Under the pieces are notes generated by a model. That model worked only from the letters and a program-made list of their open reading frames with translations, did not search any database and had not been told where the DNA came from. A program made the position numbers and the translations under genes. Shown here piece by piece: positions 1 through 64,000 of a DNA stretch of 64,000 bases. The DNA is from Candidatus Magasanikiibacteriota bacterium (lineage in GTDB: Bacteria; Patescibacteriota; Patescibacteriia; Magasanikbacterales; UBA922). Positions within the stretch are counted from its first letter, which is position 1. The number at the start of each line of letters is the position of its first letter. The stretch spans positions 324,948-388,947 of the forward strand of contig JAKITS010000001.1 of assembly GCA_021648085.1 (NCBI GenBank). The letters run 5' to 3'.

Positions 1-1128
1 TGGTTTACTAAAAATAAAGGTCCTTTGTACTGCTTACGAATTTGCTTCCAGACCAAATCAATCAACCTACCTTTTTGAGCAGTGTTTTCATATTTTACAC
101 CAAGCTCATCTAATTTCTTTTTCAAATCATCTTCCGAAGAGGTTAAAATATCTATATCTAATTTTTCTTTAATTGCAGAAACATAATCAAGTCTTTTCCA
201 CTTCTCTCCAAGATCAATTTCACCAAATTCTTTTAGATTAAACTTTAAAGTTCCCCAAGTTTTTTTTGCAACAAACTTTATCATTCTTTCGGTCATTTCC
301 ATGTTATCTTCATAGTTTTTATACGCCCAATAAAATTCCATTTGGGTATAATCTTGAAGGTGTTCCCTACTTATTCCTTCATTTCTAAATTGGCGACCTA
401 TCTCAAAGGTCTTCTCAAAACCACCGACCATAAGTCTTTTTTGCCACAACTCCCCCATTGAAATACGCAAGAACACATCTATATCTAGTGCGTTGTGATG
501 AGTTGAAAATGGAGATGCCTCTGCTCCTCCAGTTGTGGTTTCTAATACTGGTGTCTCCACCTCCAAAAATCCTTCGTTTACTAAAAATTCACGAATTGCA
601 GACCAAAATGTGCTTTTTCTTCTGAAAAGCTCTTTTGATTCTTTATTCATTATCAAGTCTAAATATCTTTTTCTAAATTTTATTTCTTCATTTTGAAGTC
701 CATGAAACTTGTCTGGCAAAGGAAGGAGTGATTTTGAAAGCATTTTCCAATTACTAACCAAAAGTGATTTCTCTTCTGTTTTTGTAATAAAAAAATCACC
801 AGAAACTTCAATAATATCTCCAATGTCTACTTTTTTTACGAAAAGTTTATAATTTTCTTTCCCCAAGTTATCCTGCTTGAAAACCATTTGCATTCTTGCA
901 CTTTCGTCTTCAATTTGTATGAAAGTCAATTTACCGATTTCTCTTTTCATCATGATTCTACCTACACAAACAAATTTATCATCTTCTTTTCCTAATAATA
1001 CTTCTGAAAGTGTATTTGTTCTGTCTGTTTTTGCTGGATAAGAATTTATGTTTAATTCTTGTAAATCTTGTAATTTTTTAAGGCGAACTGAACGCTCGTC
1101 ATTTATATTTACTTCGTTTGTATTCATA
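1..1128 (-). CDS. lysS: lysyl-tRNA synthetase, class II (C-terminal part lies beyond window start)
   Basis: Minus-strand translation from ATG at 1126-1128 gives MNTNEVNINDERSVRLKKLQDL... and later FEIGRQFRNEGIS and ETPVLETTTGGAEASPF (class II LysRS motifs). The frame is open to the window edge. Confidence 0.85.
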
Positions 1129-1131
1129 TTT

Positions 1132-1593
1132 TTATTGAATATTCAAAATTTTATACTCTTGTGTTCCTGATGGTATTTGGACTTCCACAACATCTCCTTT
1201 TTTCTTTCCCAAAAATGCACTTCCAAGTGGAGATTCATTGGAAATTTTACCGTTTAACGGATCTGCTTCTTGTGGACCAGTGATGGTATATTCTTTTTCT
1301 TTACCCCGCACTTCCACAGTAATAGTTGAACCCAATCCAATAGAACTAGACCCACCTTTCGTAATTATTTCTGAATTGTCCAAAATACTAGTAATTTCTC
1401 TCGCTCTTGCCATAGTCCAGCCCATATCTTCTCTGGCTGCGTGGTATTCTGCATTTTCGGATAAATCTCCCATTTGACGAGCTTCATCTATTCTTTTTGC
1501 TATTTCAAGTTTTTTTGTTTTTGTTAAAAATTTAAGCTCTTCTTTTAGCTTATCGTATTTATCTTGGAACAGGTATTGTACTTTGTTGGACAT
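1132..1593 (-). CDS. greA: transcription elongation factor GreA
   Basis: ORF-track protein MSNKVQYLFQDKYDKLKEEL...DLSENAEYHAAREDMG is a canonical GreA. Start chosen at the internal MSNK (1593) rather than the upstream MRLYF. Confidence 0.9.
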   Translation of the reverse strand: MSNKVQYLFQDKYDKLKEELKFLTKTKKLEIAKRIDEARQMGDLSENAEYHAAREDMGWTMARAREITSILDNSEIITKGGSSSIGLGSTITVEVRGKEKEYTITGPQEADPLNGKISNESPLGSAFLGKKKGDVVEVQIPSGTQEYKILNIQ

Positions 1594-1696
1594 AATCTTC
1601 AGCATTATAAAATATAACCGCAATTTGCGGCTAGATTTATTATATCAGATAGTAAAACAGTGTCAACTTTAATATTAAAATAATAAATTTTTTATA

Positions 1697-1733
1697 AAAA
1701 AAGAGGGTGTGACAATTGAGCCACACCCTTTAT
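1697..1733 (-). terminator. Rho-independent terminator (GAGGGTGTG-loop-CACACCCTC plus T-run on minus strand)
   Basis: Perfect 9-bp GC-rich stem followed by a T-run when read on the minus strand, immediately after the stop of the 73-aa ORF. Confidence 0.6.
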
Positions 1734-1734
1734 A

Positions 1735-1956
1735 CTAAGAGGTTTTTTTCTTGTGTACATTCTTGAATAGATATTTCCCAATTTCATTTGGTGAAAGTCT
1801 ATTCTCTTCTACGGGTGCTATAATATTTATTTTATAAGTTATTTTTTCCGTAAAACTTACTAAAGATTTTCCTTCAAGTAAATTCCTAGCATTATTTTCT
1901 CCCAACGCAGCTAGAAGTCTTTCAAATTCTTCACGCGTCCAATTTGGATATCCCAT
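1735..1956 (-). CDS. hypothetical protein (73 aa)
   Basis: ORF with its own downstream terminator. No recognisable motif. Confidence 0.45.
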   Translation of the reverse strand: MGYPNWTREEFERLLAALGENNARNLLEGKSLVSFTEKITYKINIIAPVEENRLSPNEIGKYLFKNVHKKKTS

Positions 1957-2154
1957 TATTTACTCCTTAATAGACTAAATCTCTATATTTTATGGGTTTC
2001 TAATCAAGATTTCCTAATTTTCCAAACATTATAAAAATCAGATAAATAATAGTATTATTTTTATAAAAAGTCAAAGAAGAAGTGTTCCAAATGTTTTATT
2101 ACTTCGTTTATTCTAAATGGTGGAAAATTGAAGTCTGAAGTCCGAAAACTATCC

Positions 2155-4134
2155 TTAAAACCTATATTCATACCACCACTTATAAAAATCATAGGCTATT
2201 TCTGTGGAGATTCCACTTCCCTCTTCTCCTTCTTCTACTAAAACTGTGACCACAATTTCTGGATAATTGAATGGTGCAAAAGATGTAAACCATGCATGAT
2301 TGTCTTTGGTAGAACTCCATTGCGCTGTTCCTGTTTTCCCTGCCACAAGCAGTGGAAGTGCAGAAAGTCTTCTGCAAGAACCATAAACAACACACTCACG
2401 CATTCCAAGTTTTGCTGTTTGAATATGACTTGAATTTATAAAATTTTCATTCAAAATAACTGTCTCAATTTTTTCTTCTTCTTTTGTCTCGGGGTTTATT
2501 ATTTTTTGAGCAATTCTAGGTTGATAAAGTGTGCCACCGTTTGCAACCACAGAAGTCATACTTGCTATTTGAAGTGGTGTCACCGAAACATCACCCTGAC
2601 CAATTGATAAATTATAAGTATCACCAACATACCACCTTTCATTTTTTACCTCTTGTTTCCACTCTTTTGATGGTAAGAACCCTTTTGCTTCTCCTGGAAT
2701 ATCTATATTCAATCTTTCTGCGAAACCAAATTTTTTTAGATATTCTACAATTTTTGTAGCGCCAAGACCCTCAAAATCATTGTATCCTCCACCGATATAA
2801 TAATAAAAAGTGTTTACAGACCAAGCCAAAGATTTGCGAACATTTGTAATTCCATGACCACCATATTTCCAATCTCTAAAAACCCACGAGCCAACATTAA
2901 TTCCTCCTGTACTTAAAAATGATGTTCTATTTGTAATTAATCCTTCTTGAAGTGCTGTAAGAGCTACTGCCATTTTTATTGTAGATCCAGATGGGTAGGT
3001 TCCACTTATTACTCTGTTGAATAGTGGGTTGTTTTCATTTTCCAAATATTCTTGATATTTTTGCAGCTCAATTCCTCCAGAAAAATCATTGTTATTAAAA
3101 GTGGGTAAACTTACTAAAGCTAAAATTTCTCCATTTCTGGGATCCATTACAATTACGGCGGCCTTCTTTTTATCGCTATCTTCCAAATATTTAGTAGTTA
3201 TTTCTTCCAATTTATTTTGAATTTCCAAGTCTATACTAAGTTGTACATGATCTCCGTGAACAGGAGCTTTTTCAATGACTACATTTTGTTTTCTACCGAA
3301 AGCGTTTACCTCAATTTTTTGATAGCCATACTTACCTCGCAAAGCTTTCTCATAAGTTTTCTCAATTCCTGTTTTTCCTATTGTGTCTGTCGGTATATAT
3401 CCTTTTGGATACAATTCTTTTAATTCTTCTGGGTTAAGTTTTCCAGCATAACCCAAAATATGAGATAAAGATAAATATTTTTTTTCACCCTCCTCTTTCA
3501 TTAAATAAAGTCTTTTACTTCTTCTTTCTATATTTATTCCTGGCAAATCGCTGGTTTCAATTTCTATCAAAAGTGCTGTTTCATAATCTAAATCATCTAA
3601 AATATCTATTGATTCATAACTGTAAGCTCCATATTCTTTTATAATTTCACTTATATCATCTCTATTTTTTTGTATCAATCCTGCTAATCTACTAATTATT
3701 TTATCCAATTCTTCTGCTTTTCTAGGCAAATCTTGCGGTGTAATGGCGAGAGAGAATTTCAAAACATTTTTGGTTAGTTGCTGTCTGTTTCTATCATAAA
3801 TAATTCCACGCTCTGCTGGCACAGGAATTGTTCTCTGACTATTATTTTTTGCCAAAAGTGAATAGTCTCCACCATCAACTATTTGGATAAAAAACACCCT
3901 TCCAATTAAAATAAAAAATATTATAAAAATTAAAATTAGCAACACCTTCTTTTTTTTAAGAGAAAAACTACTTCCCATATAGTTTTTACTTCCAGGAATA
4001 GCTGGCTGACGACTCGTTTTGTTTTGAAAAGAAAAAGAATCCTCAATCCAAGAATTTTTATATTTTCCTTCTAAACTTAAGTAGGAGAACTTTGGGATAG
4101 ATATTCCAAAAATTGTATTCTTATTTTTACTCAT
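2155..4134 (-). CDS. mrdA: penicillin-binding protein 2 / peptidoglycan D,D-transpeptidase (PBP2 or FtsI class)
   Basis: Transpeptidase motifs STIK (SxxK), SWN-like and KTGTA. N-terminal TM segment. Start taken at MSKNKN (4134), overlapping the mreD stop by 4 nt. Sits in the mreBCD operon. Confidence 0.85.
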   Translation of the reverse strand: MSKNKNTIFGISIPKFSYLSLEGKYKNSWIEDSFSFQNKTSRQPAIPGSKNYMGSSFSLKKKKVLLILIFIIFFILIGRVFFIQIVDGGDYSLLAKNNSQRTIPVPAERGIIYDRNRQQLTKNVLKFSLAITPQDLPRKAEELDKIISRLAGLIQKNRDDISEIIKEYGAYSYESIDILDDLDYETALLIEIETSDLPGINIERRSKRLYLMKEEGEKKYLSLSHILGYAGKLNPEELKELYPKGYIPTDTIGKTGIEKTYEKALRGKYGYQKIEVNAFGRKQNVVIEKAPVHGDHVQLSIDLEIQNKLEEITTKYLEDSDKKKAAVIVMDPRNGEILALVSLPTFNNNDFSGGIELQKYQEYLENENNPLFNRVISGTYPSGSTIKMAVALTALQEGLITNRTSFLSTGGINVGSWVFRDWKYGGHGITNVRKSLAWSVNTFYYYIGGGYNDFEGLGATKIVEYLKKFGFAERLNIDIPGEAKGFLPSKEWKQEVKNERWYVGDTYNLSIGQGDVSVTPLQIASMTSVVANGGTLYQPRIAQKIINPETKEEEKIETVILNENFINSSHIQTAKLGMRECVVYGSCRRLSALPLLVAGKTGTAQWSSTKDNHAWFTSFAPFNYPEIVVTVLVEEGEEGSGISTEIAYDFYKWWYEYRF

Positions 4135-4661
4135 GAGTGTATCCTTGCAGAATTTAACTTTTTTGTAAATTTTGTTAAGAAAATAAATATTACACTTAAA
4201 AAAATAGTGGTCGAGAATATCTCCCAACTCATCAAACTAAAAAAGTCTTTTGAAATAAAACTAAAGTCTTCATTAAAAATAAGACTGTTTGTTATGATAA
4301 GTATAAAATATAATATTCTAAACAAGATTAAACTTAAAAATGTAAGTGCTAAAACACCATACCAAGATTTATTTGTAAAAATATTCAAGTAAAGATAAAA
4401 AATAATTAGCGAAGTCATTGTTCCGGAAAAAAGAGTAATTCCAAAAGGTAAGGCTGAATAAAAATCTAATAATAAAAATAATAAAAAAGCATACCAAACC
4501 ACCCACCCAGACTCATACCAAATTATCATCAATATCACCGTCGCGAAAACCAAATTTATTTGTGAAAATGGATATGGTAAAATAAGAAATATAAAAGAAT
4601 GGGCAAAAAAGACTAAAAAAATACTTACAAAAAATAAAATGAAATCAATAAGTTTTTTCAT
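4131..4661 (-). CDS. mreD: rod shape-determining protein MreD-like polytopic membrane protein
   Basis: Small multi-TM protein between mreC and PBP2, the usual mreD position. Confidence 0.6.
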   Translation of the reverse strand: MKKLIDFILFFVSIFLVFFAHSFIFLILPYPFSQINLVFATVILMIIWYESGWVVWYAFLLFLLLDFYSALPFGITLFSGTMTSLIIFYLYLNIFTNKSWYGVLALTFLSLILFRILYFILIITNSLIFNEDFSFISKDFFSLMSWEIFSTTIFLSVIFIFLTKFTKKLNSARIHS

Positions 4662-4663
4662 AC

Positions 4664-5452
4664 CTATTCTTCATTTACAAAAGTGATTACAGAAACCAAA
4701 AACAATTTATCTAAATCACTAAGCGGTTGTAGGATAGCTTTTTGAAATGGTTGGTAAGGTTCTTTTTCTACAGCCTCCACAGTTCCTATCAAAAGACCTC
4801 TTGGAATTCTTGCCTCAAGCCCAGATGTAATAACGGTGTCGCCGATGTGAATAGTTTCATTTTGAGGAATTAAATTCATATGTACACTAATTCCATAACC
4901 ACCTTCAACCAAACCCATACTTGTATCTTTGTTTGTAAGCGTTCCTGCGATTTTACTCTGATTGTCATTTATTAGACGCACTACAGAAGTCGTGTCTTCA
5001 GATTTTATAATTTTTCCCACCAAAACACCGCCAGAGGCAATTACTGGATTTCCTATCTCTATCCCGTCTTTTTTTCCTTTGTTTAAAATTATTGAACTAC
5101 TGAAAGGTTCAAAATCTTTTCCTATAACCTGTGCACCAATATAATTAAATTTCTTGTCAATAAAAAAATTCAATTGTTCGCGCAATTGTTCATTCTCTTC
5201 TTCCAAAAGTATTAATTTTGCTCTATCTATTTTAAGTTTATTTAATTCTGTTTGAAGGTCTGGACACACTAAATTTTTATTTTGCTGTTCGTCTATATTT
5301 AGGCTAAGTTTGTAAACCGATCCAACACCACCATTAAAAATATCTCTAACAAAATTTTCAATTGGGCTTACCCAACCAGAAAAATGAAGTAGAATTGTTA
5401 AAAAAATTACAAAAGAAACCGCAATTATGGTTTTCTTTTTAGTTTTTCTCAT
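4664..5452 (-). CDS. mreC: rod shape-determining protein MreC
   Basis: N-terminal TM, a coiled-coil segment (LKIDRAKLILLEEENEQLREQL), then a beta-rich C-terminal domain. Immediately downstream of mreB. Confidence 0.75.
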   Translation of the reverse strand: MRKTKKKTIIAVSFVIFLTILLHFSGWVSPIENFVRDIFNGGVGSVYKLSLNIDEQQNKNLVCPDLQTELNKLKIDRAKLILLEEENEQLREQLNFFIDKKFNYIGAQVIGKDFEPFSSSIILNKGKKDGIEIGNPVIASGGVLVGKIIKSEDTTSVVRLINDNQSKIAGTLTNKDTSMGLVEGGYGISVHMNLIPQNETIHIGDTVITSGLEARIPRGLLIGTVEAVEKEPYQPFQKAILQPLSDLDKLFLVSVITFVNEE

Positions 5453-5504
5453 ATTTTATAAATAAATATTCCTTCTTTTCAGCCTAATTCTTAAATCCTG
5501 TAAG

Positions 5505-6572
5505 TTATCTAATTCTTCTTTTTTTATCATCTCTTGCAGAAGGAAGGGCCACTTCTTTTAAAAGTTTGTCATCCTCCAAAAGTACGCCAATTCCCCTAAC
5601 CACAGCAGTAAGTGGGTCGTCTACAATTCTCACAGATATGTTTGTGGCACGGGAGATAACTTTATCCAAACCACGCAAAAGAGATCCACCACCTGAAAGC
5701 ATAATTCCTCTTTCATGTATATCTCCTGTCAATTCCGGCGGTGTCGTTTCCAAAGTTATTTTTATCTGTTCTATTATTCCACTTATAGATCTCTCTAAAG
5801 CTTCTCGTACATGTTCATCGTTTATCATTATTTCTTTTGGAAGGCCTGTCATCACATCTCGCCCTCTCATCGGAAACTCAATAGACTCTTCCAGATTAGA
5901 GGCAGATCCCACTTTTATTTTAATATGTTCAGAATGACTTTCTCCAACAAAAAGATTAAAAACTTCTCTTGCATACTGTGTGATATTTCTATTCATCTCA
6001 TCGCCTGCGATTTGTGTAGATTTCCAACTTACAATTCCACTAAGCGATATTATTGCAACATCCGTAGTTCCACCACCAATATCAACTATCATATTTCCTA
6101 TAGGCTCTTGAATAAGCATACGCGAACCAATTGCTGCTGCCATTGGTTCTTGCACCACAAAAACTTCTTTTGCACCAGAAGAGATTACAGCGTCTTCCAC
6201 GGCTTTCATTTCTACCTCTGTCGCCTCAAGTGGAATGCAAACTATAACTCTTGGCCTAGCCATTATAAAAAAACCATTCTCGTAAACTTTATCTATAAAA
6301 TAGCGTATCATCTTTTCCGCAACTTCATAATCTGAAATAATTCCATTTGAAAGTGGTTTTGTCACCACAATATGCGAAGGAGTTTTACCAAGCATTCTTT
6401 TTGCTTCGTCTCCTACTGCCAAGATTTGTTCCGTCCTTGTATTTATTGCAACTACAGAAGGTTCGTTTATTACAATTCCTTTGTCTTTTATATAAACCAA
6501 AGTATTGGCAGTTCCCAAATCTATGCCGATATCTCGTGGTTTAAATTTTCCAAAAAAAGACTTTAAAGACAC
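5505..6572 (-). CDS. mreB: actin-like rod shape-determining protein MreB
   Basis: IGIDLGTANTLVY phosphate-1 motif and DIGGGTTD phosphate-2 motif. 355 aa. Confidence 0.92.
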   Translation of the reverse strand: MSLKSFFGKFKPRDIGIDLGTANTLVYIKDKGIVINEPSVVAINTRTEQILAVGDEAKRMLGKTPSHIVVTKPLSNGIISDYEVAEKMIRYFIDKVYENGFFIMARPRVIVCIPLEATEVEMKAVEDAVISSGAKEVFVVQEPMAAAIGSRMLIQEPIGNMIVDIGGGTTDVAIISLSGIVSWKSTQIAGDEMNRNITQYAREVFNLFVGESHSEHIKIKVGSASNLEESIEFPMRGRDVMTGLPKEIMINDEHVREALERSISGIIEQIKITLETTPPELTGDIHERGIMLSGGGSLLRGLDKVISRATNISVRIVDDPLTAVVRGIGVLLEDDKLLKEVALPSARDDKKRRIR

Positions 6573-6581
6573 AATAAAAAA

Positions 6582-7835
6582 TTAATTAATTAAGTCCGAT
6601 AATTTATTAATAGGTAAGATATTAGTTTCTCCAGTTCTGCGATCTTTCACTTCAACACTACTATTTTCCAAAGTCTTTGGACTCAAAATAACTTGCGTTG
6701 AAATTCCCATTAAATCACTCTCTGCAAATTTCTGTCCCGCACTTATTTTTAATCTATCATCCAGCAAAACATCCATACCAAGTTCTTTTAGTTTTTGATA
6801 AATCCATATTGTTTCTTTTTCGTTTTTATCTGGACGAAGACTTATTAAATGCAAATCAAATGGAGTCACTTCTTTTGGCCAAATTATTCCTCTTTCATCG
6901 TTGTTCAATTCTACCAAAGTTCCCATAAGTCTAGATGGACTCATTCCAAAAGATCCCATATAAACTAATTCATTTTTTCCGTCTTCATTCGCAAACTTCA
7001 ATCCAAAAGCTTCGGAATATTTATAACCTAAACTATATATATCACCCACTTCGACAGATTTTTTTTCTACTAAATTATTTTTATCAAATTTTAAATCAAA
7101 ATCTGCTAACATTTCATTGTTAAAATCCTCTTTATTTATTGCAATATTTTTTTCTTCATCTATATAAATAATGTCCTCTCCTGCTTCAGAAAGTGTTTGA
7201 AATTCATAAGAATATTTGGAAAATGAACCGCCAGAAGAAATTGTAAGATAAGTTTTATCACCCATTCCAAGTCTTCCAAAAACTTTCATATAAACATCTT
7301 TCATTTTTTCATAAAATACATCGTGTTCTTCTTTATTTTTGGAAAAAGAATACATATCTTTCATTAAAAATTCTCTACCACGAATTAAACCAGACTTTGC
7401 TCTTGTCTCGTTTCTAAATTTTGTCTGAATTTGATAAGCATAAAAAGGAAGATTTTTGTAAGAAGTAATATAATTTTTCATTATATTTGTGATAGCTTCT
7501 TCGTGTGTAAAAGCAAGTCCAAGCTCTGTGTTATTTTTCAATTTTGTTTTAAACCAGTTATCAACGACACCATCACTCCAACGCCCTGATTTCTCCCAAG
7601 TTTCTTTGTTCTGCAGAGTACTCAAAAACACCTCTTGTCCTCCAGCTTCATCCATTTCTTCTCTAATAATATTATTTATTTTGTTTAAAACACGAAGTCC
7701 GAGTGGTAAAAAGTTATAAACACCAGACATTGTTTTATCTATAAAACCAGCCCGAATTAAAAGTTGTGCATTCTTACTAACCTCATCTTTTGGGTGTTCT
7801 TTCAAAGTTTTTGTAAAAAGTTTTGTCTGTCTCAT
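6582..7835 (-). CDS. proS: prolyl-tRNA synthetase, short form lacking an insertion/editing domain
   Basis: N-terminus QLLIRAGFI, class II motif FRNETRAKSGLIRGREFLMKDMYSF. Only 417 aa. Confidence 0.85.
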   Translation of the reverse strand: MRQTKLFTKTLKEHPKDEVSKNAQLLIRAGFIDKTMSGVYNFLPLGLRVLNKINNIIREEMDEAGGQEVFLSTLQNKETWEKSGRWSDGVVDNWFKTKLKNNTELGLAFTHEEAITNIMKNYITSYKNLPFYAYQIQTKFRNETRAKSGLIRGREFLMKDMYSFSKNKEEHDVFYEKMKDVYMKVFGRLGMGDKTYLTISSGGSFSKYSYEFQTLSEAGEDIIYIDEEKNIAINKEDFNNEMLADFDLKFDKNNLVEKKSVEVGDIYSLGYKYSEAFGLKFANEDGKNELVYMGSFGMSPSRLMGTLVELNNDERGIIWPKEVTPFDLHLISLRPDKNEKETIWIYQKLKELGMDVLLDDRLKISAGQKFAESDLMGISTQVILSPKTLENSSVEVKDRRTGETNILPINKLSDLIN

Positions 7836-8233
7836 AAAAAATTGTCAGCTCGCCTTGATTTTCTATAAGAAACTGCGAAGGCAAATAATAATATAAAAAT
7901 AAATAAAAGTAATATAAAATTCCAAAATGTTAATACTTTTTTTGCATTTAGGTAAAGTACCATAACTAAAGCGAAAGATACAACCACAGAACATGTAAAA
8001 CTACGCCTAACATGAATATACAAAGGGATTATCCTATTTGTAAGTTTTCTAGAGATAATAAAAAAAGGCATTGAAAAAGTACCTAAAAGCGCAAAGTAAA
8101 AACTTAGATAGAAAAAAAAGAAACCGAGCTTACTACCTTGAAATGGGTCTATATTTACAAGTACAAAACCCCAAGAAATCCAGCACAAAATTGCAGCAAA
8201 GCTCATTATAAATAGATATTGCCGTAAACTCAT
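7832..8233 (-). CDS. hypothetical membrane protein
   Basis: 133-aa ORF with 3-4 hydrophobic helices. Overlaps the proS start by 4 nt. Confidence 0.45.
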   Translation of the reverse strand: MSLRQYLFIMSFAAILCWISWGFVLVNIDPFQGSKLGFFFFYLSFYFALLGTFSMPFFIISRKLTNRIIPLYIHVRRSFTCSVVVSFALVMVLYLNAKKVLTFWNFILLLFIFILLFAFAVSYRKSRRADNFL

Positions 8234-8246
8234 AAATTTTCAACTC

Positions 8247-8546
8247 TTAAAGTAAATATCTTATTGCATCAATTTCATTCTTACCAACTTTTTTATTTAT
8301 CTCTTCCACGAGTTCTTTTTGGCGCAATCTTAACTCTTGTGCCATCACAGAGCTTGCACAAGAAACTGTCAAAGTTCTGTTTTTTAAAAATAATGGCCTT
8401 GTTAGTGTTACAGAATCCTTTCCAAAAAATTCTTTCATAATTTCTTCGGCAATTTCTATAATAGAAGAAGTCTCTATCTGTTTTTGTAGAGTTGTGTTTT
8501 GGTTAAATTTATTTTTTAGCTCTTGTCCAAGTGGTGTAAAACTCAT
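8247..8546 (-). CDS. hypothetical small protein (DUF721-like?)
   Basis: 99-aa ORF downstream of the helicase. Size and context are reminiscent of DUF721. Weak. Confidence 0.4.
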   Translation of the reverse strand: MSFTPLGQELKNKFNQNTTLQKQIETSSIIEIAEEIMKEFFGKDSVTLTRPLFLKNRTLTVSCASSVMAQELRLRQKELVEEINKKVGKNEIDAIRYLL

Positions 8547-8564
8547 AATTTATATAATTTCTAT

Positions 8565-11500
8565 TTATATCTTCCCACAAATTAAGTCATTTTCAAAATC
8601 CTCCAAGCCTTTTAGTGTTTTTTCATATTTACTAATATCTGGAAAATCTAAGTTTCTTATCTTTTTATCCACAGCAACAATTAGTTTTTTCAATCTTTCC
8701 ACATCTTCAGAAGTTATGTCATAAGGAAGGCAGTGAATTTCATCTAATTTTGTAGGATTCAGAAATTCCAAATACCCACGGTTTACAGTATATTTTGAAT
8801 AATCTCGTGAGAATTCTACCAAAAGTTTATAAAAAATAATCTGTCTTTTATAACCATGGAGTTGTACTTTTTTGTCTGGCAAACTTTCCTTCCAGCTCAA
8901 TTTATAACTTCCTGTTTTAAAATCATAAACCTCCATTTCTCTTGTTTCTTCATTTGGAACTATTTTATCAATTTTTCCTGTTATTTGTACATTTTCCACA
9001 AAAACTTGTTGCATTCGAAAATTTGTTTCTATCCAGCTTGTCGCAGAAATTCTATCTTGGTATTTATTCAAATATATTTTCCAAACCTCATTTCCCTTTT
9101 TTAAATACTTTTCAAAAATATTTTCTCTCATGTTTTCTCTTTCCAGGTGTCCTTTGAAGTATTTCTGAACTTCTTCAATATTCGGTTTAATTTCATTTTT
9201 AGAAATATGGTTATGTATACTCTCTACCGTCGCGTGCATTGCAACCCCATAAGAAAGAAAAGGGGTTTTTGAAGTTGGAAATCTCAGTAAGTTTTGTTCA
9301 AAAAACTCGTGCGGTCCGCCACGCATTACATTTAGAAAATTGTTCAGATGCGTGACACTTAAAATATATTTATCTAAAATTGGTTTTAATACAGATTTTT
9401 CATCCAAAGATAAAGGGCTAAACGACGGCAAACTTGTTTTTTCCAAAGAATTCACAGTATCCAAAATATTAGATTTTATTTCTTTTGCTTCAATTTTATA
9501 CTCCACACCTTCAAAAATAGAAGTTTCCAAAAATGGTACTCGGAGTGAATCTCTACCATTTGTCTTCTTTTTATAACTTGTCACATACAAATTACTTTTT
9601 GCGCGAGTAATTGCTACAAAAAATAAACGCAAATAATCATCTATTGTATCTCCCGCAGGATCAATCGATAAATTTTTTGGGAAAGCAATCATATCTCTGG
9701 ATTGTGATTTTGCCCAAACTTCATTTTGACAATTCAATACAAAAACTGTATCAAACTCCAACCCTTTTGCTTTGTGTGCTGTCAAAAGCGTGATAGCGCT
9801 TACTCCACCAATATATGGACTTGTGTCTGTTATCGCTAAATTGTGCATCTCGTATATATCCACACAGGAAACCAAATCAAAAAGTTTTGGGGCTGAAATA
9901 TCAGAAGTATACGATCGCACAGTGCTTACAAAAGTGTTCAAACTAGATAAAAATTGTATATATTCTGATGGATTTTTATTATATTTATCTTTGTGAAAAT
10001 AAAATCGACGAAATGAAGATGTAAATTTATTTTTAATTTCATCTGCTGGACCAATCAATTCATCTAACAAACTTCCCATTGGTTCTATGTGAGCTCGAGA
10101 AGCAAGATCCAAAAACCAATTTGCTATTTTTTGTAATTCTTTATTTTCACTTTCCAGCATTACATCTATCCACCTTCCTCTTGTGTCGGTCTTTTGTTTT
10201 TTGTATGCTTCAATTGAAAGTTTCCAAATAGTAGACCTATCCAAACCCCAAAATGGAAAAGATAAAATTGTCGACAAAAAATTCTGAGAATAATAAATAG
10301 AATCTTTTGCGAGAGAAGAGACAAGTCTAGCCATACAAATAATCTGATTTATATGAACTTCTTCCAACACATTTCTCTGACGCTCGTATTGAATTGGGAT
10401 TTGCTTTGCAAACAAAAATGGTGCAATTTCTTGAAGTTGTCTGTGATTTCTTGCAATCACAGAAATATTATCCAAACTCACCCCATTTTCAATTTTATAT
10501 TTTATTTCATTGGCAATATATTCGTATTCGTGAACAGCTGTATCAAAAGTATGTGCTGTAATTACACCTTCTTTTATATCTGGATTTGCAGATTCCAATT
10601 TTTTTTCAACCTCCTCCAACCTATCTACCAATCTATCATCCCCTTGAGAAATTACACGGTGTGCAAAATCTACAATTGCAGGAGTGGAGCGATAATTTTT
10701 TACCAAAGTTATCAATTTTGTTTCAGGATACTGCTCTCTAAATTGTAATATATTATTTATCTCTGCTCCTTGAAATTTATATATAGCCTGATCATCATCC
10801 CCAACAACCATTACATTCGGTTTACCTTCGTTTACTGGATTTTCTGTCAGCATATGAATAATTCTCATTTGTGCTTCGTTTGTGTCCTGAAACTCATCGA
10901 CAAGAATATATTGATATTTTTCTTGAAGTTCTGCCAAAAGCCCGGGTTTTTTTAATAAAACTCGAATCAAATCCAAAATCATATCATCAAAATCTACCAA
11001 CCCAATTTTTGCCATTGCTTTTTGATATTTTTCATAAACCAATCCCAAAGATATATTTCTATCCAATTGATATGCATCTTTTAAGCGCTTTTTTTTAGTT
11101 TCCTTATCTCTACCTATCCAATTATCCTTCCATTTTGTGATTGGTTTTGTACTATTTTCTTCTATTGCCTGCTCGTACGCATTCAAAAGTGAACGCAATA
11201 AAATATCTTTATAATCCAAAAGGCTAATATGTTCTATTGGCAATTTTGGTAAATCTATTTGTTTAATTTGAGAAATTAAAGTTGGTATTTGCTCTTTTAT
11301 TTTTTTGGAAACTCGTGGCTCAAAAAAAGGGATTAAAATTTCTTCTATTTTTGCAAAACAATCTCCATTTGATTTTACAATTTTTTGATATTCTTCTGGT
11401 GTAATTCCAGCTTTTTTCAATTTACTAATTTTATTTTTTATACTATTTAAATATACAAAAGTTCCATTACGCTTTGTACTAAATGAATCTGAAAATAATA

Positions 11501-11888
11501 AAGATTCAAGAATTTTTCCCAAAACTTCTATCTGCTTTACATTTTCAGCAGATTTCATTTGTTGTGCCTCATAAAACTCCTCTCGAAATTTATAAGTGAC
11601 ATCTAATGCAAAACTATGAAATGTGTGGATTGAAACTTTATATGCAGAAATCCCAATAAAACCGCTCAAGCGATCTTTCATATTTTTTGATGCTGCATCT
11701 GTGAAAGTTAGGCAAAGTATATTTTCTGGATTTACATCAGCTTGCTTCAATATATTTGCCACACGCATACCGAGCAACTCTGTCTTTCCACTTCCTGGTC
11801 CAGCTATTACCATTACTGGTCCGTCTATTGTGTCCACAGCTTGCCTTTGTTCATTATTTAATTTTTTATACCTATCATTAAACTTCAT
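8565..11888 (-). CDS. UvrD/PcrA-family ATP-dependent DNA helicase with C-terminal PD-(D/E)xK-like nuclease domain
   Basis: Walker A AGPGSGKTELL at the N-terminus and UvrD-type motifs (VDEFQDTN, VGDDDQAIY). 1107 aa. C-terminal EVYDFKTGSYK resembles a RecB/Cas4-type nuclease motif. Confidence 0.85.
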   Translation of the reverse strand: MKFNDRYKKLNNEQRQAVDTIDGPVMVIAGPGSGKTELLGMRVANILKQADVNPENILCLTFTDAASKNMKDRLSGFIGISAYKVSIHTFHSFALDVTYKFREEFYEAQQMKSAENVKQIEVLGKILESLLFSDSFSTKRNGTFVYLNSIKNKISKLKKAGITPEEYQKIVKSNGDCFAKIEEILIPFFEPRVSKKIKEQIPTLISQIKQIDLPKLPIEHISLLDYKDILLRSLLNAYEQAIEENSTKPITKWKDNWIGRDKETKKKRLKDAYQLDRNISLGLVYEKYQKAMAKIGLVDFDDMILDLIRVLLKKPGLLAELQEKYQYILVDEFQDTNEAQMRIIHMLTENPVNEGKPNVMVVGDDDQAIYKFQGAEINNILQFREQYPETKLITLVKNYRSTPAIVDFAHRVISQGDDRLVDRLEEVEKKLESANPDIKEGVITAHTFDTAVHEYEYIANEIKYKIENGVSLDNISVIARNHRQLQEIAPFLFAKQIPIQYERQRNVLEEVHINQIICMARLVSSLAKDSIYYSQNFLSTILSFPFWGLDRSTIWKLSIEAYKKQKTDTRGRWIDVMLESENKELQKIANWFLDLASRAHIEPMGSLLDELIGPADEIKNKFTSSFRRFYFHKDKYNKNPSEYIQFLSSLNTFVSTVRSYTSDISAPKLFDLVSCVDIYEMHNLAITDTSPYIGGVSAITLLTAHKAKGLEFDTVFVLNCQNEVWAKSQSRDMIAFPKNLSIDPAGDTIDDYLRLFFVAITRAKSNLYVTSYKKKTNGRDSLRVPFLETSIFEGVEYKIEAKEIKSNILDTVNSLEKTSLPSFSPLSLDEKSVLKPILDKYILSVTHLNNFLNVMRGGPHEFFEQNLLRFPTSKTPFLSYGVAMHATVESIHNHISKNEIKPNIEEVQKYFKGHLERENMRENIFEKYLKKGNEVWKIYLNKYQDRISATSWIETNFRMQQVFVENVQITGKIDKIVPNEETREMEVYDFKTGSYKLSWKESLPDKKVQLHGYKRQIIFYKLLVEFSRDYSKYTVNRGYLEFLNPTKLDEIHCLPYDITSEDVERLKKLIVAVDKKIRNLDFPDISKYEKTLKGLEDFENDLICGKI

Positions 11889-11899
11889 ATTTTTTTATT

Positions 11900-12736
11900 T
11901 TATATTGTCAGCAATAGCAAAGCAATTCCAAAAAGTCCTAATCCTACAAATTTTATAGCCACATGCTTTTCCTTGAAATATACATTTCCAAAAATAATAG
12001 TCCACAAAATTCTTCCAGATCTTTTGATAGAAATTATAATAGACGGTGGTGCATAAAGGTAAGCAAAACTTTCCAAAACCGTACCAACCCCACTAGAAAC
12101 TGATTGCGAAAGAATTATTTTTTTCTTTAAAAATTTGATAGGATTTTCTCCTGCTATAAATTTGGCAGTCACCATAAAATATATTGCCAAAATACCAGTA
12201 AAAATCATTTGTTCGGCTTCCACACTATTGAAATTTGTAATATTATATTTGAATAAACTTATAGTTCCAACTGCTAAAACAGAAGTTAGTAAAACATACT
12301 TCACACCTCTCTTTCCTATCCCATGATTTAATGTTAGAAAAGCCAAGGCAAATAAAATTACAACAATACCTATAATATTTTGAAAACTAAGTGCATAACC
12401 AACAAAATAATCTACAATTAATAATAAGGGAATAGTAAGACTACTCAAAAATCCAAAAGTGCTACGAGATGCTAGCACAACACCTTTTAATCCAAAATGA
12501 ATTAGGAAAATCTCCAAAATTAGACGCAAACCAAAAGTAGGAATAGAAGCTGGATCAAATAATAATTCCTGTCTAACAAAAATTACCAAAATTAAAAAGA
12601 ATACGAAACTTGCCAACAAACTAAGCGATGCAAAAGTATAAGGACTTTCTTTTTTTTGTTCAATCTCGTGTTTTCCAATTGATACAGAAATTTCATGAAA
12701 AAATTCTGCAATCATTACTAATAAAGCTCCAAACAT
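11900..12736 (-). CDS. polytopic membrane protein (about 10 TM, DMT/EamA-like; unconfirmed)
   Basis: 278-aa ORF dominated by hydrophobic helices. Confidence 0.5.
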   Translation of the reverse strand: MFGALLVMIAEFFHEISVSIGKHEIEQKKESPYTFASLSLLASFVFFLILVIFVRQELLFDPASIPTFGLRLILEIFLIHFGLKGVVLASRSTFGFLSSLTIPLLLIVDYFVGYALSFQNIIGIVVILFALAFLTLNHGIGKRGVKYVLLTSVLAVGTISLFKYNITNFNSVEAEQMIFTGILAIYFMVTAKFIAGENPIKFLKKKIILSQSVSSGVGTVLESFAYLYAPPSIIISIKRSGRILWTIIFGNVYFKEKHVAIKFVGLGLFGIALLLLTI

Positions 12737-12826
12737 ATTTTTATAAGATTTACCAAACTATTTGATATATTTTAATCTAATTACTTTATATTCTAAACTA
12801 AAAAAGCTCTTTCTACAAATGCATAT

Positions 12827-12856
12827 TTGACTTCTTTCTTTTTTTATTGATATAAT
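12827..12856 (+). promoter_or_regulatory. sigma70-type promoter for the ncRNA (TTGACT - 18 nt - TATAAT with TG extension)
   Basis: TTGACT at 12827-12832 and TGATATAAT at 12848-12856. The GC-rich RNA begins about 7 nt downstream. Confidence 0.6.
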
Positions 12857-12862
12857 AAAATT

Positions 12863-13076
12863 ATCCGGTCAGTAGTGTGAACCGCGTCGAGTAGGTCCTC
12901 GGGGTAGGATTCGAAATATGACAAAGTTTTCCCCACACACTGCTGACTGGTTCTAGTTCTTTTCCTCTGCAGCCGCACGAGCTCTCACCAAGGTTTTCAC
13001 ACCACAGGTCTGCGTATTTTCGCTCCCGCCCAACAACCAGCCAAAAAACCTCACACACAGCTCGTGCGGTTTTTTT
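12863..13076 (+). ncRNA. unclassified structured ncRNA (about 213 nt, about 50% GC in a 30% GC background)
   Basis: Bounded by a near-consensus promoter and by a helix CCGCACGAGCT/AGCTCGTGCGG followed by T7. Internal long-range helix CCGGTCAGTAGTGTG/CACACACTGCTGACTGG with G-U wobbles. The internal ORF (12861-13058, minus) is judged spurious. Confidence 0.5.
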
Positions 13077-13177
13077 ATTTTATTGATCTAGCAAAAAGAT
13101 TGTAAACATTGATTTAATTTTACTAAAATGATACATTAAAAATAATAGCTCATTACAAAATTAAATAGGAGGAGAAA

Positions 13178-13606
13178 ATGACTAGACTAATAGACAATGT
13201 TTTCAAAGATTTTTATTATTACGAAATAGATCTATCTCCATTTTTTGGGTGCAGGGTTCCTAAAAAATTTTTATATTATGCTGAAAAACTTAAATATTCT
13301 TTTAAAGCTCCATACAAAATAGATGGAAATGAAGTAGAGTGTTTATTTTTTACAGACTTTAAAGATATAGAAAAAATTTGGCATCACAGCTTATTGAGAC
13401 TAATTCGAACTGCAAGATTTGTTATTGGAATTCCTTTGCAAACCAACCAAGGTTTGATATACAAAGGTGAGATTTTAGTCGCACAAACATATTTGCGTCC
13501 AGAAGATGCAAGTGGTAAAATTTCTTCACTTCCTTACAGATCTAGAAAATCGAAAAAAACTACAATGATTCTCCATCCTGTTTTTTACAATCCATCCTTT
13601 TTCTAA
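13178..13606 (+). CDS. hypothetical protein (142 aa)
   Basis: Strong RBS AGGAGG, own TTGTAA/TAAAAT promoter, and the terminator at 13608-13642. Confidence 0.55.
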   Translation: MTRLIDNVFKDFYYYEIDLSPFFGCRVPKKFLYYAEKLKYSFKAPYKIDGNEVECLFFTDFKDIEKIWHHSLLRLIRTARFVIGIPLQTNQGLIYKGEILVAQTYLRPEDASGKISSLPYRSRKSKKTTMILHPVFYNPSFF

Positions 13607-13607
13607 A

Positions 13608-13642
13608 TAAAAAGTCCCGCTTTACACGGGACTCTTTTTTAT
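13608..13642 (+). terminator. Rho-independent terminator (AGTCCCG-loop-CGGGACT plus T-run)
   Basis: Hairpin followed by CTTTTTTATTT directly after the stop of the 142-aa ORF. Confidence 0.7.
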
Positions 13643-13734
13643 TTACATTTGCAACAACTCTTGCATTCATTCTCACACTCTTTACAACTTTTATCAGTTG
13701 TAATCTCTGCTTTACAGCTCTTGCATTCTTTCAT
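13639..13734 (-). CDS. possible 31-aa Cys-rich micro-ORF (MKECKSCKAEITTDKSCKECENECKSCCKCK)
   Basis: Complete ATG...TAA ORF below the ORF-track size cutoff. 8 Cys in 31 aa. Contains two copies of the 11-nt repeat CTCTTGCATTC. No clear RBS. Confidence 0.25.
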   Translation of the reverse strand: MKECKSCKAEITTDKSCKECENECKSCCKCK

Positions 13735-13829
13735 AGCTTTGTATTAATAATTATCTTTTTTATTATAACCTATTTTTTGAAAATAAAAAACCACCCTTTT
13801 TAAAAGGTAGTTTTATTTTTAACTATTTT

Positions 13830-14732
13830 TTAAACTTTTTTCACTGTGAAATTCGTTTCATCTGTAAAAACTACATTGAAAATTGGCAAACCTTTTGCAA
13901 GATGTCCAACAGTTGTAAGTAATTGCCGAGTTCCAAGTTTCTCAACTTCAACTTTATAATCATCTACACTAACTTCAAAACCCACAAGTTCAGAAATATT
14001 CTGAGCCTCGTAAGTCCTCATAAAATTTGCAGCTTGTGGATGATTTACAAACATTTGTTCACCATCTACTTCTGGCACAACTACTGGAATCATGCTCTCT
14101 GAATTTATTTCAGTGTCTACTGTTAAAATATTTACAACAGCACCTTCCTGGTGCTCACCTTCCAAAACAACAAACTCCAAATAGTCGTTTCCAGACCAAA
14201 GCAATTCATAAAAAGATCTTACAACAGCCTGAACAAGCTCTTTACGAACTCCATATTCTTCTGGATTTTTCATCATCAATTTTATATGTCCACAACCAAC
14301 ATTGTCTGCCTGCATAAGTGCATTCAAAAGATTCTCACGCAAATTGGACACTGGGTTTTGTATCATTGAAATTATATCTGATAAACTCATATCCAAACTC
14401 ATACTTTTCATTAAATTCTCTATCGCATGAGTATCTGTATGCATATAAAATTTTCCAAAAATCTGACAATACTTTTCCATGATTTCTCTCATTTGAACAA
14501 TATCAATTGTGTTTCCAGAAACTTTTTCTGCAGTAGTCAAAGCTAGTACAAACTCACCGGCATTTCCACCAGGAGTTCCAACAATTCCAATTTCTCCACG
14601 ACCATCTACACAAGATTCAAATTGATCTGTCAAAAGACTGTTCATTTTCACAAACTGAAAATTTTCTACAATATGTTTTTCGATTTGCTTTGCTGTTAGC
14701 ACTTGCTTCTCCTGTTGTTGACTATTTGACAT
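13830..14732 (-). CDS. hypothetical protein with beta-carbonic-anhydrase-like metal-site motifs (C41-x-D43-x-R45, H98)
   Basis: 300-aa ORF 19 nt downstream of atpC. SCVDGRG matches CxDxR at the typical position and His98 aligns with the beta-CA HxxC position, although the Cys is replaced (HTDTH). Speculative. Confidence 0.5.
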   Translation of the reverse strand: MSNSQQQEKQVLTAKQIEKHIVENFQFVKMNSLLTDQFESCVDGRGEIGIVGTPGGNAGEFVLALTTAEKVSGNTIDIVQMREIMEKYCQIFGKFYMHTDTHAIENLMKSMSLDMSLSDIISMIQNPVSNLRENLLNALMQADNVGCGHIKLMMKNPEEYGVRKELVQAVVRSFYELLWSGNDYLEFVVLEGEHQEGAVVNILTVDTEINSESMIPVVVPEVDGEQMFVNHPQAANFMRTYEAQNISELVGFEVSVDDYKVEVEKLGTRQLLTTVGHLAKGLPIFNVVFTDETNFTVKKV

Positions 14733-14751
14733 ATGTTGAAAGGTTTTATAT

Positions 14752-15162
14752 TTATTTACGATATTTTTTAGATATTCTCAAACGGTTTGTCTCCCGTTCA
14801 ATAATAGCCTGTAGTCTCGCATAATCAACGTCACCTCTATTTTCAATTTGAGCCATTTGCTCTTCTGCTCTTCTTCTTGCTTCCTCAGCTCTTTCTAAAT
14901 CAATTTCTGCAACTCTTTCTATGTTGTCTGCTAAAATGATCAATTCGTTGTCGCCTCTAATTTCCAAAAATCCGCCAAAAACCGCAAAAGGATGTTCACC
15001 TTCTTTGTCTTTTATACGAAGTTCCCCAGCTTTCAAAACACCTACAAGCGGTATATGGTTTGGTAAAACTGTTATCTCTCCGGCAATTGTTGGGATTGTC
15101 ACCTGAAAAATTTCGTCTTCGTAAACTACTTTTTCTGGTGTAGCGATTTTAAATTTTAACAT
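14752..15162 (-). CDS. atpC: F-type ATP synthase subunit epsilon
   Basis: MLKFKIATPEKVVYEDEIFQVTIPTIAGEITVLPNHIPLVGVL is canonical epsilon. Last gene of the atp operon. Confidence 0.9.
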   Translation of the reverse strand: MLKFKIATPEKVVYEDEIFQVTIPTIAGEITVLPNHIPLVGVLKAGELRIKDKEGEHPFAVFGGFLEIRGDNELIILADNIERVAEIDLERAEEARRRAEEQMAQIENRGDVDYARLQAIIERETNRLRISKKYRK

Positions 15163-15164
15163 AA

Positions 15165-16544
<1,380 letters not shown>

Positions 16545-16713
16545 TTATTATTGAGACCTTTGGCAAATATAGCGCCGTTACGAAATCTTTAAATTTTGAG
16601 CGAGACGAAAAGAAAAAATCTTTGCCCAGCACATTAGCTGCGGAAATATTTTTTCTTGAAGTCATAGCTAAAATTTGGGGATTTTAGTAGGCGTTATATT
16701 TGTTAAAGGTTCT

Positions 16714-17640
16714 TTACTCTAATACTACTGCACCACCTGCAATTTCCGCAATTTCTTGCGTAATACTTGCCTGACGAGCTTTGTTAAAACTTAAATTTAA
16801 TTCTTTAATCATATCATCTGCTGCTTCATTTGCACTTTTCATTGCCATCATTCTAGAGCTGTGCTCACTTGCAGATGATTCTAACACTGCCTGATAAATC
16901 TGAACATCAACAAGTCTTGGTAATAAAATTTTTAAAACCTCTTCTCTGTTTGGTTCAAAAATATAATCGGTTAAATCATTTTTATTTTTACCAAAAGCTT
17001 CTGTTTTATCCGCACCGTCATCAGCTCCAAGTGCGTTTATAGTCTCTTCTAAATCTTTTTGTGAAATTGGCAAAAGCTGTCTCAAAACAGCAACTTGCGA
17101 TAGACTAGATTTGAAGTCTGTATAAGCTAAAATAACTTTATCATATTTTTCTGCTATAAAACTTTCTATAATCATCTTACTAATTGGAGAAATGTCTGAA
17201 AGTTTTGGAACATTTGATAATTCACTAAAACTAGCTATTAAATTATAGTTATTTTTCTTTGCAAAATCAGCTCCTTTTTTTCCAATTCCAATTACTTCTA
17301 CTGTTCCATTTCCCAACATTTTATCATCAGATAAAAGTTTAGTTGTTTTTTTAATAATATTCGAATTGAAACTTCCACAAAGTCCTCTGTTTGAGGTAAT
17401 TAAAACTACTAAAACTTTTTTTACTGGACGCTCTTGTAAAAGTGGGATACTACCTTTTACACTTTTAGACAAATTTACCAATAATTCCCACGCAAGCGTT
17501 GCATAAACTCTTGTATTCAAAGTAGCTTCAATAGCTTTACGCATTTTTGCTGCAGAAACCAATTCCATTGCTTTGGTAATTTTACCAATATTTCCAATAG
17601 AACGAAGCCTTCTTTTAATTATTTTAGTATTAACAGCCAT
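16714..17640 (-). CDS. atpG: F-type ATP synthase subunit gamma
   Basis: MAVNTKIIKRRLRSIGNIGKITKAMELVSAAKMRKA N-terminus and ITQEIAEIAGGA C-terminus. Confidence 0.9.
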   Translation of the reverse strand: MAVNTKIIKRRLRSIGNIGKITKAMELVSAAKMRKAIEATLNTRVYATLAWELLVNLSKSVKGSIPLLQERPVKKVLVVLITSNRGLCGSFNSNIIKKTTKLLSDDKMLGNGTVEVIGIGKKGADFAKKNNYNLIASFSELSNVPKLSDISPISKMIIESFIAEKYDKVILAYTDFKSSLSQVAVLRQLLPISQKDLEETINALGADDGADKTEAFGKNKNDLTDYIFEPNREEVLKILLPRLVDVQIYQAVLESSASEHSSRMMAMKSANEAADDMIKELNLSFNKARQASITQEIAEIAGGAVVLE

Positions 17641-17649
17641 ATTTAAGTA

Positions 17650-19137
17650 CTATTGTTTTTTACTTTCTTCAAGAGATTCTTTTAGACCATTCTCAACATC
17701 TTCGCTCCATTCACCTTTTGCAATTCTAGATAACAAATCTGATTTTATTTTTTTCATAAATTCATGAAGTTTTACTTCCAAAACTCCAACTTCACCTATC
17801 TCAACATCGTCAAAATAACCATTATTTACAGCATAAATAGATACGACTTGAAGCTCCACAGACAAAGGTGAATATTGCAATTGTTTCAACATTTCTGTAA
17901 CTCTCCTTCCTCTTTCAATTTGCTTTTTTGTTTCAGGATCCAAATCACTTGCAAATTGTGAGAAAGCTTCTAGTTCACGAAATTGTGCCAAGTCTAACTT
18001 CAACTTACCAGCAACTTTTTTCATTGGCTTTATTTGAGCTGAGCCACCAACACGAGAAACTGATAAACCAACATTTAAAGCTGGACGAACACCTTTGTAA
18101 AACAAGTCTGCCTCCAAGAAAATCTGTCCATCTGTGATAGAAATTACATTTGTTGGAATATATGCACTCACATCCCCTGCTTGAGTCTCAATAATAGGAA
18201 GTGCTGTAATAGAACCACCTCCATTTTCTTCATTCAAATTGCAAGCACGCTCCAAAAGACGGGAATGGAGATAAAACACATCTCCAGGATAAGCCTCACG
18301 ACCCGGTGGACGACGCATCAAAAGAGAAAGTTCGCGATAAGCCCAAGCTTGTTTTGTTAAGTCGTCAAATACAACTAAAACATCTTCACCTTTTTCAGAA
18401 AAATATTCTGCAATTGAAACTCCAGAATATGGAGCAAGATAAGACATTGGTGCTGGTTCTGACGCTCCAGCCAACACAATTGTTGTATATTCCATTGCCC
18501 CAGCCTCTTCTAATTGTGCCACAATGCGAGCAATTTTTGATTCTTTTTGACCGACAGCGACATAAATACATTTTACATTTTGACCTTTTTGGTTAATGAT
18601 TGTATCGATTGCAATGGCAGTCTTTCCAACCTGCCTATCGCCAATAATAAGTTCACGCTGACCTCTTCCAATTGGAATAAGTGCATCAACTGCCTTAATA
18701 CCTGTTTGAAGTGGTTTGTTTACAGGAGTTCTGGTCATTACTCCAGGAGCAACTCTTTCCAAAGGCATAAATTTGCCCACCTTCATATCCCCTTTTCCAT
18801 CTATTGGCTGTCCCAAAGCATTTACCACGCGACCTACTATTTCGTCTGAAACAGGCAGAGAAAGAATTTTTCCTGTTCTTTTTACAACATCACCTTCTTT
18901 GATGTCTTTATAATCTCCCAAAATAATCGCACCAACAGTTTCTTCTTCCAAGTTAAATGCCAAACCAATCACTCCACCTGGAAATTCTAACATTTCCTGT
19001 GCCTGACAATTTGTAAGACCACTCAACTTTGCAATTCCGTCTCCTGCTGTCAATACATTCCCAACCTCTTCAACTTGTACAGTTTGTTCAAAAGAAGCGA
19101 TTTGTTTTTTTAATTTTTCCACTACTATATTGCTCAT
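17650..19137 (-). CDS. atpA: F-type ATP synthase subunit alpha
   Basis: GDRQVGKT Walker A. 495 aa. Follows atpH. Confidence 0.95.
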
Positions 19138-19142
19138 AATAC

Positions 19143-19529
19143 TTAGATTAAACTTTCTTTCATTTTAGCTAATTGTGTTTTTATACTTGTATCAAATATT
19201 GTGTCTCCCAATTTTATTCTCAATCCTCCCAAAATTTCTTTGTCTTGTTTTTTTATTATTTCCACCTCTCCACCAAAATGCTCCTTTATTTCTTTTACCA
19301 CACTTTCTGAAACATCGAATGCAGAAGTGATTTCAATTTCTTTTATTCCTTTTTGTCTTTTTTCGTATTTTATGTATATTTCTATTATTTTGTCTATTTT
19401 TGATATTTTACCGTCTCGTGCTAGAAGTTCTATAAAACTTTTCAAAACATCCTCAAGTTCTTTTTCATTTACACCGCGTGTCACCTCATACAAAGCTCTG
19501 GCGTAATCTTTAATTAAAGCTTTTTTCAT
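19143..19529 (-). CDS. atpH: F-type ATP synthase subunit delta (short form)
   Basis: 128-aa ORF between atpF and atpA. OSCP-like helical N-terminus. Confidence 0.7.
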
Positions 19530-19530
19530 A

Positions 19531-20112
19531 TTACTTTTTCAAATTTTTCAAAGCTTCTTCAATTATTTCTTTGTCTTTACTACTGTCCATCTTCTCTCTT
19601 ATAATTTTCTCTACTGCTAGCATTACAAGTTCTACAGAATTATTCTTTACACCCTCTATCATTGCATTCTTTTCTGCTTCTATTTTACTTTTTGCCTGTT
19701 TTACTAATTGTTCAATCTCCATTTTAGCATTATCTTTCATTTCTATAGCCATCTCTTCTGATTTTTTGTATGTATCTTCCAATACTTTATTTGCACTTAC
19801 TTTTGCTTCGTCTATTTTTTCTTGGTAAACTTGTTCGCTCATTTGAAGCTTAGTTTCAATTTCTTTTGCCTTATCCAAACTATCATCTATTATATTTTTT
19901 CGCTCTTCCATCTTTTTTATAAGAGGCTTTAGAATTAAAAACCACAAAATAACTGAAACAATTGCAAAGTTTAAAAATTGAAAAGCAAATAATTGAGTAT
20001 TTAAACCCAATGAGGCTGCGACGCTTTGATCTGCTGTATTTTCTACTGTTTGAGAAGTTTGTTCTGTAGCTGAATATGCTTCGGCAGTATTTTCTACTAA
20101 ATTTGTAGACAT
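19531..20112 (-). CDS. atpF: F-type ATP synthase subunit b
   Basis: Single N-terminal TM followed by a long charged helix. Sits in the operon. Confidence 0.8.
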   Translation of the reverse strand: MSTNLVENTAEAYSATEQTSQTVENTADQSVAASLGLNTQLFAFQFLNFAIVSVILWFLILKPLIKKMEERKNIIDDSLDKAKEIETKLQMSEQVYQEKIDEAKVSANKVLEDTYKKSEEMAIEMKDNAKMEIEQLVKQAKSKIEAEKNAMIEGVKNNSVELVMLAVEKIIREKMDSSKDKEIIEEALKNLKK

Positions 20113-20201
20113 AATAAAACGAAATTAAAGATTAAATAAATTATCGTTAGATAAACCAACTAAGAAGGACCTTTTTATAAAAAGATCCTCCATGAATTGA
20201 T

Positions 20202-20429
20202 TTACACTAAAGTAAAAACAACTACAAGTGCATAAATAGCAATCGCCTCTGCGAAAGCTGCGCCCAAAAGCATTGGTACAAATACCTTTCCTGCCGCTTC
20301 TGGATTGCGTCCAATAGCTTCCATAGCTTTTGCAACCAAACGACCGATTGCTAGTGCTGGAGCTATACCACCGATAGCAATTGTAAGTGCTTTTGCAATT
20401 ACCACTATTGATTGATGATCCATATACAT
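20202..20429 (-). CDS. atpE: F-type ATP synthase subunit c
   Basis: 75-aa two-helix proteolipid with conserved carboxylate ([15 protein letters not shown]). Confidence 0.9.
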
Positions 20430-20555
20430 AGATTTACATTAGAGCCGTTCGAGGGGAAATTGGTTTTTAACCTCGCGGCTAATGCTGAATAAAAAGCGTA
20501 AAAACGCCACACTAAGATAATTATCAAATTATTTTAGTGTGGAGCTTCTATTTAT

Positions 20556-21344
20556 TTAATGCTCCTCGCTACCGTGTGGCATCTCTGACGCAAGTGTAAG
20601 ATAAACCAAAGTTAACATTGCGAATACTGAAGCTTGAATTAACCCAACCAAAACTTCCAATAACATAAATGGAGTTGGGATAAAAGCTGCGGCAAGTGCG
20701 CTAATGACTGAAATTAGAACTTCTCCAGCAAATACATTTCCAAACAAACGCAATGATAAGGATAGAATTTTTGCAACCTCGCTAACAAGCTCCAAAACCC
20801 CAACACCAAACTCTATAAATGCTTGGAAAATTGCTATAGGGCCTTTTGTAAAACTTTTTAAAACATTTTTGATTTGGATAAACTTTCCAATATGTGTAAA
20901 AACTCCAATAGCCATAAAACCAAAAATGTGTGATGAGACAACAGAAACCAGCGCCATTGCGACAGTAAGATTTAAGTCTGTGTTTGCAGGACGCAACAAA
21001 AAATTGTGTCCAACTGTAATACTTCCAGTTCCAGGAATTAAACCAAGCCAGTTTGAAAGTAAAATAAAAAAGAAGATAGATCCAACAACAGGCAAAAACC
21101 TAATTGTTCTTTTTCTATCTCCAGTCACTTGATCAAAATAAGGTAAAAGTAATTCCAAAATATATTCACACGCATTTTGTAATTTGTCAGGTCTAAGCTT
21201 CAATTTTCTTCTCAATAATATTCCCAAAACCAAAAATATTATAATTGCAATCCAAGCATTTATCATTGTGTTTGTGATATTTATGCTTCCAACCTGAAAT
21301 AAAACTTCTGGTGCTAATGTAGGAATGTGGATTGATGCTGACAT
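20556..21344 (-). CDS. atpB: F-type ATP synthase subunit a
   Basis: 262 aa, polytopic, with conserved Arg in LSLRLFGN. Confidence 0.9.
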   Translation of the reverse strand: MSASIHIPTLAPEVLFQVGSINITNTMINAWIAIIIFLVLGILLRRKLKLRPDKLQNACEYILELLLPYFDQVTGDRKRTIRFLPVVGSIFFFILLSNWLGLIPGTGSITVGHNFLLRPANTDLNLTVAMALVSVVSSHIFGFMAIGVFTHIGKFIQIKNVLKSFTKGPIAIFQAFIEFGVGVLELVSEVAKILSLSLRLFGNVFAGEVLISVISALAAAFIPTPFMLLEVLVGLIQASVFAMLTLVYLTLASEMPHGSEEH

Positions 21345-21347
21345 ATT

Positions 21348-21629
21348 TTATTTTTTTTCAACTTCTTTATTTACCCCTTTTCCTTCTATCGCTAAATATT
21401 GTGCGTTGTATCTATGTGCTTTTCTGTAAATCATGAGTGCAGATAAAATAGCTGCAACCACAAAACCCAAAATTGTAAGCAGTGGTGCTAAATCAAACCT
21501 AGTGTCCAAAGTTTTTCCTATCCAAACAAACAAAATTACTGGTGCAAAAAGTGTTACGCCAAAATCTCCCGCAATCTTTAGTCCAAACATTGCATACTCA
21601 CGATCTCTTGAGTTTTCAAATAAACTCAT
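21348..21629 (-). CDS. AtpZ/AtpI-like small membrane protein at the head of the atp operon
   Basis: 93 aa, 2 TM, directly upstream of atpB. Confidence 0.55.
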   Translation of the reverse strand: MSLFENSRDREYAMFGLKIAGDFGVTLFAPVILFVWIGKTLDTRFDLAPLLTILGFVVAAILSALMIYRKAHRYNAQYLAIEGKGVNKEVEKK

Positions 21630-21788
21630 AATTGAATTTAATTTTTTATATACAAAACGATAATAGTTTACAAAATTTCAAGCCACAAGTCAAGGGTTTT
21701 TGTAAAGTTATATTTATAATCTTGACTTTTTAGCTATTTTGTGATAGTTTTGAGTCGTAGCTCATTTCAATTTGTATTAGGAGGAGAA

Positions 21789-21974
21789 ATGAAAAATAGT
21801 AGAAAAAGTTCTGATACTTTTGTTTTTATTGGTGTTTTTCTTTTTGTTTTATCTTTTGTTTTAATTATTTTTTCAAGTAGTTTTTTTGTAAAGCTAGTAG
21901 CATTTATGGGGGCAGTTTCTATGTTGATGGCTGTTTTTGTGGATCAACCAACCATAAAGAACTCAAGAAAATGA
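21789..21974 (+). CDS. hypothetical small membrane protein
   Basis: RBS GGAGGAG 6 nt before ATG at 21789 (in frame with ORF-track 21741..21974). Confidence 0.4.
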   Translation: MKNSRKSSDTFVFIGVFLFVLSFVLIIFSSSFFVKLVAFMGAVSMLMAVFVDQPTIKNSRK

Positions 21975-22480
21975 ATAAAGAAAAAATATTCCGATTATCA
22001 ACTTTTTGTTTTTACATAGGTTTAATTTTAGTTTTGGTAGCTTTAATATCAACCTCACGAATAGAATCAAATATTGTTTTGTTTATTTTTATCCCAATTG
22101 GAATAATTTTTTTTATTATTTCTGCCTTCTTTTTTGAAAAAACAGAGACAGAATATCAAAGAAAAATAAGTTGTCTAAAAAATAAAACTGAACCATTTAA
22201 ACCTTTTATTGATGAAGAAGTTTTAATTACAAAATGTCCAAAAGAATTTAAAACTCCAAACAAATGGACGCTTTTAACCATACGGATAATAGAAACTGGT
22301 TTTTTAGATAGCCTAGAAGATATTAGAAATTGGAATTTTAGAACAACAGATGACTTTTGGAAGAAAGCATATATTAAAAAACTATTAATTATTTCAAACT
22401 CGAAGCATTTAGAAAAAAAAGATAAGGTAGCAATTATAAGTTGGAAGCTGTCTTTAATTTTAAATGAGCCTCCTGAATAA
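21971..22480 (+). CDS. hypothetical membrane protein (169 aa)
   Basis: ORF overlapping the previous stop by 4 nt. Two N-terminal TM helices. Followed by the 22486-22516 hairpin. Confidence 0.5.
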   Translation: MNKEKIFRLSTFCFYIGLILVLVALISTSRIESNIVLFIFIPIGIIFFIISAFFFEKTETEYQRKISCLKNKTEPFKPFIDEEVLITKCPKEFKTPNKWTLLTIRIIETGFLDSLEDIRNWNFRTTDDFWKKAYIKKLLIISNSKHLEKKDKVAIISWKLSLILNEPPE

Positions 22481-22485
22481 AAATA

Positions 22486-22516
22486 TAAAACTGTCCTAAA
22501 ATAGGACAGTTTTATT
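22486..22516. terminator. bidirectional terminator hairpin (CTGTCCT-aaaat-AGGACAG flanked by A- and T-runs)
   Basis: Sits between convergent genes. Confidence 0.7.
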
Positions 22517-22519
22517 ATT

Positions 22520-22924
22520 TTATTTTAAACCATTTTCTTTGAAACATTTTACATATTTCTTATCCTCTTTATCCAAGTGGATGAGTAGCCAATCTATCAA
22601 ATGTTTTACTAATTTGTGTGTAACTTTTATTTTATTTTCGATATTTTCTTTTTTTAAATCTTGAATTTCTTTTATAAACTTATCGTGATATTTTTTATGA
22701 ATTTTTGCATTTTTATAGTGAAACTTATCAAAATAATCTTCTTCTGTTTTAAAATGAAATTTTATATGTTCTAAAACCTCCTCAAACATCCCAGAGATTA
22801 AATCCTTGGATTTTGGGATATCCACAGTATCATTAAATCTATTTACAATTTCTACAAATTTTTTATGCTGTTCATCTATAATATCAATCCCCAAACTATA
22901 TTCTTTCTTCCAAAAAAATGACAT
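22520..22924 (-). CDS. hemerythrin-like (HHE cation-binding) protein
   Basis: W-x-G-IDIID-x-QH-KKF N-terminus and downstream H/E/D ligand pattern typical of bacteriohemerythrin. Confidence 0.75.
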   Translation of the reverse strand: MSFFWKKEYSLGIDIIDEQHKKFVEIVNRFNDTVDIPKSKDLISGMFEEVLEHIKFHFKTEEDYFDKFHYKNAKIHKKYHDKFIKEIQDLKKENIENKIKVTHKLVKHLIDWLLIHLDKEDKKYVKCFKENGLK

Positions 22925-22986
22925 AATTTATATACTTATTTTTAATAATTTAAATTATATAACAAAATATAAAATTATACTAAAAA

Positions 22987-23016
22987 TAAAAAGTCCTTCT
23001 CAGGACTTTTTATTTT
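22987..23016. terminator. terminator hairpin AAAAAGTCCT-tctc-AGGACTTTTT
   Basis: Perfect palindrome immediately downstream of the RND gene stop. Confidence 0.7.
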
Positions 23017-23021
23017 TAAAT

Positions 23022-26000
23022 TTATTTATTTCTTTTAAATCTATAAACTATTTTTCTACGAATTCTTTTGAAGCTTTCTGCTCCAGACTCAACCCATTGG
23101 TATAGAATTGGAGTCATAAACAATGATAATATTGCTGAAGACAAAATTCCAAATATAATAGACGCTGCCAATCCTTTCCAGAATGGAGATAAGAATACAA
23201 GTGGCGCCAAACTTCCAAGTGCAGTAAGTTGTGTTAAAATAATAGGTCTAAACCTTACAGTCACTGCAGTAGAAATAGCTTCTGCTGTACTCTTCCCTGT
23301 TCTCTTCAGTTGGTTTGCATAATCAATAAGCAAAATGGTCACATTTACCACAATTCCTGCCATTGTGACAACACCAAGCAACTCCAAAAATCCAAGCTGT
23401 CCAGTTGTAATCCAAAGTGCAAAGAATACTCCAACCAATCCAAGTGGAATCGCAAACAAAATGATAAATGGTTTTATATAAGACTTGAAAAATCCAACTA
23501 ACAAAACATAAATCATAAATATTGCAATCGCCAAAGCAACAAGCAAATCTGTAAAGGATTGTGTAATAGAATCTGCAGTTCCTTCATAATTAAGTGCATC
23601 TTCACTCAACCCCAACTCTTCCAATTTTTCTTTTGATAGATAATCTTCCAAATCATTTTGGATTTTTCCAGAATCACCACCATCTTTTACAGATGCATAA
23701 ACTTCTACATATCTATCGCCGTTCACACGCTGAATCGTAGTTGATTCTTTATTTTCTTTTTCAGAAATAATATCTGCCACAGTCACAACTTCTGGTTTTT
23801 CTACAAACCTCTCTGGATTTTGAATTCCTTGTACTCTCATTTTAGTCAAGGTTTGTTCATAAATCACTTCTTCCATTGTTGGAACTGGAATATCTAGTAA
23901 ATCCTGTTCAGAAACAATCTCTGGTGTAATCTTTGAAATAATCTCATAATTCTTACCGTTCAATTCAATATCACCCAATTCATTTTCAGCCAAACGCTCA
24001 TTTAGTGAAGAATAGATCAAAAATGGATTTTGTGCATTTTTATTTTCAACATCCAAGACGAGTGTAATTGCTCCACCAGAACTTCCTTCTGAAACATTAT
24101 CTTCCACGCGTTCAATATCTTCTATTCCACTCAAATATGCTTTAATATCTTCTACTGCTATCATCAAAGATTCGGTCTCATCCCCCATCAATCTTACACG
24201 AATTGGAAATGAATCTTGCGGAGGACCTTCGCCATTTGTAGAAGCTTTAATATCCGCATCCAGATTTAATTCTTCAAAAGAATTATTCATAAACTCTGCA
24301 ACTTCGTCCGAAGTTCGCATTTCTTTATCAGCTCTTTCATTTATTGATAGTAATTGCGCTAGTATTACAAATGAATTTCCATTTTGTTGATAAAAACTAA
24401 AATTCTCTATTTCTGGAGTATTTTTCAAAACATCTTGAACCGGAACAACAATATCATAAACAGCCTTTTCAAAAGACCATTCATTTGAAATGTCACCTTC
24501 TATCAAAAGAAATACAGCATCTTTGGATGAAGAAAACTGCACAACCTCAATAGCACCTGTTTTTATAAGTACTCCACCAGAAATAAACGGGAGAGATAGA
24601 ATTGTAAAAAATAAGACTATTCTTAGCACAAACCTTGGTTTTGTCTTACCCAAAAGCCATTTTATACTTTTGCCAATCCACTGCCCAACCTTCCATGTTC
24701 CTATAATTTCACTATCAATCCCTTCTACATTTACTATACTGCGTTTTTTGAATATTCTTGCCGCAAGCGATGTAAAAAATATTGCTGGAATTACCATAGA
24801 AGCAACCATTGCCGGAATAACAGTTGCTGGAATATATTTGATAATTTCACCAAAAAATCCAGAAACAATACCAAACGGTACAAAAACTAAGATATTTGTA
24901 GAAACTGCCAAAAACACACCAGATCCTACAGTATTCCAAGTCTTTGCAGCAGATTCACGAGCTGAAAAACCCTGATCTTTGAAGCGTTGCAGTGACTCCA
25001 AAAATACAATACTTGGGTCTATCACAAGTCCAATAGTCAATACCATTGAAAATAAAACCAAAGTATTCATCTCAATTCCAACAGAATTTAAATAAATAAA
25101 AGAGAAAAATAATGAAAGTGGAATGGACGCTGCAGCAAGCAATGCTACACGCAAATTCATAAACAAAAGCAAAAGTAACACTACAAATGCAAGCCCACCA
25201 AACATATAACCCAAAAATCCAAGCTTTCCCCAACCATCTATATTCCCACCAAAAATACTCTGTGTAATCTCCTCAATTTGACGACGAGTATCGTCTGCTT
25301 GATTATAAAGCATCACATATTTTCCAAATTCCTCCTCATTTAGCTCTGCCAAAACAATTCTGATACTATCGTCTAAATCCAAAATATCTGCCCCGCTTTC
25401 CATTTTTATAGCATAAACCAAAGAACGCTCCACGCTTAATTTTTCTTTATTTTCCTCTCTAAATCCAGTACGGTTATAAAAATCATTATTGTTTAATGTT
25501 GTGCTAATTTCTGCGATATCTGCCAAAACAATACCCTCTCCAACAACAAAATTTTTCACATCATCCAGAGTCGAAATACTCTTTTCCAATATAATACTAA
25601 CAGACTCATCGTCTCCATTAAAAGAGCCTGCTGGAGCTTTAAATTCTGCCATGGCCAATGCATCTTCTACTTGCTTACGAGAAAGACCTTTTTCAACCAA
25701 CCTATCGTTATCAAAAGAAATTACTACCTGAGGTGTCAATTCATTTTGAACATTTACCTCCTTTACACCATCTAATTTTTGCAATATACTTTGCAATTCA
25801 TTTCCTTTACTATATAGTTCCCACTCATCTCCATAGCCTGTAATTCCAAGCAAAAACTCTCCAGGACCTGCTACAGAAAATTTATTCACCACAGGATCTT
25901 TTGCACCTTCTGGCAATTTTACTCCTGCCATTTTTGTATTCAAATCTGCAATTGCGTCATTTACATCTGCTTTTGCATCAAATGTCACAATCGCTGTACC

Positions 26001-26282
26001 AAAAGAATTTCCAGCAATAGTTTTATATTCCTCCACATCCTCCATTTCTTTTAAAGTATTCTCCAATGGAATCAAAACCTCTTTTTCCACCTGCGTTTCA
26101 CTTGCGTTTGGGTATACTACATTTACACTAGCAATATTTACATTCACATCTGGAAATCCTTGTTTTTGCATTTGTGAAACAGAAATTCCGCCAAATACAA
26201 CTAAGAATACAAATACCAAAAAAAGTATTTTTCCATTATTAAATAGAATATCTATAAATTTATTTTTTACATTTTCAGGCAT
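23022..26282 (-). CDS. RND-superfamily exporter (AcrB/HAE-like, 12-TM, two large periplasmic loops)
   Basis: 1086 aa. N-terminus shows the AcrB pattern (QYP..V..P.V.V...YPGA...VE). No adaptor or outer-membrane partner gene adjacent. Confidence 0.85.
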   Translation of the reverse strand: MPENVKNKFIDILFNNGKILFLVFVFLVVFGGISVSQMQKQGFPDVNVNIASVNVVYPNASETQVEKEVLIPLENTLKEMEDVEEYKTIAGNSFGTAIVTFDAKADVNDAIADLNTKMAGVKLPEGAKDPVVNKFSVAGPGEFLLGITGYGDEWELYSKGNELQSILQKLDGVKEVNVQNELTPQVVISFDNDRLVEKGLSRKQVEDALAMAEFKAPAGSFNGDDESVSIILEKSISTLDDVKNFVVGEGIVLADIAEISTTLNNNDFYNRTGFREENKEKLSVERSLVYAIKMESGADILDLDDSIRIVLAELNEEEFGKYVMLYNQADDTRRQIEEITQSIFGGNIDGWGKLGFLGYMFGGLAFVVLLLLLFMNLRVALLAAASIPLSLFFSFIYLNSVGIEMNTLVLFSMVLTIGLVIDPSIVFLESLQRFKDQGFSARESAAKTWNTVGSGVFLAVSTNILVFVPFGIVSGFFGEIIKYIPATVIPAMVASMVIPAIFFTSLAARIFKKRSIVNVEGIDSEIIGTWKVGQWIGKSIKWLLGKTKPRFVLRIVLFFTILSLPFISGGVLIKTGAIEVVQFSSSKDAVFLLIEGDISNEWSFEKAVYDIVVPVQDVLKNTPEIENFSFYQQNGNSFVILAQLLSINERADKEMRTSDEVAEFMNNSFEELNLDADIKASTNGEGPPQDSFPIRVRLMGDETESLMIAVEDIKAYLSGIEDIERVEDNVSEGSSGGAITLVLDVENKNAQNPFLIYSSLNERLAENELGDIELNGKNYEIISKITPEIVSEQDLLDIPVPTMEEVIYEQTLTKMRVQGIQNPERFVEKPEVVTVADIISEKENKESTTIQRVNGDRYVEVYASVKDGGDSGKIQNDLEDYLSKEKLEELGLSEDALNYEGTADSITQSFTDLLVALAIAIFMIYVLLVGFFKSYIKPFIILFAIPLGLVGVFFALWITTGQLGFLELLGVVTMAGIVVNVTILLIDYANQLKRTGKSTAEAISTAVTVRFRPIILTQLTALGSLAPLVFLSPFWKGLAASIIFGILSSAILSLFMTPILYQWVESGAESFKRIRRKIVYRFKRNK

Positions 26283-26400
26283 AAAATTTTTTTAAAAATT
26301 ATATTCAAATCTACTTTTTTAATTACAAATTTGTTATTTTAAGAATTTTTTATAATACATTATTTTTAGCTTTTAGTCAAGTAAAAAATCTATTATAAAT

Positions 26401-26431
26401 AAAAAACTACTGATATTTCCAGTAGTTTTTT
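26401..26431. terminator. terminator hairpin AAAAAACTACTG-atatttc-CAGTAGTTTTTT
   Basis: Perfect 12-bp palindrome with flanking A/T runs, 14 nt after the stop of the small basic ORF. Confidence 0.7.
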
Positions 26432-26444
26432 ATTTACTCTATTT

Positions 26445-26564
26445 TTAATTTTTGCGTTTTTTAATTTTCACGCTTTTTCTAGGTTTCAATTTCTTTTTCA
26501 ATCTTTTTCCTATTGTTGTATTTTTCTGTGAGTGTTTAATTCTAGATTTTAGTGCACTATTCAT
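26445..26564 (-). CDS. possible small basic protein (39 aa, MNSALKSRIKHSQKNTTIGKRLKKKLKPRKSVKIKKRKN)
   Basis: Below the ORF-track size cutoff. Has its own TTGCTT-17-TATAAT promoter and its own terminator. Ribosomal-protein-like composition, but no family recognised. Confidence 0.35.
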   Translation of the reverse strand: MNSALKSRIKHSQKNTTIGKRLKKKLKPRKSVKIKKRKN

Positions 26565-26663
26565 AAATTTTATTTAAACTTAATATTCTACAATTATACA
26601 CAATTCCTTATAAAAAAGCAAGTGTTCAAGCTCTTCTTTTAATTTATTATAATTATTTCGATA

Positions 26664-27569
26664 TTAAGAAGATTTTTTACCTTTTAACTTTTTAAGTTCT
26701 TTTTTTAAATCCACCATTTTCATCTCTCTTTCTGATATAAGTTTTTCTATTTTTTTAGATTTAATTTTATCCTTTTTCTTTCTTTTTTTATCTTTTTCTT
26801 TTTTTGTAATATCCTCAAAAATTGTCACAAACTTGTCTTTTCCAACTTTATAGGCTGATATAGAATAATGCCTCCCAAGCTCTTTACTAAATTGATCGAA
26901 TTTTATACTTTTACCAGATGAGATAACCTTTCCATAAATTTTTATAAAATTAGAATTTCTTATACCAGGTATCACATCTGTTACTTTTTTATTTAATACC
27001 TCATCTTTCTTCAGTCCTGTTAATTTTTCAAAAGCTGGGTTAATACCTAAAAAAATATAATCTTTAGGTCTATTGTGTTTATTGAATAGCATTTTATGAA
27101 ATGCTATTCCAAAAGGAGAATTTTCTACCAAAAGCTTATTATATTTATTATTTTTTGCTAATTCTTTTTCTATCTTTTTTCTTTTTGAAATATCTCGCAC
27201 TGTCGCCTGAAGAGCTGGCTCGCCTTTAATTTTTAAGCGACTTAACAAAACCTCTGCTGGAAAATTCTTTCCACTTGATGTTTTATGCACCCACTCAAAA
27301 AACTGTCTTCCCTCGTCAAATGCTTTTTTAATATATTTGTTTGCTTTTTCAAAAGAATTTTTACCGTCTGGCTGTTTTGCTGGAGACAAATCTGACGGAT
27401 GTGTTTTTACAAACTCTTCTACTGAGTCTATTTCAAATAAATCTAATGTTGTCTTATTACAATCAAAAAAACCTTTTTTATTCAAAAGCATTATTGCATC
27501 TCTTGAAGTTTCAAACAGGGATTTGTAATTTACTTGTTTTCTAAGTTTTTTATGAGATCGTTCTTTCAT
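26664..27569 (-). CDS. PAS-domain protein (two PAS-like repeats plus Lys-rich C-terminal tail, no output domain)
   Basis: Two PAS-like segments (FETSRDAIMLL... and LLVENSPFGIAFH... with ATVRDISKRKK and IFEDITKKEK caps). Confidence 0.6.
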   Translation of the reverse strand: MKERSHKKLRKQVNYKSLFETSRDAIMLLNKKGFFDCNKTTLDLFEIDSVEEFVKTHPSDLSPAKQPDGKNSFEKANKYIKKAFDEGRQFFEWVHKTSSGKNFPAEVLLSRLKIKGEPALQATVRDISKRKKIEKELAKNNKYNKLLVENSPFGIAFHKMLFNKHNRPKDYIFLGINPAFEKLTGLKKDEVLNKKVTDVIPGIRNSNFIKIYGKVISSGKSIKFDQFSKELGRHYSISAYKVGKDKFVTIFEDITKKEKDKKRKKKDKIKSKKIEKLISEREMKMVDLKKELKKLKGKKSS

Positions 27570-27669
27570 AATTTATTTTAATTAATCTTTTAATCTTATA
27601 ATATCACAATTAACAAAATTGAGTAAATAAAAAGTAACACATATTAGGTTACTTTTTCGCTCGACGGGT

Positions 27670-28119
27670 CGGATTCGAACCGACGACCAATTGGTTACAC
27701 TCTACCCTCTGTTCCCAGAAGAAGTGGACTATATTATCACCCTCGCCTAAACCGCGTAAATCGCGGACGTTAGGGTGCGAAGCGCTTCCCAACAAATTGC
27801 AAACAATCTGTAAGTACTCCCGTAAAGGGATAGTCTCTGAACCTTCCGAATATAAGTCCTTATTACACAGACTATGCAAAACACATAAAGTGTACATATT
27901 CCTTTTTGTAATCTTTGGACTATACAAGGCTTGGCTGCTGATTGCCCTTGATATAGGGAACTGTTATTAAATACCATTTCTATTAAAAGCGTATTTAATG
28001 ACAGTTCCCAATTCATCGATTGGGTTTCCAGCAATTCACTTCGTTATTCACCTTGATGTTTCCACCAAGGGCTGCATTTTATATATACAGCCAACTGCTC
28101 TACCACTGAGCTACCGTCG
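27670..28119 (-). tRNA. tRNA-Asn(GUU), split by an intron in the anticodon loop (5' exon 28086-28119, 3' exon 27670-27707)
   Basis: Minus strand. 5' half TCGACGG-TA-GCTCAGTGGTAGAGC-A-GTTGG-CTGT and 3' half TAA-CCAAT-TGGTC-GTCGGTTCGAATCCGAC-CCGTCGA-G. Acceptor stem and T-arm are perfect. The spliced anticodon loop is CUGUUAA. Confidence 0.75.
27708..28085 (-). other. group I-like self-splicing intron (about 378 nt) inside tRNA-Asn
   Basis: Exon GGCUGU pairs with intron GCAGCC 9 nt into the intron (P1 with a U-G wobble at the splice site). P2 is CCTTGGTG-GAAA-CATCAAGG. CAGAGACTA motif in the P7 region. Intron ends in G (omega-G). The ORFs called inside it are spurious. Confidence 0.65.
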
Positions 28120-28165
28120 AATATTGGAACCTGAAAGATTCCTTTTGTAAAAATTACACCCCATC

Positions 28166-28194
28166 ATTATATACCATTCTTCAAAAAAAAGCAA
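28166..28194 (-). promoter_or_regulatory. sigma70-type promoter for the intron-containing tRNA (TTGCTT - 17 - TATAAT on minus strand)
   Basis: The reverse complement of 28166-28205 reads TTGAAAACACTTGCTT-17nt-TATAAT. The same upstream block, TTGAACACTTGCTT, precedes the small basic ORF at about 26612-26640. Confidence 0.55.
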
Positions 28195-28407
28195 GTGTTT
28201 TCAAGGATTAAAAAAAGAGCCTTTGAAAAAGCTCTTTAAATTCTTAATTATGATTACGATTTACATTGTTTACACTTTTTACAAAAATAATATTGAAAAA
28301 TAAATATATTTTTAGTAATAAAAGTATAATTTAAAACTTTTTCTTTCTTTTTTATTTAATTCTAACTTTCAACTTTAAAAACTTTATAGACTTTTCAACT
28401 TCTTCTG

Positions 28408-28503
28408 CCATCCTTAGCTTGACTAAAAATCCAGGGTTTAACTCAACATTCATTTACTAAAGACTCTGGATTCCCGATCAAGTCGGGAATGACATAAAGC
28501 AAA
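28408..28503. repeat. intergenic repeat family R2, copy A (contains ACTCTGGATTCC and hairpin ATTCCCGA-tcaag-TCGGGAAT)
   Basis: Homologous copy at 42945-43052 and partial copies at 55975-56000 and 56070-56102. Confidence 0.6.
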
Positions 28504-28504
28504 T

Positions 28505-28625
28505 ACGTCATATTGAGCGAAGTGAAACGGAGTCGAAATATCTCGAAACCATATCACCAAAACTATGAATATTTAAAGTTCTTATTAAATTATCTCGAGA
28601 TCCCCCTACTGTCGCTCAGGATGGC
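28505..28625. repeat. structured repeat family R1, copy A (about 120 nt, three nested helices)
   Basis: Outer helix CGTCATATTGAGCG/CGCTCAGGATGGCG, middle ATCTCGA/TCGAGAT, inner AGAACT-atgaatatttaa-AGTTCT. Second copy at 41814-41935 with compensatory substitutions. Confidence 0.65.
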
Positions 28626-28670
28626 GTCTATATTTTCTAACTTTCTACTTTTCTAACTTCATTAACTTTT

Positions 28671-30869
28671 CTAATCAAGCTTCCTCCTTTTCAAAAGTAA
28701 AGAATTCAAAACAACAGAAATACTACTCATGGCCATCGCAAGCCCAGCATATTCTGCTTTCAAAAGTCCTAGTGCGGCAATTGGAATTCCCACACTATTA
28801 TAAAACAATGCCCAAAACATATTTTGTCTTATTTTACTCATAGTCATCCTACTCAGACGAATTGCCTTCACAGCATCCAAAATATCATTTTTCACCAACA
28901 CGATATCTCCAGATTCTATTGCCACATCTGTACCGCTACTCATAGCAATTCCAAGATCTGCTTGAGCCAAAGCCGGCGCGTCATTTATCCCATCTCCAAC
29001 CATTGCAACAAGCTCGCCTTTTTCTTGAATTTTCTTTATTTCTCCTGCTTTTTCTTCGGGCATTATTTCTGCCAAAACTTTGTCTATCCCAACTTTTTTT
29101 GCTATTGCTTCAGCTGTTTTCTTGTTATCTCCCGTCATTATTACACTTTTTATACCCATTTTATGTAGAAGTTTCAAAGCCTTTTTAGATGTTTTCTTCA
29201 CTGTATCTGCCACCGCCACCAAACCAATTACTTCTTTTTCTACTCCCACTATCATTACTGTTTTTCCCTCGCCTTCCAACTTGCTTTTTTTATTTTTCAG
29301 ATGAGATTCAAACTTTATACCATTTTTTTGCATAAATTTTTCAGTCCCCACATAAACTTCTTTTTTATCTATTACTCCACAAATTCCACTTCCTGGCACA
29401 GCTCTAAATTTACTCACCTCACTCAATTTAATTTTATCTTCTGCTGCTTTTTTCAATATAGCATCTGCCAAAGAATGCTCAGAATTTTTTTCCAAAGATG
29501 CAGACAAGCTCAACAATTCGGTTTTCTTTATTTCTTTTTTCGCAATAACCAAATTGGTCACAACAGGTTTTCCTTTGGTCAAAGTTCCAGTTTTATCAAA
29601 AACAACAGTTTTTACTTTTCCCGCAATTTCCAAGGCTTCACCTGTTTTTATCAAAATTCCATTTTCAGCACCTTTGCCAGTTCCCACTATAATTGCAGTA
29701 GGCGTCGCCAAACCAAGCGCGCATGGACAAGCTATAACAAGCACGGCGGTAAACGCAAGAAGTGCTGAAACGAAAGTAGAGCCGACTACAAAAAACCAAA
29801 CCACAAATGTCACAATCGCAATCACAACAACCGTTGGAACAAAATAGCTAGAGATTTTGTCGGCATATTTTTGAATTGGAGCTTTTGAACCTTGTGCCTC
29901 TTCTACCACTTTTATAATATGCGACAAAACTGTGTCTGCCCCAACTTTTTCTGCTTTAAATGTAAAACTTCCATTTTTGTTTATTGTTGCACCAATTACA
30001 TCACTTCCCTTCTTTTTGTCCACTGGAATACTTTCTCCAGAAATCATAGACTCATCTACTGCAGATCGTCCGTTCAAAACAACACCATCAACAGGAATTT
30101 TTTCACCGGGACGAATTACTATAGTATCCCCTACTTTTACACTTTCTATTTTAACCTCTACTTCTTTTCCATTTTTCAAAATCCTCGCAGTTTTTGCCTG
30201 CAAACCAATCAATTTTTTTATAGCGTCTCCTGCTTTTCCTTTTACCCTAGCTTCTAGCCATTTTCCCAAAACTATAAAAGTTATAAGCAAAGCTGAAGTC
30301 TCAAAAAACACCTCTCCACCCAAAATATAAGTAGATGCTAAACTATAAAAATATGCTGCACTCGTCCCAACTGCAACCAAAGTATCCATATTTGCAGTTT
30401 TGTTGCGCGTTGCATAATACATTCCTCTATAAAATCTGTAACCTATTCCAAATTGAATTATTCCTGCGAGCACAGATTGAACGACTAAACTTCCAAAAGA
30501 TTTGTTCATCAAAAACATACTCAAAATCAAAACAGGCAATGCCAAAAATGCACTTAGTAAAAATAAGTTGCGCTCTTTTTTTATTTCTTTTTTGGTATCA
30601 ATTTTTGAATGGTTGTGGTTATTAATATTTAAACCTTCTTCACCTTTCTTTTTTGATACCACCCCAACCATCTTATATCCACTTTTCTTTATTACCCTCT
30701 CTACTTCACTTGCATCCAAATCACCCTCTATTGTCGCTTTTTGTGTAGCATAATTTACATTCGCACGTTTTACACCTTTTAATTTTGATAAGTTTTTTTC
30801 TATTGTTATCGCACAAGACGCGCAGTGCATCCCTTCTATTCCATACTGTTTAATTTCTTTTTTATCCAT
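28671..30869 (-). CDS. copA: copper-translocating P1B-type ATPase
   Basis: N-terminal HMA domain GMHCASC, CPC in TM6, DKTGTLT, and GDGINDAPAL. 732 aa. Confidence 0.93.
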   Translation of the reverse strand: MDKKEIKQYGIEGMHCASCAITIEKNLSKLKGVKRANVNYATQKATIEGDLDASEVERVIKKSGYKMVGVVSKKKGEEGLNINNHNHSKIDTKKEIKKERNLFLLSAFLALPVLILSMFLMNKSFGSLVVQSVLAGIIQFGIGYRFYRGMYYATRNKTANMDTLVAVGTSAAYFYSLASTYILGGEVFFETSALLITFIVLGKWLEARVKGKAGDAIKKLIGLQAKTARILKNGKEVEVKIESVKVGDTIVIRPGEKIPVDGVVLNGRSAVDESMISGESIPVDKKKGSDVIGATINKNGSFTFKAEKVGADTVLSHIIKVVEEAQGSKAPIQKYADKISSYFVPTVVVIAIVTFVVWFFVVGSTFVSALLAFTAVLVIACPCALGLATPTAIIVGTGKGAENGILIKTGEALEIAGKVKTVVFDKTGTLTKGKPVVTNLVIAKKEIKKTELLSLSASLEKNSEHSLADAILKKAAEDKIKLSEVSKFRAVPGSGICGVIDKKEVYVGTEKFMQKNGIKFESHLKNKKSKLEGEGKTVMIVGVEKEVIGLVAVADTVKKTSKKALKLLHKMGIKSVIMTGDNKKTAEAIAKKVGIDKVLAEIMPEEKAGEIKKIQEKGELVAMVGDGINDAPALAQADLGIAMSSGTDVAIESGDIVLVKNDILDAVKAIRLSRMTMSKIRQNMFWALFYNSVGIPIAALGLLKAEYAGLAMAMSSISVVLNSLLLKRRKLD

Positions 30870-30956
30870 ATACTTCTAAATTACTAAATATTTTACACAA
30901 TACCCACTTATTATAACATTTTTCAAGTTTTATGCGGGTATTGTGCAAAATCTAAA

Positions 30957-31838
30957 CTACTTTTTATCACTTAATATTACTGTGTTTGTATCTAAATCTT
31001 TATAATTAACACCAATAACATCCAAATCTCTAAATATAAACACACCGTCATCTTCTACACTTCCAACTTTAGACCAAACATTACGCAAAGAATTGTAATC
31101 TCCAGCCTCTTTTGACATTATTATTGTTGGAACAGACTTTATATTATATCTATCTATCAATTCCTGCCCCTCCAAATCTGAAATATCAACAAGTTTTTCA
31201 CTAGCAAATACAATTCCAAATCTTTGCAAAATAGGTTTTTGTGTCTGAACGACATCAAAACACACATCACAAGTCTTGTCAACTATATATATTGTATTTA
31301 CTAAACCAACCGTCTTGTTTGAAGTATTATCAAAGAAAGGAAGTTTTGTTTTTTCCCATACCAATGTTTTTTCTTCGAATAGTCGTAAATTATTTTTAAA
31401 CGCTCTTGATAACTTACTTTTTATATTTTCTTCAGACTGAAATATTAATGCGGGAAGTTTACTTATATTTAATTTTTTTATCAATTCTTTTGCTGTGTCA
31501 TCATTTGCAAAAATAACTTTGTCATCTAAAATTTCAATATTTTGCGCGAGTAAAACTGTTTTTTCTTCTAACATATCCCCACAACTCTCACAATCCAAAG
31601 GCTTAATAAGTGTCAAGGTTCCTTCTTGCGGTTTTGCAATATCAACCGCTTCGCCCAATTTACTGTTTACAGAAAAGGTAAATAGTGCCATTGCAATAAT
31701 ATTTACAACAACCACAATCGCAAAAAATATAATAAGGTTTCGTGTTAAATTCTTTTTCAATTTTGATAGAATTTTTATATTTTTATATTTTTTTTCACTA
31801 CAACAATCCACAATCTTTTTTTTATTTATATCTGTCAT
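30957..31838 (-). CDS. membrane-anchored thioredoxin-fold protein with two CxxC motifs (CESC, CDVC)
   Basis: N-terminal TM, then two repeats each carrying CxxC and a conserved cis-Pro context (KSVPTI). Confidence 0.55.
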   Translation of the reverse strand: MTDINKKKIVDCCSEKKYKNIKILSKLKKNLTRNLIIFFAIVVVVNIIAMALFTFSVNSKLGEAVDIAKPQEGTLTLIKPLDCESCGDMLEEKTVLLAQNIEILDDKVIFANDDTAKELIKKLNISKLPALIFQSEENIKSKLSRAFKNNLRLFEEKTLVWEKTKLPFFDNTSNKTVGLVNTIYIVDKTCDVCFDVVQTQKPILQRFGIVFASEKLVDISDLEGQELIDRYNIKSVPTIIMSKEAGDYNSLRNVWSKVGSVEDDGVFIFRDLDVIGVNYKDLDTNTVILSDKK

Positions 31839-31858
31839 ATTTTTTCTAATTAATTATC

Positions 31859-32044
31859 TTAACAACCACCAACCATTTCTGGCGATGAGCCATCATCTGT
31901 AAAACTAACAGAAGTAGGCGAAGAACCAATTCCAATCTCAGCCTCATTTATATTCTTGCTCATATCTACAAGCATAAATGTCTGATAAGATGATACCGCA
32001 ATTGCTAAAACCAACATTATAGTTAGAGTTTTTTGTGAAAACAT
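31859..32044 (-). CDS. small secreted or membrane protein ending in SPEMVGGC
   Basis: 61 aa. N-terminal hydrophobic segment. The C-terminal 6 codons are encoded by the same 17-nt string TTAACAACCACCAACCA that ends the next gene. Confidence 0.4.
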   Translation of the reverse strand: MFSQKTLTIMLVLAIAVSSYQTFMLVDMSKNINEAEIGIGSSPTSVSFTDDGSSPEMVGGC

Positions 32045-32065
32045 ATTTTATTATTTAGAAATTAA

Positions 32066-32794
32066 TTAACAACCACCAACCATTCCAGGTGATTTTATGT
32101 CTGGCTTAAATCCAGAATTTTTTGCTTTTTCTTTTAGATTTTTCAACTCATCTTCGCTCAAATTCATTGTCAAATACTTTATGTCTGAAGTAAATTTTTC
32201 AACCTCTCCAGAAAGTGAATTTGCCATACGCTCTTGCATTTGAGATGGAAAATACATTCCCTTTTGCCGCATAAGCTCATACGCAATTTCAGCATCCGTC
32301 ATTTCTGGATAATTTCTAATTAAATACGCAGCTGTGCCACGCATTGCAATAGAATGTGCACAACCACAGGTTGGAGAGCCATCTTTTCGCACCAAAGTTT
32401 TTACACCACAACAAAATTCACATGTAATATACGGCTCTGTCCCTATTTTTACATACCTTTCCATCTCCTCTTTATTCAATTCAATCGGATTAGAACCTTG
32501 CATTGGTGCCATTATAGACAACTTCTTTATAGATGCATTTATAGCGTTTATACTAGACATATCCAAACCAAGCTCTACTCCATAAAATGGCATTTCTGTT
32601 GGTGTCACTAAAATAGCAACATCTTTTGCAAAGTCTCCAGTCATAATCATACCGTCCATATTGTGAGAACCAATCATTTGTGAGCCTACCTGCATTGCAA
32701 GTGCCTGATTTGCTATCAGCACAAAACCAACCACAACAATTGCCACCTTTTGAAATAAAAGATGGATATTTTTATTTAAAACATATTTTTTCAT
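32066..32794 (-). CDS. Met/His- and Cys-rich putative metal-binding protein ending in SPGMVGGC
   Basis: Signal/TM N-terminus, Met-rich stretch (GSQMIGSHNMDGMIMTG), Cys cluster (CEFCCG...CGCAHS), C-terminal MVGGC. Confidence 0.55.
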   Translation of the reverse strand: MKKYVLNKNIHLLFQKVAIVVVGFVLIANQALAMQVGSQMIGSHNMDGMIMTGDFAKDVAILVTPTEMPFYGVELGLDMSSINAINASIKKLSIMAPMQGSNPIELNKEEMERYVKIGTEPYITCEFCCGVKTLVRKDGSPTCGCAHSIAMRGTAAYLIRNYPEMTDAEIAYELMRQKGMYFPSQMQERMANSLSGEVEKFTSDIKYLTMNLSEDELKNLKEKAKNSGFKPDIKSPGMVGGC

Positions 32795-32811
32795 ATAACA
32801 TATTTAATTAA

Positions 32812-33252
32812 TTACCAATCTCTACAACACGCAATAATTTGCTCAACTGTTTTTTTAATTTTTGGACTATTTCTCATAAAAAATAAACTCAAAAATATAA
32901 ACCAAACAATCAACAAAAATATAATCGTGTCAACCCAAAACTTATTTTGATCAAGAAAAAAAGCTATAAAAACAATAGATGACAATAAAAAAGGTAGTCT
33001 AAATATATGCCATTTATTTTTTAACTTTCTTTCCAATAAATAATAAAAACCTATCGTACTTTGCCCCATAAGAATTCCTATTACTAAAGGATTGTCAAAC
33101 AAGCCTTTCCAAAAAAGAAAAAGTAATACAATCCAAGCAATAGAAATACTTGCACAAATAGCACAGACCTTAAGTTTTATTATTTGTTTTATAATCAAAA
33201 TTAATAAAAATAAAACTGTAATTAAGACTATTGCAACAATTAGTGAATTCAT
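32812..33252 (-). CDS. small polytopic membrane protein with CAIC motif in TM and C-terminal CC
   Basis: 146 aa, 4 TM. Sits in the copper/redox operon. Confidence 0.45.
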   Translation of the reverse strand: MNSLIVAIVLITVLFLLILIIKQIIKLKVCAICASISIAWIVLLFLFWKGLFDNPLVIGILMGQSTIGFYYLLERKLKNKWHIFRLPFLLSSIVFIAFFLDQNKFWVDTIIFLLIVWFIFLSLFFMRNSPKIKKTVEQIIACCRDW

Positions 33253-33776
33253 AGTGTCAATTGCACAATTAAAGAGAACAAAACCAAAAGACTAAATGTA
33301 ATAATAATGCCTTGATAAGGAATTAACTTTCCATTACGCTTTTCTTTTATATACATACTCAAATACGGAGATGCGTACATAATCAAAGTTCCAACAATAA
33401 CACCAACAATAAATTTATTGTACATATAAGTACGGTTCAAAAGAGATCCGTATTCACCAAATAAATATAAATTGAAAGATTGATATTCTGTAATTAACGG
33501 CATAATTGGAATAATTGTAGACAAAAAAACAAGAGTAATAATTATCTGTTTTTGATATTTTATATATTGTTTTTTTACTATTCTCTCTATCCACAAACTA
33601 AGTGCCAAAGCAAAAGCTCCTATAAACATACCGACAATAATAGTAGACACACCCAAATATGCAGCACCGACAGCAAGCGCGCCCGCGCCCGCTGTACACA
33701 GCGGACAATGGGCTTTTGCAATAGTTGGCACAAACAAACCGATAGAAAGAAATGATACAGCTATTTTTTTATTCAT
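33249..33776 (-). CDS. membrane protein with N-terminal HCPLC motif
   Basis: 175 aa. CxxC at the start of the first TM region. Overlaps its neighbours by 4 nt. Confidence 0.45.
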   Translation of the reverse strand: MNKKIAVSFLSIGLFVPTIAKAHCPLCTAGAGALAVGAAYLGVSTIIVGMFIGAFALALSLWIERIVKKQYIKYQKQIIITLVFLSTIIPIMPLITEYQSFNLYLFGEYGSLLNRTYMYNKFIVGVIVGTLIMYASPYLSMYIKEKRNGKLIPYQGIIITFSLLVLFSLIVQLTL

Positions 33777-33785
33777 ATTTTAAAA

Positions 33786-34271
33786 TTACAACTGCATAAA
33801 TTCTGAAGTTCCACCATCATCCATTTGGTAAATTGTAAACAATCCCTTTTTTGAACCTGGCATCCCAGGAGAACCAACTGGCATTCCAGGCATTGCAATT
33901 CCATTTACACTAGGTTTTTCTTCCAAAAGTTTATTTACAGCCTTAACTGGAATATGACCTTCTACAACATAACCATCGTTTATTATTGTTGTATGACAAC
34001 TCTCCATATTTCCTGGTATATTATGTTCATTTTTTATTGTATCCATATCATCTGTTTCTATCATTTCCACTTCAAATCCATTGCGACGAAGATATGAGAC
34101 ATAGTTTGCACAACAACCACAGCTTGGAGATTTATAAACTGTAGCTGTTTTTGCAGACACATTTTCTACACCACCACTAACTCCTTTTTTTGTTATTCCA
34201 ATTCCAGAAATCCAAGCCCCAAATACTAATACTGCAACAGACAAACCAATAATTTTTGTTTTCTTTTTCAT
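33786..34271 (-). CDS. DUF411/CopG-like periplasmic copper-binding protein
   Basis: SPSCGCC and ESCHT motifs plus MPGMPVGSPGMPG Met-Pro repeats. Typical of copper-resistance-operon DUF411 proteins. Confidence 0.65.
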   Translation of the reverse strand: MKKKTKIIGLSVAVLVFGAWISGIGITKKGVSGGVENVSAKTATVYKSPSCGCCANYVSYLRRNGFEVEMIETDDMDTIKNEHNIPGNMESCHTTIINDGYVVEGHIPVKAVNKLLEEKPSVNGIAMPGMPVGSPGMPGSKKGLFTIYQMDDGGTSEFMQL

Positions 34272-34367
34272 AACTTTAAACTTAAATAATTAATAAATTA
34301 TATATAAATATAATTTTATATATCAAAAAAACCATACCCTAAAAAAACAAGAGTATAGATCTAAAAA

Positions 34368-34748
34368 TTACCAAGTTTTTGGATGAAGTATGCCTATCTT
34401 AAATAGACGAGAAAAATAATTGAAAAAGCTGAAATCACCAAAGCGTGACCGAACTCGTTTTAAATATAAATAAAAATTATCATTTTTTAGCGAACTAAAA
34501 ATAAATGATAGAAAAATAGAAAAAACTAAAGAAAAAAGTATTTTTTCAAATGGATTGGAAGTTAAAACAAAATCATACATATGCATTCCCAAATTTACTG
34601 TATATTGCTCTGTGCAACAAGGCATATCATGGTCTGAAGAATTTTGCATACCAGAAAAAGCCATAGCAACAGAACCACCAAAACAAGAAACTATAAGAGC
34701 TATAAATACTCCTATTGAGAATAAGATTTTCCAATTCATTTTTTTCAT
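34368..34748 (-). CDS. hypothetical membrane protein with MPCC motif
   Basis: 126-aa ORF with N-terminal TM. First gene of the island. Confidence 0.4.
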   Translation of the reverse strand: MKKMNWKILFSIGVFIALIVSCFGGSVAMAFSGMQNSSDHDMPCCTEQYTVNLGMHMYDFVLTSNPFEKILFSLVFSIFLSFIFSSLKNDNFYLYLKRVRSRFGDFSFFNYFSRLFKIGILHPKTW

Positions 34749-34793
34749 AGTCTATATATTATAACAAATTTTTTAAAAAGTACAATGCTTTTA

Positions 34794-34832
34794 AAACAAA
34801 AACAAACCTATTCAAAGGTTTGTTTTTGTTTT
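34794..34832. terminator. long hairpin terminator AAACAAAAACAAACC-loop-GGTTTGTTTTTGTTT
   Basis: 15-bp stem. A near-identical stem recurs at 41666-41702. Confidence 0.65.
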
Positions 34833-34840
34833 AAAAGTTT

Positions 34841-36268
34841 TTATCTTGCAACTCTTGCTCTACTACGATAATTCCCATTACTTCTTTTACCTTGGTTTTG
34901 ACCGTTTCCAGCACTTCTTTTTTTTCTACCAAATCCAGAACCAGAACTTGAAGAGCTAGGTCCAGTTTTTGCATAACTAGAACCTCTTCTTTTGTGTCTA
35001 GAATAAGAATTTCCTCCACTATTTCCTCCTCCGCCACTTCTTCTGTTTCTACCTCTATATCCACCGCCATTGCTTCTGGCATATGAACTTCTACCTGAAC
35101 CACTAAACTCTGGTTCATAAGCTAATTTTGGTCTTGCTTCTGGAAGATCTGGAAGATCCAACATTGGCAATTTCTTGCGCATTAGTCTCTCGATTTTTCT
35201 AACATCATTTCTTTGAGAAGGATTTACAAAAGAAATTGCTTTTCCAGAGCGCCCTGCTCTACCGGTTCTACCGATACGATGAACATAATCTTCTGTACAA
35301 TCTGGCAAATCGAAGTTAATTACCAATGAAATATGTCTTACATCAATTCCACGAGCAGCAATGTCTGTAGCTACCATTACGCGAAATCTTTTGTTTGTAA
35401 AACCATCCAAAGCAGTTCTTCTTTGTGCCTGAGAGCGGTTAGAGTGAATTTCTGTTGCAGTGTGCCCCATTCCGCGGATATCACGAGCGATACGCTTTGC
35501 ACCGTGTTTTGTACGAGAAAAGATAAGAACTGTATTAGATTTATATTCTTCCAAAAGTGCATCGAGCAAACGCATTTTGTTGTTTTTAGCAATCATAAAA
35601 AGTTCATGCTCAATGTTTTCAGCAGAAGTTCCCTGCTGTGCAATTTCAACCCTCATTGGCATATTCATAAATTCTCCTGCAAGAGATGCGATCGATTTCG
35701 GCATAGTTGCAGAAAATAACATAGTCTGTCTTTTTGCTGGAGCAGTTGATAAAATTTTCTTAATCTGTGGCAAAAACCCATCGTCAAGCATTCTGTCTGC
35801 CTCGTCCAATGTCACCATTGTCAACCTATTAAGTTTGTAAACTCCTTGTTTTATCAAGTCGTCCAAACGCCCAGGAGTAGCAACCACAATATGTGGATTG
35901 CGTTTCAAATCCTTTTTCTGTAGATATTGAGAAGCTCCGCCAATTACAACAGCTGTCTGAAGTCCAAGCGGACCACCAACATCTTTTAATGCTCTTTCTA
36001 CTTGAATAGCAAGCTCACGAGTAGGTACCAAAATAAGTCCTTGTCCGTTTGAGTTGATAAGGTGATTTATCATTGGAATACCAAAAGCCAAGGTTTTACC
36101 TGTACCAGTTTGCGCAATACCAATCACATCTCTTCCTTCCAAAGCTCCAGGAATAACATGACTTTGAATAGGTGTTGGGATGTTAAACCCCTTTTTTGTA
36201 AGAATAGAAAGAAATCTCTCGTCTATCCCAAGGTCGCAAAAACGACCTGTTTTTTGTTCTTTTTGCAT
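34841..36268 (-). CDS. DEAD-box ATP-dependent RNA helicase with Gly/Arg/Ser-rich C-terminal tail
   Basis: Q motif, AQTGTGKT, DEAD, SAT, HRIGRTGRAG. 475 aa. Confidence 0.92.
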   Translation of the reverse strand: MQKEQKTGRFCDLGIDERFLSILTKKGFNIPTPIQSHVIPGALEGRDVIGIAQTGTGKTLAFGIPMINHLINSNGQGLILVPTRELAIQVERALKDVGGPLGLQTAVVIGGASQYLQKKDLKRNPHIVVATPGRLDDLIKQGVYKLNRLTMVTLDEADRMLDDGFLPQIKKILSTAPAKRQTMLFSATMPKSIASLAGEFMNMPMRVEIAQQGTSAENIEHELFMIAKNNKMRLLDALLEEYKSNTVLIFSRTKHGAKRIARDIRGMGHTATEIHSNRSQAQRRTALDGFTNKRFRVMVATDIAARGIDVRHISLVINFDLPDCTEDYVHRIGRTGRAGRSGKAISFVNPSQRNDVRKIERLMRKKLPMLDLPDLPEARPKLAYEPEFSGSGRSSYARSNGGGYRGRNRRSGGGGNSGGNSYSRHKRRGSSYAKTGPSSSSSGSGFGRKKRSAGNGQNQGKRSNGNYRSRARVAR

Positions 36269-36416
36269 ATATATATTGGGTTTTTATCTAAATATTGTAA
36301 TATATTTAGGCAAAACCACTTATGACCCAATTTTCTCCTAGGCCATATATTGACACAAAAAGACTCGAGTCGCTTTGAGCAATCACCCAAAGCATTAATT
36401 TAAAGTACATTATAAC

Positions 36417-36446
36417 AAAAAAACCTTGAAATGTCAAGGTTTTTTG
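36417..36446 (-). terminator. terminator AAAAACCTTGA-aatg-TCAAGGTTTTTT
   Basis: Palindrome with T-run just after the cupin gene stop. Confidence 0.7.
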
Positions 36447-36458
36447 TTTAAATTCAGC

Positions 36459-36848
36459 TTAATTTTCTGTTGTCACCCCATCAAAGTGCTCTTCTACTTC
36501 TTCTAACTTTGTTTTATGGACAGTGCCATCTTTGTGTTCTGGTGGAGAATAAATTGAATAAACTTTAAGCTCAGACTCTCCAATATTTATAACATTGTGT
36601 TCTGTTCCAGCAGGTATTACTACAGCAAAATCATCTTTTAAAACACTTTCAACACCATCTAAAACAACTTTCGCCTCTCCCTGTTCTACTCTGATAAACT
36701 GATCCAGCTCATGAACTTCGCTTCCAATTTCATCGCCTGGCTGTATATTCATAACAACCAATTGACTACTTTTTGAAGTGTAGAGAACTCTTCGATAATC
36801 ATTATTTTCAAGTGTTTCTTTTTCTATATTTACAATATAACCTTTCAT
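36459..36848 (-). CDS. cupin-domain protein
   Basis: Cupin_2-like motifs G(x)5HxH...E and PxGxxHxxxN (EVHELDQ ... IPAGTEHNVIN). Confidence 0.7.
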   Translation of the reverse strand: MKGYIVNIEKETLENNDYRRVLYTSKSSQLVVMNIQPGDEIGSEVHELDQFIRVEQGEAKVVLDGVESVLKDDFAVVIPAGTEHNVINIGESELKVYSIYSPPEHKDGTVHKTKLEEVEEHFDGVTTEN

Positions 36849-36934
36849 AAAATTTTATTATTTATTTATACTTTTAGACTAACACAGAAATATCATCTTT
36901 ACAATCTTAATTTTTAAAAAATCCGTGAAGATTC

Positions 36935-38389
36935 TTACAAAAATCTTCCCAAATCCAACTCATTATTAAATCTAATTTTTTTTACAAAATCTGGCATATG
37001 GCTAATCAAAATGATAGTTCCTTCATAATTATTTATAGCTTTTGCTATCACAGGAATATGGCGGAAGTTGATGTGGTTTGTAGGCTCATCCAAAATCAAA
37101 AGTCCAGGTTTCATAAGCGCTAAGCGTGCAAAAGACAATAAACCTTTTTGACCTTCAGACAAATGGGAGATTTTTGATCCCATCAATTCACCAGTAATCA
37201 AAAATCCAGCAGCAATAGCACGCATATCTTGTACGTCGAATCCATCTGCCAACACACTTTCCAAAGAGTCAAAAACAGTCTGATCATAATCCAAAGTTGC
37301 AAAATCTTGACTATAATAACCAATTTTAACTCCTTCCAAAATAACTGCACCATCATTTGTATTTGTAAGCAAAGAGCGCAAAAGTGTACTTTTTCCCACA
37401 CCGTTTGGTCCAGATACAAAAAGCCTATCTTTTTGTCTCAACAAAATATCTACCTCTTTTTCTATTGGCTCATGATTTTTTATCACTTTTACAGAATTCA
37501 AAGTGACTATTTTACCCACAATTTCCTGATTTGGAATATTAAAATCTCTAATAGTTTTATCTTCGCGTCTCACATCTACCTTGTTATCTTCCATATCTCT
37601 CACCTCTTCTTTCAATTTACTCGCCAATTTACGCATTTTCCCACCTTTATTTGCAAAAAAGTTAACTTTTTCTTTATTATCTTTTATTTGTTTCTGCAAT
37701 TGAGCATTTTTCTTTTTCTCTCTTTCAACCCTATTTTTTATCTCTTCTACCACAGTATAATAGTCGCCAACATAAGATTCTATTTTTTTAGTAAATACAT
37801 CCAAATATATCACTCCCTCGGTAAAACAGTTCAAAAAGTCTGCATCATGAGAAATCACAATCACAGTTTTGTCGTACATTATCAAAAATTGTATCAAACT
37901 GTCTATTCCTTCGGTATCCAAATTATTTGTAGGCTCATCCAAAAGCAAAACATCTGGATTTTGTATAAGCGCGTATGCTAGCAAAATTCTAGCTTGCTGA
38001 CCACCAGATAGATCCCCCACTTTTCTCTCAAGCGGTATATCCAAATTCACAGCATTCATTACTCTACTTATGTGACTTCTGATATTTCCAGGAACTTCCA
38101 CAAAAGCTGTTCCAAAATATTCTTCTATTGTTAACGCTAAATCCTCTTTATTTACCACTTGCAAAGATGTTCCTATGGTTATGTTATCATCTATATGAAC
38201 ACTTCCTTTCGTTGGCTTCAATTCCTTTTTTATTAGTTTAAAAAGTGTACTTTTTCCAGCTCCGTTTTGCCCCATTAATGTCACTTTTGAACCTTTACGC
38301 AAACTAAAAGAAGCCTCGTTCAAAACAGGCTTTTTTTCTACATATTCAAATTTTACATCATCAAATCTCAAAATTACGTTTTCTGCCAT
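36935..38389 (-). CDS. ABC-F family ATPase (two ABC cassettes, no TMD; translation-associated, Uup/EttA/ARE-like)
   Basis: Two Walker A (GQNGAGKST, GPNGVGKST), two LSGGQ-like (LSGGQQAR, LSEGQKGL) and two Walker B motifs, with a charged inter-domain linker. Confidence 0.88.
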   Translation of the reverse strand: MAENVILRFDDVKFEYVEKKPVLNEASFSLRKGSKVTLMGQNGAGKSTLFKLIKKELKPTKGSVHIDDNITIGTSLQVVNKEDLALTIEEYFGTAFVEVPGNIRSHISRVMNAVNLDIPLERKVGDLSGGQQARILLAYALIQNPDVLLLDEPTNNLDTEGIDSLIQFLIMYDKTVIVISHDADFLNCFTEGVIYLDVFTKKIESYVGDYYTVVEEIKNRVEREKKKNAQLQKQIKDNKEKVNFFANKGGKMRKLASKLKEEVRDMEDNKVDVRREDKTIRDFNIPNQEIVGKIVTLNSVKVIKNHEPIEKEVDILLRQKDRLFVSGPNGVGKSTLLRSLLTNTNDGAVILEGVKIGYYSQDFATLDYDQTVFDSLESVLADGFDVQDMRAIAAGFLITGELMGSKISHLSEGQKGLLSFARLALMKPGLLILDEPTNHINFRHIPVIAKAINNYEGTIILISHMPDFVKKIRFNNELDLGRFL

Positions 38390-38412
38390 AGTAGATAATA
38401 GTTTTATAAAGA

Positions 38413-38440
38413 AAATCTATGATATATTTATCATAGATTT
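38413..38440. promoter_or_regulatory. perfect 12-bp inverted repeat AAATCTATGATA-tatt-TATCATAGATTT in the ABC-F leader
   Basis: Lies 24-51 nt upstream of the ABC-F start codon. Candidate operator or leader hairpin. Confidence 0.45.
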
Positions 38441-38539
38441 CTTAGGAAATGATAACATTATTTTGTGCTTTTGTCAATGTTTTGGATTAAAAAACAAACC
38501 GAAAAGCAGACCCTCAATGCTGGAAATAACAAAAAAACA

Positions 38540-38569
38540 AATAGTGTATTACTTAATACACTATTTTTT
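38540..38569 (-). terminator. terminator AATAGTGTATTA-ct-TAATACACTATTTTTT
   Basis: Perfect palindrome plus T-run at the methyltransferase stop. Confidence 0.65.
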
Positions 38570-39146
38570 ATTTTAATAAAAAAGTTAGGATTTCACCGTT
38601 ATCACCAAAAGATTCTTTATTTATTATATTTATACTTGTAAAAACATTATTTAAAAGTTCATCTAATTCTTTAAAATAAATAGCAATTCCGGGTTTATCT
38701 TTTTTTGTATATTCAATATTTTTATATAAAACTGGAGTTATTAATACAAAAGAAGAATTTTCATTCATCATCTTTTTTACTATTTTTAGGAATTTACTTT
38801 TGTTTTTAATAAATGCTAAAACTAATTTACAAAAAATAACATCTGCTTTTTTATATATATTAAGATTTTCCAAATCCATTTGAATTAACTCTGCTTTCAG
38901 ACCAAGTTTATCTAGGTTTTGTTTTGCTTTTTCCAAAGCTACTTTTGAAAAATCTATTCCAACGACACTAAATCCTTTTTTTATAAAACTAATAAGAGAA
39001 TCCCCCGGTCCACAACCTAAATCTATTAATGTTTTTGGAGATTCCCCTGTTTTTTTATTTATCTCAAGTAAAAGTTTATTTAAAAATTCCTCATTTATGG
39101 GTCTATATTTAGCTCCTTCACTATACAATTTATTCCATTTATCCAT
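38568..39146 (-). CDS. class I SAM-dependent methyltransferase
   Basis: Motif I LIDLGCGPGDSL and acidic motif II (VVGIDFS). Confidence 0.8.
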   Translation of the reverse strand: MDKWNKLYSEGAKYRPINEEFLNKLLLEINKKTGESPKTLIDLGCGPGDSLISFIKKGFSVVGIDFSKVALEKAKQNLDKLGLKAELIQMDLENLNIYKKADVIFCKLVLAFIKNKSKFLKIVKKMMNENSSFVLITPVLYKNIEYTKKDKPGIAIYFKELDELLNNVFTSINIINKESFGDNGEILTFLLK

Positions 39147-39213
39147 AAAAAAATATTATCTAATATAAACAAAAAATACTATCTTTTATTTTAAACTTTT
39201 TTTATTTTTATTG

Positions 39214-39516
39214 CTAATACACCAAAATCTTTTTCTTGTTCTGGTGTGTAAAACTTACAATACACATTTGCGCTTTTTTTTCAGTTTTTTTATCTGGAAT
39301 TACATTTTCTAACCCCTCACTCTTTATCATTTCTTTAAAACTAATATAGGAATTCTTTTCTATCACCTCAAATTTTTCTTGTTCATTTACAACCAAAATA
39401 TCACCCAGATTTATTTGAGCAAACTTACCTTTGTTTAACCTACCTTCTACAGTTTTTTGTCCACTTACAATAAAACTATAGTACGGTTCTTGCACATTTA
39501 TTTTTACTATTGTCAT
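39214..39516 (-). CDS. ASCH/PUA-like small domain protein
   Basis: 100 aa. EGRLNKGKF beta-barrel signature. Confidence 0.5.
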   Translation of the reverse strand: MTIVKINVQEPYYSFIVSGQKTVEGRLNKGKFAQINLGDILVVNEQEKFEVIEKNSYISFKEMIKSEGLENVIPDKKTEKKAQMCIVSFTHQNKKKILVY

Positions 39517-39589
39517 ATTTTAGTTGTTTAATATAATTTAAATTAGTTCATTTTAGACATAAAATCAAGGAATTCAAAAAGTTAGAACT

Positions 39590-39637
39590 TTCGAATCCAT
39601 GCCGAGAGTGAAGCAGTTCACTCTCTCCTCTCTTCAC
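39590..39637. repeat. partial copy of the tRNA-linked repeat (TTCGAATCCatGCC plus hairpin GAGAGTGAA-gcag-TTCACTCTC plus CTCTCTTCAC)
   Basis: Shares TTCGAATCC-hairpin-CTCTC..TTCAC architecture with the units at 41583-41665 and 60791-61024. Confidence 0.5.
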
Positions 39638-39708
39638 AAATAAGAACTGTTTCCGAACTTTTTTAACCAAATTAAAATAAAACGTAATTATTTAGTTGTT
39701 GCAAAATA

Positions 39709-40929
39709 TTATCGCAAACAATAAGCAAACCACGTTTTTTGCCTATTTTCCAAAACCCTAGGATATTCAAAAGAAGATCCAATGGAATCACCACAAGCCG
39801 CTGGGGTTCCTGCTTCTTCAATGTAATTCGCTATTGGTGCAACAAATTTTTTATTTCTTAATAAATTGTCAATATCATTTTTATCTGTCGTTATTTTTAC
39901 TGACATATCAGATATATCAAAAGTAACGAGACTATCTCCTATCATCTGAACATATTTTTCAGTATCAATATTGTATAAGTTTCCCATTGTGTAGTAAGTA
40001 TCATAATAATCTCCTTTTTTAACAGGATTACTTGGATATAAGGTTAGTTTAGGCTCTGTATTTCCTTTTGGCCATATATCGCCTGTTGTCTTTAAGAAGT
40101 AAGACGAAGTATTTTGTTGATCATCATAAACGGAACGCAAATAATCACTTGCCGAAATATTTTGATCTAGTATATATGTACGATTTAATGTGCCAATCTT
40201 GTTAAAATAGATCTTGATAGAATCACTACTTACTGGGAATGAGATTTGATGTATACCATCAGGTCTCATTACTGTATTATTTTTCATTACACCATAATTA
40301 TCAAAAACCATCTGATATACTTCATTACCTGTAACTATTCTGTATTCTGTTTGATATTTATTAGATTTTACATAACTTTTTGGTGATAACAGGGTGCCAT
40401 CGTTAGCATTATACAATTGAATAACAGCTTCTCCGTCTACACCATATTCATTTATAGCCAAAACATCATTATCTACATATTGAATTCCTCCCACAATAGA
40501 ATCAATTAGCTTGCTATCAGTTTTATCTTTTAGATCTATTTTATTTATTACTCCTACTTGAGTTTTTTTAACAGAATCATATTTACTATTTATATAATAA
40601 ATAGTATCAGACGACTTATCAAAACTAATAGAAGATACATTAAAAAAATCTATTTTAGGTATATTTAAAATGACCTCTTTTCCTTCTGAGGTTAAGCCAA
40701 TAAATTCTCCAGTATTTTTATCAGAATACACGACAATTGGAGACAATGACTCTAAGTATGTGTTAAATTGCGTTTCTTTTTCTCGATATTCATTATCTAT
40801 ATATATTTTAGATGTAGACGTATCGTTGTTATATTGTAAGTACACAAAAATACCTGTTAAAACAATCAAGCTTGCTAATACGATTGAAATTATTTTAGTT
40901 TTTTTGTTGATAAAATTATCTTTATTCAT
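39709..40929 (-). CDS. hypothetical secreted or membrane-anchored protein (406 aa, beta-rich)
   Basis: N-terminal TM. Tyr/Asn/Ser-rich repetitive beta-strand-like composition. Confidence 0.5.
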   Translation of the reverse strand: MNKDNFINKKTKIISIVLASLIVLTGIFVYLQYNNDTSTSKIYIDNEYREKETQFNTYLESLSPIVVYSDKNTGEFIGLTSEGKEVILNIPKIDFFNVSSISFDKSSDTIYYINSKYDSVKKTQVGVINKIDLKDKTDSKLIDSIVGGIQYVDNDVLAINEYGVDGEAVIQLYNANDGTLLSPKSYVKSNKYQTEYRIVTGNEVYQMVFDNYGVMKNNTVMRPDGIHQISFPVSSDSIKIYFNKIGTLNRTYILDQNISASDYLRSVYDDQQNTSSYFLKTTGDIWPKGNTEPKLTLYPSNPVKKGDYYDTYYTMGNLYNIDTEKYVQMIGDSLVTFDISDMSVKITTDKNDIDNLLRNKKFVAPIANYIEEAGTPAACGDSIGSSFEYPRVLENRQKTWFAYCLR

Positions 40930-41030
40930 AAAGTTCTATTAAAGAACATACGCTAAAACTATTTTTTTGTCAATTAAAAACCTTACTTTTAGATCTTTTA
41001 TTAAAAATCCTTGTAAAAAAAATACTTTGT

Positions 41031-41369
41031 ATGATAATACCTTTCTTTTTTCATACAAATTTCTATCTACGACATTATTCAAACCCTTTCATAATAATAG
41101 ACGTTGAGCAAAATCTTGTTGATAAATTTATTGATAATATACATCCCGATCTCGATGCACTCCCCTACTGTGTAATGCTTAATCTGGATAAGTTAACTAG
41201 TCCTATTAATTCTATAGAAAAAACATTATTTTTAAGACGAATAACAATAACTGACAAAAAGGAAGAGGATATTTATAAATTAGACTTTAGAACATTTTTT
41301 AATATTCGATACAAAAAAGATGTCTTAACACCAAAATTTGATACTTCAAAAATAAATAAACGTTGTTAA
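41031..41369 (+). CDS. hypothetical protein (112 aa)
   Basis: ORF only. No motif. Confidence 0.35.
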   Translation: MIIPFFFHTNFYLRHYSNPFIIIDVEQNLVDKFIDNIHPDLDALPYCVMLNLDKLTSPINSIEKTLFLRRITITDKKEEDIYKLDFRTFFNIRYKKDVLTPKFDTSKINKRC

Positions 41370-41392
41370 AAAATGTTGTTTTCTTCATAAAA

Positions 41393-41448
41393 GTTCGAAT
41401 CCCGTTCTTCCTCACATTTTTTTATTTGTTCGGAGGCAAAAATTCGGT
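41393..41448. repeat. tRNA 3'-end remnants (GTTCGAATCCCGTTCTTCCTCA on plus strand; TTGTTCGGAGGCAAAAATTCGG, a degenerate copy of the tRNA-Gln 3' end)
   Basis: T-loop-like TTCGAAT plus acceptor-like strings without 5' halves. TTGTTCGGAGGCA recurs at 41699-41711 adjoining the intact tRNA-Gln. Confidence 0.55.
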
Positions 41449-41582
41449 CACAGATAAATTTATTGACTTAAATTTTCCGCGACCCCGTCTCACGGTCTTC
41501 ACCTTACCTCTTCGGGTAAACTCAGACATCGCTCCGACTTTCAAATCCCTGTCGAGAGTGAAGCAAGGGCATGTTGATTCCT

Positions 41583-41665
41583 TTCGCTCCGACTCAAGCC
41601 GGGGTGTTGCGTGCTCTCACACCCTTCGAATCCCTGCCGTGACACAAGACTTTGTGTCACTCTCC
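41583..41665. repeat. tRNA-linked structured repeat core (Gln-locus copy)
   Basis: Over 85% identical to the 60791-61024 units. Hairpins GGGTGT/ACACCC and GTGACACAAG/CTTTGTGTCAC carry compensatory changes relative to GGGTGC/GCACCC and CAGGCAAAG/TTTTGCCTG. Confidence 0.6.
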
Positions 41666-41702
41666 AAACAAAAACAAACCTTTTCAGGTTTGTTTTTGTT
41701 TG
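41666..41702. terminator. hairpin AAACAAAAACAAACC-ttttca-GGTTTGTTTTTGTTT abutting the tRNA-Gln 3' end
   Basis: 15-bp stem identical to the one at 34794-34832. Confidence 0.6.
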
Positions 41703-41774
41703 TTCGGAGGCAGGGATTCGAACCCCGATAGTCAGGATCAAAACCTGAAGTCCTACCATTAGACGACCTCCGAA
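41703..41774 (-). tRNA. tRNA-Gln(UUG)
   Basis: TCGGAGG-TC-GTCT-AATGGTA-GGAC-T-TCAGG-TTTTGAT-CCTGA-CTATC-GGGGTTCGAATCCCTG-CCTCCGA-A. Anticodon loop UUUUGAU. Confidence 0.85.
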
Positions 41775-41813
41775 TATTTATAGAATTAAGAACTTAGATC
41801 TTAATTCTATTCA

Positions 41814-41935
41814 CGTCATATTGAGCAGAACGAAGTGGAGTCGAAATATCTCGATGCAATATTATTAGAACTATGAATATTTAAAGTTCTAGTGTTTTTG
41901 AATCGAGATCCATTCGACTTCGCCCAGGATGACAT
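41814..41935. repeat. structured repeat family R1, copy B
   Basis: Same three-helix architecture as 28505-28625. A 10-bp hairpin TAGAATTAAG-aacttagat-CTTAATTCTA sits at 41780-41808 between it and tRNA-Gln. Confidence 0.65.
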
Positions 41936-41976
41936 ATTTTTTACTTAATCTGCATACTTTGCCTAATTTGCTGACC

Positions 41977-42888
41977 TTATGACTTCAATGACCTTCGCAT
42001 TGCCAAAAAGCTGGAAAATGCTGTGAGAAGTAAAACCCCAACAAACTGTAGTACAAACAGCATTATTATATTGGAATTGAAGTAATTTGTCAAGATATCT
42101 GACCTTTGAAACACAGATTTTATGTAAGGATCTATGACATCTATTGTCATAAAAACGAAAGCTAAAGCAAAAATTGTACTCAAAAAACTAAACAAAACAG
42201 CTTCTACCAAATAAGGTCCACGCACAAACCAATTTGTAGCGCCAACAAGTTTTTTTATAGTTATCTCCATTCTTTGTGTATACACAGAAACACGAATTGT
42301 ATTGAAAATAATTACAAATGCAATAACCGCAAACAAACCACTAAAAGCAAATATAAATTTTTCTAAATTTGAAGTGACTGTATCTATTCGCTCTATTGCC
42401 TGTTCTGTGTCTGCAAAAGTCTTTGCTTCTATAATATCTTCGTATTCTGGAACACTCAAAGCTGTAATTATTTTGTCATAATCACTAGTTTCTCTAGCTT
42501 TTACAACTAAAGTTGGTCCCAATGGATTCTCGCTCAGCTCCTCTAGCGATGCCAAAATATCTGGACTATCTTTGTGCTGTTCCTTGAAATCTACCAAAAC
42601 CTCATCTCTTGTCATTAGTGTTATTTCTACAACCTCTGGAAAAGATTCCAAATAAGATAAAACCTCTGAAACATCTTCTTCTGTGGAAGTATAATCGAAA
42701 TAAACACTTACATCTATCTGATTTTTTATAGTATTGGTTGCCTCAAAAGTTAATACGCGAATAATAATAAGTGTATTTATAGATAAAAGCATTAAAACCA
42801 AAATAAGCACTGTCATAAATGAAAGGCTAAAATTCCTCAAAATATCTTGAAATGCAAATTTTACTACACGAAAAAATCTAATAAACAT
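41977..42888 (-). CDS. ftsX: cell-division ABC transporter permease FtsX-like
   Basis: 303 aa. N-terminal TM, large extracellular loop, three C-terminal TM. Sits downstream of ftsE. Confidence 0.8.
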   Translation of the reverse strand: MFIRFFRVVKFAFQDILRNFSLSFMTVLILVLMLLSINTLIIIRVLTFEATNTIKNQIDVSVYFDYTSTEEDVSEVLSYLESFPEVVEITLMTRDEVLVDFKEQHKDSPDILASLEELSENPLGPTLVVKARETSDYDKIITALSVPEYEDIIEAKTFADTEQAIERIDTVTSNLEKFIFAFSGLFAVIAFVIIFNTIRVSVYTQRMEITIKKLVGATNWFVRGPYLVEAVLFSFLSTIFALAFVFMTIDVIDPYIKSVFQRSDILTNYFNSNIIMLFVLQFVGVLLLTAFSSFLAMRRSLKS

Positions 42889-42944
42889 AATTTTTAATCA
42901 AATTCTAAATGCTCTATTGCTTAACCAGTTCTAAATATTCTTTC

Positions 42945-43052
42945 TGTAATCCTAATCTTGTTGGGGATTCAAAGTTTGTGTCAAATCAACATTCTATTTT
43001 GTAAACTCTGGATTCCTAAGTTAAATTCAGGATGATGTATTTAAAATAGCAG
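42945..43052. repeat. intergenic repeat family R2, copy B (in the ftsE-ftsX spacer)
   Basis: ATCCTAATCTTG...TCAACATTCtATTTtgTAAACTCTGGATTCC aligns with 28408-28475. Confidence 0.55.
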
Positions 43053-43130
43053 ATTAAGCAAATTAAGTTAGGAAAGAAAAGCAAAGCTTTTCGATATATC
43101 AAATTGAACAAAGTTCAGCGATTCATCATT

Positions 43131-43811
43131 CTACAAAACATATTTACCTGTTTTTTTATCTGAAACAACAACACCATTGTTTAGTGTGACAACACGCTTT
43201 TTGAGATGATTTACCACTTCCCTATTGTGTGTCACCAAAACTACTGTTGTGCCAAAATTATTTATCTTTTTTAAAATTTCAATAACATCTTTTGTATTTA
43301 AAGTATCCAAATTTCCTGTAGGCTCGTCTGCGATTAAGACTTTTGGCCTGTGAACAAGCGCGCGCGCAATAGCAACTCTTTGTTGTTCTCCACCAGACAA
43401 ATGCTTTGGATAACTATTTATTTTGTCTCCCAAACCTACAATATTCAAAACACGAGGCACAACCTCTTTGATACGTTTTTTTGGTGCTCCAGAAACCTGC
43501 AAGGCAAAAGATACATTTTCTGCCACAGTTTTTGCATGCAAAAGTTTAAAATCCTGAAATATAACTCCAATTTGTCTACGCAAAAGTGGAATATCTTTGT
43601 TTCGAATTTTTGTAATATCCCATCCTCCAATTTCCACTTTTCCTGCAGTTGGATATTCCTCCACAATTAGAAGTTTCACCAAAGTAGTCTTTCCGCTTCC
43701 GCTTTGCCCCACAATAGAAACAAACTCTCCATGTTCTATATGAAGATCTATTTTATCCAAGCCAATACTATCTTTATTATAAATTTTACTAATACCTTTT
43801 AGTCTAATCAT
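43131..43811 (-). CDS. ftsE: cell-division ABC transporter ATP-binding protein FtsE
   Basis: Walker A GQSGSGKTT, signature LSGGEQQR, Walker B LIADEPTGNLD. Confidence 0.88.
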   Translation of the reverse strand: MIRLKGISKIYNKDSIGLDKIDLHIEHGEFVSIVGQSGSGKTTLVKLLIVEEYPTAGKVEIGGWDITKIRNKDIPLLRRQIGVIFQDFKLLHAKTVAENVSFALQVSGAPKKRIKEVVPRVLNIVGLGDKINSYPKHLSGGEQQRVAIARALVHRPKVLIADEPTGNLDTLNTKDVIEILKKINNFGTTVVLVTHNREVVNHLKKRVVTLNNGVVVSDKKTGKYVL

Positions 43812-43897
43812 AAAAATATTATATCATAATATTTTTAAATAGTAAAAAACAAAATACACAGAATTTTCTGTGTATTTTGTTTTAACTTTTCGTTTTT

Positions 43898-44962
43898 CTA
43901 ACTTTCTGATTCTGAGCTACTTTCTTCTGTTTCTGTGGATACCTCAGGCTCTTTGTCTGTTCCTTCTTGCAAATTATTAAACGGTGTATTTACAGGAAGA
44001 GTTATTTTAATATCTGCTTCTTTAATTTTTGCATCCAAAAATGCTGCAAAGTTTCTAGTAGACCTTCTTTCATCCAAACGAATTATGTGAAAGCCAAATT
44101 GAGTTTCTACTAAATTTGTGTCCACCTCTCCAACATTCAAAGCATATACAGCCTTTTCAAACTCTTTTACCATCATCCCCCTACCAAACCAACCCAAATC
44201 TCCGCCAGTTTTTGAAGTTCCGTCTGAACCAAACTCTTCTGCCAATGTTCCAAAATCTTCACCAGCCAAAACTCTCTTTAATATGGAGTTTGCCTGAGCT
44301 TTTACAGTTGCACTCGTCTCTGGATCTCCAACTTGAAATAATATGTGACGAGCCTTTACCTCTTCATCTCCAAATTCTGCCCACTCTTCATTTGTACTTT
44401 CTGCAAAAAACTTAGCAACTTTTTGCTCCAAAACTATTGGTGTGATTATTTTTTTTGTATAAGTGTCTAAATCCCAACCATACTTTTCTTTCAAATTTTT
44501 CTCTGCCTCCTCCTCACTTGCAAACTGCAAAACTAACTCTTTTTTTACATTAGCCACCTCTTCATCTGTCACTTCCACATCATTTTCTTTTGCAAAATTA
44601 GCTACAAAACGATTTGCCAAAAGTCTCTCCAAAACCTGATTTGACACATCATCGTCTGATACTGGTGGAAAACCTTCCGGTTGTTGTGAATAAAATAATT
44701 TTAAAGTTCTTATATCCTCAATATAATCATAATAACTTATATTCAATCCATTAATTGACGCAACTGGAATATTTAAACTTTTTGAAAATGCACGCACCAT
44801 AGTATTATCTTGTAAATTATAAACTCCCCGAATAACAAAAATTAATGATAAAAAAAATACTAACACAAACACACCTGCTATACCCATAAGAAAAAACTTT
44901 TTATTTTTTAGACTGACAGGGCTAACTACTTTTTTACTAACTACTTTCTCTTCTTTTTCCAT
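43898..44962 (-). CDS. PpiC/parvulin-type peptidyl-prolyl isomerase (PrsA/SurA-like, membrane-anchored)
   Basis: Parvulin core HILFQV...GGDLGWFGRGMMVKEFE...GFHIIRL. Confidence 0.8.
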   Translation of the reverse strand: MEKEEKVVSKKVVSPVSLKNKKFFLMGIAGVFVLVFFLSLIFVIRGVYNLQDNTMVRAFSKSLNIPVASINGLNISYYDYIEDIRTLKLFYSQQPEGFPPVSDDDVSNQVLERLLANRFVANFAKENDVEVTDEEVANVKKELVLQFASEEEAEKNLKEKYGWDLDTYTKKIITPIVLEQKVAKFFAESTNEEWAEFGDEEVKARHILFQVGDPETSATVKAQANSILKRVLAGEDFGTLAEEFGSDGTSKTGGDLGWFGRGMMVKEFEKAVYALNVGEVDTNLVETQFGFHIIRLDERRSTRNFAAFLDAKIKEADIKITLPVNTPFNNLQEGTDKEPEVSTETEESSSESES

Positions 44963-44991
44963 AATATTTTAATTAACTAATAATTTCTAAA

Positions 44992-45399
44992 TCACTCTAT
45001 ACTCTTGTTTGTAAAATAATACCACCATTTCAAAGGATTATGCAAGACCTTTCTATTTTCAGTATCATATTCATTTTTATTTTCGTTTTCAAAATCTTCA
45101 TGATTATTAAAAAAAACTATCTTTTCACCCTCTTCTTGCATATTCAATTCTGTACGCGCTTTCTCTTCCACAAAACTATTACTCATAACATAAGAAAGTA
45201 TCTCCATTGATTCTAGTTTTTTACTTTCCAATCCTGCTATTTCTTTTTCCAAAGATTCTATTTCTCTTTTTATCTTAAAATCCTGATAAAAACCTTTTGC
45301 ATAAACAAAAAAAACAAAACAAACTATCAAAATTAAGCCAAACAAAAAAAGTTTAGTCGCAAAAAAACCACTCCACAATTTACCACTTTTCCTACGCAT
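44992..45399 (-). CDS. FtsB/DivIC-like septum formation protein (TM plus coiled coil)
   Basis: N-terminal TM followed by IESLEKEIAGLESKKLES heptads. Confidence 0.5.
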   Translation of the reverse strand: MRRKSGKLWSGFFATKLFLFGLILIVCFVFFVYAKGFYQDFKIKREIESLEKEIAGLESKKLESMEILSYVMSNSFVEEKARTELNMQEEGEKIVFFNNHEDFENENKNEYDTENRKVLHNPLKWWYYFTNKSIE

Positions 45400-45408
45400 A
45401 AATATAAA

Positions 45409-46032
45409 TTATTCTTGTGTATCAGTATCGATAAAACCTCTATTTTTTAACTCCTCTCTTGTGTTTAAATAAACTCTTTTAAGCTCTTCGTCCTCCAAAA
45501 TATTGATCGCACTATTTTGGACTTGTTCCTGTTTTTTTAGACCTCTCAAATTTTCGTGTCTAAACTCATTTATTTTTTGCTGAATAATTACAGGCTCTTT
45601 TATCTTTTTTACAACAATTTGAACACTTCCAGCTGCTGTTTGAATAGTCACATCTCCATAACGAAAAATAGTTCCAGCAATTCCTTTTACCCTTCCAGAA
45701 ACACCCTCCACCTGATCGTACAAAACCTCGGAAATAACTTTGTCAAAAATAGCGCGTCTATTTATATCAATTATCCTATAATTTGTAATTATACAAGTAT
45801 CCTTTCTCCACATATAAAGTCCACGAGCCCAAAACATAGCAGAAAACCAAATAAGAATTACAAATACAATACTCCCCCAAATTCCATAAGAAAAAAGCCA
45901 GAACATAAGAAAGAAAGCCAAAATTAAGAAAAATAAACCACCCAACCACATCCAAAAAAGTGTAAGAGCGTGCCTACGAAGAGATAGTAAAATCTCTTCA
46001 TCGTGTTTTAAATTAATTTTTTTTGTATTCAT
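45409..46032 (-). CDS. membrane protein with bacterial PH (bPH_2/YdbS-like) domain
   Basis: Two TM helices then a beta-rich domain (TNYRIIDINRRAIFDKV...). Confidence 0.45.
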   Translation of the reverse strand: MNTKKINLKHDEEILLSLRRHALTLFWMWLGGLFFLILAFFLMFWLFSYGIWGSIVFVILIWFSAMFWARGLYMWRKDTCIITNYRIIDINRRAIFDKVISEVLYDQVEGVSGRVKGIAGTIFRYGDVTIQTAAGSVQIVVKKIKEPVIIQQKINEFRHENLRGLKKQEQVQNSAINILEDEELKRVYLNTREELKNRGFIDTDTQE

Positions 46033-46034
46033 AT

Positions 46035-47366
46035 TTATTTTTTAAATCTTAATTCTTTTTTAATTACTTCTCTGTCATCCCAATCAATCTTTTTACCATT
46101 CTCTACTACTATTGCCTGTTCACTACCTTTTCCAGTGACTAAAATTAAATCTCCTTTTTTTACCAAGTTTACTGCTTTTTGTATTGCTTCTCCTCTATCC
46201 AAAATTTCAAACAAATTTTTATCGAGTTTTTTGCCAGATTTTTTTGCACCTCCTGAAACTTGTTTTATTATCTCCATTGGATCTTCATCATAAGGATCTT
46301 CGTTCGTCACAATACAAATATCTGCATTCCTACCAACCAATTCTCCAATTGGCCCTCTTCGGGATCTATCCCGCCCACCACCTGCTGAACCACAAACATG
46401 GATTATGCGTTTTGGTTTCAAAACTTTTACAACTCTATAAAGCGACTTCAAAGCTATGGGCTCAAAAGCATAATCCACAATTACCTGAAATCCGAATTCT
46501 TCAGCTTCTTCTATAAACTCAAGCCTTCCAGGAACTCCAGCAAAATTCTTCACAGACTTGTTTATCTTTGACCAATCCACCATCAATTCTCTGGCCACAG
46601 AAACTGCAGATAAAATATTCAAAGCATTGTGTTCGCCAAAAAGTTTAGTATTAAATTTTTTATTGTTTATTTCAAATTCCAATCCTTTTTCAGTTGTCTC
46701 CACATTATCCAAAATAAATTCCTCTCCAAGATTTTTTACAAAAACTTTTTCTCCTTTTTTACCAAATCCAATCTTCTTTGAAAAATTAAAATTTACAAAC
46801 TCACTAGCTTGTTTTATGTTTTCATTTACAAAAACTTTTTTATCTATTGGTTTACCTTTTAGAACTTTCGTTTCTTTATTTGCAGTATATTCAAAAAGTT
46901 TCAACTTTGCATTTTTATAGTTTTCAAAACTTCCGTGAGATTCTATATGTTCTGGATACAGATTTGTAAGCAAAACATAATCATAATTTATAAACTTATG
47001 ACGATACTGGACTATTCCTTCTGAAGTTGTCTCAACAATTGCAATATCACATTTTTTATTTACCATTTCACGCAGATATTTTTGTATTTCAGTTTTTCCA
47101 AGCATGGTCATTTTTGTATCATTTAGCTTGTCTCGTCCAGCAACATAAAAATCTATAGTAGAAAGTGAGCCAACTACAAAACCAGAACTTTCCAAAAGTT
47201 GACGAAGTAAATAAGCAGTTGTAGATTTTCCACTTGTTCCTGTAATTCCAATTACTAACAATTCTTTTGAAGGATATTTGTATTTTATAGCTCCGTACCA
47301 AGCAAAAAATAAATGCCTAAGATTCAAAATATTTTTTGGTATAATTTTTTTTAATATTTTTTTCAT
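46035..47366 (-). CDS. Mur ligase family protein (MurE-like)
   Basis: GITGTSGKSTT P-loop, Mur-ligase middle-domain TNLYPEHIESHG, and C-terminal domain. Confidence 0.8.
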   Translation of the reverse strand: MKKILKKIIPKNILNLRHLFFAWYGAIKYKYPSKELLVIGITGTSGKSTTAYLLRQLLESSGFVVGSLSTIDFYVAGRDKLNDTKMTMLGKTEIQKYLREMVNKKCDIAIVETTSEGIVQYRHKFINYDYVLLTNLYPEHIESHGSFENYKNAKLKLFEYTANKETKVLKGKPIDKKVFVNENIKQASEFVNFNFSKKIGFGKKGEKVFVKNLGEEFILDNVETTEKGLEFEINNKKFNTKLFGEHNALNILSAVSVARELMVDWSKINKSVKNFAGVPGRLEFIEEAEEFGFQVIVDYAFEPIALKSLYRVVKVLKPKRIIHVCGSAGGGRDRSRRGPIGELVGRNADICIVTNEDPYDEDPMEIIKQVSGGAKKSGKKLDKNLFEILDRGEAIQKAVNLVKKGDLILVTGKGSEQAIVVENGKKIDWDDREVIKKELRFKK

Positions 47367-47452
47367 AATAAAATTTACAAATCCTATTTAATTATGTAAT
47401 ACTATTAGTGTATCAATTTAAGTAAAAAAAAGAAACCCAAAAGGAGCGTAAA

Positions 47453-47797
47453 ATGTCTATTCCTGTTTTTATTTTTAGAAACCAAGAACATTTTATAAAA
47501 TATATCCAAAATATACTCCCCAAAAAAGATACAAAAACAACAAAAGATACTAACTTAAGTATAGATATTGACTTAAAACATGGTTTAAGTATTGGTGCAA
47601 AAAGGTTTAAAGATATACAAAAAAAACCTTATTATATTTTTACACATTATACTAATAACTTTGATGGTGTCGCAGGTAAACAGGCTATTGTAAAATTTAT
47701 TTTCCATATTATAAGCCCAGATCAATACCGAGACTTAGTTCATTATCTTGAAGTTATGTTAGGACTTGAAGTGTATGAATATTCACACACAAAATAA
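47453..47797 (+). CDS. hypothetical protein (114 aa)
   Basis: RBS AAAGGAG. Followed by the terminator at 47796-47824. Confidence 0.5.
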   Translation: MSIPVFIFRNQEHFIKYIQNILPKKDTKTTKDTNLSIDIDLKHGLSIGAKRFKDIQKKPYYIFTHYTNNFDGVAGKQAIVKFIFHIISPDQYRDLVHYLEVMLGLEVYEYSHTK

Positions 47798-47824
47798 CCC
47801 GCAAATATAGCGGGTTTTTATTTG
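47796..47824 (+). terminator. terminator AACCCGC-aaatata-GCGGGTTTTTATTT
   Basis: GC-rich stem plus T-run. Confidence 0.75.
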
Positions 47825-47849
47825 TTCTCAAAAAAATTATACAAATTTT

Positions 47850-48416
47850 TTATTTCCTCAAACTAAGTTCATAATTTACTTGCTCCAACTTTCTCACAGC
47901 ATTTTTTGCCTGATCTAATTTATTACGAAGATAACTAGTCAAATTAAATTCTATTAACTCTCCAACTACTTCCTGAGCAGTCTCAACACATCGCTCAACC
48001 ATTTCAAAATCTCTTTTAGTCGCAAACTTCACAGCATACCGCAAAAGCTCTCCTGGTACATCACAAAGACCTGCAATGTAAACATCGTCTGGAACATCCA
48101 ATTGAATTCTTCCAAAATCTACTCCATTTATAAAATCAAAGAATAAAGTAGCTTCTACAAATTCCTCCATTCCAGCTTTATACGAACCCTGTCCTTCCAA
48201 AACATTTATATCAAACTTTTTCTGCAAATTTAACATTATATTTTCTGATTCTTTCATTTTATCTTCTGCGTCTTCTGCATCATCTCGATGAAGTGAGAAA
48301 ATAGCCCGCTTTGCCAAATGCAGTGCATCTCCAGATTGTTTAATTATCTCTCTTCTCTCTGTATCTTTCTTTGTCATTCTCTCTTTTTTCTCCTCTATAA
48401 AATTCTTATCTATCAT
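47850..48416 (-). CDS. hypothetical helical protein (two-repeat, PhoU/DUF47-like?)
   Basis: 188 aa. Overlaps the stop of the upstream P-type ATPase by about 10 nt, so is likely co-transcribed with it. Confidence 0.5.
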   Translation of the reverse strand: MIDKNFIEEKKERMTKKDTERREIIKQSGDALHLAKRAIFSLHRDDAEDAEDKMKESENIMLNLQKKFDINVLEGQGSYKAGMEEFVEATLFFDFINGVDFGRIQLDVPDDVYIAGLCDVPGELLRYAVKFATKRDFEMVERCVETAQEVVGELIEFNLTSYLRNKLDQAKNAVRKLEQVNYELSLRK

Positions 48417-51060
48417 ATTTTTTTCTTCTTCTAATTAAATAAATTGTTTTTATAAACTCTATCAAAAACACATTTACAAGTCCAAAAATTATTAAAATTG
48501 TCCATTCTTTTAGACCAATTGGGACTGTTTTTAACAAAATTTGAAGTGGTTTAAGATATACAGCAGCAATAAGCATCAACCATCCAAACAAGACAGCGAG
48601 ATTTAAATACATATTGCCAAAAGGATTTCTCTCCCAAACATGATGACGCATACTTCTTACAGAAAAAATATAAAGAAGTGAATCTACAGCTAAACCAAGA
48701 AATACTATTGTGCGGGTTAGTTGTATATCTCCTGTAGTTTTCCAAAAGTACAAAAATATTCCCAAAAGCATTACATTTGCAACAATACTTATAATACCAA
48801 TCATTGCCTTCATTTCACCATCAATTAATTTTTCATTTTTCCTCCTTGGTGGTTCTTTCATATTTTCCTTTTCTCCTTTATCAAAAGCTAGTGCCATGTT
48901 TGGAAATGAATCTTCAATAATATTTATCCACAAAATCTGTGCTGGTAAAATCGGCAGAGGTAAGCCAACCACCAAACTAACAGAAATAAGAGTAATCTCT
49001 GCAAAACTCCCAGAAAGTAGGTACAAAACAACTTTTTTTACATTTTGATAAATTGTCCTTCCTTCTTCTACAGAATAAACAATTGTACTAAAATTATCAT
49101 CTAGCAATATCAAATCTGAAACTTCTTTTGCCACATCTGTCCCAGAACCAAGTGAAACCCCAATATCAGCACCTTTTAATGCTGGTGTGTCATTTACTCC
49201 GTCTCCTGTCATTGCTACTATTTCTCCATTCAATTGCAATGCTTTTACTATTCTCATTTTATCTCCTGGCTCAACTCTTGCAAAAATATTTACCTTTTCA
49301 ATAACTTTTCTAAGTGTTTTGTCATCAATTTTCTGTAAATCATCTCCAGACAAAACACTCTCTTTTGATATATTTAAACCAATTTTTTCTCCTATCGCTC
49401 TAGCTGTTTCTATGTGGTCTCCTGTTATCATTATTACCCTTATCCCAGCTTCTTGTGTTATTTTAAAAGTTTCTATTACATCAGCTCTTATTGGGTCTGA
49501 AATACCAACCAAGCCAAGCAGTATTAAGTTTTTTGTATCTTTAAAACTTAACTCATCTTTATCTTTTGAAAAAGTTTTATAACCAACCGACAACACACGC
49601 AGGCCACGACTAGCCAATTCTTTATGCTTTTTCTCAAAAAACTTTCTTTTTTCTGCCGTCATTTTAAAAACCTTCTCTCCTTTTCTATAAAATTCTGCTT
49701 TTTTCAAAATTACCTCTGGTGCACCTTTTATATACATTGAAGTTTTACTTTTTTCAGACTGCAAAACAGCTATATATTTTGTCCTACTTTCAAAAGGTAG
49801 TTCGTCTAATCTATGATTTCTTTTTTCAAGCTTTACCTTGTCCAAACCTATTTTATGCCCAAAATGTAAAAATGCAGCGTCTGTTGTATCACCAATTACA
49901 GAAACTTTTTTACCAACACTTTTTTGCAAATATGCATCATTTGCAAAAATACCAGCAAGTAAAATAAAATAAGCCTCTTTATTTTTCTTTAAATTATATT
50001 CATTTTCTACATCAAAATCATTGTTAACCGTAGAAATCTGTGTCACAAACATTTTACCTTCTGTAAGTGTTCCTGTTTTGTCTGTACATATTACACTTAC
50101 AGAACCTAGAGTTTCTGCTGATACAAGCCTACGCACCAAAGCTTTTTTCTTTAAAATCTTTTGCATTCCAATGGCCAAAATTACCGTCAAAGATATTACC
50201 AAACCTTCTGGAATTGCTGCTACTGCCATTGCTACAGAAACCTCAAAAAGCTCAACTATTTCATACTCTGCAAAAGGACTAAAAATACCAAGCAATATAA
50301 CAGCAAAAGAAACTAATACAATTAAAATTCCAAGTGTTTTTGCCAATTTTCTAAGCTGTTCTTGAAGTGGAGTACCTACATCTTCTGTTTCTTTTACAAG
50401 TTGTGCTACTTTCCCTATTTCTGTATTTACACCAATAGATGTTACCACAACCCTGGCAACACCGCTCGCCACGATTGTTCCTTTGTGTACCATATTTCTT
50501 CTATCTGGAAGTCTTGTATCTTTTTCTATTTTTTCTATTGTCTTTTTTACTGGCTCCACCTCTCCAGTAAGTAATGCCTCGTTTACCTTTAAGTCTTTTT
50601 CTTGAATTATCCTTCCATCTGCCTGTATTTTATCTCCAGCATTCAAAATCAAAATATCACCAACTGTCACACTTTCACTATTTAAACTAACAACATTTCC
50701 ACCACGCAAAACAACTGCCTTATACTTTATCATTGAACCAAGTTTTTGAAGTGCTCTATTAGCTTTGTCTTCCTGCACAAAGCCAATCACGGCATTTACA
50801 AGTGTTGTAATAAAAATAATTATCATGTCTGGATAATCCCCCAAAAAACCACTAATCGTTCCCGCTACAACCAAAATTATAATCAACGGACTTTTCCATT
50901 GATTCAAGAAAATCTTAAATCTGGAGATTCTTTCTCCAGCTGTAGAAAATTTATTTTTACCGTATTTTGCAATTCTTTTTTTCGCCTCATTATTGGATAA
51001 ACCCTCTCTAGAACTGTTCAATTTCTTCAAAACATGTGCTATATTTTGTGCATGATGCAT
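48406..51060 (-). CDS. cation-transporting P-type ATPase (P2, Ca2+/Mg2+ type)
   Basis: DKTGTLT, TGDGVNDTPAL, and a 10-TM layout. 884 aa. Confidence 0.92.
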   Translation of the reverse strand: MHHAQNIAHVLKKLNSSREGLSNNEAKKRIAKYGKNKFSTAGERISRFKIFLNQWKSPLIIILVVAGTISGFLGDYPDMIIIFITTLVNAVIGFVQEDKANRALQKLGSMIKYKAVVLRGGNVVSLNSESVTVGDILILNAGDKIQADGRIIQEKDLKVNEALLTGEVEPVKKTIEKIEKDTRLPDRRNMVHKGTIVASGVARVVVTSIGVNTEIGKVAQLVKETEDVGTPLQEQLRKLAKTLGILIVLVSFAVILLGIFSPFAEYEIVELFEVSVAMAVAAIPEGLVISLTVILAIGMQKILKKKALVRRLVSAETLGSVSVICTDKTGTLTEGKMFVTQISTVNNDFDVENEYNLKKNKEAYFILLAGIFANDAYLQKSVGKKVSVIGDTTDAAFLHFGHKIGLDKVKLEKRNHRLDELPFESRTKYIAVLQSEKSKTSMYIKGAPEVILKKAEFYRKGEKVFKMTAEKRKFFEKKHKELASRGLRVLSVGYKTFSKDKDELSFKDTKNLILLGLVGISDPIRADVIETFKITQEAGIRVIMITGDHIETARAIGEKIGLNISKESVLSGDDLQKIDDKTLRKVIEKVNIFARVEPGDKMRIVKALQLNGEIVAMTGDGVNDTPALKGADIGVSLGSGTDVAKEVSDLILLDDNFSTIVYSVEEGRTIYQNVKKVVLYLLSGSFAEITLISVSLVVGLPLPILPAQILWINIIEDSFPNMALAFDKGEKENMKEPPRRKNEKLIDGEMKAMIGIISIVANVMLLGIFLYFWKTTGDIQLTRTIVFLGLAVDSLLYIFSVRSMRHHVWERNPFGNMYLNLAVLFGWLMLIAAVYLKPLQILLKTVPIGLKEWTILIIFGLVNVFLIEFIKTIYLIRRRKKYDR

Positions 51061-51165
51061 ATTTTAACAAAAAAACTTGATTTTTTTCTATAAATAGTAT
51101 ATCATATTTAAGTCTATATTTTATAAAAGTGTGTAAATACTAAAAAGTGATAAATATTACAAAAT

Positions 51166-51238
51166 GATCTGGTAGCTCAGTAGGTAGAGCAGCAGCCTTT
51201 TAAGCTGATGGTCGTGGGTTCGATCCCCACCCAGGTCA
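51166..51238 (+). tRNA. tRNA-Lys(UUU)
   Basis: GATCTGG-TA-GCTCAGTAGGTAGAGC-A-GCAGC-CTTTTAA-GCTGA-TGGTC-GTGGGTTCGATCCCCAC-CCAGGTC-A. Confidence 0.88.
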
Positions 51239-51312
51239 CAAAAAAAACATCTTAATTGGTGTTTTTTTATTTTTAATGTAAAATAGATATAAATTCTACA
51301 AAGGAGGGAAAA

Positions 51313-51594
51313 ATGGAAGCTGTAAGTATTAGTTCTGCAATTAATTCAATCTTAATAATCATTGGAATTCTGTATTTTACAGGAATTGCTCTTTACACAT
51401 TTACAATATTAGTAGATAAATCAAAAAAGTTTACGCAAAGAAAAATATTAAAAGTAATGATTCTTTTTTCTATACCTTTATTTGTCATAACTTTTTCAAG
51501 TATCTCAATGTCAAGCTCTGGTGCAAGTATTTTTATATACTGTTCACTTTTTATCTTATCAATCTTTTTTGTAATAACTTGGCACAAAACATAG
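51313..51594 (+). CDS. small 3-TM membrane protein, cassette 1
   Basis: RBS AAGGAGGG. Followed by the terminator AAAGCACCTAAACTGGGTGCTTTT. Confidence 0.5.
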   Translation: MEAVSISSAINSILIIIGILYFTGIALYTFTILVDKSKKFTQRKILKVMILFSIPLFVITFSSISMSSSGASIFIYCSLFILSIFFVITWHKT

Positions 51595-51597
51595 TAA

Positions 51598-51624
51598 CAA
51601 AAAAGCACCTAAACTGGGTGCTTT
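51598..51624 (+). terminator. cassette terminator 1 (GCACCTAAACTGGGTGC hairpin)
   Basis: First of three near-identical hairpins (see 52028 and 52436). Confidence 0.7.
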
Positions 51625-51696
51625 TAATTTACAAAAATATAAAAAAATGGTAGTATGAAGTAGGTCTTATTTTTTTACACCCAAAAGGAGGTACAA

Positions 51697-52020
51697 ATGT
51701 CTGAATTTCTAAATTCAATTGTAAATATTAATACCTACTCACTATTGCACTTTTTAGTTATAATTACTTTTATATTTATTATGATTTCAATAATTTGTCA
51801 GGTTTTTTTGAAAAAATATTATTATATACTTGTTATTTCAGTTTGTTCTACACTCTTGTTTTCTGTGATTACTTTTTCCACAGGACTTTATTATATGATA
51901 TTCGACTTATCTTCAGAACTTAGTATTATGATATATGTAAGTTTAGTGCTTATTTTTATAAATATGATCATAAATGCTTTAAATATGAACTGGGTGTTAG
52001 ATAAATATAAAAAGGTATAG
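51697..52020 (+). CDS. small 3-TM membrane protein, cassette 2
   Basis: RBS AAAGGAGG. Own TTTACA/TAGTAT promoter. Followed by terminator copy 2. Confidence 0.5.
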   Translation: MSEFLNSIVNINTYSLLHFLVIITFIFIMISIICQVFLKKYYYILVISVCSTLLFSVITFSTGLYYMIFDLSSELSIMIYVSLVLIFINMIINALNMNWVLDKYKKV

Positions 52021-52027
52021 AAACAGT

Positions 52028-52053
52028 AAAGCACCTAAATTAGGTGCTTTTTT
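52028..52053 (+). terminator. cassette terminator 2 (GCACCTAAATTAGGTGC hairpin)
   Basis: Repeat of the terminator at 51598. Confidence 0.7.
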
Positions 52054-52055
52054 AA

Positions 52056-52083
52056 TTGACAAAATATCTAAAAAATGATAATG
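52056..52083 (+). promoter_or_regulatory. cassette promoter (TTGACA - 15/16 nt - GATAAT), fused to the preceding terminator repeat
   Basis: TTAATTGACA follows the terminator in copies 2 and 3; copy 1 has TTAATTTACA. Confidence 0.55.
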
Positions 52084-52122
52084 TAGTGTTTGAAAATAAA
52101 CCAAAAAAATAGAGGAATACGC

Positions 52123-52446
52123 GTGAATTATCTAGAAATTCTAAAAACACTTATAATGTTTAGTTTATTTTCAATAGCACTGCACATTATATTTTATATG
52201 TTTTTTGCAGGAAATCCCTATTCAACATTTGGTAAATCTAACGCAACTTTGGAAAAAACATCCACATCTAGCACTTTGACAATCACAGGACTTACAAGTT
52301 TAGCCTGGATTTATCTAGCTTTTGTAGAAAAAATAGAGATGAGTACAAAAATTACAGCAATTTGCTTTATTATAATCTGTATTTTTTTTGGAATTTTAAT
52401 ATCCCAATCTAAAACATTTAAAAGTGATAATCCACGAAGCACCTAA
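52123..52446 (+). CDS. small 3-TM membrane protein, cassette 3 (GTG start assumed)
   Basis: The ORF-track start at 52090 lies before the predicted -10 (52077-52082) and TSS. AGAGGAA RBS precedes in-frame GTG at 52123. Confidence 0.45.
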   Translation: MNYLEILKTLIMFSLFSIALHIIFYMFFAGNPYSTFGKSNATLEKTSTSSTLTITGLTSLAWIYLAFVEKIEMSTKITAICFIIICIFFGILISQSKTFKSDNPRST

Positions 52447-52462
52447 TTTAGGTGCTTTTTTA
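52436..52462 (+). terminator. cassette terminator 3 (GCACCTAATTTAGGTGC hairpin)
   Basis: Repeat of the terminator at 51598. Confidence 0.7.
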
Positions 52463-52523
52463 ATTGACAGCTTTGATAAAAAAATATTATGCTAAATAGA
52501 GTTCTTTAACAAAGGAGTTCCCA

Positions 52524-52820
52524 ATGAATGAGTTCATTTACAGATCGCTTTTTGTTGTTGCAGATTTTGCTTGCTTATTTACAATTGTTTTATTACTTCC
52601 ATATTATGTTTATCCAAGAATAAAACTCAAACTTATTCCACGAGCTAAAAATTTAAAAGCATTATCTTTTTCTTCTTTTACAACAGCATTTCTATATTTT
52701 ATATGTTTTCTAGAAAATTATACTTGGTATTTTCTACTTACTTCTATAATATTTATAGTCTCATCTATGTTTTTTATGGGGCAACTAATAGAATATAAAC
52801 GCAAAACAACGGGTAAATAA
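52524..52820 (+). CDS. small 3-TM membrane protein, cassette 4
   Basis: RBS AAAGGAG. Different terminator (CCCGTTGTTTTTTT). Confidence 0.5.
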   Translation: MNEFIYRSLFVVADFACLFTIVLLLPYYVYPRIKLKLIPRAKNLKALSFSSFTTAFLYFICFLENYTWYFLLTSIIFIVSSMFFMGQLIEYKRKTTGK

Positions 52821-52848
52821 CCCGTTGTTTTTTTAAATTATTTATGTT

Positions 52849-53919
52849 TTATCTTCCAAACAGCTCATCTATAATACTAATTATATCTTTTTCTTTAGCG
52901 ATTGGAAGTAAACTATTCAATCTCTCCCCCATTTCTTTCATTTTATTTTTATTTTGAAGTAAGTCTTTTATTACTTTTGCCAATTCTACTCCACTTATTA
53001 AATTATTATTAAAACTAAGTAAAGCACCGCTAGACGATAAAAATTTTACATTATCCTCTTGATGACCCTCGTTTGGAATTATAATTACTGCCTTTTTTAA
53101 TGCTGCAACCTCAGTTAAAGTTCCAAAACCTCCACGCGCTACCACCAATTCAGAAATAGCATAAGCGTCTTTCATTTCTTCTGTAAAAAAATCAAATTGA
53201 AAATAATTTTCAAACTCTTTAAATTTTTCATTATCCTCACTTTTATTTTTTCCAGTCAAATGAATTATCTGGCATATTCCTTTTAAGTGTGGCAAAGACT
53301 CTATTACAAGCCTGTTTATTTTTAAAGATCCGGTTCCACCTCCCATTACAAAAACAACTGGCAAGTCTGATTTTAATCCAAAACCTTGAAAAACTTTTTC
53401 TTTATTACCAATTAAAATTTCTTCTCGAACAGGGTTTCCAAGCCACTCAACTTTTTTTGCAGAAAAATTTACAACTCCCTCCTCCAAAGCTGTGGTTATT
53501 TTTATTGCAAAAAATGACATTATTTTATTGGAAAGCCCAACTTTTACATCTTGCTGATGAATCCAAGTTGGAACTCCCATAATCCACGCTATGAAATGCA
53601 CTGGAACAGAAACAAATCCGCCCGCAGAAATACACAAGTCTGGTTTTTCTTTCCACAAAATTTTGAATGACTGCAAAAAACCAAAACAAATTTTAAATAA
53701 ATCTGTAAAATTCCAAAAAGACAGATAACGGCGAAATTTTCCAGAAGAAATAGCAAGAAATGGTATGTTATATTTTTTAACCAACTCTTTTTCTGGTCCA
53801 GTCTTTGTGCCAACCCAAACAAATTCTATTTTCTTATCTTTTTTTTCTAACACTTCTTTTATTGCAAGCAGTGGTGTTACTGGACCAAGTGTCCCGCCAC
53901 CAGAAAAAATTATTTTCAT
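52849..53919 (-). CDS. murG: UDP-GlcNAc:lipid I N-acetylglucosaminyltransferase
   Basis: GGGTLGPVTP N-terminal motif and GT28 C-terminal domain. Overlaps ftsW by 4 nt. Confidence 0.88.
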   Translation of the reverse strand: MKIIFSGGGTLGPVTPLLAIKEVLEKKDKKIEFVWVGTKTGPEKELVKKYNIPFLAISSGKFRRYLSFWNFTDLFKICFGFLQSFKILWKEKPDLCISAGGFVSVPVHFIAWIMGVPTWIHQQDVKVGLSNKIMSFFAIKITTALEEGVVNFSAKKVEWLGNPVREEILIGNKEKVFQGFGLKSDLPVVFVMGGGTGSLKINRLVIESLPHLKGICQIIHLTGKNKSEDNEKFKEFENYFQFDFFTEEMKDAYAISELVVARGGFGTLTEVAALKKAVIIIPNEGHQEDNVKFLSSSGALLSFNNNLISGVELAKVIKDLLQNKNKMKEMGERLNSLLPIAKEKDIISIIDELFGR

Positions 53920-55031
53920 AAACGATATTTAATTCTATTTTTTGATATATTTATAAGTATTCCAACCGAAGCCATAGAAATCATTAGTGCTGTCCCTCCA
54001 TGGCTTACAAATGGAAGTGGCACACCAGTAAGTGGTACTAAACCAACCATTGCACCAATATTAAAAAAAGATTGGACTATAAACCATATCATTATTCCAA
54101 ATACAAGAAATTTTGCAAAATCGTCGTGAGACTGTTTTGCAAGTTTTACCATACGAAAGCTTATTGCTACAAGTAAAATTATAAAAGCGACAACAATAAC
54201 AAAGCCTAGTTCTTCTGCCATAATAGCAAAAATACTATCTGCGTGGACTTCTGGTAAATATTGAAATTTTTGCCTTGAGTGTCCAAGTCCAAAACCAAAC
54301 CAACCTCCAGAACCTATTGCCAAAAAAGCCTGATTTATATGATAGCCTATTCCTTGCGGATCTAACTCTGGATGCATAAAAGTCATAAGTCTTTCTGCTC
54401 TGTGTGGCACGAGAGCTATCATAAGAATAAATGCACCAACCCCAGCAGACAAAAGTACTCCTAAATGGGAATATTTTGCACCAGCCAAAAATAGCATACC
54501 AAAAATTACTGCAAAAAGTATACTAGCTGTTCCAATATCTGGCTGAAATACAATAAGTCCGATTGGTAAAATACCTAAAAATAGAGCTGTCAAAAACCCT
54601 GTTTTAAATTTTTCTATAGAACTACCCAAATCAGCCAGATAACTTGCAAAGAAGATGATAGTCCCTAATTTTACAATTTCTGCAGGCTGAAAAGAAAAAG
54701 ATCCGAACACAATCCAACTTTGTGCAGTAGTTCCAAAACTAGATCCCATTCCAGGAATTAAAACTAATATCACCAAAACCAAAGAGACAAAATAAATAAA
54801 CAAAGACATCTTTTTCAAAAAAGTATATGGTATTTTACTCAACAAAATAAAAAGGAATAATCCAGGTAAAAAACCATACAAAATTTGTCTTTTTAGAAAA
54901 AAATAACCATCTCCAAACCTCTCAAACCCAACAACAGAACTTGCAGAAGCTAGCAAAATTAATCCAAAAAAAATAAGAACCCCAAAATATGACAAAAGAA
55001 GATAGTCTACTTTAGATTTATCTATTGCCAT
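53916..55031 (-). CDS. ftsW: SEDS-family peptidoglycan glycosyltransferase FtsW/RodA
   Basis: 371 aa, 10 TM. Conserved loop including the conserved SEDS Asp (DIGTASIL). Confidence 0.88.
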   Translation of the reverse strand: MAIDKSKVDYLLLSYFGVLIFFGLILLASASSVVGFERFGDGYFFLKRQILYGFLPGLFLFILLSKIPYTFLKKMSLFIYFVSLVLVILVLIPGMGSSFGTTAQSWIVFGSFSFQPAEIVKLGTIIFFASYLADLGSSIEKFKTGFLTALFLGILPIGLIVFQPDIGTASILFAVIFGMLFLAGAKYSHLGVLLSAGVGAFILMIALVPHRAERLMTFMHPELDPQGIGYHINQAFLAIGSGGWFGFGLGHSRQKFQYLPEVHADSIFAIMAEELGFVIVVAFIILLVAISFRMVKLAKQSHDDFAKFLVFGIMIWFIVQSFFNIGAMVGLVPLTGVPLPFVSHGGTALMISMASVGILINISKNRIKYRL

Positions 55032-55034
55032 AAG

Positions 55035-55397
55035 CTAAAGATTCAAAAAAACTATCAATAATGTCGCCACTAGTAAAAAAACTTGGCAAATAAGATTTAC
55101 AGCATTCAATATGTACGCTATAAATTTATCTTTATGAAACAAAACCCAACCTAAAATAAAATTTATAATTAGGATAAAAATTCCTGTAATTGGTAAATAT
55201 AAAATATTCCACCACTCTCCTATTAAGTCTACACCAAATAATATGTTATAATGCAAAAAAATAGGATCTTGCTGTGGACCGAGAACATACAAAAGCCAAA
55301 ACCACATAAATATGTTTACTAGCAACGACAAAATAACCATTGATAATATAGCTGGTTGTTTTATATAAAGTTTTAATGGGTAAGTTGTTCTAGCCAT
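55035..55397 (-). CDS. hypothetical membrane protein (120 aa)
   Basis: 3-4 TM ORF upstream of ftsW. Confidence 0.45.
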   Translation of the reverse strand: MARTTYPLKLYIKQPAILSMVILSLLVNIFMWFWLLYVLGPQQDPIFLHYNILFGVDLIGEWWNILYLPITGIFILIINFILGWVLFHKDKFIAYILNAVNLICQVFLLVATLLIVFLNL

Positions 55398-55437
55398 ACA
55401 ACTATTATATTTTATTAATAGGTTAAAGTAAAGAATT

Positions 55438-55905
55438 ATGTATATAACTATAATCTCTGTTGGAAAACTAAAAGAAGAATATTGGAAAATTCTTTATGAA
55501 GAATATTTAAAAAGAATAAATCCTTATGCTAAAATAACTGTTAAAGAAGTTATTGGCGTTCCATTTCGCAATGGAGATAATTTAGAAAAAATAAAAGAAA
55601 TAGAACTGACTGCAATAGAAAAACAAATAGAAAAAGATAGTTTTGTTATTTTTCTGAAAGAAAATGGAAAAGAATATTCTTCTGTTGAGTTTTCCAAATT
55701 TTTAGAAAAAAAAACTAGTACAGGACAACACATAACTTTTGTAATTGCTGGTGCACTCGGTTTTGCAGAAAAACACATAGATTTAGAAAACTCATCGCTT
55801 TCTTTATCTAAAATGACTTTTCCACACAAAATGGCTAGAATTGTACTTTTAGAGCAAATTTACAGAGCTATTACAATTAAAACTGGAAAAAAATATCATT
55901 ATTAA
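55438..55905 (+). CDS. rlmH: 23S rRNA (pseudouridine1915-N3)-methyltransferase RlmH (SPOUT)
   Basis: 155 aa. C-terminal SPOUT knot motifs (VIAGALGF, ARIVLLEQIYRA). Confidence 0.85.
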   Translation: MYITIISVGKLKEEYWKILYEEYLKRINPYAKITVKEVIGVPFRNGDNLEKIKEIELTAIEKQIEKDSFVIFLKENGKEYSSVEFSKFLEKKTSTGQHITFVIAGALGFAEKHIDLENSSLSLSKMTFPHKMARIVLLEQIYRAITIKTGKKYHY

Positions 55906-56155
55906 TATAATAACTTCGGACTTCGGTTAATTAAAAAAGATGGTCTAATTTTTCTGTCATCATAAGTTTGACTGCGGATCCAGAGTTTATGTCACTATTC
56001 TTTGGATTATTATATAAGTTTATATTTGTATTCTACATATTGCTATATAAAACAGTTTTTACTAGTATTCCCTGGATTCGAGATCTGAATCTGGAATGAC
56101 AGACTTGTTTTTTATTAACTTCTAAATACTAATTATTAATTTAGCACCTTAAACC

Positions 56156-56184
56156 TTGACAAAAATGCTTATATATCCTATAAT
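56156..56184 (+). promoter_or_regulatory. consensus sigma70 promoter for rpmA (TTGACA - 17 - TATAAT)
   Basis: TTGACA at 56156-56161 and TATAAT at 56179-56184. Confidence 0.65.
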
Positions 56185-56230
56185 ATGAGCACTTTAATAA
56201 ACAACCGAAATAGATTTAATCTAATTTTAT

Positions 56231-56524
56231 ATGGCACATAAAAAGGCGGGTGGTTCCACCAGGCTGGGCCGTGATTCCAAAGCACAATACCTAGGGGTAA
56301 AAGTTGGCGACGGACAAACAGTCACAGCTGGAAGCGTATTGATACGCCAAAGAGGAACAAAATGGCACCCAGGTACAAATGTACGCAAAGGAAAAGATGA
56401 CACACTTTTTGCAACTATTGCTGGAATTGTAAAATTTCAAAAGAAGAATAGAAGAAAGTTTGACGGATCACTGAAATTTACAACCTTTGTAAATATTTTA
56501 GAAACAAACAAAGAAGAAAAATAA
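56231..56524 (+). CDS. rpmA: 50S ribosomal protein L27
   Basis: [17 protein letters not shown]-terminus. Confidence 0.92.
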
Positions 56525-56547
56525 ACTTCGCTCCACGAAGTATTATT

Positions 56548-56582
56548 AAAAAACTACGGCTTATTTGCCGTAGTTTTATTTT
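56548..56582. terminator. bidirectional terminator AAAACTACGGC-ttatttg-CCGTAGTTTTATTTT
   Basis: Sits between convergent rpmA and the 56581 ORF. Confidence 0.7.
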
Positions 56583-57126
56583 AGTTTCTGTGCTTTTCAT
56601 CAGCAATTTTTAAGTTTTCTCCAAAACCCAGAAACTCGTAAAGATTAGTTTCCATATCATTTCCTTCCAATTCTAATGCCCAAGTCTTTGACCAAAATCT
56701 ATCACCATCCTCATCCACTTTTATGACAAGCTGATCTTTTGGTGGTTTTAAAAATTGTGGTTTATTTTCTAAAACCTCCTTTCTATCATATGGATATACC
56801 AATTGTCTATTATACCAAAATAAAAAATGATGGGCTTCGGTTGCTCTGTAAACTGTCGTTAGAGATCTTTTAAAAAATTTTGCAGAACCTTTTGTTGAAT
56901 TTGGAACTTCTGGCTCTCCAAAAAACATTATTAAACCCGGTTCTTTTTTTAATAAACTTTCAGATTTACCATTCCAAACCTCTATTTTTACAGCGTTATC
57001 ATCTCCAGTTATTTCTATAAACTCCGCCAATATATCAAATATTCTAGGACAAGTTTCCAAAAAATAGTCTGTAGAATAAAACCACGGCACATAAAGAGTT
57101 ACGCTTTTTTTCATTATATCCCCCAT
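56581..57126 (-). CDS. hypothetical protein (181 aa)
   Basis: ORF only. Confidence 0.45.
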   Translation of the reverse strand: MGDIMKKSVTLYVPWFYSTDYFLETCPRIFDILAEFIEITGDDNAVKIEVWNGKSESLLKKEPGLIMFFGEPEVPNSTKGSAKFFKRSLTTVYRATEAHHFLFWYNRQLVYPYDRKEVLENKPQFLKPPKDQLVIKVDEDGDRFWSKTWALELEGNDMETNLYEFLGFGENLKIADEKHRN

Positions 57127-57220
57127 TTTTTTATTTTTAAAAGAGCTTCACTATATTTAGCTTAGCAGACAAAACATAAAAACACCAAATTTGGTGTTTT
57201 TATGTTTTTATCATTAAGTT

Positions 57221-57955
57221 TTAGAGACTAGATTCTATTGCAGATGTAAACAACTCAACATTTAATGTATTAGGCTCAAACCTTTCTCCATTTAAAAAGA
57301 AAGTTGGCGTTCCTTGGACATTCATTGCATTTCCGGAAGCAATATCTGTTTTAATTTTATTTTCTACCTCATCACTGGAAAAATCTTGCAAAAACTTATC
57401 TCTGTCTAAACCCAATTCTTCCGCATATTCTACAAATTTTTCTTTTGCTTTACTACTACTTGCCCAGCTAGACTGTCGTGAATAAAGTAAGTCATGCATC
57501 TCCCAAAATTTATCCTGTTTTCTGGCCGCCTCTGATGCTCTAGATGCATCAAATGCATTTGGGTGAATAGATTCAAGTGGATAATGCCTATAAACCACTT
57601 GCAGACCCCCACTCATCTTTTCATAAGCTCCACTTACAACACTGCTATACTGCTTACATCCTCCACATTGAAAATCTGCATATTCCACTAAAACTGCAAC
57701 TGCTTCTGGATTTCCTTTTACCACATCATCTACTCTTATTTCTTGTGGATTTTCCACTTTTGGTGAAGTTTCTATATTATTTTTCAACCACCAAAATCCT
57801 ACCACAACCAAAACACCTACAACCCCCCAAATCACAATATTTTTTATCTTTTTACTTTTTTCTGCTTTTTCTTTATTTTCCTTATCCTCTTCTTTTCTTT
57901 TATCTCTCCTTTCTCTCTTTGTTAAATTATGTTCATTTTGTATTTCTTCTTCCAT
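57221..57955 (-). CDS. DsbA-like thiol:disulfide oxidoreductase (membrane-anchored, CGGC active site)
   Basis: Lys/Glu-rich N-terminus, TM, then a thioredoxin fold with YADFQCGGCKQY. Confidence 0.6.
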   Translation of the reverse strand: MEEEIQNEHNLTKRERRDKRKEEDKENKEKAEKSKKIKNIVIWGVVGVLVVVGFWWLKNNIETSPKVENPQEIRVDDVVKGNPEAVAVLVEYADFQCGGCKQYSSVVSGAYEKMSGGLQVVYRHYPLESIHPNAFDASRASEAARKQDKFWEMHDLLYSRQSSWASSSKAKEKFVEYAEELGLDRDKFLQDFSSDEVENKIKTDIASGNAMNVQGTPTFFLNGERFEPNTLNVELFTSAIESSL

Positions 57956-58048
57956 ATTTTATTATTATTTTAAGTTTTTAAATTATACTTTAAAGTTAAG
58001 TTTAGTGCAATAAAAAAAACTCAGATTTTATTCTGAGTTTTTTTATTT

Positions 58049-58255
58049 TTATTTTTTTAAAAACTTTTTAGATATAAATACCAAATATAAACCAGATAAT
58101 CCATACAAAATATACAAAAACCTAGTTAAATAAGAAAACTCTCCAAACAAATATGAAATCAAATTGAAATCAAAAAAACCAATCAATCCCCAATTTAGAG
58201 CGCCAATAATAACTAACCCAAAAACTAACTTATCCAAAAATTTAATCCTCCCCAT
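58049..58255 (-). CDS. DUF378-family small membrane protein
   Basis: GALNWGLIGFF motif typical of DUF378. Confidence 0.55.
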   Translation of the reverse strand: MGRIKFLDKLVFGLVIIGALNWGLIGFFDFNLISYLFGEFSYLTRFLYILYGLSGLYLVFISKKFLKK

Positions 58256-58260
58256 ATTTT

Positions 58261-58689
58261 TTATTTATTATTACTTTTTAGTAGTTTCCAATACATATAA
58301 ATACTCTCTTCTTCTGCGTCTATCCTAAGAGTAAGCCCTTGCTTCATTGATTTAAAATCTTTCTTAAATCCACTAAAATCTCCTTTTATATCTTTTGAAG
58401 TTTCAAACTCTTGTAAAAAACTATAAACTGTTTTTTCAATATATTTTATTTTAGATATAAAATCTTTTGTTTTTTTAGAATCTACACCCACCTTATCCAT
58501 CTTCCTCAAAAGACGAGGATAAAAATACTCATTTTCAAGTTTTAAGTGTTTTTCTAATTTTTCTGTAAAAACTTCCAAAGATTTATGTATTTTCTGAATT
58601 TCTGTATCTTTTTTCTTAGAAATCTTCTTTAGCTCATCTCTAAGCTCGTCATGCTGAAATGTCAAAACCTTGACTATATCTTTCTTCAT
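58261..58689 (-). CDS. hemerythrin-like (HHE) domain protein
   Basis: Start taken at internal MKKDIVK (58689), because the upstream part of the ORF-track ORF overlaps the VKOR gene in another frame. H...E pairs and FYPRL motif. Confidence 0.45.
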   Translation of the reverse strand: MKKDIVKVLTFQHDELRDELKKISKKKDTEIQKIHKSLEVFTEKLEKHLKLENEYFYPRLLRKMDKVGVDSKKTKDFISKIKYIEKTVYSFLQEFETSKDIKGDFSGFKKDFKSMKQGLTLRIDAEEESIYMYWKLLKSNNK

Positions 58690-58703
58690 AGAATATTTCT
58701 TTT

Positions 58704-59105
58704 TTAAAGTAAAAATGTTGCATAAGCTAAAATTGTAAAATTTATAGCTGACAAAACACACCAAGTGCAAAAAGCTTTCAAAACAAAACCTTGGACATAA
58801 AGAAAATATATAGAAAATAAAAATCCTATCGCAACCACAATTTGAATTGGCCAAAAAAGCATAGTGACGCTATATGCATACAAAATAGTGCAAATGAAAA
58901 TAAATGTGTACATTACAAAACCAGCATATGAATTTGGAATTCCAAAAGTTTTACTTTGTTTTGAGTGTTGAACCTTTTTACACCATTTTTTTGGAAAAAA
59001 CAAACAAAGGACATCTGTACCGCGAATTTTGTTGTAAATAAGATACAAAGTATCAAAAATACCGATAGCAGACACAATCAACAAAAGCTTTAGTTGCAAT
59101 GACAT
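58704..59105 (-). CDS. vitamin K epoxide reductase (VKOR)-family membrane protein
   Basis: 4-5 TM. Loop Cys pair (C34...C42) and TM CTWC redox motif. Confidence 0.7.
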   Translation of the reverse strand: MSLQLKLLLIVSAIGIFDTLYLIYNKIRGTDVLCLFFPKKWCKKVQHSKQSKTFGIPNSYAGFVMYTFIFICTILYAYSVTMLFWPIQIVVAIGFLFSIYFLYVQGFVLKAFCTWCVLSAINFTILAYATFLL

Positions 59106-59168
59106 AATTATTTTTAAGAATTATATTTTTATTATACCATTTTTATATAACAAAATATAGTTTAATAA

Positions 59169-59951
59169 TTAATTTACTAACTCAGAAATCTTTAACTCTT
59201 TAGCATTTTTCTTTAAAAAATCAGTTGCAAAATTATCTGCATAATTTTCATATGAAGAATTTCTGTATGCAAGTTCTTGTGCATTTAAAAGATCTTGTAG
59301 TGTTTTTATATTGCTAGTCTTTACTATTCTATAAACATCCGGATTAGCTAATAAAAATTCTTCTAAATTAGTAAATTTAGCCATTTCTTCTCGCAAATCA
59401 ACCGGATCAAATCCTGGAACAGGTAATGTATATAAATTTGCATTATAGTGTGACGACCATTCTTCTGCAGCATCTGCACCTTCAAAATCTGGGTTGGTTT
59501 CATAATTTTTTATATAATCCGTAGCATGCCCCAACTCATGAGCAATAATAAATTGCCTAAGTAAGTTTGGCGTCATATTTTCAAAGCTAATTCCCAACAT
59601 ATCAGCAACTTCTTTGGCAGAAGATTCACGAACATCTTTTAATTTTTGCAAGTGTTCTTTATTTTCAGAAACAATAAATATTGTAGGAATAAACACATTT
59701 TCGCCAACCTGAACTCTATGAAAAAAACCGTCCGTATTTGGCTCGTCTTCTGGGGAAATAGTTACAACCTCAACATGAGATAAGAAATCATTTTGTTCTA
59801 ACATAAGCTTAAGCATTGCATCCATAGATTTATCTATTTCTATACCTTCTCTTGATATTAATTCATCCAACCGTACACCTTTATTTTTTCTCTCGTCTTC
59901 TTTCTCTAAGTTATTTTGATAAAAAGAAGTAGATTGTTCAGAGTTTTCCAT
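59169..59951 (-). CDS. HExxH zinc-metallopeptidase-like protein (ImmA/IrrE M78-like)
   Basis: FIIAHELGHATDYI. Otherwise unassigned. Confidence 0.45.
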   Translation of the reverse strand: MENSEQSTSFYQNNLEKEDERKNKGVRLDELISREGIEIDKSMDAMLKLMLEQNDFLSHVEVVTISPEDEPNTDGFFHRVQVGENVFIPTIFIVSENKEHLQKLKDVRESSAKEVADMLGISFENMTPNLLRQFIIAHELGHATDYIKNYETNPDFEGADAAEEWSSHYNANLYTLPVPGFDPVDLREEMAKFTNLEEFLLANPDVYRIVKTSNIKTLQDLLNAQELAYRNSSYENYADNFATDFLKKNAKELKISELVN

Positions 59952-59978
59952 TGGTTTTTAATATTTAATGATAAAAAT

Positions 59979-60491
59979 TTAATTATTTCTAAAAAAAGTT
60001 TGTTCAAAAAAAAATTTAACTTTTTCTTTTAATTCATCATCTGATATTTTTTTACTTTCATTCTTCATTGCAACAATAATTGCAAGATTATAAAGCCCAA
60101 AATCTTTTGGTTCAAACCCTTTCCAGTTATAAAAACTACAATCACCAAATAACGATTTTAAAATACTTTTATAGTTTTCTTTTGATAAAACAGAAGGTAA
60201 ATAATTATTTTTTTCTAAAAAATAAACAGTACTAACAACAGAAAGTCTTTTATTTCCATTAGAGAAATAGTGAGTATTTATATTTATAAACAAAAATGAA
60301 GCTTTATCCGTTATGTTTGGATAATAAATAGTTTTAGACCTATCAATTAAAGCAAAATATTCGTCAATTGAATCTCTTTGACTATCATAATCTGGCACCT
60401 CTTCTTTATGTTCATATTCAAAACCTCTAATAATATTAATGATATTGATTAAATCTTCCGGTAAAATATATTCAATATTATTTTGTATCAT
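59979..60491 (-). CDS. Fic/Doc-family protein (Doc-type motif HYFSNGNKR)
   Basis: The HxFx(D/N)GNKR variant characteristic of Doc toxins. 170 aa. Confidence 0.7.
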   Translation of the reverse strand: MIQNNIEYILPEDLINIINIIRGFEYEHKEEVPDYDSQRDSIDEYFALIDRSKTIYYPNITDKASFLFININTHYFSNGNKRLSVVSTVYFLEKNNYLPSVLSKENYKSILKSLFGDCSFYNWKGFEPKDFGLYNLAIIVAMKNESKKISDDELKEKVKFFFEQTFFRNN

Positions 60492-60499
60492 AAATAAAT

Positions 60500-60673
60500 T
60501 TATGTATTTCCAAGCCTTTTAACAACAATGCTATAATTTCTTTTTACAGATTTTGCTGTAGTTTTGCTTTTGTAAGAACCGATAATTTGCCCCTTCTTTC
60601 CAGAAGAAGTGGTTCTTTGTCTAATTGCATAATATTTTTTTGTAGAGGTATTATGAATTCTTTTTGTAGCCAT
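60500..60673 (-). CDS. possible 57-aa basic protein immediately upstream of doc (MATKRIHNTSTKKYYAIRQRTTSSGKKGQIIGSYKSKTTAKSVKRNYSIVVKRLGNT)
   Basis: Complete ORF below the track size cutoff. Its stop is 8 nt before the Doc start, the antitoxin position in phd-doc operons. Confidence 0.35.
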   Translation of the reverse strand: MATKRIHNTSTKKYYAIRQRTTSSGKKGQIIGSYKSKTTAKSVKRNYSIVVKRLGNT

Positions 60674-60790
60674 ACTATTTTATTTATATTTATTTTATCA
60701 TTTTTATTTTTAAAAAACAAGCTTTATTTTTAAATCAAAATCAAAAAAGTTTTTTGATTTTAAACTATTCTAAAAAAGTGGCAGGACTTT

Positions 60791-61024
60791 TTTCGCTCCG
60801 ACTCAAGCCGGGGTGCTACGCGCTCTCGCACCCTTCGAATCCCGACACAGGCAAAGACTTTTGCCTGCTCTCTCTCCTTCACTTCGTTGCGGAAAGGGCG
60901 GGATTCCTTTCGCTCCGACTCAAGCCGGGGTGCTACGCGCTCTCGCACCCTTCGAATCCCGACACAGGCAAAGACTTTTGCCTGCTCTCTCTCCTTCACT
61001 TCGTTGCGGAAAGGGCGGGATTCG
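60791..61024. repeat. two perfect tandem 117-bp direct repeats downstream of tRNA-Ser, each ending with a copy of the tRNA 3'-terminal ~18 nt
   Basis: TTTCGCTCCG at 60791 and again at 60908. TGCGGAAAGGGCGGGATTC at 60888-60906 and 61005-61023 (the latter is the real tRNA 3' end). Overlapping ORFs on both strands are spurious. Confidence 0.8.
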
Positions 61025-61093
61025 AACCCACGGTACGATTTCTCGTACACATGCTTTCCAAGCATGCGCATTAAACCACTCTGCCACCTTTCC
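61007..61093 (-). tRNA. tRNA-Ser(GGA)
   Basis: GGAAAGG-TG-GCAGAGTGGTTTAATGC-GCATGC-TTGGAAA-GCATG- long variable arm TGTACGAGAAATCGTACC -GTGGGTTCGAATCCCGC-CCTTTCC-G. Confidence 0.85.
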
Positions 61094-61102
61094 AATTTTA
61101 TT

Positions 61103-61873
61103 TTATGTACTTTTTTTATTTATTTTATAAAATAAAAATATTCCACTTATCAAAAGAATAATAGCAAAATATTGAGCTGGAGTCAATCCTAAATACCTAA
61201 CATCTGCATGTGCTATATCTACTGCCCTAAAAAAATCCAACACAAAACGCATAAAACCATATTCTGTGAGTAAAATAATTGTAAACCAACCGTCGCCAAA
61301 TTTTACTTTTTTTCTAAGAATCAAAAAAATAATAGCCACAGGAATCAACCACAAAATTTCTAGCAATGCCATTTCTAGTCTTGCTCCGTCTGGCGTATTT
61401 ATAGCAAGAAAAAAGTCTACTTTTTGACCCAAATGATCGTGAATTGCAAAACACCCAAGCCTGCCAACAATCCAACCAAAAATTGCAGAAAAACTTAGTA
61501 AATCTGCAATCTTCAAATATATTTCTTTATTCCAACTTCTACTTGAACCGTAAATAAAAAATCCCAAAACTGCACCGAATAAACCACCAAAAGAAGAAAA
61601 TCCACCGTTCCAAACTTTGAATATTTCAAAAGGATTGCTGAAAAAGAAAGAAGGCTCATAAAATGCAATGTGAAAAATTCTAGCAAATAAAAAACCTAAA
61701 ACAATAATTAACAACATCAAATTGGTCAAACTCTCTGAATCCATTCCAACTTCTTTTGATTTTTTAAGTAAGATTATAAAAGAAGTCAAAAAACCAAGTG
61801 CAACAAAGAAACCCCAAGCATAAATTGTCAAAGGACCTATATTAAAACTTAGATATTGAAACCACGGAATCAT
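61103..61873 (-). CDS. lgt: prolipoprotein diacylglyceryl transferase
   Basis: SIGPL..YAWG N-terminus, FxxWNGGxSxxGG, GRLGCF. 7 TM. Confidence 0.85.
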
Positions 61874-61878
61874 AAAAA

Positions 61879-63210
61879 CTATTTCTCTTTTCTAGACTTT
61901 TTTATAATTTCAACAATTTCTTCTTCATTATCAACAATATGAAACAAATCCAAATCTTCACTATTAATTGTTTTAAATTGCTCTACCAAAACTTTTCTTA
62001 TAAACTCTTTCAAAGGTCCCCAAAACTCTGTGTCATACAAAATAATTGGAAGTTTTGCCATCTTTCCAGTCTGTACCAAAGCCAAAACCTCAAAAAGCTG
62101 ATGAAGTGTACCTAGTCTTCCTGGGAAAAATACAAAACCTTTTGAAGGTGCTGTCACCAACAATTTCCTTACAAATGGAAAACTCGTCACCATTGAACGG
62201 GTCACATATTCATTTAAAGGTGCTTTGTCATTCAATTTCATTGCAATTCCAATGGAATCTCCTCCGGCTTCTTTTACACCCTTATTTACAGCTTCTGCCG
62301 CCCCAATTCCCCCACCTGTCACAACTGCAAAACCTTCTTCTGCCAATTTTGTTCCTAGGTTGTTTGCAACATTGTAATATCTATTATCTTTTTTTATACT
62401 TTTTGAACCAAGCACTGTCACATCTTCTACCAAACCAGTCAAAAATTCAAAACCTTCTACAAGCTCTGCCATAATTCTAAAAATCTTCCAATCAATTTTT
62501 TCATCGCACACAAAATTCATTGGCGCTAATTCACAAATATTTATATCTTCTACATCTTTTACTATTTTCTCCACCTCTTCAACACTATCCACAATTCTCC
62601 ATCTTTGAATTTCTTCTTTGTGTTCGCATACCAATTTTTTACAACTTTCATTTAAAAAATTTATAATTGGATTCCAAAATTCACTTCCAACCAAAATTAA
62701 AGGTGAACGATACATCTTTCCCAAATCCATCATATCTACAATTTCAAAGAATTCATCCATTGTTCCATAACCACCAGGAAAAAATACAAATGCGTGAGCT
62801 GGAGCAGTAAGCATTACTTTTCTAGTGAAAAAATAATGAAATGCTGTGGACTGTTTTACATAAGGATTTATCCTTTGTTCAAAAGGAAGTTGGATATTTA
62901 GACCAACACTTTCACCTCCAGCTTCTGTTGCACCCCTATTTCCTGCTTCCATAATTCCTGGGCCTCCACCAGTCACAGTTGTGATACCATGTTTTGCCAA
63001 AACAGACCCAACCTCTTGCGCCAAATTGTAATATTTACTATTTTCCGGAAGACGCGCAGAACCCATTATTGTGACGACTTTTTTAAATTGAGACAAAAAC
63101 TGATAACCATCTACAAATTCAGACATTATACGAAAAATTCGCCAAGTATCACGAAATTCTCCTGTTTCATTTAATGCAGAAAATTCTTGCTTTTTTATTT
63201 CTTTTTTCAT
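61879..63210 (-). CDS. tandem-duplicated LOG-family (TIGR00730) protein
   Basis: Two complete LOG modules, each with GGGxGxMEA/AEA and the PGGxGTxxE motif (FPGGYGTMDE and FPGRLGTLHQ). Confidence 0.8.
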   Translation of the reverse strand: MKKEIKKQEFSALNETGEFRDTWRIFRIMSEFVDGYQFLSQFKKVVTIMGSARLPENSKYYNLAQEVGSVLAKHGITTVTGGGPGIMEAGNRGATEAGGESVGLNIQLPFEQRINPYVKQSTAFHYFFTRKVMLTAPAHAFVFFPGGYGTMDEFFEIVDMMDLGKMYRSPLILVGSEFWNPIINFLNESCKKLVCEHKEEIQRWRIVDSVEEVEKIVKDVEDINICELAPMNFVCDEKIDWKIFRIMAELVEGFEFLTGLVEDVTVLGSKSIKKDNRYYNVANNLGTKLAEEGFAVVTGGGIGAAEAVNKGVKEAGGDSIGIAMKLNDKAPLNEYVTRSMVTSFPFVRKLLVTAPSKGFVFFPGRLGTLHQLFEVLALVQTGKMAKLPIILYDTEFWGPLKEFIRKVLVEQFKTINSEDLDLFHIVDNEEEIVEIIKKSRKEK

Positions 63211-64000
63211 AATTTATTTCCAATTCTTAAAACTAAATCTTCTCTAAGTCTAGGCCCTATAATTTGTGTACCAATTGGCAGTTTTGACTTTGTAAATCCT
63301 GTTGGTACAGACATTGCCGGCACTCCTGCCACAGACGCAGGACTTACAAAAATATCAGACAAATACATTGCCAAAACATCATCTTTTTTCTCCCCCAATC
63401 CAAATGCTGGGAATGGTGAAGTTGGTGTTATTAGTACATCAACCCCTCTAAACACTTCTTCAAAATCACGAATTATCAAAGTCCTCACTCTTTGTGCCTT
63501 TTTATAATAAGCATTATAATATCCAGCAGATAAAACATAAGTTCCCATCATAATTCTTCTTTTTACCTCGTCTGGAAATCCTCGTCCACGAGAATGTGCA
63601 TACAAACTATACAAATCACCTTGCCCTAAACGAACTCCATAACGAATTCCATCTAGTCTTCCCAAATTTGAACTGTCTTCACTGGAAACTGTAATGTAAT
63701 AAACTGAAATTGCATATTTTGTGTGTGGAAGTGAGACTTCTTTTATTTCACAACCTGCTTTTTTTAATTTATCAATCTGAGCTTCTACATTTTTTCTAAC
63801 CTCTTCATCCAATCCATCCACTTCAAAATATTCTTTTGGAACTCCAACCTTCAAACCATTTACTCCTTTTTCCAGTTCTGCCAAATAATTTGGTACCGGA
63901 TTTGGAACTGTTGTACTATCTTTTTTATCTTGCCCAGCCATTACTTCCATTATTATAGAAATATCTTCCACTGTTTTTGCCATTGGCCCAACAGTATCCA
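63207..64000 (-). CDS. gatA: Glu/Asp-tRNA amidotransferase subunit A (amidase); N-terminus beyond window end
   Basis: C-terminal GatA sequence ...YYNAYYKKAQRVRTLI...DVLITPTSP...DIFVSPASVAGVPAMSVPTG. The frame stays open to position 64000. Confidence 0.85.
   Translation of the reverse strand, partial: DTVGPMAKTVEDISIIMEVMAGQDKKDSTTVPNPVPNYLAELEKGVNGLKVGVPKEYFEVDGLDEEVRKNVEAQIDKLKKAGCEIKEVSLPHTKYAISVYYITVSSEDSSNLGRLDGIRYGVRLGQGDLYSLYAHSRGRGFPDEVKRRIMMGTYVLSAGYYNAYYKKAQRVRTLIIRDFEEVFRGVDVLITPTSPFPAFGLGEKKDDVLAMYLSDIFVSPASVAGVPAMSVPTGFTKSKLPIGTQIIGPRLREDLVLRIGNKL

Follow-up and report, generated by a model that had tools for sequence, protein, structure and literature searches.

A small non-coding RNA gene of modular build in the atpC-uvrD interval of Candidatus Magasanikbacteria

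What is the GC-rich stretch that lies between atpC and uvrD in this genome, and does it encode an RNA? The window, that is the whole stretch of 64,000 nucleotides that was analysed, has a GC content of 31.8%, while positions 12864-13069 reach 53%, and the 100-nt GC peak at this place (0.57) is among the highest peaks that do not belong to a tRNA. The original prediction had put the contrast at about 50% in a genome of about 30%, and it had proposed a non-coding RNA of about 210 nt flanked by a promoter and a terminator. Both points were borne out, the RNA being on the + strand. The locus is a real small non-coding RNA gene, and so far a single clade of Candidatus Magasanikbacteria (Patescibacteria/CPR) is the only one known to have it. 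The gene points away from uvrD, its predicted transcript in the window copy is about 214 nt long, and it is found at the same locus in three lineages, namely that of the window, that of the close relative L081, and that of L156, L160 and L161. Its parts are as follows.

12814-12856, + strand: promoter of the RNA gene, from a consensus scan, conserved in L081, L156 and L160; it consists of TACAAA (12814-12819), the -35 element TTGACT (12827-12832), TG (12848-12849) and the -10 element TATAAT (12851-12856).
12857-12864, + strand: start region, with AAATTA kept in all forms.
12865-12950, + strand: domain 1, a 5' addition seen in the MFE and centroid folds, present in L081 and absent from L156, L160 and L161.
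12951-12972, + strand: pyrimidine-rich linker joining the two domains, not conserved in sequence.
12973-12983, + strand: 5' arm of the stem, CCGCACGAGCU, identical in the window, L081, L156, L160 and L161.
12984-13058, + strand: G-poor, C/A-rich loop of 75 nt, from composition and fold.
13059-13076, + strand: 3' arm of the stem, AGCUCGUGCGG (13059-13069), and U7 (13070-13076), invariant in all forms.

The promoter had been called near-consensus, and rightly: it matches at 11 of 12 positions and the TG is present. Its -35 and -10 elements are 18 nt apart, and the consensus scan gave no other site of such quality within 12000-14000. TACAAA-N7-TTGAC, the TG and the -10 hexamer are kept in L081, L156 and L160, and TATAAT(T/A)AAATTA is common to these three and the window, while the intergenic DNA farther upstream shows just 48% identity between the window and L081. 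Judged from the promoter spacing, transcription would start near 12863. The + strand of the region folds with -69.6 kcal/mol (z = -4.95), which is equalled by 0 of 200 shuffles, whereas the - strand gives z = -1.9 only. Could the region encode a peptide instead? It had been described as non-coding in all frames. A conserved reading frame is excluded because indels of 1, 2 and 3 nt separate the window from L081 and half of the region is missing in L156; the minus strand has mechanical ORFs of 33-65 aa. A peptide reading from AUGACAAAG... (12918) was also rejected: it would have 12 aa in the window and about 62 aa in L081, and the two diverge past residue 2.

How is the RNA conserved, and how did it evolve? 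Five RNA-bearing sequences from the three lineages were compared. L081, which was reached through its neighbour p278 (EamA-like, 83% identical), has the same two-domain RNA with compensatory changes; its conserved blocks are 75-92% identical to those of the window, against about 64% at synonymous sites and 48-50% in flanking intergenic DNA. L156, L160 and L161, whose AtpD is 94% identical, have a short form at the same locus. It lacks domain 1 and keeps the promoter, the AAAUUA start, the 11-bp stem, a 64-nt unstructured loop and the U tract, and it folds into a single stem with one 64-nt loop (z = -4.6); the transcript predicted for L156 has about 105 nt. Because the short form keeps all these elements without the 5' domain, the conserved unit is the 3' half of the RNA (12973-13076). 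Domain 1 is then an 86-nt lineage-specific 5' gain of the window and L081, placed between the AAAUUA start and the stem. The original prediction had laid its stress on this domain; the domain is real, but it is an add-on limited to these two sequences. The loop of L156, L160 and L161, for its part, has a 23-nt tandem duplication (2.7 units in L156), and no tandem repeats occur in the RNAs of the window and L081. The family thus presents a clean natural case of modular RNA evolution at one locus, where the same promoter and terminator stem are kept while one lineage has duplicated the loop and another has inserted a structured domain of 86 nt.

The stem of the 3' half has 11 bp, formed by CCGCACGAGCU and 13059-13069, and can be extended to 12971/13071, which gives 11-13 bp. 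Its 3' arm and tail are the same at 18 of 20 positions between the window and L081. The 3' arm and U7 are presumed to form an intrinsic terminator and the 3' end of the RNA. Note that a GC helix plus T7 had been predicted here; both are present, but the helix is a long-range stem enclosing 75 nt and not a compact hairpin. This architecture is rare. When 1.9 Mb of relatives' loci and the window were scanned for a 10-bp GC-rich stem, a loop of 30-100 nt and T5, this RNA family was the sole match. Two apparent echoes of the sequence were set aside. A copy of the stem arm with one mismatch within uvrD (9304-9314) is due to chance, since it is not conserved in L081 or L156, and the 9-mer TTTCGCTCC, common with tRNA-linked GC-rich units, is taken as chance because there is no wider similarity.

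The loop behaves quite differently from the stem. Its sequence is almost wholly different between close relatives, and its lengths among the forms stay within 64-77 nt, L156 having 64 nt. G makes up 12% and C 40% of 12982-13058 (the loop with two stem bases) in the window, 9% and 37% of the loop in L081, and 3% and 45% in L156. The MFE of the loop is 0.0 kcal/mol in L156 and -3.0 kcal/mol in L081, neither being better than shuffles. The block CUGCGUAUUUUCGCUCCCGCCCAACA is common to the window and L081; in these two loops 26 nt form an invariant block, and a little G occurs. All forms have the 3' segment CCAAAAAACCUCACA in common. Outside stem and tail, the only 7-mers found in all three lineages are UUUCCCC, CAAAAAA and AAAAAAC, and the latter two are overlapping parts of CAAAAAAC. 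UUUCCCC lies in a bulge of domain 1 in the window (exposed at 12928-12934) and L081, and twice in the loop of L156. CCAA(A/C)A, three times, and UUCCCC recur in every form. With its composition held, structure absent, and sequence turning over and duplicating in tandem, the loop appears to be the working part of the RNA.

What does domain 1 add? Its closing helix P1 had been predicted as a 15-bp helix with G-U pairs between 12864-12878 and 12944-12960. Such a helix exists and has two G-U pairs, but it is formed by 12865-12879 and 12936-12950. Its G-U pairs function on the + strand only. The interior contains a conserved 56 nt with AGUAGGU, CUCGGGG, CGAAA and AUGACAA, and GGGGTAGGATTCGAAAT occupies 12901-12917. 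The interior fold is ambiguous: a rod has -31.0 kcal/mol in the window against an MFE of -35.6 kcal/mol, while in L081 the rod is the MFE structure. Between the window and L081, P1 shows one compensatory and two one-sided changes, and the inner helices of the rod-like model show the same numbers. Over the whole RNA there are 2 compensatory and 8 one-sided changes, a score that 112 of 500 shuffles reach; with only five RNA-bearing sequences from three lineages, this covariation is without statistical weight. In the original prediction, conservation and covariation in relatives were to decide for or against a functional RNA: conservation is clear, and covariation is present but thin. The linker is 39% identical between the window and L081, which is under the level of synonymous sites. 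Resemblances of GGGGUAGGAUUCGAAAU to SRP helix 8, a T-loop and a tmRNA 5' end, seen by eye, were rejected because key positions differ in L081 and there is no Rfam score.

Is the RNA indispensable? In three sister contigs (L157, L158 and L159) the cassette from promoter to terminator is precisely absent, with clean junctions and no target-site duplication seen, and five contigs are broken off no more than about 250 nt away from it. The locus is thus hypervariable and accessory, differing in presence between sister contigs. It follows from the precise absence in three sister contigs that this is an accessory RNA and not a housekeeping one such as 6S or SRP RNA. A divergent housekeeping RNA beyond the reach of the Rfam models in CPR had some appeal in view of the strong promoter, the high GC content and a length close to that of 6S RNA, and 6S RNA had been named as an option. 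Rfam gave no family match at the gathering threshold, and none at E<=10 on the 501-nt slice 12700-13200; 6S RNA (RF00013 and variants) has no covariance-model match here. ARAGORN found three tRNAs, all elsewhere in the window, and nothing at the RNA gene. The original prediction could match the RNA to none of tmRNA, RNase P RNA and SRP RNA, which are marked by a tRNA-like domain with a tag ORF, by P4/CR-I/CR-V and by the helix 8 loops respectively. The Rfam and ARAGORN results agree that it is none of the three, and absence in sister strains is unlike these essential RNAs. Moreover, 6S RNA is a rod with paired ends and a central bubble, whereas here the partner of the 5' end is 12936-12950, some 70 nt downstream, where a compensatory change occurs, and there are two separate domains with neither a 5'-3' closing stem nor a central bubble. 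Close relatives also lack half of the RNA. A housekeeping RNA is therefore hardly credible and already largely refuted, and the other option of the prediction, a lineage-specific RNA, is the one that was borne out. In the same window Rfam at gathering thresholds overlooked a group I intron that interrupts a tRNA gene, and therefore misses at this level do happen here.

Is the conserved object an RNA at all? The stem never varies, and therefore it gives no support for RNA pairing over an inverted repeat at the DNA level. One could imagine an inverted-repeat cassette, a recombination site or a mobile mini-element with incidental promoter and T flanks; invariant stem arms without covariation, clean presence/absence polymorphism and the nearby contig breaks would all suit it. 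Against this, the -35 element, TG, -10 element, start region and U tract are kept in the right order and spacing, domain 1 carries RNA-type changes that are compensatory and compatible with G-U pairing, the junction has no target-site duplication, and the gene is single copy per locus, with no second copy in the 64 kb. We regard a DNA-level element as very improbable.

The next question is whether the RNA serves the gene that follows it. Two further features need to be listed here.

13109-13137, + strand: promoter-like element of p142, with TTGATT (13109-13114), 17 nt, and TG-A-TACATT (13129-13137).
13178-13606, + strand: p142, a gene of an ORFan family, listed as context; it may or may not belong to the RNA system.

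In all three lineages a p142-family gene lies directly downstream of the RNA in the same direction, with its start codon some 100 nt beyond the RNA. The gene that follows the short RNA in L156 is 48% identical to p142 (E = 3e-41). The family is tiny: among 1.84 billion representatives, p142 found itself, one relative of 140 aa and, weakly, Big_2 repeats. Searches of Pfam, NCBIfam and PADLOC gave no match, its matches to PDB sequences are at chance level (best E = 0.14), and a single-sequence AlphaFold model has a pLDDT of 38 and is unusable. Its Shine-Dalgarno sequence is strong, while the genome is mostly without them. The RNA might be a cis element of this gene, that is a leader, an attenuator or an insulator setting read-through, or it might form an RNP with the p142 product. 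Constant adjacency would fit, p142 is distributed as narrowly as the RNA, and a terminator stem closing across 64-77 nt could sense factors bound to the loop. However, p142 has a conserved extended -10 promoter of its own, which follows the terminator and precedes the gene. The window, L081, L156 and L160 all carry TTGAT..TGATACATTAA unchanged, and it is kept also in contigs without the RNA cassette; in L157, L158 and L159 the p142 homologue is intact. Since this promoter persists where the cassette is absent, the RNA is an independent unit. The short form has no antiterminator or other alternative pairing, which also sets it apart from a riboswitch or attenuating leader, and p142 is only weakly Big_2-like and has no known RNA-binding domain. 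The adjacency may be simple inheritance, because the lineages are close (AtpD 94% identical). A cis element or RNP of p142 is thus an unlikely explanation. The order of promoter, RNA, terminator and small protein gene also recalls ToxIN, and the RNA might be a type III antitoxin neutralising a p142 toxin. The tandem 23-nt units of L156 resemble the repeats of ToxI-like RNAs, and the hypervariable, accessory locus would be in keeping. Yet the window and L081 have no such repeats, the protein gene persists with its own promoter where the RNA is missing, and the sequence searches given above (Pfam, PADLOC and PDB sequences) show no relation of p142 to ToxN. The chance that this is a toxin-antitoxin-like module seems slight indeed.

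How far does the family extend? The RNA was not found by nhmmer or blastn in 80 GTDB loci anchored on AtpD. In the closest of them, L001 (AtpD 87% identical), the atpC-uvrD interval has no RNA; in relatives whose AtpD is 87-89% identical, other genes follow atpC, such as a nuo-like operon; and in L082, which has a p278-like gene at 54% identity, synteny is gone. GC-rich islands in relatives were examined, and that of L001 (419-939) seems to be a coding gene rich in GC. A metagenome scan for the block CTGCGT(N)TTTTCGCTCCCGCC, picked when L081 was the sole known relative, gave 13 matches, all due to chance, on contigs of 51-67% GC. Scans of viral contigs returned 59 chance matches or none (checked by nhmmer), and blastn against phage and plasmid collections gave chance-level matches only, of 23-39 bases with E about 0.2. 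By hindsight AAAAACCTCACANNAGCTCGTGCGGTTTTT is a better-suited pattern for homologue searches. The sRNA family is new and narrowly distributed, and no known RNA family matched it.

Then what might the RNA do? The best explanation overall, which we favour tentatively, is an accessory sRNA gene whose C-rich loop is displayed in trans to a G-rich RNA or a protein. In the window, the near-consensus sigma-70-type promoter would drive the transcript of about 214 nt. The invariant GC stem would close the G-depleted, C/A-rich and essentially unstructured loop, and together with the U tract directly after it would presumably serve as intrinsic terminator and protective 3' end. In the window and L081, domain 1 would expose the same UUUCCCC as the loop of the short form. 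The RNA may thus present C-rich single strands (UUUCCCC, CUCCCGCC and CCAAAA) to its partner. By analogy with RsaE/RoxS and 6C RNA, the partner would most simply be a G-rich stretch of another RNA; alternatively, it may be a protein binding C-rich single-stranded RNA. Runs of GGGG are frequent on the coding strand, and the window has 73 of them. An RNAduplex target scan of the 64-kb window gave scattered matches in coding regions only and no outstanding site near a start codon, and the genome is largely without the Shine-Dalgarno sequences that are the usual target of UCCC-motif sRNAs.

A base-pairing seed seldom diverges as fast as this loop does; protein binding driven by composition is the better fit. 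This leads to another explanation, namely that the loop is a composition-defined platform for a protein binding C-rich ssRNA, either Rho or one of KH- or CSD-type, which it would titrate or tether. Rho loading sites are roughly 70-80 nt long, C-rich, G-poor and unstructured, and CsrB/RsmZ and CrcZ titrate their proteins. While the sequence of the loop turns over, its length stays, and so do its poverty in G, its richness in C and its lack of structure; the recurring CCAA(A/C)A and UUCCCC motifs, multiplied by the tandem duplication in L156, and a strong promoter would suit a stoichiometric decoy. Note that any C/A-rich sequence would show some recurrence of motifs, that the invariant block and the G of the window and L081 loops look more sequence-specific than pure composition, and that the gene is dispensable in sister strains. 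We consider a protein decoy or scaffold rather doubtful as it stands. A bolder proposal joins several of these elements: an undescribed class of CPR/Patescibacteria sRNA, working either through its stem-closed 'display loop' as a composition-defined decoy for a global factor that binds C-rich ssRNA (at the boldest, Rho) or in a dedicated RNP with the equally novel p142 protein, which evolves by modules and is gained and lost between strains. This we think quite unlikely.

Why does such an RNA matter? Patescibacteria have tiny genomes and few recognisable regulators, and this genome has almost no Shine-Dalgarno sequences. A full-text literature search found no description of regulatory RNAs in Patescibacteria/CPR. 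A conserved, strongly promoted and strain-variable sRNA of unusual architecture gives a concrete handle on gene regulation in CPR. If the loop were to act as decoy of a global RNA-binding protein, Rho or another, it would represent a new regulatory principle; if the RNA is an ordinary base-pairing sRNA, the family is new but of modest reach, because it is known from three lineages only so far.

Which known RNAs does it resemble? Y RNAs, which are associated with Ro60, likewise have about 100 nt, a conserved terminal stem made from the two ends of the core, a large, variable and pyrimidine-rich internal loop, and 3' oligo-U. Here, however, the stem pairs perfectly and has no bulged Ro-binding helix, a YrlA-like tRNA-like module and an Rfam match are both lacking, and the neighbours in the regions examined include no rsr (TROVE) gene. 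With CsrB/RsmZ and CrcZ the RNA has in common a strong promoter (predicting high expression), short repeated motifs in unstructured sequence, and a motif number changed by internal duplication. It differs in that its motifs are CCAA(A/C)A and UUCCCC, not GGA or AAnAAnAA, and in that it is much shorter and without an Rfam match. The 6C RNA of Actinobacteria (RF01066) has two short hairpins whose loops contain at least 6 C, and it probably pairs with G-rich targets. Both are small RNAs with a C-rich loop on a stable stem, but the present RNA has one stem with a loop of 64-77 nt, does not match in Rfam and belongs to another phylum. RsaE/RoxS and other Rsa RNAs of Firmicutes, reportedly treated by Geissmann et al. 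2009, are said to be sRNAs with UCCC or C-rich motifs. Here the single giant loop differs from their small hairpin loops, its sequence is not conserved among close relatives, there is no sequence or covariance-model similarity, and the G-rich Shine-Dalgarno targets that RsaE/RoxS bind are mostly lacking in the host genome. The likeness is that of a stand-alone sRNA with its own promoter, a 3' end of the Rho-independent type and unpaired UCCC/CCCC motifs. In RsaE/RoxS such motifs are kept unpaired between species, and here UUUCCCC is kept in three lineages, a resemblance only in how the two would work.

Is the locus a genuine RNA gene? As originally predicted, a promoter (TTGACT-18-TATAAT with an upstream TG) precedes it, matching 11 of 12 consensus positions and ranking as the top site in a 2-kb scan, and the stretch after it is indeed GC-rich, with 53% GC against a window average of 31.8%. 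The + strand folds at -69.6 kcal/mol (z = -4.95 versus shuffled controls), compared with z = -1.9 for the - strand. The predicted fold has two domains, closed as follows:

12865-12879 with 12936-12950, + strand: helix P1 closing domain 1, 15 bp, two G-U pairs
12973-12983 with 13059-13069, + strand: stem closing domain 2, CCGCACGAGCU/AGCUCGUGCGG, extendable to 13 bp

The 15-bp helix with G-U pairs had thus been recognized correctly, but its 3' arm was placed about 9 nt away. The GC helix and T7 predicted at the 3' end are both present, the helix being a stem that encloses 75 nt and runs directly into T7 (13070-13076). The domain 1 interior of the window RNA is energetically ambiguous, a rod-like model giving -31.0 versus -35.6 kcal/mol for the MFE; in L081, the closest relative with a two-domain RNA, the rod is the MFE.

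This relative was found through p278, the divergently transcribed EamA-like neighbour, whose only close relative (83% identical) is encoded on the 6.4-kb Logan contig L081. A full-length homologue of the RNA lies upstream of that relative's gene, placed and oriented as in the window, with a perfect TTGACA-18-TATAAT promoter and a stem and U tract identical to those of the window. Conserved blocks of the two RNAs are 75-92% identical, and divergence has brought identity down to about 40% in the linker and in a stretch of the domain 2 loop; the yardsticks are about 64% at synonymous sites in adjacent genes and 48-50% in intergenic flanks. The gene is promoter- and terminator-bounded and under purifying selection. 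Between the two RNAs, P1 differs by one compensatory change and two one-sided ones, and a rod-like fold inside domain 1 adds one compensatory and five one-sided changes, with 96% of cells paired overall; these counts have no statistical weight, as they come from two sequences only and 112 of 500 shuffles score equally well.

What, then, is the conserved unit of the family? An AtpD protein search gave closer Magasanikbacteria than the GTDB representatives (P0122-P0124, 94% identical), whose contigs retain the gene order atpC, small genes, uvrD, dciA. With nhmmer, a short form of the RNA was found in contigs L156, L160 and L161, in the gap before uvrD and pointing away from it, like in the window. 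Its promoter combines TACAAA-N7-TTGACA on the upstream side with an extended -10, the TACAAA-N7 arrangement being that of the window. The RNA begins with the same AAAUUA; 7 nt further on come a stem, CCGCACGAGCU, unchanged from the window, a 64-nt loop in which UCCAAAAUUCCCCUGUUUCCCCCA is repeated twice and followed by CCAAAAAACCUCACA(U/C)C, the identical 3' stem arm, and U6-7. As a whole it folds into a single stem of 12 bp that holds the loop open (z = -4.6), and the L156 loop, with 3% G and 45% C, has no predicted structure. Since domain 1 and the linker are absent, the window RNA differs from the short form, in the alignment of RNA loci, by an insertion of about 105 nt that separates AAAUUA from the stem. 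The comparison places the conserved unit in the 3' half of the feature first described, and the 5' domain was gained as a module.

Between the three lineages the loops share almost no sequence beyond the 3' segment CCAAAAAACCUCACA, while length (64-77 nt), G (3-12%) and C (37-45%) are kept. Outside stem and tail, the only 7-mers common to the three lineages are UUUCCCC, found in the loop in L156 and in a domain 1 bulge in the window and L081, and CAAAAAA and AAAAAAC, overlapping pieces of CAAAAAAC. In short, the stem is invariant, and the loop is unstructured and keeps composition but not sequence. The family is documented in five RNA-bearing sequences of three lineages, the metagenome scan having used as query a block that turned out to be specific to the window and L081.

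The locus is variable between strains. Downstream of the RNA, sister contigs L157, L158 and L159 match L156/L160 exactly, yet none has any of the cassette that runs from TACAAAC to the T run and includes promoter and RNA. The junction is clean, and no target duplication was seen there. A reading as a DNA-level cassette is quite unlikely. Relative L001 (AtpD 87% identical) has no RNA between atpC and uvrD, the contigs of five independent assemblies end no more than about 250 nt from the RNA locus, and the window locus additionally holds p278 and a 300-aa ORFan. The absence from sister contigs rules out an essential RNA; the RNA is accessory and dispensable between strains. Together with the wrong architecture, it also means that 6S RNA, which the original prediction had kept open, is not a reasonable reading.

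The atpC-uvrD interval as a whole is a strain-variable hotspot (window 11900-14732; L156 11788-12873; L157-L161 contig ends), holding different ORFans: p278, p300, p142 and a Cys-rich peptide. Direct repeats of (A/G)GACATTTCTA occur in L157/L158/L159 and L160/L161, with the five assembly breaks within about 250 nt. The Cys-rich peptide ORF adjoins atpC, is conserved across relatives but unannotated in the contigs examined, and starts MKECKSCK...CKKCCKCK; after it comes a strong terminator, a GC hairpin (GTCCCGC...GCGGGAC). Genes at or near the locus are:

L3J07_01675 and L3J07_01680: identical matches of the proteins flanking the RNA locus, Candidatus Magasanikbacteria MAG (Patescibacteria/CPR)
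13178-13606: p142, first gene downstream of the RNA
13639-13734, minus strand: Cys-rich peptide ORF, 31 aa
L156 ~11960-12055, L160 ~8212-8307, L001 10444-10578 (about 44 aa): the same ORF in relatives

In other Magasanikbacteria with AtpD 87-88% identical, a small gene matching 23S_rRNA_IVP lies between atpG and atpD (L165-L167), or two small genes matching 23S_rRNA_IVP and bAvd, plus a peptidyl-prolyl isomerase, lie between atpD and atpC (L168-L170); genes of this four-helix-bundle type, linked to diversity-generating retroelements, are an odd find in the atp operon.

Is the RNA functionally tied to p142? This gene appeared a singleton in a word-indexed search, yet the gene after the short RNA in L156 is a homologue (48% identical, E = 3e-41). 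The 166 aa annotated for that homologue probably start too early, a Shine-Dalgarno sequence GGAGGAGGAGGAG preceding Met26. Exhaustive HMMER against 1.84 billion representatives gave only p142 itself, one 140-aa relative and weak Big_2-repeat similarity; Pfam, NCBIfam and PADLOC gave no match, and a PDB sequence search only chance-level ones (best E = 0.14). A further promoter-like element, TTGAT(T/A)-17-TGaTACATT, stands between the U tract and p142 and is invariant in every form, RNA-less contigs included. It marks the RNA and p142 as two independent units of transcription that travel together in these close relatives. A relation to p142 in cis or as an RNP is improbable. A type III toxin-antitoxin-like module is very unlikely, as contigs lacking the RNA keep an intact homologue of p142.

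Shine-Dalgarno sequences are almost wholly absent from the window, about 57 of 60 genes having only A/T-rich DNA before ATG. The three clear GGAGG sites (13160-13180, 47435-47455, 51680-51700) belong to p142 and the ORFs at 47453 and 51697, all on the minority + strand.

Curated families offer no match. The feature first described is genuine, and its class was fairly called unresolved. Rfam at gathering thresholds gave three tRNAs only for the whole window, and nothing relevant to the RNA locus at E<=5 for the window or at E<=10 for a 501-nt slice with lax filters; ARAGORN found no tRNA or tmRNA there. Variants of 6S, SRP, tmRNA or RNase P RNA were rejected, the last three in agreement with the original prediction, and a divergent housekeeping RNA is hardly credible. 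The narrow-slice mode does detect weak matches here, having found a group I intron (~27640-28020) that the gathering scan overlooked. A scan of 1.9 Mb for a generic GC stem, long loop and T run found only this family. The RNA is a new, narrowly distributed predicted sRNA family with an unusual architecture of a stem-closed C-rich loop.

The intron splits a putative tRNA gene (~27626-28020, minus; Intron_gpI 31.9 bits, E = 1.8e-6, below gathering), missed by ARAGORN as well, with T-arm and acceptor 3' half (GTCGGTTCGAATCCGAC...) on its 3' side. Two tandem GC-rich units of about 117 nt (60775-61023, 96% identical) lie directly 3' of tRNA-Ser (minus), each ending with a copy of its last 17 nt (GAATCCCGCCCTTTCCG), and a related 59-nt piece (41576-41634, 93% identical) adjoins tRNA-Gln. 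Rfam matches none of these units at E<=1, their folding z-scores are weak (-2.0, -1.1), and they may be what is left of elements that inserted into tRNA T-loops. After tRNA-Lys, about 1.6 kb (51240-52849) holds no ORF of at least 120 aa, with palindromes and dispersed repeats. Several gaps between convergent or tandem genes hold perfect A/T-rich palindromic hairpins of 17-22 bp (e.g. CAAACAAAAACAAACCT/AGGTTTGTTTTTGTTTG). The hairpins, some alike in sequence (34794-34831 with 41666-41701, 92% identical), are probably a family of bidirectional terminators.

51591-51646 with 52017-52075: dispersed repeats, 83% identical
52029-52061 with 52437-52469: dispersed repeats, 97% identical
34788-34837, 41665-41702, 57171-57208, 43846-43883: A/T-rich palindromic hairpins

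How might the RNA act? The stem and U tract would end transcription and stabilise the 3' end, and the loop, plus the domain 1 bulge in the long form, would offer C-rich single strands to a partner. If the partner is a protein, the RNA could be a decoy for one binding C-rich single-stranded RNA, with Rho the obvious candidate given a C-rich, G-poor, unstructured loop of 64-77 nt; this main rival is a less probable but real contender. Ranked first, tentatively and with the identity of the RNA included, is a C-rich-motif sRNA that would pair with G-rich RNA. Against such pairing, 57 of the 60 window genes lack a Shine-Dalgarno sequence, no outstanding target appears in 64 kb, and the quick turnover of loop sequence suits composition-driven protein binding at least equally. 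The RNA is one of few concrete sRNA candidates in CPR bacteria, though its known range is small, and its family is a neat example of modular RNA evolution. For the pairing reading, the simplest precedent is RsaE/RoxS and relatives and 6C RNA, sRNAs whose C-rich motifs pair with G-rich RNA.

Follow-up and report, generated by a model that had tools for sequence, protein, structure and literature searches.

The minus strand of the window (the whole 64,000-nt stretch of DNA that was analysed) carries a tRNA-Asn(GUU) gene whose two halves are separated by a group I intron (Table 1). The window is chromosomal, has a G+C content of 31.8% and encodes, among others, ATP synthase, MurE, MurG, PBP2, ProRS, P-type ATPases and an RND pump. 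AtpD shares 94% identity with Candidatus Magasanikbacteria proteins, and a 242-aa ORF (32066..32794) matches L3J07_01780 from a Magasanikbacteria MAG at 100% identity. The best protein matches are named Candidatus Magasanikbacteria or Patescibacteria group and, judged by these matches, the host is a member of the Patescibacteria. Magasanikbacteria falls within GTDB class ABY1.

When the exons are joined between CUGU and UAA, they give a 72-nt cloverleaf that ARAGORN calls as tRNA-Asn(gtt). The acceptor stem (7/7 pairs) and the anticodon stem (5/5 pairs) form across the intron, and the D and T arms are both present. The intron begins with AUAUAU and ends with GAGUG. Run in intron mode on the precursor, ARAGORN returned tRNA-Asn(gtt) i(35,389), while its default mode made no tRNA call at the locus. 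An earlier note on this DNA had described a tRNA-Asn(GUU) split on this strand with a perfect acceptor stem and T-arm, a 5' exon ending in CUGU, a 3' exon starting with UAACC, an intron ending in G and a spliced anticodon loop CUGUUAA, all of which hold, as does the intron-aware tRNA detection that it had proposed. Its dimensions were slightly short: the span of 28119..27670 fell short of the gene by 1 nt (5') and 10 nt (3'), and the intron length of ~378 nt was off by 11 nt.

Table 1. Features of the split tRNA-Asn(GUU) gene and its intron (window coordinates).
Feature	Coordinates	Strand	Basis
tRNA-Asn(GUU) precursor gene, 461 nt, no encoded CCA	27660..28120	-	direct reading, ARAGORN intron mode
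5' exon, 34 nt, tRNA positions 1-35, ends CUGU (U35 is the -1 nucleotide); TCGACGGTAGCTCAGTGGTAGAGCAGTTGGCTGT	28087..28120	-	
3' exon, 38 nt: UAACC, T arm, acceptor strand, discriminator G73; TAACCAATTGGTCGTCGGTTCGAATCCGACCCGTCGAG	27660..27697	-	
Promoter-like TTGCTT-17-TATAAT, ~46 nt upstream of the tRNA 5' end	28166..28194	-	direct reading
AT-rich hairpin AAAAAGUAAC...GUUACUUUUU followed by a U run	27629..27656	-	direct reading
Group I intron, 389 nt, subgroup IA architecture, no endonuclease ORF	27698..28086	-	RF00028, fold, covariation
P1: exon GGCUGU + intron AU (28092..28085) with AU + guide GCAGCC (28077..28070)	28070..28092	-	
P2 hairpin, GAAA tetraloop (CUUGGUG-GAAA-CAUCAAG)	28052..28069	-	fold, covariation
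P3 5' strand (partner 27778..27784)	28037..28043	-	covariance model, fold, covariation
P3 3' strand	27778..27784	-	covariation
P4-P5 domain, P5 with long rod extension	27936..28033	-	fold, covariation
P4	28033..28028 with 27941..27936	-	
P5	28024..28022 with 27947..27945	-	
P5 extension hairpin	27956..28009	-	alignment, arm search, fold
P6 with ~80-nt extension	27841..27935	-	alignment, fold, covariation
P7 5' strand, G(A)GACUA inside CAGAGACUA (partner 27726..27731)	27831..27837	-	complementarity
P7 3' strand, UAGUCC	27726..27731	-	complementarity
P7.1 (27830..27818) and P7.2 (27811..27792), between P7 and P3 3' strand	27792..27830	-	unconstrained fold
P8 hairpin	27738..27777	-	fold, covariation
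P9 hairpin, GGAA tetraloop	27705..27722	-	fold, covariation
Terminal guanosine (omega G)	27698..27698	-	conserved in family

The gene is flanked by possible transcription signals. The TTGCTT-17-TATAAT sequence that the earlier note had read as the intron's own promoter is indeed present; its -35 element matches only 3/6 consensus bases, the site is absent from the consensus-scan list, and the region has no excess of promoter-like sites (6 against 4.8 +/- 2.4 expected from shuffled sequence). If functional, which we regard as weakly supported, it would serve the tRNA gene and not the intron. Downstream, the AT-rich hairpin and U run would, as read from the sequence, be the likely terminator of tRNA transcription, and a terminator scan that needs at least 3 G-C pairs did not call it. 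Together, the two elements weakly suggest a single-gene tRNA transcription unit.

To establish what separates the exons, we relied on a covariance model, on folding and on comparison with relatives. Searched alone, the locus matches the Rfam group I model RF00028, the check named in the earlier note, over the full length of the model (positions 1-253) at 28096..27705, with 79.9 bits against a threshold of 50 and E = 1.2e-20; the alignment contains a 44-nt insertion between P7 and the 3' strand of P3. Applied to the whole window, Rfam at the gathering threshold reported only three ordinary tRNAs and nothing at the intron locus, a speed-filter effect that probably stems from the large insertions. 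More generally, scans of a whole window (here 1-64000) can overlook group I introns with large insertions, this one lying 30 bits above threshold.

The minimum-energy fold of 28096..27698, computed without constraints, has a free energy of -131.7 kcal/mol (z = -6.15) and yields P1, P2, P3, P4, P5 and P6 (each of the latter two as a long rod), P7.1, P7.2, P8 and P9. In P1, the internal guide GCAGCC (28075..28070) pairs with exon GGCUGU and places a U35·G wobble at the 5' splice site, as the earlier note had proposed; the guide starts at intron nucleotide 12, not 9 nt in as it had counted. The P2-like GAAA hairpin that it had pointed out is also there, and so is the CAGAGACUA strand it had compared with P7, which is complementary to UAGUCC. 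P7, the guanosine-binding helix, is pseudoknotted with P3. The unconstrained fold places two hairpins, P7.1 and P7.2, in the interval from P7 to the 3' strand of P3, a mark of subgroup IA. The intron contains two ORFs with TTG starts (95 and 92 aa); neither matches Pfam and both overlap the ribozyme core, and for these reasons they are treated as spurious.

The same arrangement recurs widely. A search with a P7 plus P7.1 pattern returned at least 120 metagenome loci and at least 120 viral contigs, and exons were reconstructed by requiring pairing of both the anticodon stem and the acceptor stem. This gave at least 70 distinct split tRNA-Asn(GUU) genes including that of the window, with introns of 213-677 nt. 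We then aligned 52 sequences (the window, 40 endonuclease-free relatives and 11 published sequences), with the structure taken from the window. In this alignment 92.4% of cells pair, compared with 34-44% when the partners are slid by 1-3 columns; compensatory changes on both sides occur at 35/57 pairs, and none of 500 shuffles matched the observed value on any of five measures.

Individual helices are supported to different degrees in this alignment. Compensatory changes are found at 6/7 pairs of P2, at all 7 pairs of P9, at 4 of the 5 base pairs counted in P8 and at 4 pairs of P3, which is 98.7% paired; they are also present in P4, P5 and P6a. The six P7 pairs are complementary in all 52 sequences and never vary, giving zero covariation, so that P7, its 5' strand being part of the search pattern, draws its support from complementarity. 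P7.1 is 95.7% paired, a value inflated by the selection of most sequences with the P7/P7.1 pattern. The splice-site U·G pair is present in every aligned sequence, and all 70 family members end the intron in G. The covariance-model match, the unconstrained fold, the covariation and these two invariant features thus bear out the earlier description of a group I intron.

Some relatives carry additional sequence. Introns longer than 540 nt, found in 28 of the 70 genes, have, in the segment separating the 5' splice site from the internal guide, an ORF of ~106 aa that encodes a Cys/His-rich, HNH-like motif. One such ORF (L018:2784-3104, 106 aa), whose 3' end runs toward the guide, has no Pfam match and is 71% identical to a hand-translated ORF of the published GCA_023898525.1 intron; in the latter, which is long enough to be HNH-bearing, the coding sequence overlaps the guide and P2. 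An exact 30-mer taken from P7/P7.1 occurs in one other genome of the collection scanned, a MAG (L001) with a 251-nt intron at the same tRNA-Asn site. In the P8 region (~495-520) of that intron (409-731, minus strand) lies GGTTCGAATCCCAC...CGAGCCA, which nearly duplicates the T arm and the 3' acceptor end of the host tRNA: stretches of 14 nt and 7 nt match the 3' exon exactly. Either duplication of part of an exon or the remains of an integration site could account for it.

Taken together, it is highly probable that the locus is a self-splicing group I IA intron between U35 and U36 of a Candidatus Magasanikbacteria tRNA-Asn(GUU) gene. Three other readings were weighed against it. Moving both boundaries of the same intron two nucleotides upstream (33/34) joins ...GGCU to UGUAACC... 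and makes the host a tRNA-Thr(UGU), and this product is called Thr(tgt) by ARAGORN, as are ~44 relatives in its intron mode. With that boundary, however, the -1 U would pair with A instead of G, whereas the U·G pair at 35/36 is found in 52/52 sequences, and the terminal nucleotide would be G in 59/70 family members as against 70/70. The exons also carry U1-A72 with G73 in 69/70 members, which we take to be the bacterial tRNA-Asn pattern, as in E. coli tRNA-Asn. Splicing at 33/34 is therefore extremely unlikely. Software is known to make this wrong Thr call, and sequencing of the ligated RNA from a tRNA-Asn homologue gave Asn with the junction at 35/36 (Nakagawa et al., mSystems 2026, PMC13011429; preprint 10.1101/2025.07.03.662931).

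The unusually large insertions in P5 and P6 of the window copy would fit a decayed intron that no longer splices, the interrupted gene being a pseudogene with an intact tRNA-Asn copy elsewhere in the genome. Against this, no core helix is disrupted, the U·G pair and the terminal G are in place, the conserved joining segments are preserved, the joined exons give a perfect cloverleaf, and the P6 extension is retained with substitutions in a relative that is 88% identical; interrupted and uninterrupted copies also seldom coexist in one genome (PMC13011429). We thus regard decay as very unlikely. That the halves are two unrelated tRNA fragments around an unrelated structured sequence has nothing in its favour beyond the silence of default ARAGORN and of the whole-window Rfam run, and it is refuted: the stems pair across the gap, what lies between them is a full-length RF00028 match with covariation, and the arrangement is repeated at no fewer than 69 other distinct loci.

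For the preferred reading, a self-splicing IA intron in tRNA-Asn(GUU), the steps below follow the established group I pathway. A precursor of ~500 nt would be transcribed as a single-gene unit. [quoted passage not shown] Free guanosine would then cleave 3' of U35, after which the terminal G would take the guanosine site and the exons would be joined to give the anticodon loop. RNase P, 3' trimming and CCA addition would finish the tRNA. Catalytic activity of the window copy is inferred, self-splicing having been shown for a homologue. In vitro, the tRNA-Asn intron of GCA_016700035.1 splices itself out precisely, and changing its terminal G to C blocks the reaction (PMC13011429). The window precursor is ~61% identical to this homologue.

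The intron belongs to a class that was already published in 2025-2026. The earlier note had considered an Asn(GUU) host unusual, a view now out of date: among 95 complete Patescibacteria genomes, tRNA-Asn 35/36 is the commonest tRNA intron site, with 15 of 22 tRNA introns, and 3 tRNA-Asp introns also lie at 35/36 (PMC13011429). The window intron resembles these in host tRNA, site and phylum, and in its IA architecture with P7.1 and P7.2, the U·G pair and the terminal G; in the survey, 25/28 introns at 35/36 were assigned to IA. Its sequence is 57-68% identical to the published Patescibacteria tRNA-Asn sequences (55-68% across the alignment), with shared core blocks. Like the published genes, which standard tRNA tools miss or mis-call, that of the window was overlooked by the default tRNA finder.

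Certain differences are apparent. The host belongs to ABY1/Magasanikbacteria, whereas ABY1 is not among the classes in Table S3, and the accessible rows for ABY1 complete genomes show an ordinary tRNA-Asn count (PMC13011429). At 389 nt the window intron is longer, because P5 and P6 are enlarged, than the 196-312 nt of most endonuclease-free examples in the accessible part of that survey. It also has no HNH endonuclease, unlike four of the published Patescibacteria tRNA introns.

An earlier catalogue enlarged the set of group I intron types in bacterial tRNAs, 4 until then, to 21 (Williams 2020, bioRxiv 10.1101/2020.01.27.920355). It includes, according to Nakagawa et al. (PMC13011429), a type ‘Asn.4Ug’ which is the same class as the window intron; the survey is a catalogue only. 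The classical introns, in tRNA-Leu(UAA) of cyanobacteria and plastids, tRNA-fMet, tRNA-Ile(CAU) of Azoarcus and tRNA-Arg(CCU) of Agrobacterium, are likewise small, self-splicing, inserted in the anticodon loop and mostly endonuclease-free. They are, however, of subgroup IC3 and interrupt 33/34, 34/35 or 36/37, whereas the window intron is IA at 35/36; 81% of bacterial tRNA introns are IC (PMC13011429).

Since the kind of element, the insertion site, the subgroup and self-splicing were all published previously, the locus leaves current understanding unchanged. It extends the class to the ABY1/Magasanikbacteria lineage, and the class is common in environmental data, with at least 69 distinct split tRNA-Asn genes among the metagenome matches listed. 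There is also a practical side. Default scans are blind to the gene, which would make the genome seem to be without tRNA-Asn here and so lower completeness estimates, an annotation loss from split tRNA genes that was described by Nakagawa et al. (PMC13011429).

The core of the intron has counterparts in viral data. At least 120 viral contigs (IMG/VR) contain an exact match to the P7 plus P7.1 signature, GGTTCAGAGACTATCCC-N3-6-GGGAGTA, and of 12 such contigs scanned, 11 have RF00028 matches, several of them more than one, with the motif inside an above-threshold match in 10. By sequence comparison, this core signature is common to the window family and to group I introns on phage contigs. Unlike the window intron, only 2 among the at least 120 viral matches listed sit in a tRNA-Asn gene. 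These two (L174:4819-5435 and L231:1217-1527) are tRNA-Asn(GUU) genes split at 35/36 by introns of 544 and 239 nt, and may be either phage-borne copies or Patescibacteria contigs misclassed as viral. Elsewhere, one contig (L122, UViG 3300031933_000003) has four RF00028 matches in 12 kb and another (L131) has two, with GGTTCAGAGACTATCCC-N-GGGAGTA inside one match on each.

The closest relative of the window gene (L019) is 88% identical and has a 342-nt intron. It is without 47 nt that lie inside the P5 extension hairpin of the window, and the P6 extension is common to both. Searching for the arms of this hairpin through the 64-kb window found only its own two arms, and the hairpin is thus not a repeat there. 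These local peculiarities, namely the lack of a homing endonuclease, the larger P5 and P6 and the 47-nt P5 segment, are small. The P5 and P6 extensions, which exceed those of the homologue tested for splicing, could slow folding or make splicing cofactor-dependent. We see a slim chance that they are functional additions and not neutral growth, or that the P5 hairpin is a recent insertion of a tiny mobile element in a ribozyme loop. Functional extensions might tune folding or bind a protein, making tRNA-Asn maturation responsive to conditions. Either case would be a natural instance of the proposal of Nakagawa et al. that introns act as RNA-level regulators in reduced genomes (PMC13011429).

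Three further metagenome samples have contigs with an identical L019-type gene, surrounded as in the window by an ABC-F gene, a DEAD-box helicase, a copper-related cluster and a thioredoxin-like gene; CopA is only a remnant on these contigs. This conserved neighbourhood fits vertical inheritance of an immobile intron. Because it has no homing endonuclease, the intron is probably immobile, and it is probably vertically inherited; the syntenic relatives examined all carry it, and no intron-less allele was found at this site among them. The copper P-type ATPase CopA (28671-30869 in the window) is cut to short N-terminal remnants in the closest relative (L019:4013-4128), where the adjoining thioredoxin-like gene and 242-aa gene are retained.

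Downstream of tRNA-Asn, the DNA differs among the L019-type contigs, and the tRNA gene may be an integration hotspot. Relatives carry a recombinase or transposase at this position (L247:9447-11129, L248:9511-11181, L246:9605-10048), which is, depending on the relative, either an IS200-type Y1 transposase or a large serine recombinase whose ORF overlaps the 3' end of the tRNA; in the window, a PAS protein and an RND pump are encoded at the corresponding position. The copper cluster is conserved, with no tRNA-Asn beside it, in relatives from Magasanikbacteria and Peregrinibacteria that are more distant (L242-L245). One of these contigs (L245:1158-2542) bears a reverse transcriptase gene (RVT_1) next to a bAvd-like gene, which looks like a diversity-generating retroelement and is unrelated to the intron.

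Follow-up and report, generated by a model that had tools for sequence, protein, structure and literature searches.

Does an element of 123 nt that occurs twice in a small bacterial genome represent a structured noncoding RNA, or is it repeat DNA whose palindromic organization makes it fold like one? The question is raised by a 64-kb stretch of DNA from a Candidatus Magasanikiibacteriota bacterium (hereafter, the window), which has a G+C content of 31% and carries nearly all of its genes on the minus strand. A preliminary description of this DNA reported two copies of a structured element of about 120 nt, termed R1, and proposed that they could be small noncoding RNAs, tRNA-proximal regulatory or processing elements, or miniature inverted-repeat elements.

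The two-copy element is real. Copy A (28505-28627, plus strand; nhmmer E=9e-33) and copy B (41813-41935, plus strand; E=9e-35) align over 123 nt without a gap and are 73% identical, with long invariant blocks. An 18-mer (GGAGTCGAAATATCTCGA) and a 22-mer (AACTATGAATATTTAAAGTTCT) are found in the window only at these two sites, as compared with 0.00-0.01 occurrences expected from shuffled sequences. A profile search with five sequences detected no third copy in the window. The genomic context was also described correctly. Each copy lies 3' of a minus-strand gene, with the end of copA 43 nt to the right of copy A and the end of ftsX 41 nt to the right of copy B, and each lies 5' of a tRNA gene, located 385 nt to the left of copy A and, in the case of tRNA-Gln, beginning 40 nt to the left of copy B. 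The tRNA near copy A is a real one that ARAGORN missed because a group I intron splits the gene. This tRNA-Asn(GUU) (27660-28120, minus strand) is interrupted between anticodon positions 35 and 36 by a 389-nt intron (28086 down to 27698), which matches the Rfam model Intron_gpI with 79.9 bits and is detected only with permissive filters. The spliced exons adopt a normal 73-nt tRNA fold with a U1-A72 pair.

Other repeats were observed in the window, some of them beside tRNA genes. Two tandem G+C-rich repeats of 117 nt follow tRNA-Ser(GGA) (60780-61013, minus strand), and each ends in a copy of that tRNA's own 3' end, GAATCCCGCCCTTTCCGCA. A related module of roughly 60 nt, GGGATTCGAAGGGTG...GAAAGGAATC, follows tRNA-Gln (41537-41650), with a partial copy at 39587-39615, and the sister species has a short version of the tRNA-Gln module (L010, 10180-10270). 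These modules have no Rfam match and fold only moderately better than shuffled sequences (z -1.5 to -2.7). They could have arisen by duplication of tRNA 3' ends during past integration events, or they could be a structured element linked to tRNAs. A further family, D3, comprises three units of 55 nt at 51603-52491 (plus strand), spaced by 408-426 nt. Each has a hairpin, AAGCACCTAAATTAGGTGCTT, followed by a T-run, a TTGACA-like and A/T-rich sequence, and a terminal ATG, and these units look like repeated terminator-plus-promoter cassettes before tandem small genes.

The nested-helix fold previously assigned to R1 was reproduced. Plus-strand RNA from both copies folds into a three-tier rod, at -30.9 kcal/mol for copy A and -42.9 kcal/mol for copy B (z -3.4 and -6.2, respectively). 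Copy B retains an extended inner helix, most of which is lost from copy A. The opposite strand folds about equally well, with z scores for copies A and B of -3.0 and -4.7 as RNA, and of -2.0 and -4.6 as DNA; such similar folding of both strands is the behavior expected from a DNA palindrome. The statement that the differences between the copies mostly preserve pairing, and so amount to covariation, had to be abandoned. RNAalifold finds that none of the 26 consensus pairs is changed on both sides between the two copies (covariation term, -0.25); copy A has simply lost pairs.

A different organization becomes apparent at the outer ends of each copy, which are two inverted arms that begin with (A)CGTCAT or TGTCAT. 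Each copy thus consists of two inverted CGTC-tagged units, arranged head-to-head and separated by a 48-nt spacer. In copy A, the left unit (28506-28542, plus strand) has the tag CGTC (28506-28509), a stem formed by ATATT (28510-28514) and AATAT (28537-28541), a 22-nt loop that contains GCGAAGT, and a C at 28542 directly past the palindrome. The right unit of this copy (28599-28626, minus strand) has a degenerate tag, CGCC (28626-28623), a stem of ATCC (28622-28619) and GGAT (28603-28600), and a C at 28599. Copy B is the same dimer in a better state of preservation. Its left unit (41814-41850, plus strand) has CGTC at 41814-41817, ATATT (41818-41822) paired with AATAT (41845-41849), and a C at 41850, and its right unit (41907-41934, minus strand; the minus-strand arm reads GTCATCCTGGGCGAAGTCGAATGGATCTC) has TGTC at 41934-41931, ATCC (41930-41927) paired with GGAT (41911-41908), and a C at 41907. 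The spacer is itself a hairpin. In copy B (41861-41896, plus strand), its stem is formed by TTATTAGAAC and GTTCTAGTG and its loop is TATGAATATTTAAA, and this hairpin is conserved in three relatives described later (L216, L211 and L265); in copy A (28553-28588, plus strand) the loop sequence TATGAATATTTAAA is present and the stem is largely decayed.

We compared two structural models by using five sequences. In the long-rod model, 89.7% of the cells are paired, as compared with 30-44% in controls in which the sequences were slid, and no pair of the outer helix has changed on both sides. When each arm is instead allowed to pair with itself, 100% of the cells of the 5' arm are paired, and three of the five pairs have changed on both sides (ATATT/AATAT versus ATCCC/GGGAT); only 10-11 of 500 shuffles reach the observed values. 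The central hairpin has three doubly changed pairs under either model. The G-U and A-G irregularities of the outer helix are explained by two arms that keep different internal stems. The excess of G-U over A-C mismatches on one strand was therefore discarded as a signal of RNA function, because the main wobble column follows from the differing intra-arm stems. As DNA, the whole dimers are stable (-15 and -19.6 kcal/mol), whereas single R1 arms are not (-1.4 to -2.0 kcal/mol; z about +1). The instability of lone arms makes their recognition as single hairpins doubtful, and the units may be decaying relics.

The minus-strand arm of copy B resembles a repeat known from spurious ORFs in many genomes. 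A 25-mer of that repeat, GTCATCCTGAGCGAAGCGAAGGATC, occurs exactly in 24 viral contigs of IMG/VR, where it forms arm-spacer-inverted-arm elements of 54-134 nt and also appears as single arms. A scan in which the stem positions were left free yielded more than 120 loci. The three bases that follow GTCAT can pair with the three that precede ATC in about 140 of 154 arms, and at least ten stem combinations are used (for example, TGC/GCA in 71 arms, TCT/AGA in 26 and CCT/AGG in 25). This covarying stem implies that each arm of the family is a hairpin in its own right. The common loop of the family, GAGCGAAGCGA, contains d(GCGAAGC), an exceptionally stable DNA mini-hairpin (Hirao; review PMC13037366). 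The arm skeleton, GTCATATTGAG-N(6-30)-CGAAATATC, occurs at more than 120 metagenome loci with a median G+C content of 37%, about 30 of which carry the 16-nt insert typical of R1.

R1 is linked to this family by its termini. When a profile of 144 family arms was searched against the window, its three best matches in the 128-kb search space were three of the four R1 termini: the left unit of copy A, the right unit of copy B and the right unit of copy A (E values of 0.058, 1.1 and 1.9), all in the correct orientation, from outward to inward. Each match is weak individually; their joint placement on the R1 termini cannot be a matter of chance. The left arm of copy B is identical at 36 of 39 positions to an arm of L216, and at 32 of 39 to an arm that lies beside a gene for a GIY-YIG protein (L163).

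Searches with a profile of R1 itself retrieved full-length relatives (L216, 6135-6256, E=2e-23; L211, 1301-1439; and L265, 93-223), as well as longer and shorter variants. A RluB-like pseudouridine synthase encoded at L216 is 83% identical to a protein on a Magasanikbacteria contig whose FtsX is 100% identical to that of the window, and by this protein similarity L216 is a close relative of the organism studied here. Among about 25 low-GC loci with R1-type arms, only L216 could be placed in Magasanikbacteria. Copy B shares 79% identity with the L216 element and only 73% with copy A, which indicates that the family is older than these genomes. All R1 relatives are intergenic and are located at unrelated sites. 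A tRNA is present at only one of 13 such loci, and there it is 2.3 kb away. At L216, complete and half R1-like elements are interspersed with short mini-hairpin units of the form AGCG-NNN-GCGAT in a gene-free region of roughly 700 nt (5640-6380), a mosaic reminiscent of the BIME clusters formed by enterobacterial REPs. GC-rich members of the arm family were also seen in short gaps between terminase, portal and protease genes (L089, 1160-2510; L106, 520-1870), in head modules that are gene-transfer-agent-like or belong to a prophage; these repeats are the source of spurious ORFs with peptides such as VIASEAKQS and LRNDG.

Exact-match searches were less informative. The 18-mer has nine exact matches in 185,579 species genomes; one of these loci (L009) is unrelated, and the other eight lack the expected downstream motif. 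The 22-mer has no match in metagenomes, and a two-block R1 pattern has none in viral contigs. A search of the literature with the raw R1 sequence gave only coincidental primers, and keyword searches for repeats of Patescibacteria and for palindromes associated with GIY-YIG proteins found nothing relevant.

The window contains four head-to-head dimers, of which two are R1 and two are built from units with short loops. A canonical CGTC-type unit lies only 10 nt to the left of copy A (28466-28494, minus strand; E=1e-8). It reads TGTC-ATTCCCGA-CTTGA-TCGGGAAT-CCAG, with an 8-bp stem, a 5-nt loop and a CCA tail, and it folds as DNA at -7.6 kcal/mol (z -2.9). Its decayed partner in the dimer is TGCCATCCTTAGCTTGACTAAAAATCCAG (28406-28434, plus strand; E=0.0027). 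The other short-loop dimer (55955-56101; loops of 5-6 nt) is intergenic and partly decayed, and its units, TGTCATCATAAGTTTGACTGCGGATCCAG (55955-55983, plus strand; E=0.029) and TGTCATTCCAGATTCAGATCTCGAATCCAGG (56072-56101, minus strand; E=8.9), are separated by a spacer of about 90 nt. The adjacency seen at copy A recurs at L211, where a unit that fits the published SRM pattern (see below) is situated 10 nt from an R1-like element.

Related genomes differ in the presence or absence of the element. In the closest relative, a sister species whose FtsX is 81% identical to that of the window, the order of ftsX and tRNA-Gln is kept, and the spacer between them is 31 nt, as against 203 nt in the window. 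R1 is absent from the orthologous ftsX-tRNA-Gln spacer in L010, L035 and L036, and is therefore not a conserved part of this locus. The difference between the species is an indel; an insertion is not proven. Conversely, a related dimer of 92 nt is found at L268 in the sense orientation between homologues of atpA and atpG, where the spacer in the window is 9 nt. The flanks of nine copies were checked for direct repeats, and neither a target-site duplication nor another footprint of movement was seen.

The genes that accompany the family point to a particular enzyme. Neisseria NTS repeats and their relatives, collectively SRM, flank ssnA, which encodes a GIY-YIG protein of 94 amino acids (Chenal et al. 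2025, PMC11893778). The hairpin must be single-stranded DNA for SsnA to bind it; the enzyme, which ignores RNA and double-stranded DNA, cleaves a few nucleotides upstream of the hairpin and limits natural transformation (PMC11893778). In a Pfam scan of 103 ORFs adjacent to arms, GIY-YIG was the most frequent family. Four Ssn-like GIY-YIG ORFs of about 100 amino acids lie within dense clusters of arms, each closely preceded by one arm and followed, 5-30 nt past the stop codon, by an inverted arm. Three isolate genomes have this same plan of arm, gene and inverted arm, and in Winogradskyella a perfect inverted repeat of 25 nt, GTCATTTCGAGCTTGTCGAGAAATC, encloses the GIY-YIG gene. Two of the four clustered ORFs, on the metagenome contigs L163 and L168, have arms of the R1 type at a distance of 11-30 nt, and these arms are identical to the copy B arm at 32 of 39 and 32 of 40 positions. 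Contigs of this type look like Flavobacteriia, not members of the Candidate Phyla Radiation (CPR).

In an independent set of distant GIY-YIG homologues (38-51% identity; 36-69% G+C), 14 of 15 loci have tagged hairpins on their flanks, and several of the genes are enclosed by a dimer. At L278, L284, L286 and L287, the sequences beside the GIY-YIG gene fit the published SRM pattern, in one case as the Neisseria NTS itself, and these matches tie our set of loci to that of Chenal et al. Recovery of the GIY-YIG association from repeat neighborhoods alone corroborates that study independently. No GIY-YIG gene was detected in the 64-kb window or in roughly 25 low-GC loci with R1-type arms. NCBIfam has no specific model for these proteins, and the PDB offers only UPF0213 entries from structural genomics. 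Ssn-like proteins of Flavobacteriaceae (L163, L168, L195, L244 and L269-L272) are very often encoded on contigs of 0.5-1.5 kb, a size typical of multi-copy sequence that breaks assemblies, and the arms that flank their genes are missed by the published SRM pattern.

The termini of R1 are homologous to the tagged-hairpin family and the element has the architecture of a dimer, which as a whole is a REPIN-like repeat unit in its behavior. We therefore propose, with a probability of roughly 0.75, that R1 is a gene-less, AT-rich, REPIN-like dimer of divergent, long-armed CGTC-tagged, Ssn-related hairpin units that is specific to a lineage of Magasanikbacteria. We are equally confident that it belongs to, or is derived from, the superfamily of CGTC-tagged REPs, that is, the NTS or SRM repeats that flank genes for small GIY-YIG nucleases.

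Of the three readings offered in the preliminary description, the miniature inverted-repeat element comes closest to this result, given the inverted units, the conserved termini, the indel and the unrelated sites, and the two RNA readings found no support. A small noncoding RNA gene, or a cis-acting RNA on the plus strand in which the rod with its G-U pairs is functional, would account for the strong folds of both copies, the plus-strand preponderance of G-U over A-C irregularities, a U-rich tract past the 3' end on that strand, and the conservation of the central hairpin, including the loop TGAATATT, among five copies drawn from several contigs, with three pairs changed on both sides. However, the other strand folds equally well, the five sequences have no double change in the outer helix, and the G-U column stems from the different internal stems of the two arms. 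There is no promoter-like site upstream on the plus strand. Rfam, searched with gathering as well as permissive thresholds, matches neither copy, even at E<10, and none of the GC-rich family members. Moreover, the sister species lacks R1 at the corresponding locus, the contexts of R1 elsewhere are unrelated, copies occur in either orientation relative to neighboring genes (as at L268), and the termini show homology to a DNA repeat whose nuclease recognizes it in the form of single-stranded DNA and not of RNA. We consider such an RNA quite improbable. The scarcity of tRNAs near the relatives, together with the uncompensated outer helix, also speaks against a tRNA-proximal regulatory or processing element, and RNA-gene and tRNA-linked interpretations are both unlikely. 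Hammerhead and other ribozymes, retron msr/msd, integron attC, 6S RNA and Y RNA were dropped as candidates because their core motifs or partner genes are missing.

Two other explanations place R1 in DNA or in the transcripts of its neighbors. R1 might mainly be a 3'-UTR hairpin that stabilizes or terminates the minus-strand copA and ftsX transcripts and is kept for that role. Both copies begin 41-43 nt past a stop codon, REPs are located mainly downstream of genes (Di Nocera 2013, PMC3733652), and the minus-strand RNA folds well (z -3.0 and -4.7). Also, the only terminator-like site after copA (28237-28214) lies beyond R1, which means that copy A is probably transcribed with copA. Nevertheless, the minus-strand hairpin of copy B is not followed by a U-run, the sister species does without the element in its 31-nt spacer, and relatives are also found upstream of genes, in long repeat arrays, and in an operon in the opposite orientation. 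This explanation accounts for an effect and leaves aside the origin of R1 and its conserved tagged termini; as the main function it is unlikely, and as a by-product it is possible. A classical MITE, meaning a deletion derivative of an insertion sequence that is moved by a DDE transposase through its terminal inverted repeats, would fit the size of about 120 nt, the ends ACGTCAT...ATGACGT, and the differences in presence and absence among relatives. Against it, none of the nine copies compared has a target-site duplication, no parent insertion sequence with these ends was found among the neighboring genes, an earlier search for transposases associated with CGTC repeats found none (PMC3733652), and the tagged-hairpin family already accounts for the termini. 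We regard a classical MITE as the least credible of these explanations, with very little chance of being correct.

If R1 is a dimer of tagged units, as we propose, its units would fold as hairpins once the DNA is single-stranded. An Ssn-type nuclease, whose gene lies in another part of the genome or was present in the past, might then bind the units and cleave the strand a few nucleotides before the tag, and its action could explain how R1 has spread and persisted. That such a nuclease acts on R1 in this genome is a tentative suggestion, to which we assign somewhat less than an even chance. As a secondary effect, read-through from copA and ftsX might carry the rod-like hairpin into their transcripts, where it may stabilize or end them, as proposed for other REPs. 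A bolder version, in which the composite is a still-active substrate of an unrecognized Magasanikbacteria nuclease of the Ssn type that gates incoming single-stranded DNA and recombination, or alternatively has been taken over as a functional RNA, is improbable on present evidence. Ultra-small CPR bacteria are thought to depend on DNA uptake. If the nuclease-substrate version were true, the control of transformation known from Neisseria NTS and SsnA would extend to the CPR, with a new recognition architecture.

These findings remove a false lead, in that R1 is best read as repeat DNA and not as a tRNA-linked regulatory RNA, and scans for structure in small AT-rich CPR genomes should expect palindromic repeats of this kind. 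Our reading would also widen the system of tagged hairpins and GIY-YIG nucleases to a CPR lineage and to new arm shapes. Because the published pattern misses some arm shapes, the published motif counts are probably underestimates. In addition, the link to GIY-YIG proteins supports an answer to the question, posed in 2013, of why CGTC repeats have no transposase.

How closely R1 conforms to known systems can be judged feature by feature. CGTC-tagged REPs, which include Neisseria dRS3 and Rickettsia RPE-4 and RPE-6, have a tag, a stem that starts with AT, a loop of 4-5 nt, a CCA tail and an arrangement in head-to-head dimers; an association with a transposase was sought and none was found, leaving these repeats without a dedicated one (Di Nocera, De Gregorio & Rocco 2013, PMC3733652). 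R1 shares the unpaired 5' tag, as CGTC in both left units and, within the accepted variants TGTC and CCTC, as TGTC in the right unit of copy B, with the degenerate CGCC in that of copy A. It also shares the A-T/T-A start of the stem (ATATT/AATAT and ATCC/GGAT across the four arms, with 100% of the cells paired in five sequences), and it has the multi-copy, head-to-head dimers able to form a larger hairpin. As with these REPs, the copies are intergenic, often just downstream of genes, and clustered with other units. R1 differs in that its arms have stems of 4-5 bp (5 bp and A/T only in the left units) and loops of 14-22 nt in place of stems of 8-9 bp and loops of 4-5 nt, and in that they end in C-TCGA, a CTC tail, whereas canonical units of the window end in CCAG. 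The neighboring unit at 28466-28494 conforms in full to the CGTC-2 format. R1 further differs in its long, conserved spacer that is itself a hairpin, and in its CPR host, which is outside the five phyla listed previously (PMC3733652).

With the NTS/SRM-SsnA system, R1 shares an HGTC tag followed by AT, a hairpin, and a conserved, oriented 5' flank, together with a C right after the palindrome in all four arms (28542, 28599, 41850 and 41907), which is the base that SsnA requires and that is most important for its binding (PMC11893778). R1 departs from this system as a gene-less dimer with no ssn gene, of the cd10448 GIY-YIG type, in the window, and the degenerate SRM pattern, HGTCWYN(0-2)YYVSBRHN(0-5)WNVSBRGN(0-2)RNCYNB, has no match on either strand of the window. 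NTS/SRM repeats form a motif-gene-inverted-motif arrangement around single-domain GIY-YIG genes of about 100 amino acids, and arms of the R1 type occupy exactly that position in L163 and L168. The d(GCGAAGC) mini-hairpin (PMC13037366) has near-copies in the R1 arms, GCGAAGT and ACGAAGT, although the motif is mutated and its position shifts by 5 nt from one copy to the other. Finally, REPINs and their RAYT enzymes (Bertels & Rainey 2011, PMC3116915) differ in having a GTAG tag and not CGTC, and an HUH/Y1 transposase in place of a GIY-YIG protein, and repeats of the CGTC class are not known to move. In both systems, two inverted REP-like units and their spacer are copied as one and reach many copies, a single associated enzyme gene is flanked by the same units, and the repeats reside in a lineage over the long term.

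Follow-up and report, generated by a model that had tools for sequence, protein, structure and literature searches.

A putative copper-tolerance gene cluster of a CPR bacterium contains a conserved pair of cysteine-tailed proteins shared with DPANN archaea

Eight adjacent genes in the genome of a tiny, uncultured member of Candidatus Magasanikbacteria (CPR), located in a stretch of 64,000 nucleotides that was analysed as a whole (hereafter the window), include two genes, g5 and g6, that form a strictly conserved pair with a common C-terminal tail, LPxMVGGC. The link between this pair and thioredoxin-fold proteins is almost obligatory in related loci, whereas the link to copper genes is frequent but not obligatory. 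We give about even chances to the explanation that the cluster is a CPR copper-tolerance operon in which Cu(I) efflux is coupled to a thiol-based handling system at the outer surface of the cell membrane.

All eight ORFs, numbered g1 to g8 from the upstream end, were found on the minus strand together with the motifs that an earlier note, made from the sequence alone, had listed for them, and, CopA aside, each protein of the cluster has Cys, Met, or His motifs that are conserved. The several 4-nt overlaps reported between the genes came down to a single overlapping pair, g3/g4 (33249-33252), with the remaining intergenic gaps measuring 96, 9, 17, 21, 20, and 87 nt, and the shared orientation of the eight genes proved uninformative since 51 of the 55 long ORFs in the window lie on the minus strand. 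Their grouping is beyond chance juxtaposition because dozens of CPR and DPANN genomes, independent of one another, hold the same genes together. A 22-bp perfect inverted repeat (34788..34837), which forms a terminator-like hairpin between the stop of a DEAD-box helicase gene and g1, is the upstream boundary of the cluster. The promoter-like site in the g1-g2 gap (TTGATA-18-TATAAT, 34297..34326, minus strand; 11 of 12 consensus positions matched) is a consensus match only, since the region contains no more sites of this kind than shuffled sequences do.

Two of the proteins can be firmly assigned to copper families by sequence comparison. The product of g8 (copA; 28671-30869, minus strand; 732 aa), already read as a Cu(I) efflux ATPase in the earlier note, scored 618 bits against TIGR01511 (cut-off 397), also matched PF00122, PF00702, and PF00403, aligned to PDB 3J09 with an E-value of 5.7e-195, and shows in its translation an N-terminal HMA domain (GMHCASC) and the CPC, DKTGT, YN, and MxxSS motifs of CopA, the Cu(I)-exporting P1B-1 ATPase. 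The DUF411/CopG-like label given to g2 (33786-34271, minus strand; 161 aa; motifs CGCC, SCH, and MPGMPVGSPGMPG) was likewise borne out by matches to PF04214 (E 2e-25; 88.6 bits, cut-off 27) and PDB 6WIS (E 6.4e-23), the latter with CxCC, GHxP, and MPxGSPGM all aligned, and we firmly assign it as CopG, a Cu-cluster protein with a thioredoxin-like fold. Its form is either membrane-anchored or secreted. In Pseudomonas, CopG is a copper oxidoreductase that helps anaerobic copper resistance (PMC7558416, PMC8456105).

The third firm assignment from sequence is that of g7 (30957-31838, minus strand; 293 aa) as a membrane-anchored double thioredoxin closest to the archaeal protein disulfide oxidoreductases (PDOs), in agreement with its earlier description as double-thioredoxin-like. 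It has two invariant CxxC motifs (CESC and CDVC) and one cis-Pro loop per unit. The window protein itself gave weak matches to Pfam and to TIGR02187 (26 bits, cut-off 185), its homologues exceed the Pfam Trx cut-offs, and the best PDB matches of the family profile were the PDOs of Pyrococcus and Aquifex, which share the two tandem CxxC thioredoxin units: 1J08 (E 2.5e-7), 1A8L (E 4e-7), and 2YWM/2AYT (E 1.4e-4), with the alignment extending across both units. Archaeal relatives of g7 contain a third thioredoxin unit. Known PDOs are soluble proteins of the cytoplasm, whereas g7 has an N-terminal membrane anchor and its thioredoxin units are predicted to lie outside.

The protein encoded by g5 (32066-32794, minus strand; 242 aa) begins with a TM anchor, continues through a Met-rich linker into an all-alpha domain predicted to face outward, and ends in the invariant C-terminal tail. 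The domain bears the motif CEFCCG...CGCAH with the invariant residues C125-x2-C128-C129...C143-x-C145-x-H147, of which the five cysteines could equally represent a structural Zn site or disulfides. Searches of Pfam, NCBIfam, and PDB sequences were all without match, and the AF2 model (pLDDT 90.2, pTM 0.81), in which the tail has a pLDDT of 68-81 and is thus not modelled free, found no fold match in the PDB (best E 1.3, TM < 0.2). In a set of 1.84 billion representatives, relatives of g5 form 300 clusters at the 50% identity level, and they occur at 222 loci among 185,579 GTDB species genomes. The 61-aa product of g6 (31859-32044, minus strand) joins a TM anchor through a low-complexity linker to a Cys tail that is indeed paralogous, as first proposed, reading SPEMVGGC against SPGMVGGC in g5 with the last 28 nt 89% identical.

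For the synteny census, 82 non-redundant CPR/DPANN loci holding g5 were compared, and in 78 of them a small ORF with an MVGGC end lies directly 3' of g5. The tail consensus of g5 and its small membrane-anchored partner is L-P-x-M-V-G-G-C-COOH, and within the 82 loci a GGC end is nearly confined to the pair: among their 9,735 ORFs, 163 end in GGC, and all but one of these (162/163) are g5 or g6. In the complete loci (n=37, at least 7 kb on each side), a thioredoxin-fold partner (g7, DsbA-like, or DUF411) adjoins g5/g6 in 35, whereas a strict copper marker, defined as CopA, CsoR, CopG, or a Cu oxidase, was present in 26 and not found within 7-10 kb in 11. Over all 82 loci, g7 adjoins g5/g6 in 59, and a CcdA-like TM domain is encoded in 47. 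A full-length CopA lies at most 10 kb away in 30 loci (median distance 3.3 kb), compared with a chance rate of ~2% for a single copA in a ~1-Mb genome; DUF411 occurs in 24 loci, CsoR in 20, a BlaI/CopY-family repressor with an M56 protease in 26, and Met-rich proteins in 16. Gene orders include CsoR-DUF1573-...-g5-g6-g7-...-g4-CopA (locus L005) and g1-DsbA-...-g5-g6-g7-Cu oxidase-CsoR (L001).

The combined copper and thiol-redox reading of the earlier note is partly supported: copA, g2, g7, and the synteny speak for it, as the relatives' loci hold CopA, CsoR, CopG, Met-rich, CcdA-like, and DsbA-like genes; there is no such support from DsbD/CcdA, CopC, and CusF, domains of which were absent from the window's own genes in Pfam and NCBIfam searches. 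As a point against the copper-tolerance explanation, neither a CcdA-like electron donor nor a copper-sensing regulator was found for the cluster within the 64 kb.

The same census can be read with the emphasis reversed, i.e., g5, g6, and g7, perhaps joined by g3 and g4, would mainly form an extracytoplasmic thiol-disulfide system, a Dsb-like pathway that oxidises, isomerises, or reduces in quinone-poor CPR/DPANN cells, with the tail cysteines acting as redox-active substrates or shuttles rather than metal ligands and copper genes adjacent only because copper stress demands disulfide repair. We regard this as unlikely, though worth serious consideration, since in complete loci the thioredoxin-fold partner is more constant than the copper markers, the CcdA-like domain is common, and 42 of the 82 loci have a membrane module with CPxC, a typical redox-active motif, either as a fusion to g5 or in a nearby gene. 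Arguing for copper instead, the enrichment of CopA, CsoR, CopG, and Met-rich proteins greatly exceeds chance, and Cu(I) ligation accounts better than disulfide exchange for the Met-rich linker in g5 and for the conserved Met that precedes the tail Cys by four residues. In addition, g3 has a single Cys pair without a second relay pair, and the Pfam and NCBIfam models of DsbB, VKOR, and DsbD gave zero matches to the window proteins.

The module might also supply copper to extracytoplasmic cuproenzymes rather than detoxify it, with the tails acting as chaperones that load CopA-exported copper into Cu oxidases or NirK-like enzymes. A NirK-like two-domain Cu oxidase does lie directly 3' of g7 in two loci (L001 and L002), and there is a precedent in Rhodobacter capsulatus, where maturation of the CutO oxidase requires CopA-exported copper and the small periplasmic CutF (PMC8456105). 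We consider such a supply role improbable, however, as a Cu oxidase is found nearby in only 3 of the 82 loci, CsoR-type repressors, which are typical for excess copper, occur in 20, and the window cluster contains no cuproenzyme gene. More improbable still is that the Cys-tail pair handles other thiophilic species, such as persulfide sulfur or Hg/Ag/Cd/As, and that copper genes are merely one among several kinds of neighbours. A DUF1573-rhodanese fusion directly 5' of g5 in L001 and the cysteine desulfurase, ArsP-type permease, and small thioredoxins 3' of g5/g6 in the archaeal locus L003 would fit that proposal, as would the parallel with DsrC/TusE, which transfer sulfur via C-terminal Cys arms. 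Against this, neighbours of the sulfur or arsenic type are sporadic, no mer or ars marker recurred in the locus census, and the sole recurring transport ATPase was the Cu(I)-type CopA.

The remaining three genes encode membrane proteins, and together with g5 and g6 they found no relative in Pfam, NCBIfam, or the PDB, and these five of the eight proteins fall outside any described family. The two-TM protein g1 (34368-34748, minus strand; 126 aa) has, judged from hydropathy and K/R distribution, an outward loop that lacks K/R, is rich in Met/His, and contains the vicinal pair MPCC; its basic C-terminus ends in GILHPKTW, and homologues with the same C-terminus mark the 5' cluster edge in six loci, all bacterial (L001, L006, and L015 among them). 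The four-TM protein g3 (33249-33776, minus strand; 175 aa) starts with a signal-like segment followed by the invariant A-HCPLCT (H23, C24, P25, L26, and C27), a site predicted at the outer membrane face, and has a beta-hairpin in its second outer loop. All 294 g3 homologues lack a Pfam domain, the PDB gave neither a fold match for the AF2 model (pLDDT 87.5, pTM 0.76) nor a sequence match, and g3 is found after CopG in 15 loci, of which nine are archaeal. The polytopic protein g4 (32812-33252, minus strand; 146 aa) has invariant C30 and C33 (CAIC, a CxxC after a basic loop) and an equally invariant vicinal pair, C142 and C143, within its basic C-terminal tail, ACCRDW. Its 42 homologues carry CPR titles only and no Pfam domain, and it lies directly 5' of CopA in the Peregrinibacteria-type loci L005, L017, and L069. 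Hydropathy places the CxxC motifs of g3 and g4, first described as intramembrane, at the membrane boundaries and not within the bilayer core. Both proteins may resemble MerT/MerC/MerF-type proteins, g3 in the Cys pair at its predicted outer face and g4 in the Cys pair at the membrane boundary and the vicinal pair in a predicted cytoplasmic tail. They differ from these in TM number and motif positions, the Mer models of Pfam and NCBIfam did not match either protein at E up to 1, and unlike in mer systems, merA, merP, and merR are not present.

For the copper-tolerance explanation, we infer from N-in single anchors and the positive-inside rule, with topology taken from hydropathy only, that g5, g6, g7, and CopG face outward, as do the g1 loop with MPCC and the HCPLC site in g3. 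The tails of g5 and g6, flexible and tipped with Met/Cys, would act as tethered arms that catch Cu(I) leaving CopA, similar to the direct Cu(I) transfer from CopA to the outer acceptor CusF (PMC8456105), and would hand it over to the Cys/His cluster in the g5 domain and from there to CopG for oxidation or release. On the cytoplasmic side, g4 could be the membrane-bound protein that donates Cu(I) to CopA because its CxxC and CC tail are predicted to be cytoplasmic and it adjoins CopA in Peregrinibacteria. The role of g7 would be to maintain the exposed thiols in a reduced state and to mend wrong disulfides made by copper catalysis, with the CcdA-like membrane domain as its probable electron source in related loci.

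Several known systems resemble parts of this arrangement. The Scs (suppressor of copper sensitivity) proteins of Proteobacteria link the thioredoxin fold to copper tolerance, and Scs and DsbC/DsbD share with the window thioredoxin-fold proteins that lie, or in the window are predicted to lie, outside the cytoplasm, and with its relatives a DsbD/CcdA-type electron conduit. However, homologues of ScsB/DsbD and DsbC/G are not detectable in the window, the thioredoxin protein is a PDO-like tandem instead of a DsbA/DsbG fold with a dimerisation domain, and Scs has nothing that corresponds to the Cys-tail pair. The C-terminal HCH tail with which Ctr1 hands off copper and the CusF acceptor are comparable to the g5/g6 tails in concept only, as a short flexible thiolate/thioether motif at a copper transporter; there is no sequence or fold relationship, and the candidate metal tail is carried by two separate tethered proteins. 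The proposed repair role of g7 can be compared with the requirement of Escherichia coli for DsbC under copper stress, according to the work cited as reference 21 in PMC7558416. With the bacterial cop/cue/cut copper-resistance clusters (e.g., Pseudomonas copG and R. capsulatus cutFOG), the window shares the pairing of a Cu(I) P1B-ATPase with a CopG (DUF411) protein that has CxCC and the Met pair, and also small secreted partners with conserved Cys motifs; CopA of those systems delivers to outer-compartment acceptors (PMC7558416, PMC8456105). The window system differs in lacking CusCFBA, CueO, CopC/D, and CopZ, in its large share of proteins from undescribed families, and in being common to DPANN archaea, and since the host probably has no outer membrane, all of its components would be membrane-tethered.

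The earlier note had also taken the repeats and the tRNA gene beside the cluster as signs of accessory DNA. Repeats are present on both sides, and the neighbouring tRNA does contain an intron (group I, RF00028, 79.9 bits), with a ~99-nt repeat (28505..28603) located 3' of copA and 5' of this tRNA; that repeat is outside operon function. The sole other copy of the ~99-nt repeat (41813-41911) lies just 5' of a tRNA-Gln gene and that of the inverted repeat (41667-41700) after it, so neither marks an island border; at that site the two resemble an element upstream of a tRNA and a terminator hairpin. The cluster is also indistinguishable from the remaining window in codon usage and in GC/GC3 (0.316/0.226 versus 0.319/0.223), no flanking integrase or transposase was found, and relatives were not found in viral contigs. 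That the region is a recently acquired island of functionally unrelated genes, to which the adjoining tRNA gene and repeats and the lack of synteny in the relatives' flanking genes might point, is therefore very improbable and, given also the recurrence of the gene set in many genomes, largely refuted. What does hold is that the module is accessory and mobile over evolutionary time, as indicated by its patchy spread, the differing neighbourhoods among relatives, and a module tree in which bacteria and archaea are interleaved. The core of the cluster is an unstudied pair of predicted surface proteins common to a CPR bacterium and ultra-small archaea.

The eight minus-strand genes between window positions 28671 and 34748 (g1 to g8) are all present with the motifs that the earlier note had read from the sequence, and the cluster is a real finding. 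The full order g1-g2-g3-g4-g5-g6-g7-copA was found again in other Magasanikbacteria (loci L006, L015 and L016). With 100% identity, g5 matches the hypothetical protein L3J07_01780 from a Candidatus Magasanikbacteria MAG, which places the window in a CPR/Patescibacteria bacterium. As a whole, the system is of a known kind, namely a copper-resistance operon with thiol-oxidoreductases, the central components of which are uncharacterised. The copper/thiol-redox interpretation of that note is broadly right. CopA, CopG and a double thioredoxin could be assigned; g1, g3, g4, g5 and g6 remained unmatched when all eight proteins were searched against Pfam and NCBIfam. The several 4-nt overlaps reported reduce to one, between g3 and g4, with intergenic gaps of 9–96 nt elsewhere, and the shared orientation of the genes is uninformative because 51 of the 55 long ORFs in the window lie on the minus strand. 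Alongside this extreme strand bias, nearly all 1-kb bins have a negative GC skew, which is consistent with a window that lies inside a single replichore.

Judged by its sequence, g8 is a P1B-1 Cu(I)-translocating ATPase (CopA), with 618.2 bits against TIGR01511 (cut-off 397), 675 bits against TIGR01525 (cut-off 346) and the CopA of A. fulgidus (3J09) as the best PDB match (E 5.7e-195). Its translation contains an N-terminal HMA domain with GMHCASC (PF00403, E 6e-18) and the signature motifs FDKTGTL, ACPCALGLATP (the CPC of TM4), LFYNSVG (the YN of TM5) and MAMSS (the MxxSS of TM6). CopG/DUF411 proteins, which have a role in anaerobic copper resistance and are often linked to copA, are marked by a CxCC cluster-binding motif and an adjacent Met pair (PMC7558416, PMC8456105). 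Both align between g2 (CGCC at residues 51–54; MPVGSPGM) and the PDB entry 6WIS (E 6.4e-23; CxCC, GHxP and MPxGSPGM all aligned), and g2 scores 88.6 bits against PF04214 (cut-off 27, E 2.1e-25). We classify g2 as CopG/DUF411 from sequence, the family definition also covering a tetranuclear Cu cluster and Cu oxidoreductase activity. In the 293-aa g7, C83/C86, P129, C190/C193 and P237 are invariant among 29 sequences, which corresponds to two CxxC sites and two cis-Pro loops; the family profile matches the PDO structures 1J08, 1A8L, 2YWM and 2AYT, with alignments that cover both units of the latter two, and relatives of g7 exceed the Pfam thioredoxin cut-offs. By these features, g7 is a membrane-anchored double thioredoxin. 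It has in common with PDO the two CxxC/cis-Pro thioredoxin units, but it differs in its membrane anchor and in its score against the PDO equivalog TIGR02187 (26 bits, below the cut-off of 185), and it is therefore PDO-like in architecture and outside that family. Another membrane-anchored protein, DsbA-like (PF13462 and PF01323, active site CGGC), is encoded far from the cluster at 57221-57955 (−), with no DsbB/VKOR-like gene evident beside it.

The strongest part of the analysis concerns g6, mentioned in passing in the earlier note as a 61-aa paralogous tail protein, which is one half of a strictly conserved, undescribed two-protein signature of CPR bacteria and DPANN archaea. We define the pair by a C-x2-C-C-G...C-x-C-x-H domain, a C-terminal [LV]-P-x-M-V-G-G-C and an adjoining small TM protein with an identical tail, all of which are found in g5 and g6 of the window (from invariant columns and from tail logos of 77 g5 and 78 g6 sequences). 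A scan of one genome per GTDB species gave 222 loci with a g5 relative, of which 80 were retained, all of them CPR or DPANN by record title, or with generic or doubtful titles on similar contigs. Addition of the loci from three further look-ups and removal of duplicates left 82 loci for analysis, 46 from bacteria and 36 from archaea. Directly 3' of g5, 78 of the 82 loci encode a small g6-like ORF consisting of a TM helix, a low-complexity linker and the conserved tail, and both g5 and its partner end in [N/D/S]-L-P-x-M-V-G-G-C-COOH. Only 163 of the 9,735 ORFs in the loci end in GGC, and all except one of these (162/163) are g5 or g6. A literature search for the MVGGC motif returned nothing relevant.

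Two known explanations for such a tail were rejected. LPxMVGGC forms the extreme C-terminus, with neither a hydrophobic segment nor a basic tail behind it, which does not fit a sortase (LPXTG) or other C-terminal sorting signal, and within the loci it is confined to g5 and g6 rather than spread over many cargoes. A GG-terminal sulfur carrier of the ThiS/MoaD/CysO type would have a beta-grasp fold, whereas g5 is modelled as an all-alpha protein with a TM anchor and g6 consists of a TM helix and a low-complexity linker; neither protein has a ThiS match in Pfam. A Mer-type transporter, which the paired cysteines of g3 and g4 bring to mind, was also rejected; no Mer model of Pfam or NCBIfam matched.

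A Cu(I) exporter, CopG, the double thioredoxin and the Cys-tail pair are encoded together in this genome and in many independent ones. Among the 82 loci, g7 is present in 59, a CcdA-like membrane domain in 47, a membrane CPxC module (free or fused to the g5 N-terminus) in 42, DUF1573 in 31, full-length CopA within 10 kb in 30 (median distance 3.3 kb), a BlaI/CopY-family repressor with M56 protease in 26, DUF411 in 24, CsoR in 20, a DsbA-like protein in 17 and Met-rich proteins in 16. In loci that lack g7, g5/g6 are followed by CopG-g3 or by a DsbA-like gene. Among the 37 loci with at least 7 kb on each side, 35 have a thioredoxin-fold partner and 26 a strict copper marker, so that the link of the pair to thiol-oxidoreductases is almost obligatory, and that to copper genes is frequent without being constant. 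The near-obligatory thioredoxin link speaks for the main rival reading, which we consider less probable than the copper one: the g5-g6-g7 triad would be primarily a Dsb-like thiol-disulfide pathway for quinone-poor organisms, with the copper genes as stress-related neighbours. In favour of copper are the Met-rich linkers, the Met conserved in the tail, and CopA, CsoR and CopG, all strongly enriched. Less likely still are a role in cuproenzyme maturation, given a Cu oxidase nearby in just 3 of the 82 loci, and the trafficking of sulfur or another metal, for which rhodanese, desulfurase and ArsP genes would be candidate neighbours but occur sporadically.

The related loci also contain genes of their own. 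In L005 (10677-12290) and about ten loci with similar ORFs of 400–540 aa, DUF1573, a DUF411-like thioredoxin and a six-TM CcdA-like part with NPC and PCSGG motifs are fused, the last having a weak Pfam match to SfLAP (LysE clan). In another Magasanikbacteria genome (L001), g7 is followed by a NirK-like two-domain copper oxidase (10251-11456), and a 114-aa remnant of the CopA C-terminus downstream of CsoR (12817-13161) suggests decay of copA in that lineage. The Woesearchaeota/Nanoarchaeota loci L018-L030 carry additional undescribed conserved genes, encoding a lipoprotein-like ORF of about 70 aa with an internal GGGCG, a His-rich protein of about 190 aa (HxHADVKVYING...HIHATG) and a protein with a VKOR-type thioredoxin-like domain. 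A search of the window for the CcdA-like, CsoR, BlaI, DUF1573, Met-rich and CC-tail families, including an HMM of the CcdA-like domain from the related loci, found none; one weak TM match (52524-52820) was dismissed as it has no cysteines.

For g3, g4 and g5, sequence-profile searches against the PDB likewise gave nothing meaningful. Among 1.84 billion representative proteins, the g5 family forms about 300 clusters at 50% identity; C125, C128, C129, C143, C145, H147 and the C-terminal G-G-C are invariant. An AlphaFold2 model built from 25 sequences (pLDDT 90.2, pTM 0.81) is all-alpha, with two beta-bridges in the Cys-rich loop, and a Foldseek comparison with the PDB returned no relative (best E 1.3, TM < 0.2), so that g5 has a confidently predicted fold without a PDB match. 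Among unusually long g5 relatives, a Pfam scan for informative fusions yielded one FKBP fusion and undescribed membrane N-termini. None of the 294 relatives detected for g3 has a Pfam domain; A-HCPLCT is invariant and comes after a signal-like segment, and the confident model (pLDDT 87.5) has four TM helices with an outer beta-hairpin and has no Foldseek match in the PDB with E < 1. The 42 relatives detected for g4 all have CPR titles; its CxxC is invariant, as is the vicinal CC of its basic C-terminal tail, and g4 lies directly upstream of CopA in Peregrinibacteria-type loci.

DsbD/CcdA was among the domains that the earlier note listed for checking, but g3 and g4 gave no DsbD-family match in Pfam or NCBIfam, and the Cys pair of g3 is a single CxxC outside the TM helices, whereas two TM helices of the DsbD-family membrane domain each carry a conserved Cys. 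DsbB/VKOR, defined by a four-helix membrane core, a CxxC with a second loop Cys pair and a quinone site, was rejected for g3, which has just two Cys and no Pfam, NCBIfam, PDB sequence or fold match, and for g4, which has no match in Pfam, NCBIfam or PDB sequences. A comparison of g3 and g4 with the membrane CPxC domain fused to long g5 proteins did not demonstrate homology (hhalign probabilities of 2.3% and 0.6%); g3 has only the short CPxC...YxGxS motif in common with it. Hydropathy together with the positive-inside rule predicts that both Cys motifs of g4 lie on the cytoplasmic side and that the outer face carries the g1 loop with MPCC, the g3 site with HCPLC and the domains of g2, g5, g6 and g7. 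A soluble protein of roughly 165 aa, encoded in 17 loci (e.g., L038:7733-8227, L031:12066-12569 and L008:7003-7557), has ...CCKEW or ...NCCDE at its C-terminus, the same vicinal-Cys motif as in the g4 tail (...ACCRDW), which suggests a cytoplasmic CC-tail counterpart of the external MVGGC tails.

The view of the cluster as a recent island bounded by repeats is contradicted by its composition and by the context of the repeats. GC (about 31% in the window), GC3 and codon usage are the same as in the rest of the window, and the flanking genes are ordinary (AcrB-family exporter, PAS protein, DEAD-box helicase, cupin, ABC-F protein and methyltransferase), with no integrase or transposase among them. 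A repeat of about 99 nt, with a conserved core (ACGTCATATTGAGC...GGAGTCGAAATATCTCGA) and internal inverted repeats, occurs in exactly two copies (28505-28603 and 41813-41911; 78% identity), each upstream, in the minus-strand sense, of a tRNA gene; the first copy lies downstream of copA and the second just upstream of tRNA-Gln, and it may be a tRNA-leader/promoter element or a small structured RNA. A terminator-like hairpin (AACAAAAACAAACC-loop-GGTTTGTTTTTGTT) has two copies, one behind the DEAD-box helicase gene, upstream of g1 (34795-34830), and one just after tRNA-Gln (41667-41700). Rather than island borders, the two repeats resemble an element found upstream of tRNA genes and a terminator that is used a second time. 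The flanks of the module are not syntenic in relatives, the module is present in a small minority of species, bacterial and archaeal branches interleave in a rough NJ tree of g5 (without support values), and a scan of viral contigs found no g5 relative; this shows a module that is patchy and mobile over a longer timescale, with no sign of a recent island. Elsewhere in the window, a tRNA gene at 27650-28135 (−), missed by ARAGORN and by the Rfam tRNA model at its gathering threshold, contains a group I catalytic intron (27705-28096; RF00028, 79.9 bits, E 2e-20), and four consecutive small ORFs for Cys-free membrane proteins on the rare strand (51313-52820, +), in an AT-rich stretch directly behind tRNA-Lys (51166-51239), may be a small insertion.

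We propose that the cluster hands copper over at the cell surface. CopA would export Cu(I); g6 and g5 would catch it at the membrane surface with their tethered Met/Cys tails and deliver it to CopG and to the Cys/His cluster that g5 carries; and g7 would hold the exposed thiols reduced and mend wrong disulfides induced by copper, with electrons that in related loci would come from the CcdA-like domain; on the cytoplasmic side, g4 may act as a Cu(I) donor to CopA. The chances that all these steps hold together seem to us about even. A more far-reaching proposal, which we put forward tentatively and whose parts together we judge possible but not probable, is that g5 and g6 form an extracytoplasmic cysteine-tail relay of a class not recognised before, with a new fold. 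This class would be found only in ultra-small CPR bacteria and DPANN archaea and would have been exchanged between both domains. Two membrane-tethered proteins with an identical Met/Cys-tipped C-terminal arm would then shuttle Cu(I) or reducing equivalents among CopA, the Cys/His-cluster domain and the PDO-like thioredoxin. In cells that have neither an outer membrane nor respiratory quinones, they would take the place of the CusF/CueO and DsbB/DsbD logic known from classical bacteria.

A large part of microbial diversity belongs to CPR bacteria and DPANN archaea, yet a function has been assigned to only a minority of their surface proteins. The cluster gives five unassigned families a clear functional context, that of copper and thiol chemistry at the cell surface, and two adjoining genes whose products end in LPxMVGGC provide a sharply defined and easily searched signature that connects 222 species-level genomes across two domains. 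Should the tails turn out to work as shuttles, for Cu(I) or in redox chemistry, the repertoire of metallochaperones or oxidoreductases would gain a new fold, and the tails would show how cells without a periplasm, quinones or the usual chaperones cope with copper and handle oxidative damage to exported thiols.
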